Positions 1 through 64,000 of a stretch of DNA of 64,000 nt are shown piece after piece. The translations under genes were made by a program, and so were the position numbers. The stretch's first letter is position 1. Each line of letters opens with the position of its first letter. The notes under the pieces were generated by a model, which was given only the letters and a program-made list of their open reading frames with translations, did no database searches and was not told where the DNA came from. Source of the DNA: Wickerhamiella versatilis (lineage: Eukaryota); the NCBI GenBank assembly GCA_030867685.1, contig JAQOWU010000008.1, forward strand, positions 1,798,001 through 1,862,000, read 5' to 3'.

Positions 1-1
1 G

Positions 2-2842
2 TTTCCAACACATACAGTATCAAGAAAGCTGGAGGCATTTTTGCATTCTCCACTAAATCCATGGTCTTCTGAGGACATTTGGGCTACAAAAGACCTGTTA
101 GAGCAGCTATCAATTCCAGAAAAGGATAGTATTCTATGTGGGCGTATCACTGCCGATTATATGGTGTTGATCCAGGAATGGGACCGCGCGATAGACGTGA
201 GTAAAGAATGCCTGGGTTTAGCTAAAGCTCAAGCTCATAATGTTGGTATATATTTACCTCATACCGAAAGCAAACTAATGTGTGCCTTGGGAACGGCCTA
301 TATTTATTTTCAGGCACCTCGAAACCATCCATTAGCTTCAGATTTATTTTCAGAGGTACTTGACTTAGAACAGGACAATCCCGAAGCTTTGGTTGGTAAA
401 GCACAGATCCTAGTTGAGCAAAAAGATATGGAGCAAGCAGAGACCATATTAAGGAAAGTTTTGGATTCTCATAAGGATCATATTCAGGCACTTGGAGAGT
501 TGGGCTGGTGTCTTGTTAGTAGTTCTGACAGCCAGGATATAGATGCTGGGAAAAAGCTTCTCCATCAGGCTTTGCACCATGAACATAATGCTTATTTCCG
601 AGCACAACTTAGGTGGCGTACAGGCTTTGCTGCATGGAAGATGGGTGAAACGAGTGATGCTTTTGATGCCTTCATGGCCAGCTTGAGAGAGTTGCCGAGC
701 TATGCGCCATCTTTTACATATCTTGGGCTCTTATACGAATCTCGTGGTGACGAGGGACGTGCTTATAAGTGTTTCTTCAAGGCAATCGAGTTAGATGCAT
801 CTCAAACAATCGCAGCAGAACATCTTTCTCGCAACTATGCAGACCAAGGACAGTGGGATCTTGTTAAGCTAGTAGCGGCAAATGTTGTTGGTACCGTATC
901 TAACAAGGCGGCTTGGCCTTATCGCGCCCTGGGGATAGCGTCGTTGAATGACCACCAGTGGAAGGATGCAGTTGCATACTTCCAGCGGTGTCTCCGTTTA
1001 GACCCAACTGATTCTGACTCCTGGGTTGGATTAGGCGAGGCATATATTGCTTCAGGTCGCTATAAGTCTGCAGAGAAAGCTCTTAAGCGAGCTTTAGAAT
1101 TAAACCCACGAAGCTTCCCTGCACACTATGTTTTAAGTCGGGCCCAAGTGGCTATACTCGATTTTCCCGCTGCAGCAGAGTCAATTTCACAAGCGCGTGA
1201 TCTTTTTGATGGAGATTCTCCGGCTCTGGCTTTTGCTGCAGTTGATGACAGCGTGATGGCAGCTCAATGGTACCTATCGCGAAGTGAACTGGGAGCAGCA
1301 ATAGACGCAGCTAATGTTGCACTTTTACTTTCAGAAGAAGAGCTATCGAGTAGGGTTGATCATAGCCGTGTATGGAGTGGAGCTTCGAGGGCTCTCGCTG
1401 TGATATCGAGCATTGGAAAACCCGAGTGCCGAGAAAGGGTACGTTCTCTCGAGAAGATTTTCCAACTTTCTGGTCAATCAGAATCCGGTGATGCCAGGCT
1501 CGATACATTTAGACTCGCTGAAATTGCACTTCTGAAAAGTGAAAACGAACCTAAACAATTGCGAGCAGAATTAAGCTACAATGCAGGTATCGCTGCATAC
1601 TCTGCAAAGAGAGATGCTGTGCCGTATTTACAGCAAGCGATTATGTATAACCGGAAAAATGCGAATTACTGGATAGCCTATGGAATGGCTTTAATACATG
1701 TGAATCCTTACGTATCTCAGCATTGTATTATTCGTGCACTCAGTATTAATGGTCGATCTCCCCTGGCATGGTCGGCTTTAGGTGTTCTCTATCTTATTCA
1801 TGGTGACTATGAGCTAGCATCTGAAGCACTAGACCGTGCATTAGCCATTGACGCGGATAGTGCTATGGCCTGGGTTGGGCAAGCGCTTTCAGAACACAAA
1901 CACAAACCAGCAACTTATGTTGCCAGATTATTGAATCAAGCTGCATTATTAGATGCCCCAACCGTTGCCTTGCCATTAGGACTAAGCGTCTATTGCTCGG
2001 AGAAGTTGGGACAGCAAAGTCCTATGAGCCAGGCAATTGCGACACTGGAGAAACTTTTGGAGCAAGAACCAGAGAACCCACTAGGGAGAAAGCTAAGCGC
2101 TCTTCTTTTAGAGCGTAGCGGCAGCTATGCTGATGCATTGCAACGTTATGATGACCTCTCCGGTAAGAGACGATGCTATCTTGCATTAAAGGATTGGAAT
2201 AAAGTGAAGAGTCTAAGTGACAACGTGATTGATATTGATTTAGAGTCTCTTCTTGTCTCAGGTCTTGCACAATACTTCTCTGGCAACTTTGAAGATGCAT
2301 TGGACCTTTTCATGGCTGCCCTGGAAGCGAGTGGATCTGAAAGCACCGTTGTATGTCTTTTAGTACAAGTTCTATGGTCTCAGCGTACAAGTGAAGCCCA
2401 AGAAGCAGCAATAGAGCAACTTTGGGCCGCTCTAGAACAGAGCCCAGGCGACTTATCATTGACATTACTCTTAGGTGTAATTGGAATACTCACTGGGGAT
2501 AATGAGGTAGCTGAGGCAGCTTCTGATGAATTGATCCAATTAATGCCTGGATTGAAGGGGAAAGACTTAGTCTCTGCTTGTATTGTGATCTCGCGTCTTG
2601 AGGAATCGAACCATGTCTTCCAAAGGGCAGTCATAATGCAGTCTCCTGGTACATATAGTTTATGGAAAAATCTAAGTACTGAGCAAGCACTTCAGTACGC
2701 AGTATCGAAGCAACTTCCTACTGCTGTTATCAGTGAAGCTTATGCAGCAGTTGGTGGGGTTGACAATTCAAGACGGGCCACGTTTATGTCTCCTACCAGC
2801 CCAAATACATGGAATGCTCTAATATCAGCCCAGAAAAACTAG
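2..2842 (+). CDS. SKI3: Superkiller complex TPR subunit Ski3 (5'-partial; frame open to window edge)
   Basis: Many TPRs with Ski3-like segments (YAPSFTYLG, RAYKCFFKAIELDAS, WPYRALG, SWVGLGEAYIASGRY, SQHCIIRALSIN); no stop upstream of 41 in this frame. Confidence 0.85.
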   Translation, partial: FPTHTVSRKLEAFLHSPLNPWSSEDIWATKDLLEQLSIPEKDSILCGRITADYMVLIQEWDRAIDVSKECLGLAKAQAHNVGIYLPHTESKLMCALGTAYIYFQAPRNHPLASDLFSEVLDLEQDNPEALVGKAQILVEQKDMEQAETILRKVLDSHKDHIQALGELGWCLVSSSDSQDIDAGKKLLHQALHHEHNAYFRAQLRWRTGFAAWKMGETSDAFDAFMASLRELPSYAPSFTYLGLLYESRGDEGRAYKCFFKAIELDASQTIAAEHLSRNYADQGQWDLVKLVAANVVGTVSNKAAWPYRALGIASLNDHQWKDAVAYFQRCLRLDPTDSDSWVGLGEAYIASGRYKSAEKALKRALELNPRSFPAHYVLSRAQVAILDFPAAAESISQARDLFDGDSPALAFAAVDDSVMAAQWYLSRSELGAAIDAANVALLLSEEELSSRVDHSRVWSGASRALAVISSIGKPECRERVRSLEKIFQLSGQSESGDARLDTFRLAEIALLKSENEPKQLRAELSYNAGIAAYSAKRDAVPYLQQAIMYNRKNANYWIAYGMALIHVNPYVSQHCIIRALSINGRSPLAWSALGVLYLIHGDYELASEALDRALAIDADSAMAWVGQALSEHKHKPATYVARLLNQAALLDAPTVALPLGLSVYCSEKLGQQSPMSQAIATLEKLLEQEPENPLGRKLSALLLERSGSYADALQRYDDLSGKRRCYLALKDWNKVKSLSDNVIDIDLESLLVSGLAQYFSGNFEDALDLFMAALEASGSESTVVCLLVQVLWSQRTSEAQEAAIEQLWAALEQSPGDLSLTLLLGVIGILTGDNEVAEAASDELIQLMPGLKGKDLVSACIVISRLEESNHVFQRAVIMQSPGTYSLWKNLSTEQALQYAVSKQLPTAVISEAYAAVGGVDNSRRATFMSPTSPNTWNALISAQKN

Positions 2843-2873
2843 AATAAGAGATTTAATGTTCCCTATAAGGATT

Positions 2874-4058
2874 TTAATTCTTACCAGCACCTGCGCGGAA
2901 GTATACGATGTCACCATCCTCAATTTCGTAATCTTTGCCTTTTATGAGAAGTTTTCCATGTGATTTTACCTCAGCTTCACTGCCAAATTCGACAAGATCG
3001 TTGTAGTGTTGAACTTGAGCCTGAATAAAGGTCTTTTGAAGATCACCATGAATGACACCAGCCGCGGCAGGAGCCTTGACACCTTTACGAATCGTCCACT
3101 CACGAACCTCATCGTGCCCGCACGTGAAGAAACTGATAAGACCAAGAGCTTGGCGCATTGTGGTGATAATCTTCGGCAGAGCACTTTGTGTACCCAGCTT
3201 TTCCAGTTCAGCATTGCGTTCCTCATCTGACTCCATTAAGGCAAGACGCTCTTCAAGACACACACTAATCGGAATGATAGAGTCACCAGGACTGAATTCA
3301 TCAACCCATTGCTTAAACGCCAGAAGATGCTTGTTCTTCTTACGAATGTAGTCTCTTTCGCTCAAGTTCACCAGATATATAGAAGGCTTTGCGGTGAGCA
3401 GAAACATTCGGTTGATGACTTCGACCTCTTTCGGCGACCAGTCTCCGTTATAAACACGCTTGCCGGACTCAAGTAGCTCCAAGACCTTGCCCGAGATTTC
3501 AACCTCATCCTTCGCAGCTTTCACTTCCATAGACTGGCCTCCACGCCTAGCAATCTTATCAGCACCTTCACGATACTTCTTAGCAAAATCAATGTCCTTC
3601 AACCGCAGCTCGTCGTTTATAATTCTCAAGTCACGTACTGGATCTACGTCGCCTTCGATATGAATGATATCGGCATCATCGAAGCAGCGCACGACTTGAT
3701 AAATGGCATCCACAGCTCGAATATTTGATAAGAATGCATTTCCCAGTCCCTCACCATCAGAAGCACCCTTGGTGAGACCTGCAATATCGAAAACGGTGAG
3801 AAAAGCTGGAACTTCACTTGCAGGGTGATACATAGAACAAAGCTTGTCGAAGCGAGGAGAAGGCACAATTACACGAGCCTCCTCGGGCTCGATTGTAGCA
3901 AAAGGATAGTTTGCGGGATTACCGAGAGGACTACGGGTAATGGATTGGAAAAATGTTGACTTACCTACGTTGGCAAGGCCCACTATACCAGACTTTAGAT
4001 TATTACCTGGACGACCAAGAGGAACCTTTCCTTCTCCAGCATTTTTCTTTGGCGGCAT
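2874..4058 (-). CDS. OLA1: Obg-like ATPase Ola1/YchF
   Basis: [26 protein letters not shown]-terminal TGS ([14 protein letters not shown]). Confidence 0.97.
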
Positions 4059-4195
4059 GTTGCAGTTTTTGTTGTAACGAAAAAAAGATTAGTCACTTAG
4101 AAAGCATTGTGTTTCTAGCATGCTAGGCTCATGTTCGGGAGTTAATAGTGGTAACTTAGCATTAAAAAATAATTATAATTTAAGAGAACTTATTT

Positions 4196-5374
4196 TTATG
4201 AAGTACCCTCCATTACAAATTTGACTTCCTTGTCGCGGGATGCACAGCGAAGCGGGTCCGATCCAATAGCCAAGGCTACAGCAGACTTTTCGGCCTCAAA
4301 CTGTCTCTGAGTTTCACTAGTGCCATTTCTAGTCTCAAAATCTGCCCATTTTTTCCAAAAAATACTTCCAGCTGCTGTGAGTGGATCATTAAAGACAGAA
4401 GCGTAGCTATAAGCTGCTCGAGCTCGCTGTGGGTTGTTATGCTTTTCCTCGTAAACTGCTAAATCTTGGGATAAATAATTGGCATCACGATCATTTAATG
4501 ATTCAAGCGACTCCACATATGTCGTCTCGAAGGGGGAGAGTTTAAGCATATACTGAACAAGGTCTGGCCTATTTTGGGGGGCAACGGACCACAATGCTTT
4601 CTTCAAAACAGCAAGTCTATCAATTTTAGAGGCTCTACTTGCCGCAAAGCTTAGCCAGAGTTTCATGTCGTGGGGATGGCGTGATATAGCCTGCTCGAAT
4701 AAGTCCTTCTCCGGAAAATCTTCAAGATACATTCGCCATAATTCAATTTGTAACTTTGATGGGAAAACCCGGAGAGACTTCTCATAGACTCGCATCTTAA
4801 GACTTGTCGAGTCGAGGGACGATATAATGTCAGAGAGACCATTCAAGGTTAGAGTACGTTTATCACAGGCCTTTAAAAAGATGTCATACTTTTCACTGAT
4901 AGGCGCATTTCTAACGTAGCAAGTCCAAAGATCGCCATCTCGACAGCTCTGTACACCTTTTAAGAGAATACTTTGTGATTGACTAGTGTCCAATGCAGAC
5001 CAACTCAGCCAGAGAAATCCTGCTTCGGCACTACGCCATCGTCTTCTAAATGCCGCATCAAAGGTAGCACGGCCTAGTTCCAACTGCCCATTCGCAAAGT
5101 AAAGGCCCGCTATGGCCGCGTATATCCTGGGAGACTGACAGAACTCTGTGGCCCTTGTGAGCTCTTCTAACTTACGCTTACGATTCTGGAACAATTCTGC
5201 TCGTGCAATCCAAACCGAATCGTCCTCGGGAATTTCTTTGATCAGAAGGTCACTGAGCAATAGTGGTCTTAGCGGCAAGTGCTTTGTTGCTTCAGACGTA
5301 CTCAAATTATCCCATAGAGCGCAGAACTCAGCCACACTCGAAGCATTAGAGATATTTTTGGACCTCTTTTCCAT
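4196..5374 (-). CDS. SYF1: HAT-repeat splicing factor, short Syf1-like protein
   Basis: HAT repeats (LWxxY); C-terminus RARAAYSYAS..DP..FWKKWADFETRNG resembles the Syf1/XAB2 C-terminus; only 392 aa. Confidence 0.6.
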   Translation of the reverse strand: MEKRSKNISNASSVAEFCALWDNLSTSEATKHLPLRPLLLSDLLIKEIPEDDSVWIARAELFQNRKRKLEELTRATEFCQSPRIYAAIAGLYFANGQLELGRATFDAAFRRRWRSAEAGFLWLSWSALDTSQSQSILLKGVQSCRDGDLWTCYVRNAPISEKYDIFLKACDKRTLTLNGLSDIISSLDSTSLKMRVYEKSLRVFPSKLQIELWRMYLEDFPEKDLFEQAISRHPHDMKLWLSFAASRASKIDRLAVLKKALWSVAPQNRPDLVQYMLKLSPFETTYVESLESLNDRDANYLSQDLAVYEEKHNNPQRARAAYSYASVFNDPLTAAGSIFWKKWADFETRNGTSETQRQFEAEKSAVALAIGSDPLRCASRDKEVKFVMEGTS

Positions 5375-5438
5375 ATCTCAATCGTTCCTGCTTGGAGCTT
5401 CTCAGTATGAGACTCTTCTTCTGAGTCAGGACGTCATC

Positions 5439-5765
5439 ATGGCTCTGCTATTAGACCAACAGCTTGTTGGAGAGGTGGCTGAGTACTGTCCTCGTGAATT
5501 TCTCAAATATTATCAGTGTTTAGGTGAAGGCGATGCATCAGCATGCTTTGGAGAGCAGAAGAAGCTTTCTAACTGTGTTAAGACGTCTTCTCCTACTTTC
5601 ATCAAGATCCTGGAGCGTTGCCAGCCTCTTATGTCCGCATATGAAGACTGCATAAGACAAAATCCAGATTATCGGACCAAGTGTTTTGATAGGTTAAAGG
5701 AGATGAGGGTTTGCACATCTTCCGTTGGTCGAGACATGATGAAAGAGAATCCTCAATCAATATAG
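5439..5765 (+). CDS. MIX14: Mitochondrial IMS double twin-CX9C protein (Mix14/Mic14-like)
   Basis: First ATG at 5439; four CX9C motifs in 108 aa; the ORF-track extension to 5148 overlaps the opposite gene. Confidence 0.75.
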   Translation: MALLLDQQLVGEVAEYCPREFLKYYQCLGEGDASACFGEQKKLSNCVKTSSPTFIKILERCQPLMSAYEDCIRQNPDYRTKCFDRLKEMRVCTSSVGRDMMKENPQSI

Positions 5766-5825
5766 ATTAACTAGTTCCAGACTATTAGAAATGTTTAGAT
5801 CAAACAGCTCATAAATAAATTACGC

Positions 5826-6215
5826 CTAAGCAAGATGAGGTGGGAGTAAAAAGTTAGGAATCGAGTTCTTGATATAGTAGACGTGCCCGCAGTTGCGACA
5901 TGTCATTTCGCCTTCTTGGATTTGTGCTTCAAGAAGAAGAGTATGCAAGTCTTTAACAACTTGCATGGTTTCTGGAGCCTCTGGATCTTCTATTTCAGGT
6001 TTCGCTTCAGGTAGGCTTGTATTTCCCAAATCACTGGCCACTGAAAGAAGGGCCGACCAGTCCAACTTTCCCAGCATGTTAACAATAAATTCTGGATCGA
6101 AATCAAGCTCCCGTCTAACCATAGCACAATCATTGTACTTTAATGGAAATGCATTTGTGGAACGTTGACAAGATGGGACTGCACATTGTACAAAGTTTGT
6201 AGTTAGAACTTTCAT
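5826..6215 (-). CDS. TRM112: Methyltransferase activator Trm112
   Basis: MKVLTTNFVQC...EGEMTCRNCGHVYYIKNSIPNFLLPPHL. Confidence 0.97.
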   Translation of the reverse strand: MKVLTTNFVQCAVPSCQRSTNAFPLKYNDCAMVRRELDFDPEFIVNMLGKLDWSALLSVASDLGNTSLPEAKPEIEDPEAPETMQVVKDLHTLLLEAQIQEGEMTCRNCGHVYYIKNSIPNFLLPPHLA

Positions 6216-6251
6216 TTCCCTGTGAAATTTGATTAGTCAAACAAAGAATCG

Positions 6252-6333
6252 GTATGGTGACGAAAAATCTTTTTGCGGAGACCTTTAACATGATCCCAAG
6301 CAATAACCTCTAAGAAGCCCTGAGTACTAACAG
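6252..6333 (+). ncRNA. Intron-encoded box C/D snoRNA (U61-like guide to 18S CUUCUUAGAGG)
   Basis: Intron GTATGG(6252)..TACTAAC-AG(6333); box C GTGACGA 6257-6263; guide CCTCTAAGAAG; box D CTGA 6320-6323. Confidence 0.75.
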
Positions 6334-6340
6334 TTTGAAG

Positions 6341-6422
6341 GTATGCAATGATTAACTTCAATATCTATCTGTCAATCCACTGATTTTCAGCGTGACGACA
6401 CCTGGACAATGAGCTAACGCAG
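6341..6422 (+). ncRNA. Intron-encoded box C/D snoRNA (snoR14/SNORD110-like guide to 18S GGAUUGACAGAU)
   Basis: Intron GTATGC(6341)..GCTAAC-GCAG(6422); box C ATGATTA 6348-6354; 12-nt guide ATCTGTCAATCC; D' CTGA 6380-6383; C' GTGACGA 6392-6398; D-like ATGA 6409-6412. Confidence 0.75.
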
Positions 6423-6512
6423 AATCTCGCAAGGTCGAACTAACAAGGAATCGGCATGCTTTGCTTAAGACTAAAATATTGTATCTATTTATTTATATAT
6501 AGACATATGAGG

Positions 6513-7001
6513 TCACTTAACTTTTTGGATTGTCCACTGTGTATTGACAATATTTACTTCCGAGCCAGCAGACTCGTCATAGTCATACCATTCACCTTCT
6601 TCAAATTCAAAAATAAATGGCGATCCATTATGCAGAGACTCAGTTTTGAATTTACCCAGCGGCGAAAACTCAAGGAGATCCAGTCCTCTACAATCAAATT
6701 GAACTAAATTCTTCGTACTGCCCGATTCTTCTGCGGTGTATGAAGCTTTAGAAAGATCAGAGGTGACACTAATGTTGCCCTCGCTACCACAGAATTTGCA
6801 TTTCATCGTGAAATTGGCTTCGCCACGGCTTCTAGAGAGAGGGAACATCTCATGTGCATTGAAGCCAATAGCATTGTCTCTAGTTTCTTGGCATTTGGTA
6901 CAAGCAACTTTGAACGTGAAAAAATAAGGAGATGAAGGGCTATCAACGAAAGTCAAATTCGTAACGCCATCAAGATCTGCTTTAAGAGATAGGGCCAACA
7001 T
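6513..7001 (-). CDS. CXXC zinc-binding protein, DUF866/UPF0587 (YCR090C/CZIB-like)
   Basis: CTKC and CKFC pairs, SRGEANF, FDCRG, EWYDYDE. Confidence 0.9.
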   Translation of the reverse strand: MLALSLKADLDGVTNLTFVDSPSSPYFFTFKVACTKCQETRDNAIGFNAHEMFPLSRSRGEANFTMKCKFCGSEGNISVTSDLSKASYTAEESGSTKNLVQFDCRGLDLLEFSPLGKFKTESLHNGSPFIFEFEEGEWYDYDESAGSEVNIVNTQWTIQKVK

Positions 7002-7036
7002 TTATTTGTCAGTGTGGGTCTGGTTTCCCACTGCGG

Positions 7037-8026
7037 ATGCGTCATGGCCGTGTACTCCATCTAGCGCAGAACTTATTTGCACCATGGCAGGGAAGATATA
7101 ATGTTCTAGGTGCAGAAGGCCTAAATAATGCATTTGGGGTAGGGAAAATACAAAGTACACGCCTGCAGGCGGCTACGCGGCGTATTGCCGAGCAATTTCT
7201 CGTGTATGAAGCGATGGAGCAGGCTTTACTCGAACACGAAGAGCAGCATGATTTTGGTAGAATTGTTGAGGTTGATGAGAGAATGATCCAAAGTTTGGAC
7301 AGAGAAAACTTAATGGACCTACGCCGATTTCTTTTCCGGCGATACGTTCTTCCTACAGAGGGCCTCAAAGAATATGTTGAGAGGGCGGAGCTTGTTCCAC
7401 AAGAGCACCAATTATCCCAGGAACCTCAAGACGTACGAAGCCGGTTGCTGAAGTTGCTTTCAGCAGAAAAACCGGCTTTGGGGGAAATTGCAGCTTGTCT
7501 AGCTGATGCACAGAATCCTGACCTTAATATGTTCAAAATGGCTATAAGTCGCCTGAGGCGCAGGGGCTACTTTGGACCAGCACAGGTTGTTTTGGACAAT
7601 CTAGTCATGTCGCGGATGCAACTTGATTCTGAACTTTTGGTAATGGCCCTTGACTTGGCAGCTATTAGTGGAAACCGGAAACTATTCTTAAATTACGCAA
7701 GTATAGGGATTGGTAGGGGTGAATCTCTTGCTAAGCGGTTCGATGTCGATAGAGGATCTCCTGAAAATGTTTTGGTCTCTGTAGCACAAGGCGCTATAAA
7801 ATTCCATGAGGATGAGATACTAACGAATGCCTTAAAGCTTGATAAGGACTCTCTGACTTTGCATCTTTTGAATTTGCGAGCGGCTACAAGATGGAGAGAC
7901 AACAAGAGACTGGACTGGACGAAGAAACACTTACCTGCAAACTGGCGACTTAAGGCATCACCTAGCCTTATTGATGATCTTACGGATGCATTTAGAAGGG
8001 CAGAAAAGTCAATAAATGGTGTTTAA
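7037..8026 (+). CDS. Uncharacterised helical-repeat (PPR-like) protein, possibly mitochondrial
   Basis: 329-aa ATG ORF; basic N-terminus; PPR-like segment NMFKMAISRLRRRGYFGPAQVVLDNL. Confidence 0.5.
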   Translation: MRHGRVLHLAQNLFAPWQGRYNVLGAEGLNNAFGVGKIQSTRLQAATRRIAEQFLVYEAMEQALLEHEEQHDFGRIVEVDERMIQSLDRENLMDLRRFLFRRYVLPTEGLKEYVERAELVPQEHQLSQEPQDVRSRLLKLLSAEKPALGEIAACLADAQNPDLNMFKMAISRLRRRGYFGPAQVVLDNLVMSRMQLDSELLVMALDLAAISGNRKLFLNYASIGIGRGESLAKRFDVDRGSPENVLVSVAQGAIKFHEDEILTNALKLDKDSLTLHLLNLRAATRWRDNKRLDWTKKHLPANWRLKASPSLIDDLTDAFRRAEKSINGV

Positions 8027-8032
8027 AATATT

Positions 8033-9316
8033 TCATATCTTTAGTATCTTGAATGCCCATGATGCGACATTTAAAGCGATAGGAGGTATGCCTGCATATA
8101 CAATAAGCCGCAGAATCACATCTACATCATAATGCTTTTTAGACTGAACTACTGTGCTCTCCTCCATTTTTATTCCTCGTGCGCGAGCCTCGTAGATATC
8201 AGCTTGTGATTGTGGTCCTACGGAGTCGCTCCGGCCCCTCGTTTTGCGTAATTGTTTGATCATCCCTTGAATCTGCCTGGAGGGGTCAGGAATAAATTCA
8301 TCACGATGCGTAGAAGGAATCTCATCATAATTAGATCGATAAAATTTGCGAGGCAGGAGAAAACCGACTTTGCGAAAGTATGCCCATATTGGAGGCATCA
8401 CTTTCAGCAAAACCCGCTTGGAAATTGATCTCCAAGTAACCACCAAGCTTACTCCAATCAAGAATCTGAGAAATCCTGCTATTATCCCGTTGTCGTGATG
8501 CCATTCAATTCCATCCCTCCATGGCAAATTATATTGCAAAGTTTGAGCCCAACATAAACCGATGAGCACCCCTAGGAACGAAACACTGTCATCAAAGCAG
8601 GGGCAATCATCTACAGGCTGAGGAGATATCGCAATGGCAATTAGCGAAATAGCTGTTACGACCAAACTAGATGACATATTATGACCAACATCATACACGC
8701 TTATAGCCATGCGAAGAGCCCACACAATATAGCCCAGTATTAACCCAATAAAAACGTCAAGAAACCCATGCATACCAGTATATAATCTGCCAAATACGAG
8801 GGTCGTGAGAAACCACAGCTTAAGCCAAATATGGTTCGGAAAAAGAAGAATAAAACTCAAAGAATTCACAGTATGTGTACTAGGGCATCCATATTCAAGT
8901 GTAGCCGATCCGCTCATAGAAATGCGGTGCACTGGGGGACTAAGTGGTCTTGGTAAACACAAATAGTCTTTTACCGCCCCGCTGAGATACACACCCAGGA
9001 CTAATATCCAGATTACATCTTCACCAAGGTTTCGATTTCCAAACCAATAGAATACTGGAAGCATTATCATATAGAAAGTATGGGTACCAATGTTCGCTGT
9101 AAGAGCAAAGTAGTGATCCAAGAACCATGATCGACATGTTTTCTGCAGCTGTGCCAAAATTTGAGTCTCTGGGCGAACTATCTCACGAGCATTCCTCCTT
9201 ACTGCCAACCTGAATGGTCCCATTTGTTTAGCATAGTGGTTTTCGTGCGCAGTGCCCGCGTCACGCATCGAGCATATAGAGGTGATAATGTAATCCGTCA
9301 CATGATACCTATACAT
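8033..9316 (-). CDS. LCB3: Sphingoid base-1-phosphate phosphatase (PAP2; Lcb3/Ysr3); start may be the ATG at 9268
   Basis: KDYLCLPRP, EYGCPSTH, GRLYTGMH, PVDDCPCFDDSV. Confidence 0.9.
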   Translation of the reverse strand: MYRYHVTDYIITSICSMRDAGTAHENHYAKQMGPFRLAVRRNAREIVRPETQILAQLQKTCRSWFLDHYFALTANIGTHTFYMIMLPVFYWFGNRNLGEDVIWILVLGVYLSGAVKDYLCLPRPLSPPVHRISMSGSATLEYGCPSTHTVNSLSFILLFPNHIWLKLWFLTTLVFGRLYTGMHGFLDVFIGLILGYIVWALRMAISVYDVGHNMSSSLVVTAISLIAIAISPQPVDDCPCFDDSVSFLGVLIGLCWAQTLQYNLPWRDGIEWHHDNGIIAGFLRFLIGVSLVVTWRSISKRVLLKVMPPIWAYFRKVGFLLPRKFYRSNYDEIPSTHRDEFIPDPSRQIQGMIKQLRKTRGRSDSVGPQSQADIYEARARGIKMEESTVVQSKKHYDVDVILRLIVYAGIPPIALNVASWAFKILKI

Positions 9317-9432
9317 CTTTACGATTTTACTATCTCGTATATAATAAAAAAATGAAACAGGGATTATATAAACGCACTGTTTAAATCTTCACTCTCAAAC
9401 TTTTTTTGAACAATTGGAAACGACGCTATAAA

Positions 9433-10827
9433 TCAAAGTGGTTGCCCTGAGTACTCACGCTTGACCCATTTCAGAAATTCCGGCTCCAAGTTTAGCACAG
9501 ATTCCCTCTCAATTGGCTCCTTTCCCAGTATATTTCTTTCGTATTCCCGTCTATCTGCTTCCTTAGCAGTCTCTGAATATCTTACTGGTAAAGGAAACGA
9601 TCTATCAGGAAGCAAAAATTTCCCATAATTAGACCGACGTATAATGCAATTGTTGAGTTGATCAAACTTCATTCCTCCAATTCTTCTTTGAAGAATCAAG
9701 CGCTTTACCAGTACTTCAACCTTAGGTGAAGCAATTCCAAGATTTGTTGACACACTTTCGATACAAATTCGACGAAAGGGTTTTAAAAATGTAGCAAGTG
9801 CAAGCGTTTCATAGCTATTGTAGACCAATGGCAGTAGTGCCTGTATTTCATTATCTCCAATAAAATCCCTTCTTGTTCTCTCACAGCAGTTGAAAAATTC
9901 AGAGGGAGATCTTTTTTCTTGAACGCACTTTACTATCTCTCTAAAGGAGTTCAGACTGGGATCTGCTTCATAAACTTTGGTCTCTGGCAAGTCAAAAGGG
10001 CTCAAACCAGTTTCTGTGAGCAAAGATGCCAACGTATATAATCTTAGTACACGAATTCGGTCAGTGCTCATCCCAGCCTCATCATAACTTTTGAAAGACT
10101 TGAGTAAAGTAGTACAGCCTTGCTCCCATTGCGACTTGTGCAAAGCTATAAGCCCGCCAAATTCTCTAATAGTACCAAGTACACGTGGATGTATCATTTG
10201 CACTTGGATAGCGGACGCTCGATTATACCAGGTTTCAACAGCAGAATGGTCTGAAGCATGAAGTTTCATTTGAAGGGCCAAGTATTCCAAGTAGAGTGCA
10301 GGATGCCAATCTTTCTCCGGTTCATTCGGTAAATTCAATATTCCTAATGCCTTTATCGCACCAGTAAAATCGTTTCTATCAATGCAATGCCGAGCAAATA
10401 TCAATGCAGCACGTAAAGCTAAACGAGGTGTATTAGTACTTGACTCCAAAGCCTCTAATGCTTGTTTTGTTACTGATTCAACATCTTCTTGACATTCATC
10501 TCTTTCTATTCTTCGCATAACGTTCGAGAAGCTTTGATCCCGATATGCTTCAGAAATTCCTGTAACATTAGTGATAACGGACATAAATTTGGCAAAGGAA
10601 GACAAAATATTTGTGCGTCTTAATTTAAGGAGCTGCTTTGCCGCTCGTAAAGACCACTCAGATTGTGGCTGCTCGTCAATCAATGCAGTAAATTCAGCTT
10701 GAGAACGCAATGGCTCATCTTCCTTCAAAGACTTTGCACCGTAATATCTGTTTTCGGGATTGTTTTCATCCTCGTCAATTGACATTTCATCATCATACTC
10801 GAAGTCGAAATCATCTTCCTCGGACAT
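9433..10827 (-). CDS. CSN2: COP9 signalosome subunit 2 (PCI domain)
   Basis: Acidic N-terminus, ENRYYGAKSLKED, IHPRVLGTIREFGG, SFKSYDEAG, PFDLPETKVY. Confidence 0.85.
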   Translation of the reverse strand: MSEEDDFDFEYDDEMSIDEDENNPENRYYGAKSLKEDEPLRSQAEFTALIDEQPQSEWSLRAAKQLLKLRRTNILSSFAKFMSVITNVTGISEAYRDQSFSNVMRRIERDECQEDVESVTKQALEALESSTNTPRLALRAALIFARHCIDRNDFTGAIKALGILNLPNEPEKDWHPALYLEYLALQMKLHASDHSAVETWYNRASAIQVQMIHPRVLGTIREFGGLIALHKSQWEQGCTTLLKSFKSYDEAGMSTDRIRVLRLYTLASLLTETGLSPFDLPETKVYEADPSLNSFREIVKCVQEKRSPSEFFNCCERTRRDFIGDNEIQALLPLVYNSYETLALATFLKPFRRICIESVSTNLGIASPKVEVLVKRLILQRRIGGMKFDQLNNCIIRRSNYGKFLLPDRSFPLPVRYSETAKEADRREYERNILGKEPIERESVLNLEPEFLKWVKREYSGQPL

Positions 10828-10951
10828 GTGACTCGCAGAATGAATTATTAATCGATTAATCTACGATAGAAACTTAGTGCACACAAGAGTTTTCGTAGCG
10901 AACTAGACTGTCAATTTATTAAAAAGTCATTATATCTGAATTTATAATAAT

Positions 10952-13900
10952 TTATGAACCCCGGATATTCCTGAAAAAACTCGAAGTCCGCTTCTCATCA
11001 TCAGGTTCTTTATGGTCACTGGAGGAGGTGTCCTTTTGTCTGTGACGAGGGACTAATAGTCCTTCTTGATCTTCGACCGTTGTAGCATGATGTATAGGAC
11101 GAGGCTCTGGCTTATGCCGTATGAATTTGTTACCCAATATCGAACCGGATCGACCCAGCAGAATTTTAATGACTTCCCGTTTCACATGCAATATCAAGTC
11201 AAGACGAGTCCACATCTTATTAGTCCACACAATTTCATGTAGTGGTATTTCTATATCTTGGAGATCCATAAGATTATGAGAAGAACGGCCCTTGTACGAG
11301 AGGTATAACTCAGAAGCGAAAATCCGGATGGACACTATATTCATGCAGTTAGAGGCACGATTCACCATCTCACCAACATGATCACTTTTACGTATCCCTT
11401 TCCAAATCCTGGGGAACTCATGTACATTTTTTGGCCAAATGCTTCGATCCTTTTCGGTTTTCGAGCTTTTCGATGTGCTCTCACTATCAATAGATGAGTC
11501 TGATAGAGAATTAACATCTTTGTACACATCTGTTGTAGTTCTGGTAACAGTGAGATCATCTTTTGCATTTTTTATGGGAAATGCGAAATCCATCAGTTTG
11601 TCTACGATCCGACGTTCTAGTTGAAGATGAATAGGTTGTAATTGAATCTGCACATCATCCACTATTGGAATCCCGCCTACGGGGTCCATGTTTGTCCATT
11701 GAACTCGGACTAAACAATTGCCTGTATTAGAAGACTTCTTATAACGCTCAAGCATATCGGGATAGACAGCATTAGGCAGCATATTTTGCGCATACATGTC
11801 AGGTATAAGAGCACGATTAACACTGTATTCGTCACCAATTTTAATTTGTGAAAATTGTGAGCCTGATAATTGCAAGCGCAAAAAGGGTGACCCCTTGTCG
11901 TTTAGCGCATACAGATAAAGCTTCTTAACCAAAACACTTAGGAACCTCATAGTCGTTGTCTGCTTCTTATCCAAACTCGAGCGTAACCCGGCACGGAATG
12001 CCCTGATCAGAAGCATTAGACGTAGAGTCCCACGACGGTATTCGCGCTCTAGTCTTAAAAGAGTTGGATGACAGTTGGCTGGGCCACCAATAGTTTCTTT
12101 GGTGCGACTATACATGACAAACTTTTCCTGAAGAAACTTGGTAGTGCGCAAATCTGACTGCAACTTCTTGATATGTTCCAAACTTGAATCAAACCCACTG
12201 TTGTAATCTGTAGTCAAAATTATTCTCTCTAGAGCTTTCTCGAGGTCTTCAACCACTGGATCTTTGTAAACCAATAAATCCATTGCAATAGTATACACAG
12301 TAAAGAATTGAACACTGTCAGATGTGAATTCGAGCTCTGGAGCTTCAATTTCTACCCGAGTGAGTCTGGAGTCTGACGGAATTTCGTATGATTGCATCAC
12401 ATGTAAAGAATTTGGGATCACACATCGCAAACCAAGTCGAGTTTGCCGCATTATTTCAAAATTGGCCATCATTTCACTGTGATAGCAGATTTCTATAACG
12501 AGCCATGGAGGCCACATATTCTCAATTTCAGATTTATCCAAGCCATATGGCTCGAGACAAAGTGAAGCTACCCCAGTGTCATTGATATCGTCACGAGAGA
12601 GGGAAATTACGGAAGTATCACGCATGTTTACACCATACCGCTTTTCAATTTCAGCACTAGCGTCCTCAGTCGGATACAAGCTAGCTGAACTTGCAGAGAC
12701 AATTCTGAGTTCGATATCGCGCGATGATACCAAGACACAATGATCTTCGTTTTTCTCAGACACTAATTGTATACGTGGGGTGATAAATTGTACCGAAACT
12801 GATTTCTCAATAAACTCATCGGTATGACGAGACCTTTCCAAGTCCTTAAATATCTCGTCTAAATTACAATGAGTTTCCTTGATGTCGAGCAAATTTTCCA
12901 AACTTTCATTACTGCTCGATTCACCATCTGATAATGTTTGGTTATCCACTGAACTTTTAGCCGCACGTTTTACAAGAGAATCAAGGTAACTTATGACCGT
13001 CTGGCTCAGGTCATGTCGCAGTTCTTTTGCTGCTTCAATGGATAGTCGCAATCTATACAACAGGTCTCTGATCTGGTTATTCCATTTTAAACTGACTGCA
13101 TGAACGATGACCCTGTTAACATAATGGCTATCATCTTCTGTGACAGATTCTGGAGAATCCGTGAAATCTTCGAGACCTACTCTCTCTCGAGATAGTCGCC
13201 TTGCAGTGTCAAGCGTATCTACATCATCACGAGTGGAAACATATTCAATGGGGCCAAAGGGCTCTGATTCCAAGCGTTCGCACTCGAAACCTTTCTGGAA
13301 AAGTTCAGATCCACCTAAAACTTTTTTATCTATCTCCTGGGCATGTTCCTTATGCTCCACGCATTTTTGATGATCTTTCTCAAACATTTCGTGACATTTC
13401 AGTATTTCTCTGCTCAAAACATCGTATGAAGACTCTCCAATTGTGATAAGTTCGCTTAACTTCGTCTTATGCTGGGTTACCGCCGGAGTCTGAGGGGAAA
13501 TTTGTAAAGAATCCAAAGACATACGCAAATCTGTGAGACGGTCAGCCAGTTCGCTCTGGCGCGTAGCAAGTAAATGTGCTTGTATGTTTTCAGGGTGATG
13601 TGACGAAAGAAAGCAATCATGCAATACCTCATCAAATTTCAGATACGTTTGATTAGCAGGATCTGTTGCAGTAATACGATCGCTGAGATCGCTTTTGCGG
13701 AAATATGACATCCGTGGCGCATACATTAGAGGATGCACCCTTACTGAGGGCTTCTTTTCTTCATCGTCGTGAGACTCCCCAAGCTCAATGTAATCATCTT
13801 CATCAATCCATTCATCTACATTGGTATGACGCGGTGCATAAGAAGCTGAATCAACGTCCTCTTCTCCGTAAGTCTTTTGTCTTGAGGATGTTTGCCATGA

Positions 13901-16900
13901 ACTTTCATATCCACTATCTGCATCGCTCAAAGTACTACCACTCTGTGTGGCTCTCAAATTTCTAAGTTGTGCATTCAACGGCTGAACATTCTTTTTTACG
14001 TCCACAACTCGAAGATCAACATTTTGAACGTCAATTTCACCAAGATGTAGATGCATCTTCCATCGTCCACTAGTTGCTGAGGGTTCACGCCTCTGGTGCA
14101 AATCAAAAATAAATTTGTCTACTCTCATCTTAAGGCCTGTGTGGCGATCATGCCCAGATCCTGTATTGTGCAAGCCACGGAAGAAAGCTATACTCAATGG
14201 GGAAAGTCTCATTTGATACTGAACGCCCTTAAGTGCATAGCCAAAAGAGATATGGTTTGCAGCACGGACACTAGGATATAGTGATCCACTTCGTAGAGGA
14301 GGGTCTGATCCTCCAAATTGTGACTTCCATGCGTTGAAGTGAGAAAACGCGGAAGGCGACAGATGTGCACTATTTTTTCCTGTGTTTCTGAGTGAACTGA
14401 CGCTAATAGCCAAGAAGAGAACATCAGTGCGAAATCCGTGATAAGCATCATAAGTTTTGATATCCTTGACAAATTCCGGCATGTTAAGTCGAACCTTCCA
14501 ATGCGGACGAGTGATGGTAGATCTCTGCAATTTTGAACGCGTTTGTTCACATATAACACCGAGCTTCCATTGAATATTGTCTCCAAAACGAAATATAGTT
14601 TTCTCAGGTTTGTTCATCGCAACATAATCAGTTTTAAAGGTTTTGGCACGACTAGATGGCGACCGATGAAGATAATCGTTCTCCCATTTCATGAAATCTG
14701 GAACCACCGTCTCAAACTTCTCACTATCGACAACAAATAAATCCTTTGCCAAATCATTTTGATTTATAGCAACGTTAACATTATTGCGCCATACAAATGC
14801 AAACCCTGCATTGGCCCTTAATAAATGATGTGGATTCTTGCCACCTTTCAACATCAAGAAAAGTGGAGACTTCGGCAGTGAAAAGTTAAGTCGAGCATGG
14901 AAAACAAGCCTAATCTTATCCCAAAACCCGAGACCCGGACTTCTGTCTATAGGAGGTTTGGTAAAGCTTGAAAATCCTAGGCCAACACTATGAAAAGCTG
15001 CCCTATAGCTGGAACACCACGTTACTCGTGTGGGATTCTCCGAGTCCACCTTGACTTCTAATTGAGTATAAGTTTTCATAGGCGCCAATGTGCGATGTAC
15101 CTCAAGGACATCCACAGAAGATTTGTGTCTTAATTCTGGAGCTAAAAGTTTCAGAGGCACGAAGAGTCTGCGAATATTAGAAGGGTGCCTTACCAATTGC
15201 TCAGTTATCATCAATTCGCCCTTAAGTTGGAACGCTACGTTTGTGTTTGGATCTTGACTCTTTGAAAGCTCAGGAAAATGAAGAACTGGAAGTGGATAAT
15301 CTATAAGATCTACTCTCACGCCTCCTTTTGCCCGTAAGTCAAGATGCATTGGTATCCATATACTGAAACTTATGTCCTTTGGTAGTCCCTTACCAATATT
15401 ATACAACCACTCATGAGCATCTGCTGTATCAATGCGATCGGAACGTCTGACAAGTAGGTCGAGATCACGAAACTGCGCAGCTAAAAGTAGTGGTTTGCTT
15501 GAATAGTCCATAATTGTTTCCTTCTCACAAGTAAGCGTACTTAATGGCTCTTCTGGGAATTTTTGAGATACTTCTTGAGATTGCTCTTCCTTGGCTCCAT
15601 CGATTGAATATTTCCAATAGCGACTGAAATGTTGGAGAAGCCTCTCCCTCATTTCAACAATTGGTGTCGCATCATCATTTTCAGTAGGAGTTTCATCATT
15701 TGCAATCTTCAAACTATCTCTAAGCTTTGAATACCTCTGAGAAGACCAAAACCTCACCCAAGGGTGGTTTTCTTGAACATTCTCATCAGGAGAAGTGGTT
15801 AACTCCATAGGCAATTCCATCAATTTCTGCATGAATTCCAAAGACGAATCCTTCTCCTGCGAGCCAAGATTAGCATGCCATTTCTTGGACGAGGATTTAC
15901 GCTGTGCTACATCACGCACTGCCGAAGCCGCAATCGTAACGGCCTGTTTTACTCGTGTAGTCTCACTTGATGTACGATTACGGCGGTTTGGTGACTGCTC
16001 ACGCTCGCGCTCACGCTCACGACCGTAATTCAACATAGAGTCAATTTCATGTTTAAGTAACTCTTTTACCTTTCGCTCGAATAGTTTAAGCTTGTAGTCC
16101 ATGTTGCGGGACGCAATTTCCATGGTCTCCAAAACTAGTTTCAGTTCAGCTTCGAAAAAGTCATTCTCCAAAGAAAGAAGCAGGAGCTTAGTTTTGATGT
16201 GTACCTGAGGGAACACGGGTAATTTAGGGATCGGGCTTGGTTCAAGAATGTAGTCCCATTTGCCCATCTGCGTTTGACAAATGAGAGTTCTTGCAGCTTT
16301 AGCCAGTGTAATTCCATGGTCAAAGATTCTATAAATCTTGAAGTTGAAAGGTATGTTGATTCGTATAGATCCGACTTCCAAGGCTGCTCGATCCTGGCCT
16401 GGCTCCAGTCCAAAATGTACAATGAGCGAAGGTCGGGAAAGAGAAAGTACCAAAACCCAGGCTGAACGGTCATAAGGACTTTGAGAATACATGCGACACG
16501 AACGAGCTGATATTGCTGGACTCTGGTCTAGTCCTCGGGATATAGTACAATCACAAAACTCTAGCATCACTTGGTCATAAGAGGGTAGATCAACTTTGAG
16601 CCTCATATTTTTTAGGCTAGCCTCTTCGAGAACGTAAGACTCACCAAGGTCATTATTTGTTTCTGTCTTGTTTTGCATTGTCTCAGTCGAATGCTTAGTT
16701 GGTTGAGGACGCAGATCACGAGCTAATGCCAGATTCAAAACCTCCTTTATTACCATTGCGGCTAGTAGAAGACTGATATTAAAATTAGCCGCCATTTCAG
16801 GAACTTCTAACCCTATCTTTGTGACAGGTCTATCCTGAACCTCTGTTGTCTTCATGCGAATCTTCCAACTTGGACAGTTGAGAATTTCTGCCATTGACTC

Positions 16901-19030
16901 AACAGTAGGGTCATTATGTTCTTCAACAAGAAGGTTATTAAACTTCATGATAAGAGAGTCTGTTGCCTTCAAAGTGAGAATGGCCTCAGAATGACTATTA
17001 GAGAGCTTAACATCAAATTTGTGAAGCATAAGCTTGATTCCCAGCATGTCACGATTTCGAGACCTGAATTGATCGCTTGCCATGACGAAGCAAGTATCAG
17101 TAGCAGAGAAACTTGCAGCAGTGATCCATCTAGGTAGCTTTCGCAAAGCACCTACGCTTCGGACAGATTCCTTCGAGAAGTCCCTGCCTTCTTCAACGTT
17201 GATTGGACGAAGGAATAGCCCAAGTTCACGAAGCACACAAAAGATTTCGTGTTGGATTAAGGTCAACCGGAACCGTCCAACTGTGCTATTAAATGTCACA
17301 CTCAATTCGGGATGCGTTGTCGCAGCGACTTTTACCCCTATTTCGGAGCTCTTGATAATATCTACACGCTCTATTACCTCAGAACGGTACCAGAGTAAGA
17401 AATCAGTGAACTCTAAAGACCCATCTATGCTGTAAGCACCTTCCGCGTGTGTCGACAGCAATAACACTTGCATATGCGAACACGAAGCGATAAACATTGT
17501 ATCCTTCCTGATTTTCTCACTGCCCAAGACTAATCTGGCCGCAACATCGGTTATTATAATCGAAGTACGTGTCCGAGGTAGAAATTGGAGTGGAAGCGTC
17601 CACTTTGAAGATCTCGCAGGTCGTTTAGATGTCGAATGTCCTTTTTCACTCCCCAAAAATTCTATAATTTTCTGTAAAAACATTAATTGATGCATCTCCA
17701 CATTAAAAGTTGGGTTGTGAATTGCTATCTGTGTCTGAATTGTACCTTCATTCTTTCTTGTTGTATCCTGAACAAAAAGTAAGGTTTTGCTGAATATATC
17801 TCCTCGTGTTAATGCAGTAATTAAAGGGATATAAAGCAACTCTTCTTGATACTCACCATAATCAGCCCCAAAGTTGATTGAAGTTCCCGTCAAAATAGCT
17901 TGATGAGCTACATCAGTATCAGAATACGAGAGTTTAAATCCTGGACTTTGAGGGTTCATACGACTAAGATCCAATTTTAAATCTTTCATGCTCAAAGCCA
18001 GTTTAGCAGGGCCAACAGGAATTCCCAGAACTTCTGCAGAGTTGACCTTTATTTCGACTCGATAAACAAGGGATAGAATAAGATAACCCATGGTAGCAAA
18101 ATCTTCAGGATTTTGTTCAACTGGATCACTCTCCTCCTCAGAGGACTGGTCGAGAGAGCTGCCAAACTGTTCTATTAATGCCTGAAGACGACCAAGTGGT
18201 ACTGAGACCCGCCCAAAACCTATTTCAAACGCAATGTCTTTTATCAGAAAATCACCCATACTCAAAACCCCCGCAAAATTAGTAGTAAATTGTTTCAAAA
18301 TCTGTGTCGGATTTTCGTCTTCAAGTCCGTCAGCGAGATAAAGGTCAGCTAACTGAAGATTTGCATTAAACCTCATTTCATCTTTAGCGAGCTTATGGGT
18401 ATCCAAAGTACCAACAAATGTCGCATTCAGCAAATTCCGAGCATTCCGAGCATCCAGCAATATTGAAGACCCTGTGCAAACGAATATAGCACGCTCAAGG
18501 TGTACACTGACGCTATTAAAAGCTATATCGAAAACTCCAAGACGAGGAAGTATCCATTTTACCGCTGTTCGCACAAACCTGTTGTGTGTTGGAATAAAAG
18601 GGAGACCACATTTTCGTACATTCTCCACCCACTCTGGATCATCCATATAGCCTTTAATTCCTTTTGTACCCTCTTTTCCCTTGTCCTTCTTCATGATTGT
18701 CTTAATAGCTTCTGTACTGAGCTGATATTCTACGTTGTCCAAGTGGAAGGAAACCCAGCCCGGACTTGCGACGGTTGGTCGATGAACACGTATTCCCATA
18801 GTTTCAATTCTGATTTCCACACCTTGTCTAGGTGTGAGGGAAATATTCTTTAAGCTAAAATATCCCAGGCGTTTGATAGAAATCCCAGTAAACAACCGAA
18901 GCAACGCAAAACCGATAAGAGAAAGCAACCACAGAATTGCGAAAATGGAAAACATTCTTGACACCACAATTACCTGTAACCTCCCATATTCACTAAATAA
19001 AGGTCTTGAGGCGCCACTGACGCTATCCAT
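10952..19030 (-). CDS. FMP27: Bridge-like lipid transfer protein Fmp27/Hob (BLTP2/Hobbit family)
   Basis: 2692 aa; N-terminal TM; SPGLGFWDKIR motif; C-terminal Apt1-like region (PVGGIP, LSYKG, NKMWTRLDL). Confidence 0.9.
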   Translation of the reverse strand: MDSVSGASRPLFSEYGRLQVIVVSRMFSIFAILWLLSLIGFALLRLFTGISIKRLGYFSLKNISLTPRQGVEIRIETMGIRVHRPTVASPGWVSFHLDNVEYQLSTEAIKTIMKKDKGKEGTKGIKGYMDDPEWVENVRKCGLPFIPTHNRFVRTAVKWILPRLGVFDIAFNSVSVHLERAIFVCTGSSILLDARNARNLLNATFVGTLDTHKLAKDEMRFNANLQLADLYLADGLEDENPTQILKQFTTNFAGVLSMGDFLIKDIAFEIGFGRVSVPLGRLQALIEQFGSSLDQSSEEESDPVEQNPEDFATMGYLILSLVYRVEIKVNSAEVLGIPVGPAKLALSMKDLKLDLSRMNPQSPGFKLSYSDTDVAHQAILTGTSINFGADYGEYQEELLYIPLITALTRGDIFSKTLLFVQDTTRKNEGTIQTQIAIHNPTFNVEMHQLMFLQKIIEFLGSEKGHSTSKRPARSSKWTLPLQFLPRTRTSIIITDVAARLVLGSEKIRKDTMFIASCSHMQVLLLSTHAEGAYSIDGSLEFTDFLLWYRSEVIERVDIIKSSEIGVKVAATTHPELSVTFNSTVGRFRLTLIQHEIFCVLRELGLFLRPINVEEGRDFSKESVRSVGALRKLPRWITAASFSATDTCFVMASDQFRSRNRDMLGIKLMLHKFDVKLSNSHSEAILTLKATDSLIMKFNNLLVEEHNDPTVESMAEILNCPSWKIRMKTTEVQDRPVTKIGLEVPEMAANFNISLLLAAMVIKEVLNLALARDLRPQPTKHSTETMQNKTETNNDLGESYVLEEASLKNMRLKVDLPSYDQVMLEFCDCTISRGLDQSPAISARSCRMYSQSPYDRSAWVLVLSLSRPSLIVHFGLEPGQDRAALEVGSIRINIPFNFKIYRIFDHGITLAKAARTLICQTQMGKWDYILEPSPIPKLPVFPQVHIKTKLLLLSLENDFFEAELKLVLETMEIASRNMDYKLKLFERKVKELLKHEIDSMLNYGREREREREQSPNRRNRTSSETTRVKQAVTIAASAVRDVAQRKSSSKKWHANLGSQEKDSSLEFMQKLMELPMELTTSPDENVQENHPWVRFWSSQRYSKLRDSLKIANDETPTENDDATPIVEMRERLLQHFSRYWKYSIDGAKEEQSQEVSQKFPEEPLSTLTCEKETIMDYSSKPLLLAAQFRDLDLLVRRSDRIDTADAHEWLYNIGKGLPKDISFSIWIPMHLDLRAKGGVRVDLIDYPLPVLHFPELSKSQDPNTNVAFQLKGELMITEQLVRHPSNIRRLFVPLKLLAPELRHKSSVDVLEVHRTLAPMKTYTQLEVKVDSENPTRVTWCSSYRAAFHSVGLGFSSFTKPPIDRSPGLGFWDKIRLVFHARLNFSLPKSPLFLMLKGGKNPHHLLRANAGFAFVWRNNVNVAINQNDLAKDLFVVDSEKFETVVPDFMKWENDYLHRSPSSRAKTFKTDYVAMNKPEKTIFRFGDNIQWKLGVICEQTRSKLQRSTITRPHWKVRLNMPEFVKDIKTYDAYHGFRTDVLFLAISVSSLRNTGKNSAHLSPSAFSHFNAWKSQFGGSDPPLRSGSLYPSVRAANHISFGYALKGVQYQMRLSPLSIAFFRGLHNTGSGHDRHTGLKMRVDKFIFDLHQRREPSATSGRWKMHLHLGEIDVQNVDLRVVDVKKNVQPLNAQLRNLRATQSGSTLSDADSGYESSWQTSSRQKTYGEEDVDSASYAPRHTNVDEWIDEDDYIELGESHDDEEKKPSVRVHPLMYAPRMSYFRKSDLSDRITATDPANQTYLKFDEVLHDCFLSSHHPENIQAHLLATRQSELADRLTDLRMSLDSLQISPQTPAVTQHKTKLSELITIGESSYDVLSREILKCHEMFEKDHQKCVEHKEHAQEIDKKVLGGSELFQKGFECERLESEPFGPIEYVSTRDDVDTLDTARRLSRERVGLEDFTDSPESVTEDDSHYVNRVIVHAVSLKWNNQIRDLLYRLRLSIEAAKELRHDLSQTVISYLDSLVKRAAKSSVDNQTLSDGESSSNESLENLLDIKETHCNLDEIFKDLERSRHTDEFIEKSVSVQFITPRIQLVSEKNEDHCVLVSSRDIELRIVSASSASLYPTEDASAEIEKRYGVNMRDTSVISLSRDDINDTGVASLCLEPYGLDKSEIENMWPPWLVIEICYHSEMMANFEIMRQTRLGLRCVIPNSLHVMQSYEIPSDSRLTRVEIEAPELEFTSDSVQFFTVYTIAMDLLVYKDPVVEDLEKALERIILTTDYNSGFDSSLEHIKKLQSDLRTTKFLQEKFVMYSRTKETIGGPANCHPTLLRLEREYRRGTLRLMLLIRAFRAGLRSSLDKKQTTTMRFLSVLVKKLYLYALNDKGSPFLRLQLSGSQFSQIKIGDEYSVNRALIPDMYAQNMLPNAVYPDMLERYKKSSNTGNCLVRVQWTNMDPVGGIPIVDDVQIQLQPIHLQLERRIVDKLMDFAFPIKNAKDDLTVTRTTTDVYKDVNSLSDSSIDSESTSKSSKTEKDRSIWPKNVHEFPRIWKGIRKSDHVGEMVNRASNCMNIVSIRIFASELYLSYKGRSSHNLMDLQDIEIPLHEIVWTNKMWTRLDLILHVKREVIKILLGRSGSILGNKFIRHKPEPRPIHHATTVEDQEGLLVPRHRQKDTSSSDHKEPDDEKRTSSFFRNIRGS

Positions 19031-19360
19031 TGTTCCTGATTCCGCACCCCAGTTGTTGCTGCAAAATCGGCTTACGGAAGACGGAGCGGAGCTAACGACA
19101 CCGGTGCATATATGTAAGCCTAGTTAGTTTTAGCTTAATGGAGCATTGGAAACTGCAGAAGAGCCCGCTCACGTGGGCATTCAGTCACAAAACTCGGTAA
19201 TCTTATCTGGAAATGTCTCTAGAAGACATTATCAGCTTTACGTTAAAATATAATTGAGGGAAGCAATCTACTGACGTCTGAAGAAGGAATTGGCTTTTTT
19301 AGCTTTTGTGGCTGTCTTAATGCATTGCAATCCTCAACTTATAGGTGGCAGTCCGATAAC

Positions 19361-20233
19361 TCATAGGACCTTCATTAATTGTTCGTAAACAGTGAAAACA
19401 ATCCCACCAGACAAAATAAGTCTACCTAGTCGAGCCGTCGAACCTCTCCAAAATGCTCGGGTCCCTTCCTTCTGGAAAATTTTTACGAAACAATCACCGA
19501 GATTCTTGTAAGTTTTCCTCGCATCCACACTTTGCATACGTGTTTTAACAGTATCGATGGGCATTGTGGCATATACAGTTATGACACCTACGAGGGCACC
19601 CACAGCAAATGTGCCAAGAGCTCCAAGCGGTTCGTTGGGATTAGATTTATTACTTTCGACGACGCCTTTGATTTTACTGTATGACCCTAATCGAACAGTT
19701 TGATTAGCAGCCTGACGCATGGTTACAGGAACAATGCCTCTGTAGAAAATACTAAAGCCTTTGTCCTTTACCATCAAAGAGAGACCACGAATGAAACCCT
19801 GATTGTACCTGGGAACCGGACTCTGGCGGTCATCAATAAAAGCCGTCTTAATACTTTCACCCGGTGTCGTTGCTACAATACTTTCAAGTACACCCGCACC
19901 AAGGCCAGCTAGTGCCCCTCGAGGTCCACTAAGCTGACCTCGTTCATCACGCAAAGCATTACGAATAGCATCGAATCCAAGAAAGCGAACACCGGCTTTG
20001 GTGATATTTCCGATCAAGAAAGGATAAATGCCAGCATATATAGCACCCACACCATCCGTGCGAGCAGTTCGGGCTATTAATGTCAAAGGATTTCGACTTG
20101 CATTAGCAGTCTTGTTTACTAGCTGTAGTCTTGTCTTCGCAAACTCAAATGGATAAGTTATAAATCCCTCAGTTCCTCCTGCTATAGCACCAGCAACGAA
20201 ACTCCTCCAACTCTTGTTCTGCCCGTTCGCCAT
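19361..20233 (-). CDS. CTP1: Mitochondrial citrate carrier
   Basis: PFEFAKTRLQL, KAGVRFLGFD, RQAANQ, RLGRLILSGGIVF. Confidence 0.93.
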   Translation of the reverse strand: MANGQNKSWRSFVAGAIAGGTEGFITYPFEFAKTRLQLVNKTANASRNPLTLIARTARTDGVGAIYAGIYPFLIGNITKAGVRFLGFDAIRNALRDERGQLSGPRGALAGLGAGVLESIVATTPGESIKTAFIDDRQSPVPRYNQGFIRGLSLMVKDKGFSIFYRGIVPVTMRQAANQTVRLGSYSKIKGVVESNKSNPNEPLGALGTFAVGALVGVITVYATMPIDTVKTRMQSVDARKTYKNLGDCFVKIFQKEGTRAFWRGSTARLGRLILSGGIVFTVYEQLMKVL

Positions 20234-20743
20234 ATCTCAGTCAGCACAATATACTCAATGATAGCTGATTCTTGTAGAAACGTAAATAAGAAAATTTACG
20301 CGGCTCTGCCCAGCGAAGAGAAACAAAAGCTCAAAGGATATTGCGACAAAGCAAAATAACCTCTGTTGTTAAAGCGGTTTTAGACCCAAAACGCGCCTTT
20401 CCTTGTTCGTTCGTTACCCCGGACAACGCATCAGAGTAAAGAAAAATGTGGCTTTTGCTCTCTAGAAGTATAAACCTTCTGAGCTCAAAAAATTTGCAAA
20501 ACTGCTCAAAAAATTCTATTATATGTATTGATATAATAAAATTTTAATATTTTTTTCTTCTTGATGATATCCGAAAGTAACCTCTTTATGGTTTATTATG
20601 ATCTATAACTTTTTTCTCATAGTTCTATTACCCAGATTTCTTTTTTGTCCTCACAGTCCAATACAGTGCAATAAGTTGTGTAATTCCAGACCAAGGGCCC
20701 CTTCGTTCTATGACTTCACCCGCTGGATGACTCATCACTATGA

Positions 20744-22669
20744 ATGAGTGATGCGGAATTAAATACATTAGCATCGCATGCTGACGCCACAACTGCCGTA
20801 ACTTGTTTTGACACCCCATATTTTGTTCCAGAATATCCAGACCTTCACAGAGCATGTCAGAAAGGTGATTGTGACCGTATTCAGGAAATTTTGGAAAATG
20901 ATCCTGATGCAGTCAATATGGTAGCTCACGATGGAACCTTTCCACTTCATATTGCAGCCTCGAATAATTGGATAAGAGCCTGCCGTTTGTTGATCTCTTT
21001 TGGTGCCGCTGTAGATACACTAGGTGGGCCAATGCGTGCTTCTCCACTTATGTGGGCATGTCGAAACGGTATGGTTTATATAGTTCGTGCGCTTGTAGAA
21101 CATGGTGCACAGTTTGATGGGATATCCGACGAGTCAGGGTTCTCGCCGCTGCATTTAGCCGTTCACTCTTCAAATGTAATGATGGTCATTTACTTGGTAC
21201 ATTTGGACGTGACGCTAGACACGCCAGATCATGACCTGAGGACTCCGCTTCATTGGGCAATTGCACAGGGTGATCATATGTCAGTAGAAACCTTATTGAA
21301 AGCTGGTGCCAATCCAAACTTGACGGATGGCGATGGAACACCACCTTTGGATTTGGCTATCTCAGGCGGGCACTTAGAGATAGTGAAATTGCTTTTACTG
21401 TTTGGTGTGGATCCTGCTTTTGCTATTCGAAGAGTCAGGGATTTGGGACGTGATATTCTTTGGATTAGAACGATAGAACAATATTCCCCAGTACGTTACC
21501 GTTTTACAGGAATGATCAAACCCAATACGGCTGCAATTTTAACAGCCCTAATTGCTGCCTTCATAATTTCCACCCCTCCTGTGTTCGTTAAAATCATGCC
21601 GCTATATATCGGAGTGCCTCTTTCGCTTTTAACGATTTTCTATGGCACTAGATGGCTAAAGGCTGCTATAATTCCAATAAAGTGGCCCGGTGAGTTTGGT
21701 CTTATGAGAAGCACATATCTAATTGGTATTTTTGCAGGAATCGCCCTGATGAACTATGGTTTATATCTGTTTCAAGTATTGCCATACTCTTTTGCTTCAA
21801 ACCCCAGCAGTTGTCTTTTTACACTTCTTCTTATGGTTCTCTTACCGTACTTTCATCTCAAGTGTATTTTCATGGATCCAGGCTTTGTGTATCCTGGGAG
21901 TGTATCTGAAAGGCTGAGCATTATCAATAATTTAATTGATTCGGGCTTGTATGACAGTAGGTATTTCTGCGTTCACACTTATGTGCCAATTCCATTTAGA
22001 GGTTGTTATGATCATTATACTGAATTCGTTATTGCAAGATTTGATCATTATTGCCCATGGTTGTATAATGCAATAGGTATCCGTAATCATCGGATATTTC
22101 TTTTGTTCATTGTGCTATTAACTGGTTCTATCGGTTTTGTAGAGAATCAATATATTCATTTTCTCAAGGAACTCCCTGGAACGACCTTCTTGGTTCGCGC
22201 CCATTCTTCAAAGTTTTCCGTTTGTCTGATGTTTTTGGACTTTATATTTTTTGCTTGGTTGTTCCTGTTATCATGTATACAAAGTATGCAAGTAGCAACT
22301 GCTTACACTTCCCGGGAACTGTCTTCAAGGCGTTATCAGGGTAATAGAGAGATTTTCAGCAGTATACCACGAGACCATCCGCAATATGTAAAAAATTATG
22401 GAGCGACAGAGCACCCGACAAAGAAATTTGAAGAACATAAGTCTCGCAGCTCATTGTTTATGCGTGTATTCGGCCTTCAACAAGTTGTCGCTATCTATCG
22501 CAACTTAAAACATGGCAGTCGTAATCGATTCGATAATGGAGTTTTAACTAATTGCCATGACTTTTGGTGCGCAGGAGGATCTATTTTAGCTCCTGATGGG
22601 TGTATCGGTGCGATTAATGGTAAGAATATTAATTATTCCAATATTATCGACTATCCTAACGCCAAATAG
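20744..22669 (+). CDS. AKR1: Ankyrin-repeat palmitoyltransferase Akr1
   Basis: Ankyrin repeats, TM segments, DHYCPW motif. Confidence 0.9.
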   Translation: MSDAELNTLASHADATTAVTCFDTPYFVPEYPDLHRACQKGDCDRIQEILENDPDAVNMVAHDGTFPLHIAASNNWIRACRLLISFGAAVDTLGGPMRASPLMWACRNGMVYIVRALVEHGAQFDGISDESGFSPLHLAVHSSNVMMVIYLVHLDVTLDTPDHDLRTPLHWAIAQGDHMSVETLLKAGANPNLTDGDGTPPLDLAISGGHLEIVKLLLLFGVDPAFAIRRVRDLGRDILWIRTIEQYSPVRYRFTGMIKPNTAAILTALIAAFIISTPPVFVKIMPLYIGVPLSLLTIFYGTRWLKAAIIPIKWPGEFGLMRSTYLIGIFAGIALMNYGLYLFQVLPYSFASNPSSCLFTLLLMVLLPYFHLKCIFMDPGFVYPGSVSERLSIINNLIDSGLYDSRYFCVHTYVPIPFRGCYDHYTEFVIARFDHYCPWLYNAIGIRNHRIFLLFIVLLTGSIGFVENQYIHFLKELPGTTFLVRAHSSKFSVCLMFLDFIFFAWLFLLSCIQSMQVATAYTSRELSSRRYQGNREIFSSIPRDHPQYVKNYGATEHPTKKFEEHKSRSSLFMRVFGLQQVVAIYRNLKHGSRNRFDNGVLTNCHDFWCAGGSILAPDGCIGAINGKNINYSNIIDYPNAK

Positions 22670-22729
22670 TTACTAGTGCTTAAAATGTACGAATAACCAA
22701 AATAAATTAGAAAGAGTCAATTATATCAA

Positions 22730-23550
22730 TAGTACTAATGTATAATCACAATAGTAATTCACAAGCCTGTACAAAGTGTATGTGCTCTCTTATCCCCGTC
22801 GGTCGCTCTTAGTTGCTCTTAGTGACTTTGTCTTTGTCAAATATTATTGATGTTACTAACGCAGCTCTTCCACTACCGCCGTCCAGTTTTTCTATCTCAA
22901 CAAAAACATACCTTAGTAACCATACCAATCTCGATTACAGCGCTACTATTGGCCAATAACTCCACATAAATGTCCAATGATAATACTCGAATCCTTAATT
23001 GGATTATAAAATTTCAATATTTTAATATTCTGAATCTATTTTTCTAATTATAATTTATATCTGTCATAAAAACAAAAACACCAGTATGATGTAATTATAT
23101 ATCGCAATTTCATTGGTTGTTATATAACTATGTTCTCATTGGATGAAAATAATGTTCATCCTTTTCTTACAGACGTTTTAACGGCAGTGAAAGCCAAACT
23201 AAATAACTACGGAAAAGAAAACTGGTTCTTCAGCACTAATTCTGCAATTCTTTACCCTATATTAATCTGATACTTATTGTTAAATGGAGGATAACACTTT
23301 TTTAAAGCTTGAGCGTGGATTTCCTGTGAGCCCTAACCTCCGTTCGCGTAGATAGAGGATTCCTAGGCTGTCTGGCTGATATGTGCGGAACCCTGAATCA
23401 GCCAAGAAGTCACAATAGGACGTTACAAGAAATCACAGCCTGCGTATAATATATAACATCAGAAATAAGGGAATTCAATTGGTACAAATCTGTTTGCGAC
23501 TTAATTAAGCCTATCCGTTATTCATATGATTAATTTTAGTGTCGATGCAA
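22730..23550 (+). ncRNA. Candidate long structured ncRNA, possibly telomerase RNA (ends uncertain)
   Basis: Template-like CATACC-TTAGTAAC-CATACC 22907-22926; 8-bp long-range helix 22883-22890/23218-23225; three-way junction 23315-23436; no long ORF. Confidence 0.4.
22778..22864 (+). other. Spliceosomal intron in an ORF-free region
   Basis: GTATGT at 22778, TACTAAC 22854-22860, GCAG ending 22864 (87 nt). Confidence 0.7.
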
Positions 23551-23678
23551 CATATCACTCTCCATTCTCTTTAGATAAATATGAATCCCATCTGTGATCA
23601 GTTTCCATCTGCATGCCATCAATTCTCGTAACGAGAAATCCAAAGTGTAATTTATGACGTCAAGGCGACAATCATGCT

Positions 23679-26213
23679 TCAGGTTTTCCCACAAAGACAG
23701 CTACAACTCGGAACAGGGCAGATATCATAACGAGCAAACCACTCTCGTGCATGTACTGAGTGATAAACGTGATTACAACTGAGACAAAATGTAGGCCAAC
23801 GATCTGCATGAGATCTGTCTTCAAGAGAAGGCCCAATGGGTAAGAGGCACACTGCACAAGAAGGCAAAGGTGCACCACAAGATGGACATCGTGATCTGTT
23901 AGCAGGTTTAGATCCCACTCGCTTTTTACCGCCAATTGGTTCTCTACAATGGAAGCATCGCAGGAAAATCTGCCTCGGAACTGGTGCGGCTCCCACTAAT
24001 TTGTTTCGCCCGACATCGAACATTGCACGCTGCTTAAACAGTTGCCAAGAGTCGAGAAGGCTGCGATATTCCTCGAGCCAGCTACCAACTCTTGAATCAG
24101 CGATGAATCGTGGCCATCCAAAACTTGCCAATAGACTTACGGTTTGAATATCACCTGTACGATCTAGATAAGACTGAAGCAATTCAACAAATCGGGGGGT
24201 CAACCCTGTCAGTAGAATCCCCTCTAGGTCACCTGCAGCTATCACCTTCTCTGTTAGCCTGCTCAGATATTGAGAGAGTTCTTTCCTTTTAAGAAATCGC
24301 AGAGCCACGCCAAGTCTTTCCGTTAGTGGTAGCGATCCATCATCTAACAAGTCAAACCAAGAGCCGTCTGCAATATATGCAAATATTGCGCGAAGATATG
24401 GATTCGACATCTCAGAGGCAAGTCTTCGACACTGTTCACGCCAAGGGTTCGTTGTTGATACATCTTTATAAACCAAATATCCCGCAACTGCCGATGACAT
24501 TAATCTTAGGTTCGTTTTCCGTGACGCAGCTAAGCTTTGGACTGCTCGGGAAACATCACCGTGAAAAACTGCCCAAGCTGCAGCCTTTTCGTGGTCACCC
24601 TTGGACTCAAGATTAACTATTCTAGACTCCAATTGCTTGAGTCCAAAGTCCCATCCGGTCATTCGGAGACCAATTCTACGGTATGCAGTAGTTGTTGCAT
24701 CGTCATCTTGTGCCAAATATACTTCTCCCTTTAACCCCCTGGAAGCTTGTTTAAATGCATCATCTACAACGGAGGGATCATCACATCTTCCCTTGAGCGT
24801 TTCAGGTGATAATCCTGTCCACATTCCGGAGATACCGCAATATCGAAGGTCTGCTCGTTCAGTTTTCAGGTGTGCAGCCAATTCACCTGGTTCTCTTTCA
24901 ATCCAGTGCCATGCGGCGAGAAGGCCTCCTGGTGCATGCTCTTTCTTGAATATTTCAATATTTCTTCGTGCATCAACTGAATAACCTCTAATCGCTCTGA
25001 GTCGCATAACAGTTGAGATATCATTGCATAAGAGATCAGGAACCACTACAATTTCTTCCTCGGAAGAAGATTCAGCCAAGCTCTCATCGCTGCTCTCATC
25101 TTCGGTCAAACTTCGTTCAGAAGGGTGCTTTGTCTCTAGTGATGGTTGTAGACACATTATTCGATGAGAGTCGCAAACCATAAAGTTGTTTTCCGGATCA
25201 AAGTATACACCTTGTGGTGGTTCACGAGCAGGAATGCGGAATACCTGGCCACTTTGTCGTACACACACAAGATCTAGCAAGTTTCGTATGCCTGCGGGTG
25301 CATAGTCAAACCCTACGACCTTGTCACTTCCTGTGTCGATGTCTTCTACTCTTGATACGAAAAGCGACCCTGGTTCGGATGTATGTGAGCTCAGTGCTGT
25401 AGCAAGCTGACTACCGTTGCCGGGTGTCCTAGATGTGAGCCATTGTCGAACGATTCCTCTGTCGTGCAACACACCAAACTCATCGCTGTAACGTGGACTA
25501 AATCGCATGCATCTTTGCGTGGATCTACCTGAAGCAAATACTCTTGGTATTAGAATCAACGGCTCTGCTGCCCTTGTATCCGAAAACATTCTACGATCCC
25601 ACATGGCCAGTGCTCCAGAGTCAGCACTGGAGCAAAATAAGTTGTCATCTTTCTTATTTAAAGAGATCATTTGTGTGTATTTGGTTGATGCTGTGATGGC
25701 CGATGTTGACATTCGAATATCTATAACTCTGAGCATACGCGGGCTGCCGCAGAGTATGGCAGTGGGCCTGGACGGTAGAAATCTCAAACTCCATATCTTC
25801 TCATTCGGAAACATCCGCAACAATGGTTCTCGTGATTGGGTGGCATCCCATATGAGCAAAGAATCCTCTAGTCTATGGCGATCAAGTCCCTCCGCTATTA
25901 GGCCTGATGTGCTGAACGTGATACCAAACCCCTTGCGCGATTGCTGTGGTTCTAGACTTATTAAATGCTTGTTTCTCAGCATATTTGCCACATGGGCAGC
26001 ACCGCTATCAGTAGTATATCCAAATATTCCGGTATTTGAAGGTGAATAGTCAAATTCTTCGATAGGAGATACCGTTTCCAGAGATGCCTCGAGCCATGTT
26101 TTGCTACGGTTCGATCGGTGTAATGTAATATCTTCGCGCCCCAGTCCTGTTCCCACGAATATTTGTTCGTCTCCGTCCTCCCATTCAGCAGCCCGAACAA
26201 TGTCTGCCGACAT
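23679..26213 (-). CDS. SEA4: SEA/GATOR2 subunit Sea4 (Mio)
   Basis: N-terminal WD40, EKAAAWAVFHG, NPYLRAIFAYI, C-terminal zinc finger/RING (FCLSCNH..H..W...CPVPSCSC). Confidence 0.92.
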   Translation of the reverse strand: MSADIVRAAEWEDGDEQIFVGTGLGREDITLHRSNRSKTWLEASLETVSPIEEFDYSPSNTGIFGYTTDSGAAHVANMLRNKHLISLEPQQSRKGFGITFSTSGLIAEGLDRHRLEDSLLIWDATQSREPLLRMFPNEKIWSLRFLPSRPTAILCGSPRMLRVIDIRMSTSAITASTKYTQMISLNKKDDNLFCSSADSGALAMWDRRMFSDTRAAEPLILIPRVFASGRSTQRCMRFSPRYSDEFGVLHDRGIVRQWLTSRTPGNGSQLATALSSHTSEPGSLFVSRVEDIDTGSDKVVGFDYAPAGIRNLLDLVCVRQSGQVFRIPAREPPQGVYFDPENNFMVCDSHRIMCLQPSLETKHPSERSLTEDESSDESLAESSSEEEIVVVPDLLCNDISTVMRLRAIRGYSVDARRNIEIFKKEHAPGGLLAAWHWIEREPGELAAHLKTERADLRYCGISGMWTGLSPETLKGRCDDPSVVDDAFKQASRGLKGEVYLAQDDDATTTAYRRIGLRMTGWDFGLKQLESRIVNLESKGDHEKAAAWAVFHGDVSRAVQSLAASRKTNLRLMSSAVAGYLVYKDVSTTNPWREQCRRLASEMSNPYLRAIFAYIADGSWFDLLDDGSLPLTERLGVALRFLKRKELSQYLSRLTEKVIAAGDLEGILLTGLTPRFVELLQSYLDRTGDIQTVSLLASFGWPRFIADSRVGSWLEEYRSLLDSWQLFKQRAMFDVGRNKLVGAAPVPRQIFLRCFHCREPIGGKKRVGSKPANRSRCPSCGAPLPSCAVCLLPIGPSLEDRSHADRWPTFCLSCNHVYHSVHAREWFARYDICPVPSCSCLCGKT

Positions 26214-26376
26214 GTCTCCTAGCTGACCAAGATTTACAAATGGGCTATTGATAAAAACATACGTTCATTATTTGAGATGTTTCTCTTCTGTTTATTCTTC
26301 AACTGTATTTTATAATTTGATTTGACTATTTTAGCTATATTGTGGTTGTGGTGTTCTATCAGTGTTGTCTTGACTC

Positions 26377-27114
26377 ATGGCTGACACTGAGCTCCAGATA
26401 ATTTTGGATGCGCAGTGGGATGCCCTGGCTAGCAGGAGTAACCATGTGCGCGCTATACGTCGTAAGCTTTCAGAGCATCTTGCCAGTCTAGCTACTATGA
26501 GGCAACAAGATGCAAGTGCGCAATTGGATGAGGCTCAGAAAATTAAGCACTTGCAAAAACAGTTTGACGAATGGCAAGCGCAAAATACTGAAGTAAATAG
26601 TCGTCTAATTGAACTTCGTACTGGTGCCCTCTCGGAAGAACTATCGTCCACACGGCGGGAGTTAGGCGAAATTGAGAAACGGCGAGCAAATCTCTTGGCT
26701 AGGGAACGTGACTTGTCGTCCGTTTTAGAAAGTAGGTGCGCACCCCTGGAAGAGTACCTTCGAACCTTTTCCTCTACTAAACCTCCTGATCCTAGTAGCT
26801 ATGGCGAGAAGCTTTCACTTTTAGAGCATGCGCATCATGTGGCTAAAAAGGAATCTCAGGCTGCAGCTGACGGTCTCGTTTTGTGGGAAGATGTCTGTAC
26901 TGAGCTCTCAGATTTAGACAATTCCATAAAACATACTAGCTTGGATCAGATTCCTTTCATGGTCACACAGAAGATTGGTATGTTGTCCCGCCTGAGGGAT
27001 CAAGCCTCTGCACGAAATTGGAATGTTCTTGTGGTTGCAATTGGCCATGAACTTATAATATTGGCTCAGCTTGCGGAAGCTATAAGGGACAAGACGCGTG
27101 GTGGTGACGTTTAG
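26377..27114 (+). CDS. Coiled-coil protein, Atg28-like
   Basis: ELQIILDAQ, coiled coil, C-terminal WNVLVVAIGHEL resembling fungal Atg28. Confidence 0.55.
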   Translation: MADTELQIILDAQWDALASRSNHVRAIRRKLSEHLASLATMRQQDASAQLDEAQKIKHLQKQFDEWQAQNTEVNSRLIELRTGALSEELSSTRRELGEIEKRRANLLARERDLSSVLESRCAPLEEYLRTFSSTKPPDPSSYGEKLSLLEHAHHVAKKESQAAADGLVLWEDVCTELSDLDNSIKHTSLDQIPFMVTQKIGMLSRLRDQASARNWNVLVVAIGHELIILAQLAEAIRDKTRGGDV

Positions 27115-27553
27115 TTACTCTTCCGTCTTTTCATGTAGTATTTAATTGTGTACCTAGTTTTTTCATTAATTATGACATCCTTGCAAGGGTGTTTTGCATC
27201 GAATTTTGCAAATTTATATATCTCAGTTGGTATGCGCTGCAGTTGTATATGTACTTCTTTTTAAGTTACTACTGAGATGAACTTTGCAATATTATAATGC
27301 TAAATCAGGAAACATATTTGATCAGCATCTCCACAATGCCATAGAGGATAGCATCAAATAAGAGGAAAAAGAAAAACAAAAACAAAAAAACAAAAAAGGA
27401 CAAACAGAATCCCCCCGAACAACAAGGAGAGGTCATTCGATAAAACTTAAACGTGTAATACATCTGGTAAACAAGACACAACAGAGTCAGATGAACATAC
27501 GGAGCCAAATTACCATAAGCTAAATGTTATACTAGGCATAAAACTCTAGAGAA

Positions 27554-28777
27554 CTAGCGGCGACCTGCCATGGACCACGAACCTCCCTCTGCCTGTGCGC
27601 GTTGCGCTTTCTGAGCATCAGCAACGGACGCAACTGTATCGGGGTCGGTAGAAGAGGTTGCCTTCTTGGTGTCAGAGGATGCTGATTCGTCTTCATCCTC
27701 ATCTTCAATTTGCAAGGCAGCAAATCCTCCGAGCGAAGGCTTTGTAGACCCATGCTTTGTGTTGTCGGTGTGAGCAGCAGAGGCAGTCGCGGGAGTAGCA
27801 GTGGATGAGGAGCTAGCACTACCCGCACTAGAACGGTCCTTTCCCCAATCCAATTCAGGCTCATCCCGACGGTTATGATGGTGATGACGCCGAGCGCTCC
27901 TAAAACCGCGGTCAGATGCAGGCGGAGGCGCGTGAGACCTGGCAGCACCCCAGTCGAGCTCAGGCTCATCACGATGAGGACGATCAGAGAAGATCTTCCT
28001 ATGGGGGCCACCATGACCACTTCCACGTCTTGCCGATGAAGGTGGTGGACCAGATCTTCGCGCAGCACCCCAGTCAAGGTCTTCATCCTGAGGAGGAGGG
28101 CGGTGACGAGGAGGACCATCTGTGTACGGACCACGTCTACTACTCCAATCCAAGTCATCATCCGGCTGCGGAGCACGAGCAAACCTGGCCATACCAGGAG
28201 CAGCAGTAGCCGGACCAGATGGTGGACCAGATCGACGTGCAGCACCCCAATCAAGCTCAGGTTCATCTCTGAAAGATCTGGGGCCACCACCACGTGGCCC
28301 GGACCTCCAGTTACCGTCGGCACGGTCACCTTCACGCTGTTCAGCTACACCAATATGAACAGACCTTCCCTGAAGCGGAACATTATCTAGCTTCATTGCT
28401 CCAACGAGGCCATCACGATCTTCAAAATCAACGAAAGCAGAACCCTTGATGCGGCCAGTTTCCATGTCCTTTGGCAAACGAACGCTAGTTACGCGGAACC
28501 CACGCGAGACGAAAAAATCACGCACACTTTCCTCGGTAGCCTCATAAGACAAACTCGTAAGACGAGCAGTGAAGGGAGGGTAGTTAGGGATTGCTGGCTG
28601 TGCGAAACTCGTGGCTGACCACCCAGTGGATCCGGTTGCACTAGGCGCTCCCCAAGGATCGGCACTGAGGTTAGACAGGGAGATCTCATCATCAGCCCAA
28701 GATCCAGTATCATTACCACCACTTTCTAGCAGGAATTCCTGCAGATCCATGCGCTGACCCTTCTTTTTGGGCGGCAT
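27554..28777 (-). CDS. TIF3: Translation initiation factor eIF4B
   Basis: SWADD, RRM (PPFTARLTSL..KGSAFVDFED), internal LDWG(A)AR repeats; first ATG at 28777. Confidence 0.9.
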   Translation of the reverse strand: MPPKKKGQRMDLQEFLLESGGNDTGSWADDEISLSNLSADPWGAPSATGSTGWSATSFAQPAIPNYPPFTARLTSLSYEATEESVRDFFVSRGFRVTSVRLPKDMETGRIKGSAFVDFEDRDGLVGAMKLDNVPLQGRSVHIGVAEQREGDRADGNWRSGPRGGGPRSFRDEPELDWGAARRSGPPSGPATAAPGMARFARAPQPDDDLDWSSRRGPYTDGPPRHRPPPQDEDLDWGAARRSGPPPSSARRGSGHGGPHRKIFSDRPHRDEPELDWGAARSHAPPPASDRGFRSARRHHHHNRRDEPELDWGKDRSSAGSASSSSTATPATASAAHTDNTKHGSTKPSLGGFAALQIEDEDEDESASSDTKKATSSTDPDTVASVADAQKAQRAQAEGGSWSMAGRR

Positions 28778-28954
28778 TTTCAACTTATCGTGTAGTTGAT
28801 GTCAAGTTGGAATTTTCACCCGTATGAATAAGAAACACGTGATTCCTAGTGCACCCACTGTGAAAACTGTAGCAGAGCCAAGCGGTCAAAAAAGAGCTTA
28901 AATTGAACAAAAAGGTTCAAAATCGAAGGTTAGTTGCTCATATAATTGCGGAGA

Positions 28955-29629
28955 ATGATGCATGACTCCGAGGAACTAGCATGGCTGATGGAAAAAGCTC
29001 AAGATAGTTTATGCGAAACAAAGAATGTATTGACAGAATGCCACTCGGCCTTCATGTCACCAGTCAGGCTTCCATTGACAGTATCATGTAAAGACGTGTT
29101 TCGAGGGGTTCTAGTTCGATCGGGTGCCTATGCTAATATCACGCTACATGTAAAGTTACATCGGACGCATTTCACAATTCAAAACGAGAGCTTTGTGTTA
29201 ACACAAGCCTCAATTCTCCTAAAATGCATCAGACAAGCAATACTACTTGTGTCAAAAAAACAAAGCGACGGTGAAGGTATGCTCACCACTGTGATGCAAA
29301 CAGTTCACCTCCTCGAGGTTGGATTGAACGTCATGCCTGAGCCTGAGCCACAGTTCAAATTCCCCCATCGTAAATGGATACCACCAGGGATACCCCAGGG
29401 ATACTGCAGTGAGATAATAATTGATGGAGGGGATACGATATTGTTTAGCCTACTTGCCTATCATGACGGGGGTGCAATTACAAGCGCAACGAGCTCAAGA
29501 TCGCCAGATCCGAAACTTGCCGAGTCAATTGAAACGCTAAGACACGTGGTCGATGATTTAAAACTGCTGGAACGCAACCTGACGCTATGTATGTCAACCA
29601 GTAACGATATTGAATCTCAAGTAAAGTAG
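28955..29629 (+). CDS. RAV2: RAVE subunit Rav2/Rogdi-like
   Basis: EELAWL, GVLVRSG, PEPQFKFP pattern of the Rogdi family. Confidence 0.55.
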   Translation: MMHDSEELAWLMEKAQDSLCETKNVLTECHSAFMSPVRLPLTVSCKDVFRGVLVRSGAYANITLHVKLHRTHFTIQNESFVLTQASILLKCIRQAILLVSKKQSDGEGMLTTVMQTVHLLEVGLNVMPEPEPQFKFPHRKWIPPGIPQGYCSEIIIDGGDTILFSLLAYHDGGAITSATSSRSPDPKLAESIETLRHVVDDLKLLERNLTLCMSTSNDIESQVK

Positions 29630-29828
29630 AGGTATACTTGAATGTGGATAGAGGGGAGTAGAGTCGTCGAGAAAGACTTATGTGACAAAATAAACAGTAA
29701 CTTTTGACCATACAAACCAACAAATTCAGTTCCACACAGAGGCAGAATTAGGTTTATCACACCCAATTAAAATAAATAGAAGGAGGGAAAATTCAAATTA
29801 ATCACTCAAAAAGAAGGCTTCAAGAAAT

Positions 29829-30344
29829 TCAGGAACTAAATACACGCCTTCGCTTTTCGGGAACAGCCGACTGGGGATCCTTTTTTCGTTTTTTCTCCTT
29901 GCGCTCATCAGGGGACTGGGCTGCGGGGGAGCCATATCCCAGAGTCGAGTCGGAATGAGCAACACCTGGAGTAGCAAGTAGTTTTGGATCAAAACCTGGA
30001 ACCCCGCTTCCAACCGATCTCTCAAACTTTAAAGCTTGGAGAAGAGAAGGCTTTATGGGCTTGTTGAGTTCCTGCGATGGACCAATGGGTGGCTGTAGTG
30101 CCATATTCACCAAACTCCATGGTGTCTCCCCAACATTGGGAATCGGGTGCTTTCCTGGTAGATCTGAAATATGATTTTTATATGACTTACGGAGCTTGCG
30201 CTTCTGCCCCGTAACTGGATCCTGTCGAGCGACTAAAGAAGCAAGCTCCTTCAAGTCATACGTGGCAATCAGATCTGTCGTACCCGATGGGCGACCCTGG
30301 GGACACCGTTGGCTAACCAAGTAAAGTTGGTTGCCGTCGGCCAT
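29829..30344 (-). CDS. ROX3: Mediator subunit Med19/Rox3
   Basis: DLIATYDL..VARQDPVTG..KLRKSYKNHISDLPGKH; basic C-terminus. Confidence 0.9.
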   Translation of the reverse strand: MADGNQLYLVSQRCPQGRPSGTTDLIATYDLKELASLVARQDPVTGQKRKLRKSYKNHISDLPGKHPIPNVGETPWSLVNMALQPPIGPSQELNKPIKPSLLQALKFERSVGSGVPGFDPKLLATPGVAHSDSTLGYGSPAAQSPDERKEKKRKKDPQSAVPEKRRRVFSS

Positions 30345-30676
30345 GTCACACAGGTTGCTGACTCATCATGAGAACTAGTAATCGACTTATAAGTGGGGGC
30401 GGCGAATAAATCGAGGCATATAAATTTATTCTGAGCTAGTAGAAATTATATAGAATAAACGTACCCGATGGTCCAAGAGCTCCCGAATGCAATTTTGGTC
30501 AGCCGAGATTTATGGAAGGTCGAATACCAAATAGGAAAGCTCAAGTTAAAAAAAAGCAAGATTAATTTCTGAAGAAAATCCCAATAAAAGCTTGTTATCA
30601 ATCCAATAATGGATAATTCGAACCTACTTGCACAGAGGAAATGCTAGTAACATAATTTAATAATATGACATAATAT

Positions 30677-30690
30677 AGGGCTACAGCCCT
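30677..30690. promoter_or_regulatory. Ribosomal-protein promoter palindrome (Tbf1/Homol-E/IFHL-like)
   Basis: AGGGCTACAGCCCT about 60 nt upstream of the RPL32 ATG; one mismatch to AGGGCTATAGCCCT. Confidence 0.65.
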
Positions 30691-30751
30691 GGTAACTCGC
30701 GAAGGTGACGCACACACATAGGAGGTCTAGTGGATCTGACGTGAATCGTAA

Positions 30752-31150
30752 ATGCCTTCGCCGTTGCCTCATCCAAAGATCGTCAAGAAGCACCCAAAGG
30801 TGTTCCGTCGCCACCACAGTGACCGCTACAAGCGGCTAGCTAACTCTGGCTGGCGTAAGCCGAGAGGTATTGACAATGCTGTCCGTCGTCGTTTTGACGG
30901 TCAGATTGCGATGCCCAAGATTGGTTACGGCTCTAACAAGCGCACCCGTCACATGAACCCACAGGGATTCAAGACCCTGGTGGTTTCAAATGTCGCTGAT
31001 CTAGAAGTCTTGCTAGTCAGCTCTCGTTCACACGCTGCTGAGATCGCCCACAATGTAAGTGCACCAAAACGGGTGCGTATTGTGGAGCGCGCTAAGGCAC
31101 TTGGTGTTAAGGTTACCAACCCGAAGGGCCGGGTTACTCTTGAGGCGTAA
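30752..31150 (+). CDS. RPL32: 60S ribosomal protein L32 (eL32)
   Basis: [38 protein letters not shown]. Confidence 0.98.
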
Positions 31151-31237
31151 GGAGGACCTGGATTCGTGCGGAGTGTGCATAAAATAATATAGCTAGCTAG
31201 TGATGAATCCCTATCATGGAGTTAGTCAGCGTCCGAA

Positions 31238-31900
31238 ATGCCGGATATTAAGTTGGGACCCGATAGACTTCAAACATTTTGGGTTAGAGAGGAACCAGAG
31301 TCTCAGTGTGGTGGTAGATGGTTAGTGGTTATACATGGTGGCTTGTGGCAAGATCCGCGAATCAACCGTATGAATGCCAATCACCTGCTAGCAACGCTAG
31401 GCTCATCTTCTCGATTTCAGGGGGCCGCAAGTTTAGACTATCGTCTTTCTCCTTCCGTGAAACACCCAGCGCATTACAATGATGTTGCGGATCAAATGAA
31501 GTGTCTGATTAATTTGTATAGGCCAGAGAGTATCGTCTTAGTTGGACATAGTGCCGGTGCCTTCCTAGCAGCTCAGCTGGTACCCAATTTTCCGCATATT
31601 GAACATTGTGTCGGCCTCGAGGGCATATATGATCTTCGTAGTCTTGTTGATGAATATCCTGATTATCGGCCTGCCATAGAGAATGCATTTGGACCCGATT
31701 CTACCCATTGGCCCCAATTAGAGAAAGCTGATATCCCTTACACATTGGTTCAAAGCTCAAAAGATGAATATTTAAGTCTTAAACAGACAGAAATATTCGC
31801 CAAGAAGACTGAGGCGACTATTATAGTTTTAAGCCAAGGCAGACATGATGAGGTATTTGAGGCAGTTGATCTTAGGAAGTATCTATCAGATATTTTTTAA
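31238..31900 (+). CDS. BNA7: Kynurenine formamidase (alpha/beta hydrolase)
   Basis: HGGLWQDP, DYRLSP, GHSAG, GIYDL. Confidence 0.8.
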   Translation: MPDIKLGPDRLQTFWVREEPESQCGGRWLVVIHGGLWQDPRINRMNANHLLATLGSSSRFQGAASLDYRLSPSVKHPAHYNDVADQMKCLINLYRPESIVLVGHSAGAFLAAQLVPNFPHIEHCVGLEGIYDLRSLVDEYPDYRPAIENAFGPDSTHWPQLEKADIPYTLVQSSKDEYLSLKQTEIFAKKTEATIIVLSQGRHDEVFEAVDLRKYLSDIF

Positions 31901-32138
31901 TTGTAGCGTATGTACTCTATTTAGCCCGATACAGGTAAGTTGCTTGAGCTTTACAGTCTGGCGAATTGGCTGCCTCGCGGTATGATCAGTCTGCAAAATA
32001 CATTGACTCATTGTATCGCTTATGATTTTAAAATTAAATCTAGTGCACAGTAAATTTATTGTAAAGAGCTTCGAGGGAGTTAGTTACTAGTTGATATGTG
32101 TTAGCGATGATCCTGCAGCCAGGGATTACACTGTCAGC

Positions 32139-34619
32139 ATGAGCGGTCTTCTAGGGGTGCTCCGTGATACTGCGGCGCACCTCTTTGAGGAGCGTACTCA
32201 GACAAAGGAGAAAGTAGACAATGACTTCCGGCGTCGCTATCGTCTTCCAGTACCTGAGACAAATATGTCCAGCGCGTATGCTCAGGTTGCTGTCGTTCCG
32301 CCCGAAGACTTGATCAAAAATAAAGAGAACCCTGCTGAGGAAGGACGTCTTATAATCACTGAAAGCTTTTTAATATTTGATTGCTACGAAGACACTAGAG
32401 CACTTTCATTTGTGCTACCATTGGTCACTGTGCGTAAGGTGGAGAGGCTACCTTCTAGATCGTCTCTGTTTGCTTTACATGTGGTTCTTTATCAAGATAT
32501 CGCATTAATTATTCAGTTCATGAATTTGTTCAGTCAAACAGAGGAATTCTGCTCGGTTCTCAAGAGCAATCTGAGAGCTAACGTACCATTGGCTAAACCG
32601 TTGAGGCAAATAACCAATACTTTTTTCTCTGAGTGGTTAGTACGGCGAAATATTCCGGTACCTCTTTGTGGTCTAGGTCAAGAGTTTGGATATCCTGGAG
32701 ATCCGGTACAACTTCACGACAAGGCCAAAATGCGTCTCTGGTTTGAGTACTTCCGGACACATGGACGTAACATTGGCCTTGTGAGACAACATCAGTTCTT
32801 TAAATTGGTTCGAGTGGGACTACCTAATCGCTTGAGAGGTGAAATTTGGGAGCTTTGTTCTGGTTCCGTCCATTTGCGTATGAAGAGTTCATCGGTGTAC
32901 CGCAGCATTCTAGAGGATGCAGAGGGTAAGAATTCACTTGCAGTTGAGGAGATTGAAAAAGATCTTCGCCGCTCGTTACCAGACTATGCAGGCTACCAGT
33001 CTGCAGAAGGTATTAGTCGATTACGCCGGGTGTTGGTAGCTTACAGTTGGATGTGCCCAGAAGTTGGCTATTGCCAGGCAATGAACATAGTTGCAGCCGG
33101 GCTCTTAATATTCCAGAGTGAGGAGCAGGCATTTTGGACTATTGATGTTCTCTGCAATAGGATGCTACCCGGCTATTATTCGCGCACAATGGCAGGCACC
33201 CTCCTTGATCAAAAGGTGCTCGAGTGCATTCTTGAGCGTACCATGCCTATTTTGTGGAATCATCTGGTAGCCACAGATGTACCCCTTAGTGTTGTAAGTC
33301 TCCCGTGGTTTTTGTCATTGTTTGTGAATTCCATGCCTATTGTCTATGCTTTCAGGATTATGGACATTTTCTTCCTGGATGGCGCTAGGACTCTTTTCCA
33401 GGTAGCTCTTGCGATATTGCGCGTTAATGGTGAAGCTCTTCTTAAGGCTGAGGACAATACTGCCATTATAAACATTTTAAAGCATTATTTCGAAACACTG
33501 GATCACCAGATTCCTACCGCAACAGGAAGATCAATAACAAAGTTCCAGGAGCTTATGGTTATCGCGTTTAAGGAATTTGGGCCGGTTGTGACTGACCAGG
33601 TAATAGAGGAATATCGTGCTCGACATGAAAGAGAAGTCCGTGAGAACATTGAGCAATTCGCGAAGCGAACTCAATTGAGAAACCTTAAGAAACCCCACTT
33701 CTTGACCCGTGACGAGATGGGTGTAGTGTATGATAAATTTTTCTCCGTGGTGACAGAGAGCAAGCCAGATCTTAGCCATACCCAATTTGTGACGTTCATG
33801 AGCGGGTTGGTCGACTGGATGCAGCCTAAGTATGCTGAACGGTCAGAGCTAGAGAAACATTCTTTTGTGCACCGATTATTTACTTTATGGGATACTGAGT
33901 CGCAAAATTCACTCTCGCTTCAAAATGTGATGAGCGGTCTCGATGGGATGGTGAATCCCGACATGATGGAACTTATCAATTGGTTTTTTGGTTTATGGAA
34001 TAACACTAAGATCACCTCGCAACAAGATATCCTTGAGATGGCTGATGCATTACTCTTGATAATGCGACCTTTTTGCAACCGTCCGATGATTATAGACCCA
34101 GTAAGCTTGCGATTATTGGATGAAGGTGAAGATCCTGATCTAATTGAGCAGCAGCAGTCGGCAAGATACCTGGGTGCAGCATCATCTTTTATTCAACGTG
34201 CATTTGAGGTTGCAAATATGAGGTCAGTAGTGCCCTCGGTAAGTGGAGAGGGCCGCGCATCTGCAGAGAACCCACCGGAACTTATCGCTATCGAGCCGAC
34301 GGTTGAAAAAGAAGATGCAGGACTCACCCTTCCTCATTTCAGAATGGTAGTTCTTGCTGATGAAACACTTGAGCTTCTATTTTCCGGTGCATTTAGATCA
34401 ATGATCCACTTGACTTCTCTGGGAACAGGAGTTCTTGAAGTTCAGCAAGGCGGCACGAGAGCATTCCGCGGAGTTGTCGAAAGCCTCGTCCAAGATGGAA
34501 TGCGTCTTGCAGGCGGAATTAGACGCAGAATCGATGCTCTTGATAAACAGTCAGCCCAAGACGAGGCTGATGACGACATGCAGGTCCGTGCAGCTGATAG
34601 GGCACTACTAGACGTTTGA
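32139..34619 (+). CDS. MDR1: Rab GTPase-activating protein (GRAM + TBC), Mdr1/Gyp2
   Basis: GLPNRLRGEIWE, EIEKDLRRS, GYCQAMN; first ATG at 32139. Confidence 0.9.
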   Translation: MSGLLGVLRDTAAHLFEERTQTKEKVDNDFRRRYRLPVPETNMSSAYAQVAVVPPEDLIKNKENPAEEGRLIITESFLIFDCYEDTRALSFVLPLVTVRKVERLPSRSSLFALHVVLYQDIALIIQFMNLFSQTEEFCSVLKSNLRANVPLAKPLRQITNTFFSEWLVRRNIPVPLCGLGQEFGYPGDPVQLHDKAKMRLWFEYFRTHGRNIGLVRQHQFFKLVRVGLPNRLRGEIWELCSGSVHLRMKSSSVYRSILEDAEGKNSLAVEEIEKDLRRSLPDYAGYQSAEGISRLRRVLVAYSWMCPEVGYCQAMNIVAAGLLIFQSEEQAFWTIDVLCNRMLPGYYSRTMAGTLLDQKVLECILERTMPILWNHLVATDVPLSVVSLPWFLSLFVNSMPIVYAFRIMDIFFLDGARTLFQVALAILRVNGEALLKAEDNTAIINILKHYFETLDHQIPTATGRSITKFQELMVIAFKEFGPVVTDQVIEEYRARHEREVRENIEQFAKRTQLRNLKKPHFLTRDEMGVVYDKFFSVVTESKPDLSHTQFVTFMSGLVDWMQPKYAERSELEKHSFVHRLFTLWDTESQNSLSLQNVMSGLDGMVNPDMMELINWFFGLWNNTKITSQQDILEMADALLLIMRPFCNRPMIIDPVSLRLLDEGEDPDLIEQQQSARYLGAASSFIQRAFEVANMRSVVPSVSGEGRASAENPPELIAIEPTVEKEDAGLTLPHFRMVVLADETLELLFSGAFRSMIHLTSLGTGVLEVQQGGTRAFRGVVESLVQDGMRLAGGIRRRIDALDKQSAQDEADDDMQVRAADRALLDV

Positions 34620-34763
34620 TGCTTCCATTATATGAAGCACCTAAATGAAGGTGATAAGATACCATGCAGAATTATATTTTTTTACGAATATTCAACATCT
34701 CCGATTGGACTATACGACGTGAGGAAGGAGCGCTAGATTTCTAAAAAATTATGTGAATAAAGA

Positions 34764-36599
34764 TTAAACTCTTCGAAACAAACGCTTGAAAAGACCTTGC
34801 TTCTTCGATTTATGCGGTTTTGGTAATTGTTCACTGGAAGCCCGGTGGCCTAGCAAAACCGTGGCGGGTGTATTCGGGGAAAATACTTCGCGTAGGGTTA
34901 GTTTATCTTTCTTACCACCCGTACTCCTACCTTTCGAAGTCTTCTTACTTGAGAATATCTGGTGGCCTTCGTCTTCTGAATCGGATTCGGCAATCCTTGA
35001 CCGGAATCCACCACCTGTAACAACTCCATGATGTTGTTGCATGGACGGTGGCTCACCTGCTAGCAGAGCTGACGGATCTGGCCTTTCTGTATTACGGAGA
35101 GAATAGCTCCGAAATCCAGCACCAAGCTGCGGTATTGATTGCGAAGGCGCTGGTCCGGTGCGACTGGTTAAGGAATTCTTACGGGCTGCAGGCCCTCCAC
35201 CGTTCGACCTCAATGAGCCCATCATACGAGGTGTATCCCTGACTGTATTACCATTAACATTAGGTCTCGCGTTTCTCCTCCTGCTTCCTCCACCTCTTTC
35301 GCGCTTGAATGATGAATCTGAACCTACACTTGCATTATCGTCGTCCAACCGCGAATATACTCCTTGGGCAAGACCTACTGCTTGTGCCCTCAATTCTGCC
35401 TGCGCGTCATATTCTTCCACGTTACCATCAGGGAAGGACATCCGAGGGCGCAGAGAAGATTTCTTTGGCGGTTTTATTGGGGTAACACTTCCTTCTGCAG
35501 GATCGGCAGCATCTGAGTATATGCTGTCGCTATCATTATCGTTCTCAATATCTGCAGAAACACCCCTCGACTTATTTTGTACCGCTGTCCATGGACGTTG
35601 ATATACAGGATTCTGCGAAGGGGCGCGAATAACAGTCGACTGCTGCTTAGCTCCAGTCGCTTGAGGCTGTCTTGGCTTAGGCTCTGACGGATTATATCTA
35701 GCAGCAGCAGCAGCGGCAGCAGCTCCTGGTGGTTTACTAGGAGGCGAAGGATCTTCATCAACCGAGAAGTCGTACGAGTCGTAAACGAATTCCTTCGTAG
35801 TATCGCCAAAGCTTACCTTGGATGGTCTGTGTTCAAGGACAGAGTCAGACTGTCGTAGAGCAGACTTTTTTGATGTCAGAGGACGACGATCGGGCTGGGG
35901 TTGTCTCGGCGACTCTTCAATTTCATAGTCAGCACTAAACTCATCAGCTTCTTCCTGGATGGGCTCTTCTAAAATAGTGTCATTTTCAGGAATTCTAGCA
36001 AGCTCACTATCAAAGCTATGCAGAGAGTCTGCATAACCTGGTCTTCGTAGAGAACCGCTCGAAGACGCATTGCGTACACCTCCCATAGGCGTCTGATGCG
36101 TGCTAACCAGTTCAAATGCTCCGAGCTGTCGGACAGTGGTTGTTGTGAGGCTCAATGTACGACCCCCACTGTCGCGATTTACGACAGTATAACTACGATC
36201 TAGCGAGTTCGCCCGATTTAAAGAATTTGATCTTCTAGGCGCTGTATGCACATACGGTCTGTTCGCACTTGATCCTACAGTAGGTCTTCGGTTAATCCCA
36301 GAAGCTGCGATAGCCCGTTGATATGCTCGGGATGTTCCGGATGTAAGGCTGTTTGCTCTACGCACCCCACCAGAATAACCGGCGACACCGTTTCCACCGG
36401 GAAACCGAGCTATTGCATCTGCGCCGTTGTTATCAAGTGAATGCCTCCGGAGGGCTTCCGCGGCTGCAGAGGAGGAGAGCATTGGCCCCGTCTGGCGGCC
36501 ATAGGATGCTGCGGCAGCGGCACTTGCTGCAGAAGGAGTACTCAATCCACTATTAAGTGAGTTGCTTCGATCATATGTTCGGGTTCTCCGACGAAACAT
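34764..36599 (-). CDS. Low-complexity S/R/A-rich protein, possibly eisosome Seg1/Msc3-like
   Basis: 611-aa ORF; SAAAAA motifs, TLSLTTTTVR, SDSSFKRER, basic C-terminus FKRLFRR. Confidence 0.5.
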   Translation of the reverse strand: MFRRRTRTYDRSNSLNSGLSTPSAASAAAAASYGRQTGPMLSSSAAAEALRRHSLDNNGADAIARFPGGNGVAGYSGGVRRANSLTSGTSRAYQRAIAASGINRRPTVGSSANRPYVHTAPRRSNSLNRANSLDRSYTVVNRDSGGRTLSLTTTTVRQLGAFELVSTHQTPMGGVRNASSSGSLRRPGYADSLHSFDSELARIPENDTILEEPIQEEADEFSADYEIEESPRQPQPDRRPLTSKKSALRQSDSVLEHRPSKVSFGDTTKEFVYDSYDFSVDEDPSPPSKPPGAAAAAAAARYNPSEPKPRQPQATGAKQQSTVIRAPSQNPVYQRPWTAVQNKSRGVSADIENDNDSDSIYSDAADPAEGSVTPIKPPKKSSLRPRMSFPDGNVEEYDAQAELRAQAVGLAQGVYSRLDDDNASVGSDSSFKRERGGGSRRRNARPNVNGNTVRDTPRMMGSLRSNGGGPAARKNSLTSRTGPAPSQSIPQLGAGFRSYSLRNTERPDPSALLAGEPPSMQQHHGVVTGGGFRSRIAESDSEDEGHQIFSSKKTSKGRSTGGKKDKLTLREVFSPNTPATVLLGHRASSEQLPKPHKSKKQGLFKRLFRRV

Positions 36600-37123
36600 T
36601 CACGAATATGCAACTAGCAACAGCTACGGTAGTGGTCAAAGAACTGTTGTTTTGTATGACAAAACAGTATTTTCGGTTAGGTGGCTGCGTCAGCGTGGTT
36701 AGGGGAGCAGTTGAGTGAAATGAGAACATGTCAAGGAAATGAAAACAAATGACTACATATAACTACACGGTGCCTATAGAATGCAGATATTATGGGATTA
36801 CCTCAAATCTTCAGAAAATAGCATTGAATATTGTGCCACTCAGCTCAAGTGCCAAGCCAAATATTAGTCTCCCAGTGTCTTTCTTAAATAGGAAAGCACT
36901 ACGTATTTTTCTCAAGATATTTTTCTGTTGCTGCAAATGGTGCAACCAAAGGTAAATGCTACTAGAATTGAAATGGTACCGAGTTGCAACACAAATGTAC
37001 CATATCTCAAAGTCTAGGGGATCATAGAAGATCCTTTTTTTGTATGATATCCTCTCAGCTAACTGATTAATGAGAAGAGATCCAGTGATACGGCATATTA
37101 ATTTCATGAATTTGTATCCACTT

Positions 37124-38032
37124 TTAGCGACTGTGATTACCGCGTGCCATACGCCGCGCGAGACGTCGCGCACGCCGCGATCGCGAAGAGATGTCCCTAC
37201 TAGAGTTGCGATAAGAGTCTACAGCCCTCTGTATGAGCCCCCGACGGCGCATCAGTTCCGGATTAAGATAAGACAGACGCCAACCAAGCTCATTGCATAT
37301 AGTCTCGTAGCGCTGTCGGTGGCCTTTGTACTCTTCTGGTGGGACCATCGCTTTAGGGTACACACAATTTTCTTCCTTGAAACGTTTGCTTAAGCTTGAT
37401 TCATCCACAGAGTCAATATCACATCGAATATTATAAGTCCATGCTAATCTGTCGCGTGTGTATTCGAAGGTCATCCATTTTACCCCCTCGGCATCAACTC
37501 TTGTAGTTATATTATCCTGGCCAAAATATGCATTAGGATCTCTGTGAATTGACTGGCCGTATACTGTGAGATTATCTAGGTCCTTCTCGGGCCTGGTGGT
37601 AGTATTCCGTCTAAGTTCCAGGCTGGATCTCGTGCCTGTATGCAAATATTGTTGGAGATTACGGCCTTCATATCCCATGTAGCTATGTCTTCTCCCCATA
37701 AATGGATAAGGAGATGGTGGTGGGGGTGGATAGAATTCAGGATGATCCCATGAAAATGAAGGTAAGTCTAAAGGAAATGGTCCGGCAGCCATGCCTGCAC
37801 CAATGTTGCGTGCCGCAAGCTGTCCATCTACAGGGGTTGGTATCGTCGTGGAGTCAAAAGAGCCTGCTTCACTGAATACCAAAGGGACTTGACTCAGAGG
37901 TTCTCCTGAGGTCGTATTTGCGTCAGCCTCCTCGTCACCGCCATCCCCATCGGTCTCGGTGAGATCACCCACCAAACCATCTATGGATCCATTATCACCT
38001 AGCTGTCCCATTCCATAGATCCGATCGCCCAT
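37124..38032 (-). CDS. Conserved fungal protein of unknown function
   Basis: Conserved-looking C-terminal block (IRCDIDSVD, NCVYPKA, YETICNELGWRL, RGLIQRAVDSYRN) after an acidic disordered N-terminus. Confidence 0.7.
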   Translation of the reverse strand: MGDRIYGMGQLGDNGSIDGLVGDLTETDGDGGDEEADANTTSGEPLSQVPLVFSEAGSFDSTTIPTPVDGQLAARNIGAGMAAGPFPLDLPSFSWDHPEFYPPPPPSPYPFMGRRHSYMGYEGRNLQQYLHTGTRSSLELRRNTTTRPEKDLDNLTVYGQSIHRDPNAYFGQDNITTRVDAEGVKWMTFEYTRDRLAWTYNIRCDIDSVDESSLSKRFKEENCVYPKAMVPPEEYKGHRQRYETICNELGWRLSYLNPELMRRRGLIQRAVDSYRNSSRDISSRSRRARRLARRMARGNHSR

Positions 38033-38980
38033 TGCTTGATCAGCAGTCAAAAAAGCTCCTTATACGCAAGGCTTGACAGGGTTAGCTTGACCCATGTCTG
38101 CCCTTGCCCTACATGTAATATCGCGGGGCATGGGCACCGCCTAAAGCTATGAAGGTGGTGGATTTCTTCGTTTTGAAGCAGATATTCAAAAATTATGACG
38201 TTTTCTATGTCTATACTGGTGGTTCCTTGCATAATTTCTCCGCAATGCTTGGTCAAAATAGAATACTAGGGTTTAAAATTGAGGTACGACAATCAGGAGA
38301 GCCCTGTCCGACAAGGTAATAATGATCCTGATATGACGATGCACTCACGGAGGGTCACATATGCATAGATGTAAGAGGAGTTATTGAAAAAAAAAGAATT
38401 TTCTGAGTTCTCCTGGGAAAGAGAGAGGAAAATCAATTTTGCTGCTAACATCATAGTCAAGTTGAAACGGCTATTTATTTTTTGGGGAAAAATGCAAGGT
38501 ACTTAAATGCAATATTTGTTCGAAATAAAACTAAGAAAAAAGATCACAGGATTCATGGCTTTTTTAAATGTAAAGTGAAGCACTGCTGGCAGATTATAGG
38601 CTTGGAAAAATGTGTACAGAAGACATTGCATACACTCCTTCACTAGACACTATAACCCCTATCGCTTAAACATGCTTGAACATGCCGTGTATGCAACTCT
38701 AATCATGGAAATGTGTAGCCCGTTATTTTGAAGTTCACATATACAGTGCCAAACAATCAACAGATACTAAGTGGTAAGCGGTTTACGTACATAAAAAAGC
38801 TTAAACATAAAAGTGTTTGTCAGGAATTTGATGCACAGAGACATCCAGTATCACAAAAGACACTGGCGAATGTCAGCTGACCAAATGTAGACTAGCTTTG
38901 AAATAAAGCATCATACCAGAACAGCAAGAATGGAGAACCTTGTGACAGAGAGGATTACATTAAGACGAGAAAAAAATAAT

Positions 38981-40006
38981 TTAGTTGTCAGGCACTGCTG
39001 TATCAAGAATTTGACACACATCCGGTATAACAGGCTTTGAGAGGTCTTCCAGAAAGGGAAGCATCTCCAGAAGCTCATTGTCATGCATGTCACTAAACCA
39101 CGAAGAAACTGGGATTGCATTAGCTGGCTGTAGGACATAAGATGCCGGCGAATTGTCCACAATGATAATGTCGGAAAGGGGCCTACCAAGAATGGACAAG
39201 TTCTTTACGTAGTTCCCCTCATAATTAGAACAAGATTCGCGGAATAGCCTGTGGTGTACCAGTCCACTTTTGTCCAGATGGTCAAGCAACGGATTACCAT
39301 ACTTCGCCACACTTGCAGTGAATACGACGACCTCAAACATGGATGAAACACGCTTCAGGAATTCATCCACTCCCGGCCGCTTGATCACAAATACATCGTG
39401 AACTACACCATCTATTTCCACAGGAATAACAAAGTCGGCTTCACCCAGGTACTTGAAGGATGAATGTACCAGGGTTTCATCGAGATCGACCACAAGGCAC
39501 TTAAGACCTTGATATTTGGGACTAATCTCAGGTAACAAAGGTCCTATAGGTTCCTGAGAGCCAGATTCAGTGTCCTCTATAATATCTTCTCCCACAGAAG
39601 GCGTTACTTCCTCGCCTACTGGAGTACTGTCGCCCGAAATCGTCAGCCTGGACTCTGATCCATGCGTGGTGCCATATAAGGACCTTCGAGCTGCAATACG
39701 ATCAGTATCCCCATCACTTTGAGCATATTCTAGGGGGAATGCGGTGGACGGCGGTCGCTGGTGGGTTCGTAGTCGTTCAGCAGTCAAACTAGAACTGCCT
39801 CTACGAAGTGGGATCGGTAGAGTATGGGAAGTACCGTCTTCTTTTTGCTCTTGGCGGTACTCTCTCCGAGCTGAATGTTGCTGGGCACTTTTCTGAGGTG
39901 CATGCCCTTTGCCAACTGACGCTGGCGGCGCGTGCTGTTCACTGGGGGCGTCCCTATTCTGCAACCAGGGACAACAAAGCGTTAAAAGCTTTGAAAATGC
40001 GGCCAT
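38981..40006 (-). CDS. PSR1: SCP/NIF HAD-family phosphatase Psr1/Psr2
   Basis: [32 protein letters not shown]-terminal CC. Confidence 0.92.
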
Positions 40007-40368
40007 AGGCCCGTATATCTAAAGAGTGAGAATAAAAAGAATGAATTCGCCTCCAATACTATGGCGTCCTGTCTTTGACTGTTTTGTCAGCGAGTTCGCA
40101 AGAGTCAGCCTTCTCGTGGGCCTTCGAGTTGGACCAACTTAGTAAATTCTAACTACCAGCTTAAATGTTTTCCATCAAAAAAAATCATGATAAAACCTCA
40201 GATAAAACACGAGTGACCTGCAGGAGGTGCCAATACCGGTTGTCCTGAAACACCCCTACCCTAAGTAAACAGCTCCCCGAATATAAACTATCAGTTGTAA
40301 TCAGAGAGCACCGATAACATAAATATAAATCTCTACGTCGAAATAATAGTAATTCACTTAAATACCAA

Positions 40369-42396
40369 TCAGAGCTTAGTTCTCCCTAGATCTCGTTCAA
40401 TTTTTCCAGCTATAACATGTGCCGCGGCCATACAGGTAACCATGGGATTCACACCGGAGGCTGCGGGAAATATGGAAGTGTCGGCAACGTAGATCCCAGG
40501 GCATTCCCAGAGTCTCCCCTTTGCATCCACAACCCCCTTTGCGGGACCCTCTGCGTTCATACGGCAGGTCCCCATTTGATGTGCTGATCCAAAAGCAGTG
40601 TTATGTTTATCAAAAACTGTTTTCGCAGCTTTATCACGCCACAGAGCATAATCAGCATCACTAAGTGTACGTTTCTCACGGGGTAGAGTGGGTTCAAAAC
40701 TGGGAATGTCGCTGTTGGACATAACTATGCATTTAGATCCTCCAATGTATTGGAGGTCTGCGGCTACAAGGCTGCCTTGACGTAGCGCCCAACGATCATA
40801 GTCGGACGGGGAGTATTGAATAAACGGCCGATTCGGTTCGGCGGGGTTATACAAAACACTGCCGTACTCACGGTCCCTCGTTATGACAAGGAGAGCGCTT
40901 AAAGATTGGTATCGTGCAACAAGGGCCTTTAGATCCTCTGGGGAACTACGCCACGGAAGAAACACGAAATGGAGAAATGGCAAGTGGTGCACAGCTTCAA
41001 TCTTGGGCCCATGATGCAGCCCATCCAAATTGTCGGACTGCGTACATACTGCTGTCATAATAGGATCGGTGCGTTTATTCACCTTAGCATCAAATTCCCC
41101 ATACACAAGAGTGACGGGGTGCAATCTTAGATACCTTCCAATATTTTCGTTGCTGAAGCCCGATCTTTTGAGCAGGAGTGGCGAGTGGAGGGCGCCAGCA
41201 CAAACTGCAACCCTTTTACAGCGAATTGTTCGAGCATGCTCTGAACCTTTCATTGCTAGCTCAACTCCGTGGACTTTCTCGCCGTTGTACAGAATTCGAA
41301 GTACTTCAGTGTCAGTAACAACCTGCGCACCGGCATCACAAGCGTCTTTGAGCCAATTAACCACCCCCCCTTTTTCGCCATGGCGATAGCCATACCCAAG
41401 AAAGTGACTATTCGGTAAATGCCCACCAGTATTTTGGCCTGTGACACTCGCCGGAAATTTGAGTTTCTGGGCAGAATCCAGGATCAGCTGGTTAGTGAAC
41501 GAGTGTGGCCGGCCGACGTCATTTGTAACTCCCATGACATCCCCAATAGATTCCAAGGCTTCGTTATATTCCGGACTAGAAAAAATAGGTGCTCCTAGCT
41601 CACTGAACTCATCCCGAATAAATTCTGGTGGTTGCAGACTACAACTCCAATTAACAGCCGCACCCCCACCAAATGTTGAGCCAGCAACCACTGTTGTGGA
41701 TACGTCGTGGCTAAATAAAACGGCTCCAGAATCATATGCTTTCCCATTGGCTTCGGGAAAGTCGGATGGTATATCTTCTGGTCCAACAAATTGTCCTTTC
41801 TCTACTATCAACACCCGCCAGCCAGCACGTGCAAGCCTTCTGGCAACAACTCCGCCTGAGGACCCACTTCCAACAATAACAACATCATACGTATCTGCCG
41901 TATCTATTATAGATGGTTTCCAGATTCTGGATTTAGTTAAGACGGCTAAATCTGGGTGTGGGTCATCATAGCCGATAGCCTTGAGTACTGCTGGATCATA
42001 GGCCAGCAATTGTACAGAAGCAATTCGCAAACTACGCCCAAGCTTACCAATTAATGGAATTGATGAGTTCAGCCATCTTGTCACGATAGCAGTGACTTGC
42101 TGGGGCTTCATCGAAGTCAAAGGCTGTGTCGATCTTGTGAGAAGCAAAGCAGCTGGACGAAAACTAAGTATTGAAAGAACACGCTTGAGATCACGGCTGG
42201 ACTGATCATCGAGTTTCTCGAATATAAAAGTCATGTGTTTACGAAAATTCTTCAGATCGGCTGGACTGACCTGGGCAATGAAATCACTGCTTTCACGATC
42301 GATAACTGGACTAATACATTTCGGGTTTACTGGAGCTATTATTCCTCCAATGAGTGCCTGAAGCGTAAGCCATTGACTATCCGTGAGGATAGACAT
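40369..42396 (-). CDS. FAO1: Long-chain fatty alcohol oxidase (GMC oxidoreductase)
   Basis: GSGSSGG, AGSTFGGGAAVNW, IGRYLRLHP, SAHQMGTCRM, ASGVNPM; C-terminal TKL. Confidence 0.9.
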   Translation of the reverse strand: MSILTDSQWLTLQALIGGIIAPVNPKCISPVIDRESSDFIAQVSPADLKNFRKHMTFIFEKLDDQSSRDLKRVLSILSFRPAALLLTRSTQPLTSMKPQQVTAIVTRWLNSSIPLIGKLGRSLRIASVQLLAYDPAVLKAIGYDDPHPDLAVLTKSRIWKPSIIDTADTYDVVIVGSGSSGGVVARRLARAGWRVLIVEKGQFVGPEDIPSDFPEANGKAYDSGAVLFSHDVSTTVVAGSTFGGGAAVNWSCSLQPPEFIRDEFSELGAPIFSSPEYNEALESIGDVMGVTNDVGRPHSFTNQLILDSAQKLKFPASVTGQNTGGHLPNSHFLGYGYRHGEKGGVVNWLKDACDAGAQVVTDTEVLRILYNGEKVHGVELAMKGSEHARTIRCKRVAVCAGALHSPLLLKRSGFSNENIGRYLRLHPVTLVYGEFDAKVNKRTDPIMTAVCTQSDNLDGLHHGPKIEAVHHLPFLHFVFLPWRSSPEDLKALVARYQSLSALLVITRDREYGSVLYNPAEPNRPFIQYSPSDYDRWALRQGSLVAADLQYIGGSKCIVMSNSDIPSFEPTLPREKRTLSDADYALWRDKAAKTVFDKHNTAFGSAHQMGTCRMNAEGPAKGVVDAKGRLWECPGIYVADTSIFPAASGVNPMVTCMAAAHVIAGKIERDLGRTKL

Positions 42397-42791
42397 GTAA
42401 AGTGCGGGGTAAGTTGAATGCTAATACAAACCTTGTGTTTATCTAATTTAAAGCATGGGTGGACACATTCGCAATTTCATTGTTCTATGGTAAAAAATTC
42501 CGTGGTGGAAGAGTGAAAATGAATCTGAGAGGGTAAAATGATACCTCGCGTGGCTCAGGGAAATCACATTTAGATCCCCTAGCGCCACTTACCCTAACAT
42601 CATAGTGTTAATCGTCAACACACGACCTGAGGGAGTTACTTGCCCGGAATAATTACTCTATGAGAGTGCAATTACCCCACATATATGATCCCACTTAAAT
42701 CTTTGCGCAAATTTAGCTTGGTCCAACCCTCAGACCTCTGTGTCACTAAGACTGTAAAGTCAGCAGCGAGAGAGATAGGGCTGCTCCAGGA

Positions 42792-43652
42792 ATGAATTTG
42801 TTTGCGCGCAAACCGGGGCGGACGAAGGAGCTTGATAAGGCCACGCAGGAAATCAGTAAGGATTATAAAGTGGCCCAGTATAACGAGGAGGATTGCGGTA
42901 CTTGTGAGAGTTGTTATCCGCCAACTTTCGATATTGATACTAAGGACAGTCTATGGCAAAGTGCACCGGCAGCACATGCTCAGATTCTAGTTGCGACTGG
43001 TCAGAGGAATTGGCTCCATAATATCTGTGAAGAGGACACCATTTGGGGAGAAACGTTGAGTCGACTTTCTGATGCTGCTGAACAATTTACTGAAGTTGCT
43101 GGCGGGTACGTAAGGATAAACGGCACAGACCAAGATTTCGAAGGTCTCAAGGATGGTGAGGTTGCTGTCACGGTCCTTCCAAATTTCCTTAGAATCGTTA
43201 CAACACCTGAGAAAGCCGTTGAGGATGTGCTGCTAGTACTTCACACTGGACCTCATGATACTCCTCCCAAAAACAGCCAGCCCCTGGCAGAGCATGGATA
43301 TGTTCTCCTGTGCTCACATTCCCAGCGTGACAAGCGTTGTGGGATTAGTGCTCCGATCCTCCGCAAGCAAATTGAAATTGAGTTGAGACACTCAGAGCTT
43401 TACCGCCCTCCAATAGACGATTTAACCGAGGAAGCGGAACCAGGTGGGGTTCGTGTACTTTTCATCAACCATGTTGGTGGACATAAATATGCTGCCAACG
43501 CACTGATTTATCTCACTGATGGAACTGCCTTAATGCTTGCGAGACTGCGACCGAATCATGCAAAGCTGCTTGTTGAGAATACTATCCAAAAGGGCATAGT
43601 ATATCCAGAATTTGTTCGGTCCTGCACGAGACTTGGTTCCTATAACTGGTAA
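42792..43652 (+). CDS. APD1: Thioredoxin-like ferredoxin Apd1 (2Cys-2His 2Fe-2S)
   Basis: CSHSQRDKRCG and HVGGHKYAAN; C-terminal Trp. Confidence 0.88.
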   Translation: MNLFARKPGRTKELDKATQEISKDYKVAQYNEEDCGTCESCYPPTFDIDTKDSLWQSAPAAHAQILVATGQRNWLHNICEEDTIWGETLSRLSDAAEQFTEVAGGYVRINGTDQDFEGLKDGEVAVTVLPNFLRIVTTPEKAVEDVLLVLHTGPHDTPPKNSQPLAEHGYVLLCSHSQRDKRCGISAPILRKQIEIELRHSELYRPPIDDLTEEAEPGGVRVLFINHVGGHKYAANALIYLTDGTALMLARLRPNHAKLLVENTIQKGIVYPEFVRSCTRLGSYNW

Positions 43653-43686
43653 CTGAAAAGCGATTCTACGTATAACTGTATAGATA

Positions 43687-44745
43687 TTAAAGCTCATCTT
43701 TTATGTTCTCCTTTTCCAAGGGTTTAAGGGCACCAAGAACGTTGAGCCGATTCGTAAGATCATCGAACTTTTTGCCAGAAAGTGAGGAGTTCTGGAGTAG
43801 TTTTGATACCCGCTGAATTTCTTTGTCGACATAGCCAACGCCCTGGTCAACAACTTTCTGAAGAATGCGCGCGTAAAGCCCATCAGCCTTACCCAAAAGC
43901 TCAGCTGCATTTGAAGCCTTCTGATCGAGGCGACCAAAGCCCTCAACAACTCCAGAGGTCTCGTCCAGAGCACCGTTCGGCAACCTATGGGATGCCCCCG
44001 CGTTACGTAGATGGTCCGCGAAGTCCTTGATACCACGACCACCCATGTATGGCTGAGGTTCACTACCGTCCTTAGGGAAATACATGATGGTGGGGAAACC
44101 CCGTACTCCGTAAGTGTTCATAAGCGATTCCGCACCACCGTCTGTGCAGTCAACATTAACGATCTCCACATCATCGTCTCGAGCATACAGCTTAGACAGT
44201 TCTGCCCATTCAGGCTTGAGACGCTTGCAATGTCCACACCATGTGGTGGTAAATGCCACAAGGGCAGACTTGTCGGCCACACCGTCCTTGAAAGTAACAT
44301 CGTCAAGTTCGACTATGGACGGCTCTAAAGGCAGAGGAGGCGCGGCCTTCGTAGGTGCTCCGCCAGGTGAGAGCTTAGTCCTTTCCTCAACGAAGGCAAC
44401 CAACTCGTCAATCTCACGAACATTCACATCCTCGGACTCGTCAGCATTGCCAGACAGCCACTTTATGGTCGGGAAATATTGGATGCCGAATTGAGAGGCT
44501 ACCTTGCGATTTTTGTCGCCATCAATCTTGATGAATTGCACATCATCAACCCCTTCATATTTCTCGGCGAGTTCATCAAGCACAGGACTTAATCGCTTGC
44601 AATGCCCACACCATGACGCATAGATATCAAGAAGCGTAGGAATGCCTTTAGAAAGGTATTTATTAAGATCCTTGTCGGAAGCCTCGATCACCGCGCCAAA
44701 TGCTGCGGCTATTATTGATAGCGTACTGACAAGCTGAATCTTCAT
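43687..44745 (-). CDS. ER protein disulfide isomerase, ERp38/TigA/PDIA6 type
   Basis: Signal peptide, two WCGHC domains, ERp29-like C-terminal helices, KDEL. Confidence 0.9.
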   Translation of the reverse strand: MKIQLVSTLSIIAAAFGAVIEASDKDLNKYLSKGIPTLLDIYASWCGHCKRLSPVLDELAEKYEGVDDVQFIKIDGDKNRKVASQFGIQYFPTIKWLSGNADESEDVNVREIDELVAFVEERTKLSPGGAPTKAAPPLPLEPSIVELDDVTFKDGVADKSALVAFTTTWCGHCKRLKPEWAELSKLYARDDDVEIVNVDCTDGGAESLMNTYGVRGFPTIMYFPKDGSEPQPYMGGRGIKDFADHLRNAGASHRLPNGALDETSGVVEGFGRLDQKASNAAELLGKADGLYARILQKVVDQGVGYVDKEIQRVSKLLQNSSLSGKKFDDLTNRLNVLGALKPLEKENIKDEL

Positions 44746-44905
44746 ACGTGTCGCCTCGATATATTATCTAATAGAATATGCCTTATATCTGATAGTCGGC
44801 AGCACATGACAAACTGGATTACAGGCATAGACCACTATTCTTCTCTATCTATATTAAAAAAAGAGTCTATATCTACAATTTTTCGTTTCTAAGGAAATCA
44901 AAAAT

Positions 44906-45553
44906 CTATTCAACATGGAAGTACTTCTCAGCCTCAGTCGTTGGAACTTCAATCTGTCGAAGAAGACCAGATGCCACATCATACACGAGACCGTAAACTT
45001 CGACACCACGCATTTTCATGTGCTCACGCACAATGTCGTTTTTACGCACATTGCGTACTTGTTCGATAACATTTAGCTCCACCAATTTGTTCTCCTGTTC
45101 ACGCGTGTCTTGAAGCGCTTCCAGGGTGCTGTGATGCTTAGCCCTCACATCACGCAAATTGCGCAGCCACGACTCCAAGGCACCACCTACCTTTTGAGAA
45201 TCCAATACAGTTTTGACTCCCTTGCAATCAGTGTGTCCACATACAATTATCATTCTGCACCCAACAACCTCCATTGCAAGCTGGATAAGGCTTTCACTGC
45301 TGGGATCAGTGTAGGGGATCATATTGGCAACATTACGGTGCACGAATACTTCACCGGGAAGAAGATCCAAGCATGTATCAACAGATCGGGAATCGGCACA
45401 TCCTATCCACAGGATAGGAGGTTGCTGTCCTTTACCATTAGTTGCGAATAATTCCGGGTTGGCTTGGTCCATATGCCTAGCCCATTCACGATTCAGTCGA
45501 AGTAGTTTGTCTAGACCATCGGAGGAAGTCAATCGGAATGGATATCGGCCCAT
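44906..45553 (-). CDS. NCE103: Beta-carbonic anhydrase
   Basis: IGCADSR, GEVFVHRNVAN, CGHTDC. Confidence 0.95.
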   Translation of the reverse strand: MGRYPFRLTSSDGLDKLLRLNREWARHMDQANPELFATNGKGQQPPILWIGCADSRSVDTCLDLLPGEVFVHRNVANMIPYTDPSSESLIQLAMEVVGCRMIIVCGHTDCKGVKTVLDSQKVGGALESWLRNLRDVRAKHHSTLEALQDTREQENKLVELNVIEQVRNVRKNDIVREHMKMRGVEVYGLVYDVASGLLRQIEVPTTEAEKYFHVE

Positions 45554-45670
45554 TGAAACACAATCTTTTCTGGATGTATTACAGACACTTATATTCTAAC
45601 GGAAACCCATACCCAGTTTTTACTGGATCCTAGTTGGGGGGGACTGGATATGCCGCTTGCTGGTTAGCGT

Positions 45671-45759
45671 TCTGATCAGGGTTAAAAAGCTCGATTATTC
45701 GTTATTTCCACATTGATTACTTCAGGTGAAGAGATTCAAAGAAATCACATCATATCAGA
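45671..45759 (-). ncRNA. SNR47: Box C/D snoRNA snR47/U36-like, inside intron 45764..45660
   Basis: Box C ATGATGT; guide to 25S GUGAAGA(G/A)AUUCAA before D' CTGA; guide to 18S GUUAAAAAGCUCG before D CTGA; terminal stem TCTGA/TCAGA; flanked by GTATGT and GCTAAC-CAG. Confidence 0.9.
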
Positions 45760-45873
45760 CATACTTATCCTGTGTTGAGGTGTTCGGTGGTGAAATTTTC
45801 CTTGGGTTTGTTAGTGAGTATAACTAATCAGCTTACCCGACTGCTGCTGGCTGAAGGGCCTATTCATCACGTG

Positions 45874-46596
45874 ATGAAGGAACTGGAAGCGGCGCCTTCA
45901 GCTCTTCCCGAGTTATGCAGGGCTTGTTTAGGGCCGGGGTCGGCCATACGCATGGTTCGGGATGACAATGGTCGTACATGCAGGCTGTGCCATAAGCCCT
46001 TTACTTCGTACCGATGGGACCACCAGCGTAGGACGATTTTCTGTCCCCTTTGTGCTGGGGAGCGAAGGGCATGCCAATGCTGTCTTCTTGACAAGGAGTA
46101 TATGATTCCCTTGCCAATTCGTGATGCTGCATTGAAAGTGGCGCCCCCAGAACAGACCAAAGCTGTTCTTGGTATTGTCACCACCGCGTATCATAAAAAG
46201 CACCATGCCTTGGAGCCAGGCCCAACAACAGAGCGGGTCGATACCCCTGAAAAGACGATATCAAGGCTCCTGTCAGCTGAAGATATCGGGCTCAATGGGT
46301 CACCTAAAGAAACAGTATTGGTTCTCGGAATCGAGGATGATATCACCGAGAAAGCACTGGAAAAACGGCTAGGCGAAGGAAAAATAGAGTCCATTAAGTT
46401 GTATCCAAAAGCCCGTTGTGCATTTGTGGAATTTGAGTCGCCTAAGGATGCATCTCAAGGAGTTGGGGTTGAGATGAAGGACATTGTGGATGGAATACCT
46501 TTGTGGTTTCGCTTCATGGAAAAACCCCTTGTAATTGCTCCAGAATTTGAGGCTAAAATAGGTCGGATGGTTCGTAAGGCTATGAGGAAAGGTTGA
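45874..46596 (+). CDS. ECM2: Pre-mRNA splicing factor Ecm2/Slt11 (RBM22-like)
   Basis: PELCRACLG..CRLCHKPFT..C..C...CQCCLLD..LPIRDAAL zinc region plus C-terminal RRM; first ATG at 45874. Confidence 0.85.
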   Translation: MKELEAAPSALPELCRACLGPGSAIRMVRDDNGRTCRLCHKPFTSYRWDHQRRTIFCPLCAGERRACQCCLLDKEYMIPLPIRDAALKVAPPEQTKAVLGIVTTAYHKKHHALEPGPTTERVDTPEKTISRLLSAEDIGLNGSPKETVLVLGIEDDITEKALEKRLGEGKIESIKLYPKARCAFVEFESPKDASQGVGVEMKDIVDGIPLWFRFMEKPLVIAPEFEAKIGRMVRKAMRKG

Positions 46597-46607
46597 GTGT
46601 GCGCTTA

Positions 46608-46640
46608 TGCTTACACTTACACTTACACCTTACACCTTAC
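46608..46640 (+). repeat. Short degenerate tandem repeat, units CTTACA/CCTTACA (about 5)
   Basis: cttaca cttaca cttaca ccttaca ccttac between the ECM2 stop and the WLM gene ATG. Confidence 0.7.
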
Positions 46641-46650
46641 TATAGAGCTG

Positions 46651-47382
46651 ATGCTTGTCGCCTACCGCGGAAAGTCGGTAGCATGGCAGCCTCAAGCTGG
46701 TGCAACTGTGGGAGACATTCGTAATTTTGCATCAAACTCATTTGGGATAGATCAGAGCACAATAAGGGTCCTCCTTGGGGGCAAAAGCATACCCGCCACC
46801 ACGCCACCAACAGAACAATTGCCATTTCCACTGCCTCGAAAGGTACTAATACTAGCCACCTCAGCGAAGCAGATCGAAACTGTTCGTTCTGCAGAGCATG
46901 AGGCTAAAAGATGGACTGCAGCACATTCTACGCTGGATACTAGAAAGCGAGCGCCTATGTCGACAACAAAGCCATTGAGGTATACATTTGAAGACATACA
47001 AGTCCTTCCTTATGGTGACACCGAAAAAGCTCGAGCCTACCTCGAGAGAATCAGAGATGATAAGGCCGTGCAGGCCCTAATGAAGACACATGGCTTGAAA
47101 GTTGGCCTTCTGGCAGAGCTGGATCCGTTGACGAATACGAGCTCGGGCGAGCGTCGTTTAGGCCTCAATGAAAACGGTGGGTCCGTTATACGGCTCCGAA
47201 TAAGAACGGACGATTATCAAGGTTTCTGTGCATACAACGATGTCAAGAAGGTCCTATGTCATGAGCTTGCCCATAATACATTTGGTGAGCACGACGACAA
47301 GTTCTGGAGGCTTTGCCGTCAATATGAAAAAGACATTGTAAATTTAGATCCCTGGCGGGGCGGGCATTCGCTGCTGGAATAG
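46651..47382 (+). CDS. UBL-WLM metalloprotease (Wss1-family, ubiquitin-like N-terminus)
   Basis: N-terminal UBL-like region; LGLNEN.G..IRLRIR; HELAHN..GEHD..F. Confidence 0.85.
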   Translation: MLVAYRGKSVAWQPQAGATVGDIRNFASNSFGIDQSTIRVLLGGKSIPATTPPTEQLPFPLPRKVLILATSAKQIETVRSAEHEAKRWTAAHSTLDTRKRAPMSTTKPLRYTFEDIQVLPYGDTEKARAYLERIRDDKAVQALMKTHGLKVGLLAELDPLTNTSSGERRLGLNENGGSVIRLRIRTDDYQGFCAYNDVKKVLCHELAHNTFGEHDDKFWRLCRQYEKDIVNLDPWRGGHSLLE

Positions 47383-47420
47383 ATTAGATTACAGTGGCTC
47401 TAACTTATAGACGTAAGTAT

Positions 47421-47852
47421 TTAACCATACATAGAATCCTCCTCCTCCTCTGAATCACTTGGTATGGCAGGACGTGAAGCAAGATCATGCCTACAAATAG
47501 GACACGTTTTATGGGCGCTTAGCCAGGCTCCTACGCACTCCAAATCAAACTTGTGACGCCCCGGGCATGACAGTGAGACCACGAGGGGATGTTCATCCTC
47601 CAAATAGGGAATACGGCAAATCGGGCATTCATCGTCATTTTTAATTTGTTTTTTTGGCACTCGATCCAGCGAGTCCATATAAAACTGTGGCATACCTTGA
47701 GTCGTCGGCTCTTTTATCAAATCTTCCAAGACATCGGGAACTTCAATCCGTGTCTCCCCACCATTTAAAATATTAAAGAGTGCGAAAGCAATATTATTTC
47801 TACGTGGTCTTTCAATTGAGCTGAGTCCATGCTCAAGCTCGTAAGATGCCAT
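47421..47852 (-). CDS. Small RING-H2 E3 ligase (YBR062C-like)
   Basis: CPIC..YLEDEHPLVV.L.C..HKFDLECV..WL....TCPICR. Confidence 0.85.
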   Translation of the reverse strand: MASYELEHGLSSIERPRRNNIAFALFNILNGGETRIEVPDVLEDLIKEPTTQGMPQFYMDSLDRVPKKQIKNDDECPICRIPYLEDEHPLVVSLSCPGRHKFDLECVGAWLSAHKTCPICRHDLASRPAIPSDSEEEEDSMYG

Positions 47853-47907
47853 GATCAAAGGATGATTCAGCCAAAGTTGCCACCTTCCCACTGATTACCC
47901 GCAACTG

Positions 47908-48573
47908 ATGGAGGTCAGTAACAAGCCAGTTACCGGTGTAAAGCTCGTACTATTGGGCGAAGCAGCAGTCGGGAAATCTTCCCTTGTTGTCCGTTTTGTG
48001 AATGATGAATTTCAGGAGAACAAGGAGCCCACCATTGGCGCAGCCTTTATCACGCAGAAGTGCCATCTTCAGAACCGCACGGTGAAGTTCGAAATTTGGG
48101 ATACTGCCGGACAAGAGAGATTTGCCTCTTTGGCGCCGATGTATTACCGTAATGCTCAGGCAGCAGTCGTGGTATATGATGTGACCAAGCCAGCCTCATT
48201 TATCCGGGCCCGTCATTGGGTCAATGAACTCAAAAGTCAAGGATCACCCAACATCGTCATTGCCCTCGTGGGAAATAAGCTAGACTTAAGCGGAGAGACT
48301 GAAGGGGAACCTAAGCCTCCTGTCAGTGAGGAAGAGGAGTCGGGACGTAAAGTTGCTTTTGAAGATGGGCAGAAGCTGGCTGATGATGAGGGATTGCTCT
48401 TCTATGAAGCATCAGCTAAGTCTGGTTTTAACGTACGGAAGATTTTCTTGGCTATAGCTAATAAGATTCCACTCGAACAGCCACGCTCATCTACGGGCCG
48501 CATTGGCGCTGACTCAGGCCAGTCTGTAGACCTAGGAGCTACCCAGCAAGCCCCACAGAACTGCCAGTGTTGA
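47908..48573 (+). CDS. VPS21: Rab5-family GTPase Vps21/Ypt51
   Basis: [28 protein letters not shown]-terminal CQC. Confidence 0.9.
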
Positions 48574-48679
48574 TCTGAAGTATTTATTCTTAGTTCGAGA
48601 CCATTCAAATCTATGCTGACGATTTGCTCCAAGCCATAAATTTGCGAGGTTCATCATGAGTCTAATAAATAAAGCTAGT

Positions 48680-51600
48680 TTAAATTTGGCTCCAGCAATC
48701 TGGTACCATGACGAAATATCTCTCCATACTCTCACGGAAGCGTACTTTGTACTGCTTTGGTGACACCACTGTTGGTTCCTTGGCTCCTGCAGACGCCTTT
48801 CCTTTGACCCAAGATTCTATCTTTTTGTCCCAAGTATAAGTGCGCACAAAGTCAATGATACCGGCGAAGATGGTATTGGTTGACTCGTCAACACCAATGA
48901 CCAGTGAATAATCCATGACGTTCATCTTTGTGAGAAATAAGGTGTCATTGTAAAGCGACGCACGCAGCATCTTTTTTGAATATTCGCGTACAAATAGAGG
49001 TTTTTCAAAAATATATTCCACCATATTCTCATCTAAAAGCACTTCATTTGCTTTTCCTGTTTCAGCGGCCCTACGATTCCGCATTGACCCCTTTAAGTCG
49101 AACATCCTCGTAAATTTACGTCCATAGAACACATTTTCCATAACCATGACATACATATTCTGCTGCTGAGTCCCATTTCGCACGCTTATTTCATAGATTC
49201 CATAAAACTTCGCTAAACAAGTGGGCAGATCATGGAACAATGCTTGGACCATGTATTCAAAATAAGATGGGGCAAAGCTTGCGAATGCATCAAACTCTAC
49301 TTGACTGAGCTCCTTAAGTACAAATCTTCCATCTTGTGTCTTCAAGAAGCTTGATCCACTCTTTCCTCCGCTATTATCCCAAACACTGCAGCGTGACAGA
49401 CTCTGAATGTATCCTGCTGAGTCGCTGCACCCACAGCGCGTACGCAAGGCATCAAATTGTTGAGCGTAGAATATTTTACAGGACATGATAGTTGTATCCT
49501 GTTCAAACTGATATCGCATATGCGTACCCGTAGTCCTCAACATTGTCTGCTTTGCTGCTGCATCAGTATCACACACAGAGTTTAAACGGTCACGGTAATT
49601 TGGAAGGCTTAAGCAAAAAGCGATAATGCTAGACGGCTCATCTTCGCGAATAATGACCAAAGAATTTGTGAAAAAGTGTTGTTTTGAGTTTAAAACGTAT
49701 TCCAAATCACTCCAGCGTGTTGAAGACCTCTCAGCCCAGAAATTAGCTAACGACTGTAAAAGACTTTGACGAATTGCATTAGGCTTTCGACCACTTTCAG
49801 CATCCGTTGTTGGTGTTTCACTAGGGGCATCACTTTCTGTGATGCTTGCAGACTCTGCTGGTGCTTCTGCTGGGCGTTCGGTCCCAGGAGCTTCTCGCTC
49901 AGTTTCAGAAAGTGAGGGTGTTGGAGTTCTTGCTCGTATTAATTCTCTGTCGTTTATAGCATCCTCAACATCACTGAAAACCTCCGCTATTGCGTGAGTC
50001 TGTTTCGAGCTCATTGCACGTCTGAGATCATGCAACCTCTGTTTTTCTTTTTGTCTTTCGCGTTCAAATTCAGCTGATAACTCTTCGAAGTGACGAGCCA
50101 TAAGGCTGACACGCCCAACTGGCTTCTCTCCGGGAGTCCGAACATTTTGGCTTAGACTGGGCAACGGAAAATCGATATTTGTGCCATATTTTGATCGCAC
50201 TCGGACACTGCTATTTCCTGGTGAGCCTACGGCCCCAGATGGGCTCTGAGCATCCAGCCTTGCATTTCCGTCTTCAGATGTTTGCGGGAGTTCTTCTTCG
50301 TTAGATCTACGGGTATCAGCGTCATTAGATTTTGTTTCATTGTCATTGTCATTATCATCATCATATGATTTCTGCGATTCATCTTCAAAGGCGACGTCAC
50401 CCACCAACCCGCGTAGGTGCTGAAGCGTAACTCGCCGTATATCACGTTCTGATGGGAAAAAAAGGCCATCAAAATCAGCGAACTCGAGATGCCACTGATC
50501 AACAAGTTCTTGAATTGTAATAAAAACCTCGTTAATAGCTAATATATCAGCTGGATGTGAAGTGGAGATCTTCTGTCGCAATTCATCGAGGCAATTGCGT
50601 CTATCGTTCTCACATCGAGCACCAAGTTTTTGAATTCTGTCTTTGGCCTCCGCAAACTTAGCCTCCTCGAGACCCTCAACTTTGACTTTAGATAAACAGT
50701 CTGAAATCGAGTCCCAGAACTTATTGATGCGAGTCTCCAGATCCTTGACGTAATTATATCTTAGCGTTAACGAGCTCTTTGGATCCCAGTCAAGTATTAG
50801 AGGAGGTACCTGTATTTCATAAAGGTCAATAGGGGAATAAGAAATACGAAGAAGGCGATCGTGCCAACCGAAGAATCTAACGTGATCCCGATAAAGGTTA
50901 TGTTCACAAGTCCCTGCGCGTAAACCCAAAGCCGTTCCCCAAAATGACAATTCAAGGTATTTTCCAAAAGAGTACTTCCAGGTGGTAGGACTCATGGGAG
51001 CTACAGGTGTCTGACGATCACATACATGACACCAACTCCACATCAAAATGCAATCTTGTAACCCTGGAATCTTACAAGGTGAATTTTCTACATGAATTGT
51101 CAGTTTACCGCTTCCATGAACATAAACCCTGTGGTGCTCTCCTAGGGGTTTTGAACACCCATCAGGACAAGCGTCACTAAAGGACGATATTGTACTTTCA
51201 ACAAACTGGCCTAGGGTCTGATCTGTATCCAAGTAGAATTCAATCAGTGTCGTATCGGGGCCTACACAGGGCGTTTGTGTCTCCGTGCAGGTCAGAAAGA
51301 ATTGCAATAGAAGGTTCTGATGCGATGATGGGTTCCAGAGATCAGGAGAAGCCACTTGCTCCCATTGGTGCATTGATTCACGCCATTGTCGCGCTACAAT
51401 TTCTCGCATTACCTGCTCGACCCACCGCCTGGCTTCTAAAGATTTGTCTGAAGGTAAATAAGTAAGGTCTACAGCCTCGATACTCTCTGGAGGATGTTCC
51501 AATTTGCGTTCATAAATAACAATTTGGTCCTCAAGCTCTTGCGACTTCTCTAGTAAAAAAGGCTTGCCGTAATCTACGAACGGTGAGCTTGATAAGACTT

Positions 51601-53356
51601 GAACATGTTCCCCCAACAAGGGTATGCGCACGAATTGGTCTCGCATCAAAGATGTCTCAATTTTCAAGCTGTACATGACATCAACCATTACCTCCATGAC
51701 AACTTTGACTATACTTGATATTTCAGGGTTTCCTCTGATGATTGCTGTTCGCCCCGGTTCACTTGGCATGTATTTTGCAAACATGAAAGTCTTTGCCAAA
51801 TCACCGCAAAGATAAGTTTGCACACAGAATTCATCACAGGTACCTAGACAAGGACTCACACTGAGCCGATCAATTGAACCAAGTAAATCTGCACCTGTGC
51901 CACGAGCCAGCCGCATGAGAGCCCTGGGTTCTACATTTGTAGCCACACTAATCCCTGCATCTTCTAACATCTGTATCGCAGGCCCACACACGGAACCACA
52001 AGTCAGAAACAAAGTGGGTCGTAGGCTTAATATTCTTGCGACTAGTTTCTTCAAGTATTCATGCTCTTGAGCAATTACGGGACCCAATGAATGGTAACGC
52101 TGGGCTCGACTATACTCAACAGAGAAACTTACTGTAAGAATGCGAGGAGAGAGTTGCACTAATGGCATTGTCTTGCGAGCTAGCGCATGGGTAAATACCA
52201 ATCCACTTATCACATCAATTCTACGTTCTGCTCCACCAGGTATGCGCTTAATCTTTACCCATTCACGGGGCGGGACCCAGCGATCTCGTGGATTGTCGAG
52301 GTGGAGACCAGGAGTCACTTCAAGTAGAGCTTCAATAAGTACTTCATGCCAATCTTCGAGATTGAGGCCACTATCTTGAATGACGCGGTCAAGAAATAAA
52401 GATGCATATTTTCGCGATGCATTGTTAAGTTCGACTGTCTTGCCTTGAGGAAAGCGAGCTGTGCTCATGTACCCCTGCGGCAGTGGAGGGGCGGGAGGCG
52501 CAGACAGTTGAGGAGGCAGTATATTACTACTGTTCAGAGCAGGTTCTGTGGTCACTGAAAGGCTAGGCAATCCCGAAGGTAACATCATTGATTGTCCATC
52601 TGACGTCGTGTCATCCTCATCCTCATCCTCATCCCGCTCATCTAAAACTCTTGGAGGTGCTGGGCTACCAATAAAACTTGTCATTGTTTCATCTTCCGAC
52701 GAGTCATGGTCGTCTAGAGCATCTTCACAGGTTGGGCAACACCTGATACGCCGTGGTCCAACGAAACGAGTACAATTGCTGCAAAAAATCTGTCCACATA
52801 CACGACAATGATGCTTTCTGCGGAAAGTTGTAAAAGGCCTTCCGCATCCAAAACATGTCGTAGCATTTTCGTCTTTCATCCAAAAATCCCGCGATAAGCG
52901 AGATGCTGCAGCACCCCGGGTCCGCGCACGACCGCGAGCGTATTGGTGGGCTAGATAGTCTCTTGATGCTGATGCGGAGGTTACACTGAATATAGAATCG
53001 ACATCACTCATACTAACATCACCCCCTGGAATTGGTGATTGCATGTAATTAGTACTGGGTAACGTAGGCACTGCTTGGGTAGTATTTAGACTAACAGTGC
53101 TTTTCGCGGCAGGATAACTTGTATTAACTGATGTAGGTGAGAGCGTTACCTTTATCTGAGAAGGCTTATCCACTGGTGTTGATACCCGAGGAGGCGTGGG
53201 TGGTATGCTCTCTACTTCGGGAACTGGGGCACTACCCCCATCACCATTATCCTCAGGCATCTCAAGTAGAGAGCTGAAAACTTGAGAGAGCCTTCCATAG
53301 AGCGTAGGCTTAGGTTTAGTTTCATTCTGAGGCGGGAACGATGTGAGTTCGACCAT
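48680..53356 (-). CDS. FAB1: PtdIns3P 5-kinase Fab1/PIKfyve
   Basis: FYVE (FRRKHHCRVCG), CCT-like domain, SFGKYLEL, GGKSGS, FDLKGS, MDYSL; first ATG at 53356. Confidence 0.95.
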   Translation of the reverse strand: MVELTSFPPQNETKPKPTLYGRLSQVFSSLLEMPEDNGDGGSAPVPEVESIPPTPPRVSTPVDKPSQIKVTLSPTSVNTSYPAAKSTVSLNTTQAVPTLPSTNYMQSPIPGGDVSMSDVDSIFSVTSASASRDYLAHQYARGRARTRGAAASRLSRDFWMKDENATTCFGCGRPFTTFRRKHHCRVCGQIFCSNCTRFVGPRRIRCCPTCEDALDDHDSSEDETMTSFIGSPAPPRVLDERDEDEDEDDTTSDGQSMMLPSGLPSLSVTTEPALNSSNILPPQLSAPPAPPLPQGYMSTARFPQGKTVELNNASRKYASLFLDRVIQDSGLNLEDWHEVLIEALLEVTPGLHLDNPRDRWVPPREWVKIKRIPGGAERRIDVISGLVFTHALARKTMPLVQLSPRILTVSFSVEYSRAQRYHSLGPVIAQEHEYLKKLVARILSLRPTLFLTCGSVCGPAIQMLEDAGISVATNVEPRALMRLARGTGADLLGSIDRLSVSPCLGTCDEFCVQTYLCGDLAKTFMFAKYMPSEPGRTAIIRGNPEISSIVKVVMEVMVDVMYSLKIETSLMRDQFVRIPLLGEHVQVLSSSPFVDYGKPFLLEKSQELEDQIVIYERKLEHPPESIEAVDLTYLPSDKSLEARRWVEQVMREIVARQWRESMHQWEQVASPDLWNPSSHQNLLLQFFLTCTETQTPCVGPDTTLIEFYLDTDQTLGQFVESTISSFSDACPDGCSKPLGEHHRVYVHGSGKLTIHVENSPCKIPGLQDCILMWSWCHVCDRQTPVAPMSPTTWKYSFGKYLELSFWGTALGLRAGTCEHNLYRDHVRFFGWHDRLLRISYSPIDLYEIQVPPLILDWDPKSSLTLRYNYVKDLETRINKFWDSISDCLSKVKVEGLEEAKFAEAKDRIQKLGARCENDRRNCLDELRQKISTSHPADILAINEVFITIQELVDQWHLEFADFDGLFFPSERDIRRVTLQHLRGLVGDVAFEDESQKSYDDDNDNDNETKSNDADTRRSNEEELPQTSEDGNARLDAQSPSGAVGSPGNSSVRVRSKYGTNIDFPLPSLSQNVRTPGEKPVGRVSLMARHFEELSAEFERERQKEKQRLHDLRRAMSSKQTHAIAEVFSDVEDAINDRELIRARTPTPSLSETEREAPGTERPAEAPAESASITESDAPSETPTTDAESGRKPNAIRQSLLQSLANFWAERSSTRWSDLEYVLNSKQHFFTNSLVIIREDEPSSIIAFCLSLPNYRDRLNSVCDTDAAAKQTMLRTTGTHMRYQFEQDTTIMSCKIFYAQQFDALRTRCGCSDSAGYIQSLSRCSVWDNSGGKSGSSFLKTQDGRFVLKELSQVEFDAFASFAPSYFEYMVQALFHDLPTCLAKFYGIYEISVRNGTQQQNMYVMVMENVFYGRKFTRMFDLKGSMRNRRAAETGKANEVLLDENMVEYIFEKPLFVREYSKKMLRASLYNDTLFLTKMNVMDYSLVIGVDESTNTIFAGIIDFVRTYTWDKKIESWVKGKASAGAKEPTVVSPKQYKVRFRESMERYFVMVPDCWSQI

Positions 53357-53405
53357 ATGGCCGCTACTCTTAGTCACTCTACAGACGCCTGTGTTCAATG
53401 GCCGA

Positions 53406-54200
53406 ATGGCCTCTGGAAATGGCCATCTTAATGCGAAAACTTTGGAGAAATGGTTGACAGATTTTTTCCGGATGAAGAGCCCTCATCCTTTGGTTGTGGC
53501 ACATACATTAAGGCTATGTAAAAGGTTGGTTAGAGAAGAGCCACATGCGATTCCCCGAACAATTGAAACCCTTGTAGAACCAGTGCAAGGTCATAAACTT
53601 TTAAAAAAGCTATATTTACATCGGCCTTTTATCCATACACTTCACAACCCTGAAGTTCTGCGGGAGCTTCTCAATTCTGACCCACTACCTCCTGCACCAC
53701 TTTTACGCGAGTTGGCTTGCGATCAAAAAGCTTTACCACTGATAATGCGTGCTTATATGCGTACTAAACAGCTGGAATCTGCTGCGCAGCTACTCTCTCA
53801 TATCTCACCACATTGGTCTAGCAATTCATTTCTTGTGGCTTTGAGGAGGGTGGCATGGAGACGAGGTACACCTCTTACTTACCGTTTGAAATATGGACAG
53901 AGGTTGTGGTGGGCAAACCATATCATTGAGTGGTATGAAGAAGTTATGGGTCTAGGCGTTGGTAACTTTCATATTCATCATGGAAGATCCCCGGCATATA
54001 CTGATACATACAGACGACTGCAATCAGCACTGAGCCAAGTTAAAATAAAGGTTCTGTCGGAACCTGAGGCAGAGCTCTATCGCCAATACTGGTCGGGCGA
54101 CGTGCATCAGTGGTCTCAATTGGAATGGGTAGAACCAGACCAAGATCCTGCTGATTTGAAGATATTTGCTGAACAGCAGCGCCGCAAAACAACAGAATGA
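53406..54200 (+). CDS. Hypothetical protein
   Basis: About 264-aa ATG ORF filling the gap divergent from FAB1; no family recognised. Confidence 0.55.
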   Translation: MASGNGHLNAKTLEKWLTDFFRMKSPHPLVVAHTLRLCKRLVREEPHAIPRTIETLVEPVQGHKLLKKLYLHRPFIHTLHNPEVLRELLNSDPLPPAPLLRELACDQKALPLIMRAYMRTKQLESAAQLLSHISPHWSSNSFLVALRRVAWRRGTPLTYRLKYGQRLWWANHIIEWYEEVMGLGVGNFHIHHGRSPAYTDTYRRLQSALSQVKIKVLSEPEAELYRQYWSGDVHQWSQLEWVEPDQDPADLKIFAEQQRRKTTE

Positions 54201-54981
54201 AAGATTCTAGTTATAGAGAATTGAAATCAAATGCTCACTACTAGCCTCACCAGTATGCAATGGGATAATGGACTGAAGAACCATTCTTGAGAACCATTAT
54301 TAGGAACTTATTATTTTTCATGACCTGCAATATTTCTCCTGGTAACATTTGCATATCAATATAACGTATTAAATAGAAATTCAAATTTAGTCTATACGCT
54401 GGATGAGGGCGAGACAGAATTCACGTGAAACAAGTTGTATACGGATCTAAGTACGTATCTAATTTTGATGCCACAATTATTTCTTATGTGACTGTAAAAT
54501 ATAAATTTTTTATACGCTTTACATCGTGTGTTCAACGTAAGAGCCGTGAAGATATTTTCAAAACAGTCACAGTCGCATTAAAAAGCTTTAGATGAAATCT
54601 CAGGCCTCCTCAACCTTGTTTAGTTAATAATGATCTATTTGATTCGGATAAATTACTGAATGCTGCTTGAGAGTACGCTCGAGGATTATCTGCCTCTAAA
54701 TTCTCTATGAAACTTTTCTTAAGCGACCTGGAAGTATGCAAGAATAGCTATTCGCGGTTCGTTCGCTAACAGGGTGTGTCAGACCGTGCGATTCAATGAA
54801 CCAATATAGGTCAACTCAAGTAACATAAAATAATAAGATATTTTCCTATAAATCTATTGATCGCTAAATCGCTTTCACATGATTGCACTACAAGCCGTAC
54901 GTCGTATTGCTCCCCACAGCCGCAACCCGATACCTAACCTCAGGAGCACATAAGTGGGAGACGTGCGTGGCCTTGTCTTAA

Positions 54982-55845
54982 ATGGTCGTTCATCCAATAA
55001 CGGAGCGTCGTGTACGCATAACACACCCCAATAATAACAATACATCCGTTGATATCGTGGATTATGGTGCGACAGTAGTAAGTTGGAAGGTGGATGGAAC
55101 CGAAACGCTTTGGTTCAGCGAAGCCAACAAATTCGACGGCAGTGCTGCTACCTGTGGTGGTATTCCCATGGTCTTTCCAAGATTTGGACCCCCAGGTTCT
55201 CATGCTGCTACTGATAAATTACCCCTGCATGGATTTGCACACAGTGTGCATTGGAAGTATCTCGGGGCAAAGGATGAAGTCTCAGTCCAATGGGAGTTGA
55301 CTCCTGAGCAAGTTCCAACTAAATGGAGAGAGGCTTGGCCATATGATTTCAAACTGATCTATACTTTGACACTTGGTGAAACCACCTTGACAAATGCACT
55401 AGAAGTCGAGAATGTCGGAGACAAGCCATTCGAGTTCAATTTCTTGTCCCACCACTATCTGTATGTTCCTGAGATTACGGAAACCGCAGTCACAGGACTT
55501 GGTGGGTTGACTTATGTCGACAAAGTTGACAATGGAAAGGTCAAGCAATTTGCTGATTCGGACTTGACTTTCACAGGTGAAACGGACAGGATTTACAAGA
55601 GTACACCATCGAAACTGATTGTTTCTGTGAGTGGAAAGCCTGTTTACTCGGTCACAGCTTCAGATAATCTTACGGACACTGTGATCTGGAACCCATGGGG
55701 AAATGTTGGTGGAATGCCTGAATACAAGCCTGTGGATGGCTTCCATCATATGTTGTGTGTTGAGCACGGATATGTTGGACAATTTAAGACGTTGCAGCCC
55801 GAAAGCAAGTGGAACGCTTCAGTCACTGCGGCCAAGCTTTCTTAA
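54982..55845 (+). CDS. Divergent hexose-6-phosphate mutarotase paralog (aldose 1-epimerase fold)
   Basis: GATVVSW, GGIP, HGFA, HHY, WNPW, CVE; both phosphate-binding Arg positions replaced. Confidence 0.9.
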   Translation: MVVHPITERRVRITHPNNNNTSVDIVDYGATVVSWKVDGTETLWFSEANKFDGSAATCGGIPMVFPRFGPPGSHAATDKLPLHGFAHSVHWKYLGAKDEVSVQWELTPEQVPTKWREAWPYDFKLIYTLTLGETTLTNALEVENVGDKPFEFNFLSHHYLYVPEITETAVTGLGGLTYVDKVDNGKVKQFADSDLTFTGETDRIYKSTPSKLIVSVSGKPVYSVTASDNLTDTVIWNPWGNVGGMPEYKPVDGFHHMLCVEHGYVGQFKTLQPESKWNASVTAAKLS

Positions 55846-56005
55846 AATGAATTTCATTAACTAAAGAGCGAGATCCTATGCAGAGTAAAAGAATACTTTA
55901 ACAACGAATTATTCTGAAGTTCATAGAATTCGAGTTTATTGCGACCTAACCCACAGTAGTAGTACTATATATATAAGCGATGGCAACGTTGAGGATTATC
56001 TATAC

Positions 56006-56863
56006 ATGCCGATTCAATCAAAAGAAGACCGAGTGATAATCACACACCCCAAAAACAAGGATACTTACGTAGAAATCCTCAATTCTGGTGCAACTGTCTT
56101 CAGTTGGAAGCTAGATGGCCAGGATGTGTTGTGGCTGAGTGACGCAGCAAAGCTTGACGGCAGTAAACCTGTGCGAGGGGGAATACCACTTGTATTTCCT
56201 CGCTTCGGCCCTCCCGGACACCATCCACCCACGGATAAGTTGCCTCAGCATGGCTTTGCTCGCAACGTTACCTGGGAATTCCTGGGATCTCAGGATGACG
56301 TGACAGCTCAGTGGGGCCTAGGACCCGAAAATCTCTCTGAGGAATTCAGAGCTGCTTGGAATTATGATTTTACCCTGATTTACACTGTAAAGCTGGGAGA
56401 CAAGGCGCTTATCACGTCATTGGAGGTCGAGAACACTGATACGAAGCCTTTTGAATTCAATGTGCTATTTCATCATTATCTCGCCATCCCAGAGATCGAA
56501 GATGTTGCAGTGAGCGGACTTCAAGGTTTGAGTTTTGTTGATAAAGTTGACGACGGTAAGATCAAAGCAGCCAGTAACTCAGAGATAACCTTCTCTGGAG
56601 AAGTCGATAGACAGTATGGAAATACACCAAGCGAGGCAACTGTTCTCTTCAAGGGCAAGCCACTGTACATTACAAAAAGCTCTAATCTGACCGATACCGT
56701 GGTATGGAATCCTTGGGATGAGAAGGCTTCGGGTATGTCAGACTTCTATCCAAAGTCAGGATATCACAAAATGGTATGTGTGGAGCATGGTTCAGTCTCC
56801 AAATTTCAGTCTCTAGAGCCAGGTGCTAAATGGTTAGGCTCTGTAACAGTCGAAAGGGCTTAG
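56006..56863 (+). CDS. Glucose-6-phosphate 1-epimerase (YMR099C-like, canonical copy)
   Basis: KPVRGGIPLVFP, LPQHGFARN, FHHY, WNPW, CVE. Confidence 0.93.
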   Translation: MPIQSKEDRVIITHPKNKDTYVEILNSGATVFSWKLDGQDVLWLSDAAKLDGSKPVRGGIPLVFPRFGPPGHHPPTDKLPQHGFARNVTWEFLGSQDDVTAQWGLGPENLSEEFRAAWNYDFTLIYTVKLGDKALITSLEVENTDTKPFEFNVLFHHYLAIPEIEDVAVSGLQGLSFVDKVDDGKIKAASNSEITFSGEVDRQYGNTPSEATVLFKGKPLYITKSSNLTDTVVWNPWDEKASGMSDFYPKSGYHKMVCVEHGSVSKFQSLEPGAKWLGSVTVERA

Positions 56864-56928
56864 ATTTAGCCTTTTATATAATCATCATGTTAACGTGATC
56901 CACGACAGTGACGGTATTAATTTCAGAT

Positions 56929-57936
56929 ATGCAGAGTCTTCCTGAGTTCATAAGAGATGCTCAGGAGGACATGAAGATATGCATAGAGGGGCCTTGGATG
57001 ATTCCAGAATATGTCCCCGAAGTTACTGGTGAAGAAACTGGTCAAATCACTGTCGTCGATGTGGGGGGTACGATGCTCCGTGTTTCAGAAATAAGCTTAC
57101 CCGATGCTGCTGTAAAAACGATACTTCAGCTTCAAATCCCTGAAGTAGCCAAGAAGGATGTAATTAGCTGGCTTGCAGGAATATTACGTCCTCTCCACCT
57201 CAAAGAAGTGGCTATTTGCTGGTCTTTTCCTCTGATAAATGGGTGCATTCAACCATTAGGAAAAGGATTCAGTGGCAAATACACCGGAAAAAATCTATTA
57301 GAAGTTTTGAAGGCTGCGGGAATCAATGCTGTGAGTGCGACCCATGATGGAACTGCTGCGCTGCTAGCGGAACATTACATGAATAAAAAATGTAAGGTAT
57401 CTCTTACACTTGGCACAGGAGTAAATATTTCGGTTTTCGAATCGAGTAAATGCATTGTAAATACGGAAATATCCATGCTCGGACGACCGGACCTGTGTCC
57501 GAATTTAACATTGCCATTCGATCCCCTGTTCGATCTCGATCCACACTTTCAGCCTCTGGAGGCAATGGTGGGCGGTCCTCAGCTAGGAGCAATGGTATCA
57601 AAGCTTTCTCGTAGTCGTGTAAGTACAGATGAGTTATGGTATCTCTCAAAATCTGATCCCAAATATAATATTGCACATTCGATACTCGATAGAGCAGCGT
57701 TTCTTGTTGCTGGGTCGTTGCATGCAGTGGTTGGAAAGTTTGGATATACTGGTGATTGTGACATCGCTTTTACGGGGGGTGTAATAGCTCAAACTATATT
57801 TCGAGAGCTGCTTGAATCGTACTTGAGATTAGGAAGCCATGCTACTGGTGTAAGCTTTCGCTTACGGCCACAGTTGAATGGGTCAGAAGTAGGCGCGGCC
57901 GTTGCAAGACTGGCTATGCTACGTCATAACTCATAA
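56929..57936 (+). CDS. Small hexokinase-family kinase (GlcNAc kinase Nag5/YLR446W-like)
   Basis: VDVGGTMLRV, WSFP, GKGF, LGTGVN, NTE, FQPLE, GSEVGAA. Confidence 0.75.
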   Translation: MQSLPEFIRDAQEDMKICIEGPWMIPEYVPEVTGEETGQITVVDVGGTMLRVSEISLPDAAVKTILQLQIPEVAKKDVISWLAGILRPLHLKEVAICWSFPLINGCIQPLGKGFSGKYTGKNLLEVLKAAGINAVSATHDGTAALLAEHYMNKKCKVSLTLGTGVNISVFESSKCIVNTEISMLGRPDLCPNLTLPFDPLFDLDPHFQPLEAMVGGPQLGAMVSKLSRSRVSTDELWYLSKSDPKYNIAHSILDRAAFLVAGSLHAVVGKFGYTGDCDIAFTGGVIAQTIFRELLESYLRLGSHATGVSFRLRPQLNGSEVGAAVARLAMLRHNS

Positions 57937-58195
57937 CGAACTTATCGAGCTGCGGGTCAGTGCTATTATACCGGCTGGAAAAAAGTCCTGGCTAACTCAT
58001 AATAATGGAAAATATATTGTTATGGAGTTTGGCTAATAAAAGCAACAAAGAATGTATGGCAATTGTCTATCTTCAAAAGTTAATGATGACAAGGGCCTTA
58101 ATTTCTACAGTTGAATACATAAATCCTAATTAATACAGCAGTTAAACCTAATTTTTTGGATATTATTGGCAAATAAATATTTTTCTACAAGGAAT

Positions 58196-58849
58196 TCAAA
58201 TTCTGTCACCACATTTGGGACAAATACCCTGCTCACCGTTTCTCAGTTCGAAATAAGCATCATAGCAATGGTCATGAAGCCTTGCATTGCACTCACTATT
58301 CATGCAACAACGCCCTTTCATTAGCCATTGCCCACAGCCAATGCACTTGAACAAGGTCTGACCTTCGAAATTTTCTTGAATCCATGGCTCAAGCTCTAGC
58401 ATGCTGCGTGGAGACACAAAAATTCGATCATCTTTGCTTACGAGCCATCCTTGAACGCACAGCATTCTGATGTATTCCTGGTTGTTCACTTTGTCGTAGA
58501 GATTTCGGGGAGCTGCGTCCAATGGTAGTCCCTCACCACGTCCTGTAGCGAAAATGGTTCTGATCACGTCCTTGAGATATAGAGCTGCTTGATTAGAGAG
58601 AGATGAGCCGCCTTCCCTATTAACTAGGAAGTACCACCACTCCCCGTTTTCCAGTTCATTGCGCAGCTTACGGAAATTAAATCCAATTTGGTCCAAAATT
58701 ACGTTGATGTGCACAATTTCCTCCTCGAAATCTGGTGGAGATGCTATGTTATATTTTGAACAGAGTTTTCTATAACGCTCAGACAATTTACTTTCTGCTA
58801 TTTGGCCCTCGCTCATAATAGTCTGAAGTATAACTTGATCAACAGTCAT
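58196..58849 (-). CDS. NSE1: Smc5/6 subunit Nse1 (winged helix + RING-like)
   Basis: GWL...SPRSMLELEPWI; CIGC..C....C..RLH..C..CPKC. Confidence 0.8.
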   Translation of the reverse strand: MTVDQVILQTIMSEGQIAESKLSERYRKLCSKYNIASPPDFEEEIVHINVILDQIGFNFRKLRNELENGEWWYFLVNREGGSSLSNQAALYLKDVIRTIFATGRGEGLPLDAAPRNLYDKVNNQEYIRMLCVQGWLVSKDDRIFVSPRSMLELEPWIQENFEGQTLFKCIGCGQWLMKGRCCMNSECNARLHDHCYDAYFELRNGEQGICPKCGDRI

Positions 58850-58921
58850 TCGCGTCTCGGATGAGTGATTTCTGATTAAGTGGTACGCTTAATTACATCT
58901 AAACTTTCGATAGATCCGCTA

Positions 58922-60355
58922 TCATACACTAATAGTTTTCCACATAGAGAAGCCATCCGAGCCAGTTGAGACAATTGTACCCGGAATTTGGCGATGCCAA
59001 TGAAGTTCCTTCACATTTGGTTGCCAGTGAACAAATAAGAGCTGGGAGGGTATGTCCGCCAATTCGGCTGCTGCTGCCTTTTGGGCCATAATTTCTTCAT
59101 CATCTGCCTCCACAGACAAATCCCATAGAGTCACCGTGGAATCCTCAGAGCCTACAGAAACCACAGATTCTTCACTAGGATTAAACTCCAGTGATGTAAT
59201 GGGCGACTTGTGGAAATCAAACGAAGCAACGGGTTCACCAGAAGTGAAAGTTCGCAGGTCCCATACCCCCCAAGAGCCATCATCATGACCAGATGCAAGA
59301 AGGTGTGACGCTTTTTTGTTCCACGACATGACATTAACATCAGAATTCGATGCGCGAACACTGAGTGCGGCCTTCTTCGGCGCTTGGCGAGTATCCCAAA
59401 TCCTAATGTGACCATCAGATCCTGCACTTGAGAAAACCGTGCGTTCCACTGGCGACCATTGAATTTCCTCCACGCTACCTGGGCACTTCCAAGGCGTATT
59501 ATCTGTGGTCCAACCAGAGCTCACGCGGCTCGATAAATATATATTTCCATCAACATCACCGGTAAGCAATTGACCGGTCTGACTTAGTGGACTCCAGTCG
59601 ACTGCGTAACCCTCTGATTTATGTGCCTTCACAACATGTTGTGGCTTGGACTGCTGTGGCTGGATAGTCATACCTGGCTTGTCAAACGATTGAACGTGTG
59701 GTGAGACGTCCCATATATTGACGTCAGAATTCTCTGCCATTTGTGCTACCAAGAATTCGCCAGTTCTACCCGCAAAAGGTGAAACACGAATTCGGTTCGT
59801 TGTAGAGTTACAAGGAAGAGACTTGGACTCTAAAATGGGATCAACATCGAGGTCACCATCGTCATCATCATCGTCATCGTCATCCTGCGCCAATGTCTTT
59901 GCGAGGGAGGACATCTTCAAGACCAGCAACTCGTTATCTTTAGGCCGCTTAGCTTGGGTACCTGTGACAAGATACATAGATTGTGGGAATATTCTACGGT
60001 CCCGGCCAAGAGAATCAGGGAGAATGTCAAAACTAAGGCAAGGCCATTTAACGTTCATACTGTGCAGCATCACATATGTCGAATAATCCGGCTCGAGAAC
60101 CTCACCCTCTGCAAGAGGTCGGGACAAGTGAGGAATATAAGCCCTCTGTGTTTTTCCAACAGTCACATCTTCCTCTTTTTCGGGCTCACCATCCTCCCCT
60201 GCCTCAAATATTTCCTCCTCAGACTCAAAGTCATCTCCATATGGGTCTTCAAAATCACCCATCACATTCTCAGTGGGATCAGGTTTTGTTGGTGCATCTT
60301 GAGCATCGTGCTTTGACGCCTTCGATTCTCTACTAGCAGCACCAGAACGTTTCAT
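58922..60355 (-). CDS. RRB1: Ribosome assembly WD40 protein Rrb1/GRWD1
   Basis: WPCLSFD, EGYAVDWS, SVEEIQWSP, QLLFVH; first ATG at 60355. Confidence 0.95.
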   Translation of the reverse strand: MKRSGAASRESKASKHDAQDAPTKPDPTENVMGDFEDPYGDDFESEEEIFEAGEDGEPEKEEDVTVGKTQRAYIPHLSRPLAEGEVLEPDYSTYVMLHSMNVKWPCLSFDILPDSLGRDRRIFPQSMYLVTGTQAKRPKDNELLVLKMSSLAKTLAQDDDDDDDDDGDLDVDPILESKSLPCNSTTNRIRVSPFAGRTGEFLVAQMAENSDVNIWDVSPHVQSFDKPGMTIQPQQSKPQHVVKAHKSEGYAVDWSPLSQTGQLLTGDVDGNIYLSSRVSSGWTTDNTPWKCPGSVEEIQWSPVERTVFSSAGSDGHIRIWDTRQAPKKAALSVRASNSDVNVMSWNKKASHLLASGHDDGSWGVWDLRTFTSGEPVASFDFHKSPITSLEFNPSEESVVSVGSEDSTVTLWDLSVEADDEEIMAQKAAAAELADIPSQLLFVHWQPNVKELHWHRQIPGTIVSTGSDGFSMWKTISV

Positions 60356-60469
60356 AGATTTTGAAAAGATGACGTAAGATAAATTTATTTTCACACATCT
60401 GCTTACTTTGTCGGACACACCACGTTCCTGTTTAAGTCTTCTAATCAATTACTCATTGCTACTTCATGG

Positions 60470-61102
60470 TTAAATACATCTGATAACCACATCTGCAATT
60501 CCCTTCAATTCATCAATCGCTGGAAGCCCGAACTTTTCTCGTAAAATATTGTACAGATTTGATTGACCCCCAATCATCATGCTAGTCACTGGCCATATTA
60601 CTTTTCGTTCCAGCAGTTTTCTGCGGACCTCTAGTGCCTCATACTGGTATGCAAGTTCAACGTTGATTCGATTTCGTCGATAGGAAGCTATTCTATCAGG
60701 AATGATCTGCCGTCCGTACAAATTATGGTCCTTTACTTGACCTTCGATAACGACGAAACTATCTTCCTGGATATAGTCTGAATCATGCAACTGTGCAACT
60801 GCACAAGGGCTAGTTAAGTTTCGCGAGGATGAGCCATCATCGAGATGAAGAACCACAATCGCATTCTTAGGATCTTTCTTAGCCACCCGTGCTGCAACAG
60901 AAACTCGAAATATAGGATGCGGGCCAAAAAATAGTGGTTTGGCCTCTGAAATATGCATTGAACATCTATATTCTTTGAACACTTGCTCAAAAGACTGGAG
61001 CAAGAAAATATCTTGACAACTCATTGGAACCAGGTAATGAGCTGTCAGTGACTGAAACCACATCTTGGGATCACTACTGATCTCGATTTCATCATGGAGC
61101 AT
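60470..61102 (-). CDS. STN1: OB-fold protein, Stn1-like (CST complex)
   Basis: F..HPI.RV.V..RV, LDDGS, NVEL pattern of the Stn1 N-terminal OB fold. Confidence 0.55.
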   Translation of the reverse strand: MLHDEIEISSDPKMWFQSLTAHYLVPMSCQDIFLLQSFEQVFKEYRCSMHISEAKPLFFGPHPIFRVSVAARVAKKDPKNAIVVLHLDDGSSSRNLTSPCAVAQLHDSDYIQEDSFVVIEGQVKDHNLYGRQIIPDRIASYRRNRINVELAYQYEALEVRRKLLERKVIWPVTSMMIGGQSNLYNILREKFGLPAIDELKGIADVVIRCI

Positions 61103-61489
61103 AAGCACACTATTATTATCTAATCAAACATTTCATTGTCGAAGTAGGATCAGCAAGGCATTCATACCCTGCTCATATATATTTATATATTATTTGCCGT
61201 CCACTTTAGCTCCCGGTAGCCCTTTCATGATGAACACATATATATTGAAAATAAATATGTGGCTCTGCGAATAGTAGGGTTCAATTGTGCTTTCACTAGA
61301 GCAAGCCTGCATATGGCGATATATGTGGATAGCATAGCCCACTGTATCTAATATATTCGGGAATAGCCTACACTGCATTATATCTTTCAAGAAAATTAGG
61401 GTTACCCAGAAACTAATAGGCTTTTTTGTAATGATAATTATAGTGGAGTATGCATCTTTGTTCTTAGTCACACTAAGCGATATACGACG

Positions 61490-61990
61490 ATGGCGTTCGC
61501 CTATGTGTTGAAGTCACTTGCCCCGTATCATTTCTTAGCTTATTCCGCTTTGTTTGGTACAACATGCTACCAATCATTCTATGCAGGAATCACGTCTTAT
61601 CGCGCGCTACCACTTGAAATGTTCAGTCGCCTGCAATCGAAGATGTTCCCGGGCTACTTTCTTATACAGTCAGTGCTATCTGGAGTACTTTTAGCCACTC
61701 CTCCATTTGAGCAGACTAAAGCTGGGTGGATTTCTCTGGTTATTATTGCGGTGACTTCCCTTATCAATAGGTTCTATATCTATCCGCACTCTGCTGTCAT
61801 TACAGACAAACGCCATGAGCAATGCCGCATTGAGAACAAGGGATGGAAGGATCCTGATGTTAGTGAAACTATGAAATCACTAAACAAAGCCTTCGGTAAG
61901 TTGCATGGACAATCCATGCTTCTCAACTTTTCTGGGCTAATTGCACTTATTGTATATGGTGTTTATCTGACTGCCCGTCTTCAGGAATAA
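61490..61990 (+). CDS. TMEM205/DUF4149 membrane protein (YPR098C-like)
   Basis: YQSFYAG, FSRLQSKMFPGYF, FGKLHGQSMLLN. Confidence 0.85.
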   Translation: MAFAYVLKSLAPYHFLAYSALFGTTCYQSFYAGITSYRALPLEMFSRLQSKMFPGYFLIQSVLSGVLLATPPFEQTKAGWISLVIIAVTSLINRFYIYPHSAVITDKRHEQCRIENKGWKDPDVSETMKSLNKAFGKLHGQSMLLNFSGLIALIVYGVYLTARLQE

Positions 61991-61991
61991 G

Positions 61992-62795
61992 CTAGACATA
62001 TTCTATAGGGTCGTAGTCGTCCTTAGCAATGTGTATCTCAACCTCATCGTTTCCACCTAATTCTTGGAGCAATTGCTCTCTAAGTTCAGGAAGAAATCCT
62101 CGTTCAGTATTTGAATGTCCGCATACTATAGCTGCTACACCAGTCTCTCGAAGATAAAGCATTTCATGGTGCCCAAGTTCGCCCGTGAACCATAGGTCGG
62201 CATTGCAACCACGTAGAACTGAACTGCCAGAGCCCGCACATATACCCACAGTTTGTATCTTCTTTTCTTTAATGGGTCGAACTAATTGTACCGTTGAGAG
62301 TCCGAGGTGCTTCTTAACCCGGGAGACACACTCTTCAAGCGGCATTTCTTCCTTCAGATAAACCTTCCTACCCATTCCTGAATTTTGATCTAGCACTGAA
62401 ACCTTTGAATCTGTGCCAAATGTGCGTGCCAGCCAATCTGTCACACCATGACTTGCCGCATCGACAGCAGTATGTGGTGAGTACACACTAATGCCTTGTG
62501 TGATAAGCCTAATTATAGACCTCTGCTGAGGATCTTGTGGTGTTATACTTTTAAGACCTTTGAATATGATTGGGTGATAGGCCAGAATCATATCGACATC
62601 TCGCTCTATCGCTTCATCACACACCTTTGTTGAAAGGTCTATGCTTAGAAGTAACCGCAACTTCCGATGCACCTTTTCGGGGCATAAAGAGGCATCAACC
62701 AGTAGTCCTGTATTATCCCACGATGAATCTGCAAGTTCTTTTGGGTAAAGAGCCTGTATGGCCCGAGTAAGTCGCTGCACTCGTAGTGTGTTCAT
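61992..62795 (-). CDS. NIF3: Nif3/DUF34 protein
   Basis: SWDNTGLL, YHPIIF, YSPHTAVDA, TGELGHH, HSNTERGFL. Confidence 0.95.
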   Translation of the reverse strand: MNTLRVQRLTRAIQALYPKELADSSWDNTGLLVDASLCPEKVHRKLRLLLSIDLSTKVCDEAIERDVDMILAYHPIIFKGLKSITPQDPQQRSIIRLITQGISVYSPHTAVDAASHGVTDWLARTFGTDSKVSVLDQNSGMGRKVYLKEEMPLEECVSRVKKHLGLSTVQLVRPIKEKKIQTVGICAGSGSSVLRGCNADLWFTGELGHHEMLYLRETGVAAIVCGHSNTERGFLPELREQLLQELGGNDEVEIHIAKDDYDPIEYV

Positions 62796-62965
62796 GACTC
62801 AGTCAGAAGCTAAGATTAGGATTTAGTTTAGCCTGATTCAATTAGATTATCAGCGTAAGGATCAGATATGTTTCAAAACACTAGGTTCTAAGGCCTGGTT
62901 TAGAGGGTACCTGATATACTTATGAATTCGTTAAGTGAGACGTACTCAATAAAACAATCTTTGTC

Positions 62966-63226
62966 ATGGTCACTAAGGAGCAGTTTGAGTCGGCGCTAGA
63001 GTCGCGGCTAGACGCATCCATGGTCGATGTAGTAGATACCAGCGGCGGTTGTGGCCAGGCATTTGAAATAACGGTTGTATCCGACCAGTTTTCGGGAAAA
63101 AATCGTCTTGCACGAGCTCGTGCAGTGAATGCAGCCCTACATGACGAGATCGCTGAGGTACACGCATTCTCGCAGAAAACTTATACCAACGACGAATGGA
63201 ATGCTCTTAAAAATCGTAAGGCTTGA
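62966..63226 (+). CDS. BOL2: BolA-like protein Bol2/Fra2
   Basis: DTSGGCGQAF, VVSDQF, EVHAFS. Confidence 0.9.
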   Translation: MVTKEQFESALESRLDASMVDVVDTSGGCGQAFEITVVSDQFSGKNRLARARAVNAALHDEIAEVHAFSQKTYTNDEWNALKNRKA

Positions 63227-63356
63227 TTTATTATGACGTTATGTGCCAATGAAATTTACACTCACCTACTGTTGAAATAGAGACTTATTAGTCGTGTGAC
63301 ACTATGTACTTGCTTATCTTCTCTCTTTTTAGGAAATAATAAAAATAAATATAATG

Positions 63357-64000
63357 CTAATCAAAAGCACTTAATCGATCTCGAATACGATCCATTGCCT
63401 CCTGCAACTTCACCAGGACACTTGCACCTATGCGTTGAGTAGAGGGTTCTAATGTTGAAATTTCAGAGCCTATCCAATCATACAGAATCCCAACTTGAGC
63501 TGGAAAACGTTCAAATAGTACGTCAGGGGTACTTTCACAAACACACAATAGAACAATAAACAGAGCTTCTATTACTGCAGGATCGCGTGATGATCGATAG
63601 CCCAGGACTACCTGAACCAGTTCACAAGCCATGTCTTGTTGGTACGCACTGAGACGAGCGTTATGAACAATAAGAGCAAGAGATTTAAGCCACTGTGCGC
63701 CTAACACTGCACCATAACCTTCAAAAGACGGGGCCACAGCAGCTAGTGCATAAAAATACCCAGGGGCAAATTTTCCGAACTCATTACGTTTGGTATTGCT
63801 ACCATTAGCCGTGCTGTTATCTTTTGTCACAATTAGCTGCGTAGCGAACTGAGAGGACAGCCTATCGACGTCACTTATGAAGAGGTTATGCTGTGCGTTA
63901 GGAAGTTGCTTTGACGGACCTTCCTCTATATGGAAGTCACTTAGTTCATATGAAGCGAATACAAACCCACTTAGTATACTAAGTCGTTGTGCTAAGGAAT
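63357..64000 (-). CDS. TEL2: Tel2 (TTT complex), 3' portion; gene continues beyond the window
   Basis: Frame open to the edge, reading SLAQRLSILSG...PSKQLP...RLSS...NEFGKFAPGYFYAL, like the Tel2 C-terminus. Confidence 0.75.
   Translation of the reverse strand, partial: SLAQRLSILSGFVFASYELSDFHIEEGPSKQLPNAQHNLFISDVDRLSSQFATQLIVTKDNSTANGSNTKRNEFGKFAPGYFYALAAVAPSFEGYGAVLGAQWLKSLALIVHNARLSAYQQDMACELVQVVLGYRSSRDPAVIEALFIVLLCVCESTPDVLFERFPAQVGILYDWIGSEISTLEPSTQRIGASVLVKLQEAMDRIRDRLSAFD

Follow-up and report, generated by a model that had tools for sequence, protein, structure and literature searches.

The locus described here is in all likelihood a very small non-coding host gene of a budding-yeast-type fungus, in which two abutting introns each consist of little more than one box C/D snoRNA. 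It lies on the plus strand of the 64,000-nt stretch of DNA that was analysed ("the window"), beside a TRM112-like gene. The original prediction had proposed two box C/D snoRNAs, each filling a spliced intron of a non-coding host, and this central claim is borne out by snoRNA family matches and by RNA-seq reads; that the two RNAs are genuine box C/D guides, set free by splicing, is very probable. Transcription of the host would begin at A6235, back to back with TRM112, and a 17-nt first exon would be followed by abutting introns at 6252-6340 and 6341-6422. The acceptor of the first intron would touch the donor of the second, and the two introns would be removed in either order. SnoRNA 1 (about 6252-6328) would be of the U61/SNORD61 kind and snoRNA 2 (about 6342-6416) of the SNORD110 or Neurospora crassa CD44 kind, each with a single 18S guide; that of snoRNA 1 precedes box D and that of snoRNA 2 precedes D'.

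The TRM112-like open reading frame spans 5826-6215 on the minus strand (129 amino acids, stop included in the interval) and matches the Pfam family Trm112p (PF03966) at 34.8 bits, with an E-value of 1.6e-08 and a cut-off of 22. Its ATG is 36 nt from 6252, the donor of intron 1. Reads with a reverse-complemented template-switch adaptor behind their ends place the TRM112 transcription starts on the minus strand at about 6234, 6238 and 6242 (each ± 1 nt), with 34, 17 and 37 reads in RNA-seq run X10 (88 in total) and 28, 7 and 14 reads in run X11 (49 in total). These starts and the plus-strand host start at 6235 are arranged back to back, and the transcripts overlap by at most 8 nt. The open reading frame list, the Pfam match and the read starts agree with the earlier placement of the host as divergent from TRM112 and about 36 nt away. 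The overlap implies that there is no untranscribed promoter between the two genes and that each promoter lies inside the transcribed region of the other, an arrangement that is compatible with a shared control region.

The first exon of the host, 6235-6251 (17 nt, plus strand), is defined by its start at A6235 in 14 X10 reads and contains no ATG. The last exon begins at 6423, where the right side of the intron 2 joint starts, and 6423-6470 is taken as its beginning. The sole plus-strand open reading frame downstream of the introns (6456-6707, 83 amino acids) runs antisense through a convergent gene for a eukaryotic CXXC zinc-binding protein, which occupies 6513-7001 on the minus strand and has its poly(A) end at about 6471-6473 in the RNA-seq data. 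A repeat search also found that 6240-6256, the junction of exon 1 and the intron 1 donor, recurs as a direct repeat at 6442-6458 on the plus strand, beginning 20 nt past intron 2; 15 of 17 positions are identical and the donor GT has become GC. The repeat may be what is left of a third unit, or a trace of the event, a duplication or an insertion, by which the intron pair arose.

A check of the plus strand from 6235 to 6470 located every motif that had been listed in the original prediction. Intron 1 opens with the donor GTATGG at 6252, which overlaps by 1 nt with a box C-like GTGACGA at 6257-6263. On its 3' side a box D (CTGA, 6320-6323) and a single G precede the branch-site sequence TACTAAC (6325-6331), which is followed directly by an AG at 6332-6333. 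Intron 2 opens with the donor GTATGC at 6341, followed by a box C-like ATGATTA at 6348-6354, an internal D' box (CTGA, 6380-6383) and a C' box (GTGACGA, 6392-6398), and it closes with a box D-like ATGA (6409-6412), GCTAAC (6413-6418) and AG (6421-6422). The distance from box D to the branch site is thus 1 nt in intron 1 and 0 nt in intron 2. A regular expression for snoRNA-filled introns matched twice in the 64-kb window, whereas 200 shuffled sequences gave 0.155 matches on average and never more than 2. A window-wide scan for introns between open frames returned 349 candidates and was set aside as too noisy to give a distribution of branch-to-acceptor distances.

The RNA evidence comes from four RNA-seq runs that carry the same species label and represent a different strain. 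Runs X7 and X8 were random-primed and runs X10 and X11 are poly(A) libraries; RNAs of about 75 nt are poorly captured by libraries of these kinds. The strain of the RNA runs differs from the window by substitutions at 6063, 6087, 6144, 6216 and 6485 and by an A inserted after 6297. Across the 171 nt of 6252-6422 there are no substitutions, the one inserted A falling in a spacer, and the 166 nt of the TRM112 open reading frame from 6050 to 6215 carry three.

Both introns are removed from host transcripts. Six reads (four in X10, two in X11) carry an 82-nt joint that corresponds exactly to 6341-6422 on the plus strand, with GT and AG at its ends once the cut is shifted by 2 nt, so that the earlier placement of intron 2 stands without change. 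The shorter side of the joint in these reads is at least 43 nt in X10 and at least 35 nt in X11, and the long left flank shows that intron 1 sequence was still attached. Junction reads for intron 2 numbered zero in X7 and X8, at a depth of 2-15. For intron 1, 14 X10 reads contain the adaptor and one extra G, then 6235-6251, and then match the window from 6340 on. The match at G6340 is accounted for by the final G of exon 1, so that the exon is joined to 6341 and the intron as used is 6252-6340 (89 nt, plus strand), with GT at 6252-6253 and AG at 6339-6340; this join is listed in X10 only. The removal of intron 1 was therefore correctly foreseen, although in the reads listed the intron ends at 6340 and not at 6333. 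The depth over the introns in X10, about 17-40, is about equal to that of the last exon, a pattern that unspliced precursor would produce as well.

The 14 joins also bear on the sequence TTTGAAG (6334-6340, plus strand), which had been proposed as a 7-nt exon between two 82-nt introns. They pass from 6251 to 6341 without it, implying that in these reads the heptamer is the 3' tail of intron 1 and that the exon between the introns has a length of zero: the acceptor ending at 6340 abuts the donor starting at 6341, and both are used, the former in the 14 X10 reads and the latter in the six X10 and X11 reads. If intron 1 instead ended at AG 6332-6333, in the main form or in a sizeable second form, TTTGAAG would be a true micro-exon. 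That AG stands immediately behind TACTAAC, 3 nt past branch A6330 (AG 6339-6340 lies 10 nt past it), and a very short distance of this type is in use in intron 2, where the acceptor G6422, fixed by reads, is 5 nt from the predicted branch A6417. Exons of 1 nt occur in Candida snoRNA clusters, according to the available text of PMC5033589. The read ends listed here are only part of the loose read ends, and eleven further rows could contain reads of the micro-exon form. However, the sole listed reads with intron 1 removed are the 14 that join 6251 to 6341, and the acceptor at 6333 has no read among the read ends listed. We regard the micro-exon as unlikely, and the zero-length exon is the structure used below.

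Two partly spliced forms are present, one with intron 1 out and intron 2 in (14 reads) and the other with intron 2 out and intron 1 in (6 reads), indicating that the introns leave in either order and yield the same product. The fully spliced product, exon 1 joined to exon 3, was absent among the read ends listed, as was any direct sign of the donor at 6341 being used once intron 1 had gone.

Reads that begin or end inside intron 1 provide additional information about the fate of the excised RNA. In 53 reads (19 in X10, 34 in X11) the adaptor, presumably of the template-switch type, directly precedes G6252, which places RNA 5' ends at the first intron nucleotide. Together with the six and 14 joins described above, these ends document splicing of an intron around each snoRNA. 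The original prediction held that the debranched intron is essentially the snoRNA; for snoRNA 1, no 5' end is possible other than that of the excised intron. In seven X11 reads the match stops at 6328, continues into the first 12 letters of intron 1, and then runs into a stretch of A. Such reads are expected when a primer sitting on the A run at 6263-6267 is extended across a lariat or circle junction, and they are the source of the 3' limit of 6328 given for snoRNA 1. They also point to TACTAAC (6325-6331, plus strand) as the branch site, with the branch at A6330 or A6329; for intron 2 the branch site would be GCTAAC (6413-6418, plus strand), with the acceptor set by the junction reads. At 6261 the seven reads have a T, in contrast to the C of the window and of every other read. 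An oligo-dT-VN primer annealed to 6263-6267 would have its last base at 6261, suggesting that the T is probably derived from the primer.

The same reads raise the question of whether real snoRNAs might act or persist here as tail-trimmed lariats, in which the branch would close the terminal helix and debranching would be unneeded. G6252 would then be bonded to a branch A three nucleotides past its pairing partner, C6327, and the circle 6252-6330 would almost equal snoRNA 1. The seven junction-like reads were obtained from a poly(A)-primed library, X11, and stable snoRNA-bearing lariats are described for animal cells in the available text of PMC8609340. The seven reads may nevertheless derive from one or two cDNA molecules, a short-lived lariat explains the junction equally well, and the 53 tagged 5' ends at G6252 fit a linear RNA at least as well as a branched one. 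Debranching followed by trimming is, moreover, the standard pathway (PMC10557570, available in part). We therefore consider a persistent lariat quite improbable, and the RNAs are treated below as linear snoRNAs released by debranching.

To identify the snoRNAs, cmscan was run with E-value thresholds on 6150-6560 (411 nt) and on the whole 64 kb. SnoRNA 1 matches snoU61 (RF01170, a member of clan CL00067, to which SNORD61 belongs) over 6252-6327 with 31.4 bits and an E-value of 3.2e-5 in the 411-nt search; the match keeps an E-value of 0.005 on the whole window. SnoRNA 2 matches SNORD110 (RF00610) over 6342-6416 with 24.9 bits and an E-value of 0.0077 in the 411-nt search, and is absent within an E-value of 1 when the whole 64 kb is scanned. 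Both scores are well below the gathering scores (31.4 versus 55 bits for RF01170, 24.9 versus 64 bits for RF00610). A third match in 6150-6560, to Ms_IGR-2 (E 7.1), was taken as chance, and a match to the CPEB3 ribozyme at 13123-13172 on the plus strand (21.6 bits, E 0.34, gathering score 35) is most likely chance as well.

The alignments define the parts of each RNA. In the U61/SNORD61-like snoRNA 1 (6252-6328, plus strand), box C is at 6257-6263, the guide at 6307-6317 and box D at 6320-6323. In the SNORD110-like snoRNA 2 (6342-6416, plus strand), box C is at 6348-6354, the guide at 6367-6378, D' at 6380-6383, C' at 6392-6398 and box D at 6409-6412. Both RNAs therefore have box C near the 5' end and box D near the 3' end. 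The two guide blocks equal the family consensus letter for letter and lie at the consensus distance from box D or D', the first ending two nucleotides before box D and the second one nucleotide before the internal CTGA. In box C/D guides an antisense element of at least 10 nt sets the target opposite the fifth nucleotide upstream of D or D'. A6315 in snoRNA 1 and A6375 in snoRNA 2 lie opposite the predicted targets, which by sequence would correspond to the uridines U1442 and U1288 of human 18S rRNA, respectively. In human 18S rRNA, Um1442 is assigned to SNORD61 and Um1288 to SNORD110 (table in PMC11550049, available in part). In N. crassa, CD44 has a D' guide for 18S-Um1227; the accessible portion of PMC2780460 lists the human homologue as HBII-55 and none in S. 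cerevisiae. The boxes depart from consensus by one letter in box C of snoRNA 1 and by one letter each in boxes C and D of snoRNA 2; ATGA is allowed as a fungal box D in the available text of PMC3596301. In the 5' half of snoRNA 1, 6264-6282 shares with the plant snoU61 consensus a conserved block around CGGAGAC, aligned with high posterior probability, and similar blocks occur in three plant-like metagenome units (L027, L043 and L107). The block might serve as a second guide or have a structural role.

The cmscan alignments give each RNA a 4-bp terminal stem, and RNAfold does so for intron 1, so that the earlier statement that no terminal stem is evident does not hold. Stem I of snoRNA 1 comprises G6252-C6327, U6253-A6326, A6254-U6325 and U6255-G6324, and the minimum-energy structure of intron 1 computed with RNAfold pairs the same ends. 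The stem is formed by the first four donor nucleotides and by the G and the TAC that open the branch-site box. Stem I of snoRNA 2 comprises U6342-A6416, A6343-U6415, G6345-C6414 and C6346-G6413, in which donor positions 2-6 pair with the GCTA of the branch site. In the kink turn (K-turn) of C/D RNAs, 3 unpaired nucleotides separate stem I from the GA of box C. Counted on the sequence, this interval is exactly 3 nt in both RNAs, and each predicted fold thus combines a terminal helix beside the boxes with the 3-nt K-turn bulge. Box C position 6 and box D position 1 face each other in snoRNA 2, and both letters are unusual there, U and A respectively, so that the one change compensates the other. 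Intron 2 departs from the usual splice signals twice, in the C at donor position 6 and in the G that replaces TA before CTAAC, and these letters form the two G-C pairs of its stem.

These features weigh against an explanation in which the introns are ordinary short introns whose C/D likeness arose by chance or is that of decayed relics, with no working snoRNP. Such an explanation could appeal to the two Rfam scores below gathering, to a box letter that is off in each RNA, and to the insignificance of the SNORD110 match at the scale of the whole window. However, two independent families match in two adjacent introns for which splicing is seen in reads, the guides equal the family consensus, the spacing fits a K-turn exactly, the strains differ by no substitution over 171 nt, and the box C and box D changes of snoRNA 2 compensate one another. 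We consider chance or decay highly improbable as the source of this likeness, and treat the two RNAs below as probable working guides.

The overlap between splice signals and snoRNA structure suggests an order of events. By the standard route, intronic snoRNAs are released by splicing and Dbr1 debranching, after which Rat1/Xrn1 trim the 5' end and the exosome trims the 3' end (PMC10557570, available in part). At the locus described here, box C of snoRNA 1 reaches into the donor hexamer and stem I is built from donor and branch-site letters; judging from these positions, the snoRNA fold would exclude binding of U1, U6 and U2. The canonical helix of the K-turn would be the first four or five intron nucleotides paired with the branch-site sequence. 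Splicing would come first, and debranching would then leave an RNA whose 5' end is already mature. The trimming left to do would be only 2-12 nt at the 3' ends and none at the 5' end of snoRNA 1. Assembly of the snoRNP, which in this class comprises Snu13, Nop56, Nop58 and Nop1, the positions of the mature 3' ends and folding after splicing are all steps that we infer.

A stronger form of this account would make the snoRNAs defined by splicing itself. The donor and branch-site letters would constitute the K-turn helix, the mature 5' end would be the first intron nucleotide, produced without an exonuclease, and the 3' end would lie at most 2 nt from the branch A. Folding and core-protein binding would occur only after release from the spliceosome, possibly while the RNA is still branched; with the 3' end at or near the branch A, a tail-trimmed lariat would already be the closed snoRNA. 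We offer this form tentatively, as a possibility that seems on balance doubtful. Mirtrons are a parallel case: they are short introns in which splicing and debranching set the ends of a small functional RNA and the intron ends supply a terminal helix. The likeness is one of mechanism only, the RNA class and the protein machinery being different. Text searches of the literature found no description of splice signals serving as the terminal stem of a snoRNA, which is not proof of absence.

The architecture itself is already known in fungi, and the novelty implied in the original prediction was overstated; what sets this case apart is its location, the two snoRNAs it carries and how tightly they are packed. 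Tiny or absent exons and recursive splicing in fungal hosts are in print in the available parts of PMC3596301 and PMC5033589. In the non-coding fungal hosts described by Luo et al. (2013, PMC3596301, available in part), each intron houses one C/D snoRNA; these authors credit to Mitrovich (2010) the finding that the Candida clade and Yarrowia have small internal exons or none, put the number of exon losses at 61 or more, and report only stepwise removal of introns in the 5'-to-3' direction. Donovan (2016, PMC5033589, available in part) describes classical, nested and recursive splicing, with two alternative orders, and 1-nt exons in Candida clusters. The host described here resembles those of the Candida clade, Debaryomyces, Yarrowia and Pezizomycotina, as far as the accessible text describes them, in being non-coding, in having one snoRNA per intron and abutting introns, and in yielding partly spliced forms in RNA-seq data. 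It differs from fungal clusters I-V in its content, a U61-like and a SNORD110-like snoRNA beside TRM112. Table S1 of PMC5033589, in the portion available, contains no snoRNA named U61 or SNORD110, and neither name appears in the accessible text of "The fungal snoRNAome" (PMC5824354). The gap between the snoRNAs is 14 nt, whereas subtraction of coordinates in the available part of table S1 (PMC5033589) gives 108-167 nt for C. parapsilosis clusters I-III. Both orders of removal are seen here, whereas in the available text of PMC3596301 Luo et al. never saw the downstream intron removed first. The annotated Yarrowia and Debaryomyces clusters in the supplements of PMC3596301 may already contain equally tight introns.

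The guide blocks and their spacing are identical to those of human SNORD61 and SNORD110, plant snoU61 and N. crassa CD44 (Rfam RF01170 and RF00610), and the guides occupy the same positions as in the known systems, where U61 has its guide before D while SNORD110 and CD44 have theirs before D' (PMC2780460, available in part). In contrast, the snoRNAs here have no flanks within their introns of 82-89 nt. The vertebrate optimum is about 50 nt from the branch point (PMC8162545), and intronic snoRNAs of N. crassa mostly lie 41-60 nt from the 5' splice site (PMC2780460, available in part). The S. pombe host SPNCRNA.445 (bioRxiv 10.1101/226894) likewise has an acceptor followed directly by a donor, and thus a zero-length exon. 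There, however, the zero-length exon lies inside a 336-nt intron, whereas here each half is a minimal intron with one snoRNA.

At gathering thresholds, cmscan of the whole window reported a single RNA, a SNORD36-like snoRNA at 45671-45758 on the minus strand (RF00049, 57.7 bits, gathering score 30). Its sequence, which also matches the regular expression, predicts a third snoRNA-filled intron at 45660-45764 (105 nt, minus strand), in which the snoRNA has a 5-bp stem of its own that starts right after the donor hexamer, and box D is followed by the stem, 2 nt, GCTAAC and CAG. With this predicted intron included, all three C/D snoRNAs in the window fill their introns, so that compaction looks like a habit of the genome.

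A scan of metagenomes for both guides in the order and spacing of the window gave no matches. A pattern of one guide plus box D was found at at least 122 loci, with at least 130 matches and at least 119 distinct units. A box C-like motif occurs upstream in 35 of the 119 distinct units among the matches listed; a donor and branch site hugging the boxes occurs in none of these 119, and none is a close relative of the locus in the window. In 13 of the 119 units among the matches listed, both guides stand on one snoRNA-like unit, the SNORD110-type core before D' and the U61-type before D (L012, L025, L026, L052, L056, L057, L058, L059, L062, L063, L095, L096 and L098). In the window the two guides are split over two adjacent snoRNAs, with box positions as in the double-guide units. 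The shared box positions suggest that a double-guide ancestor was duplicated and that each copy then lost one guide.

With this locus a budding-yeast-type genome gains two predicted guides for 18S methylation, one of a type listed without an S. cerevisiae homologue in the available text of PMC2780460. It is a read-supported case of abutting snoRNA introns that are removed in either order. The overlapping starts of TRM112 and the host provide a setting for asking whether two rRNA-modification functions share control. The locus also shows how tightly intronic snoRNAs can be packed, with splice signals doubling as the predicted terminal helix, and this compaction makes it a convenient natural system in which to ask whether the snoRNP can assemble only after release from the spliceosome and debranching. 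If the stronger, splice-defined form held genome-wide, it would constitute a minimal way of making snoRNAs without Rat1/Xrn1, and would offer a natural test of how one 80-nt RNA serves both splicing and snoRNP assembly.
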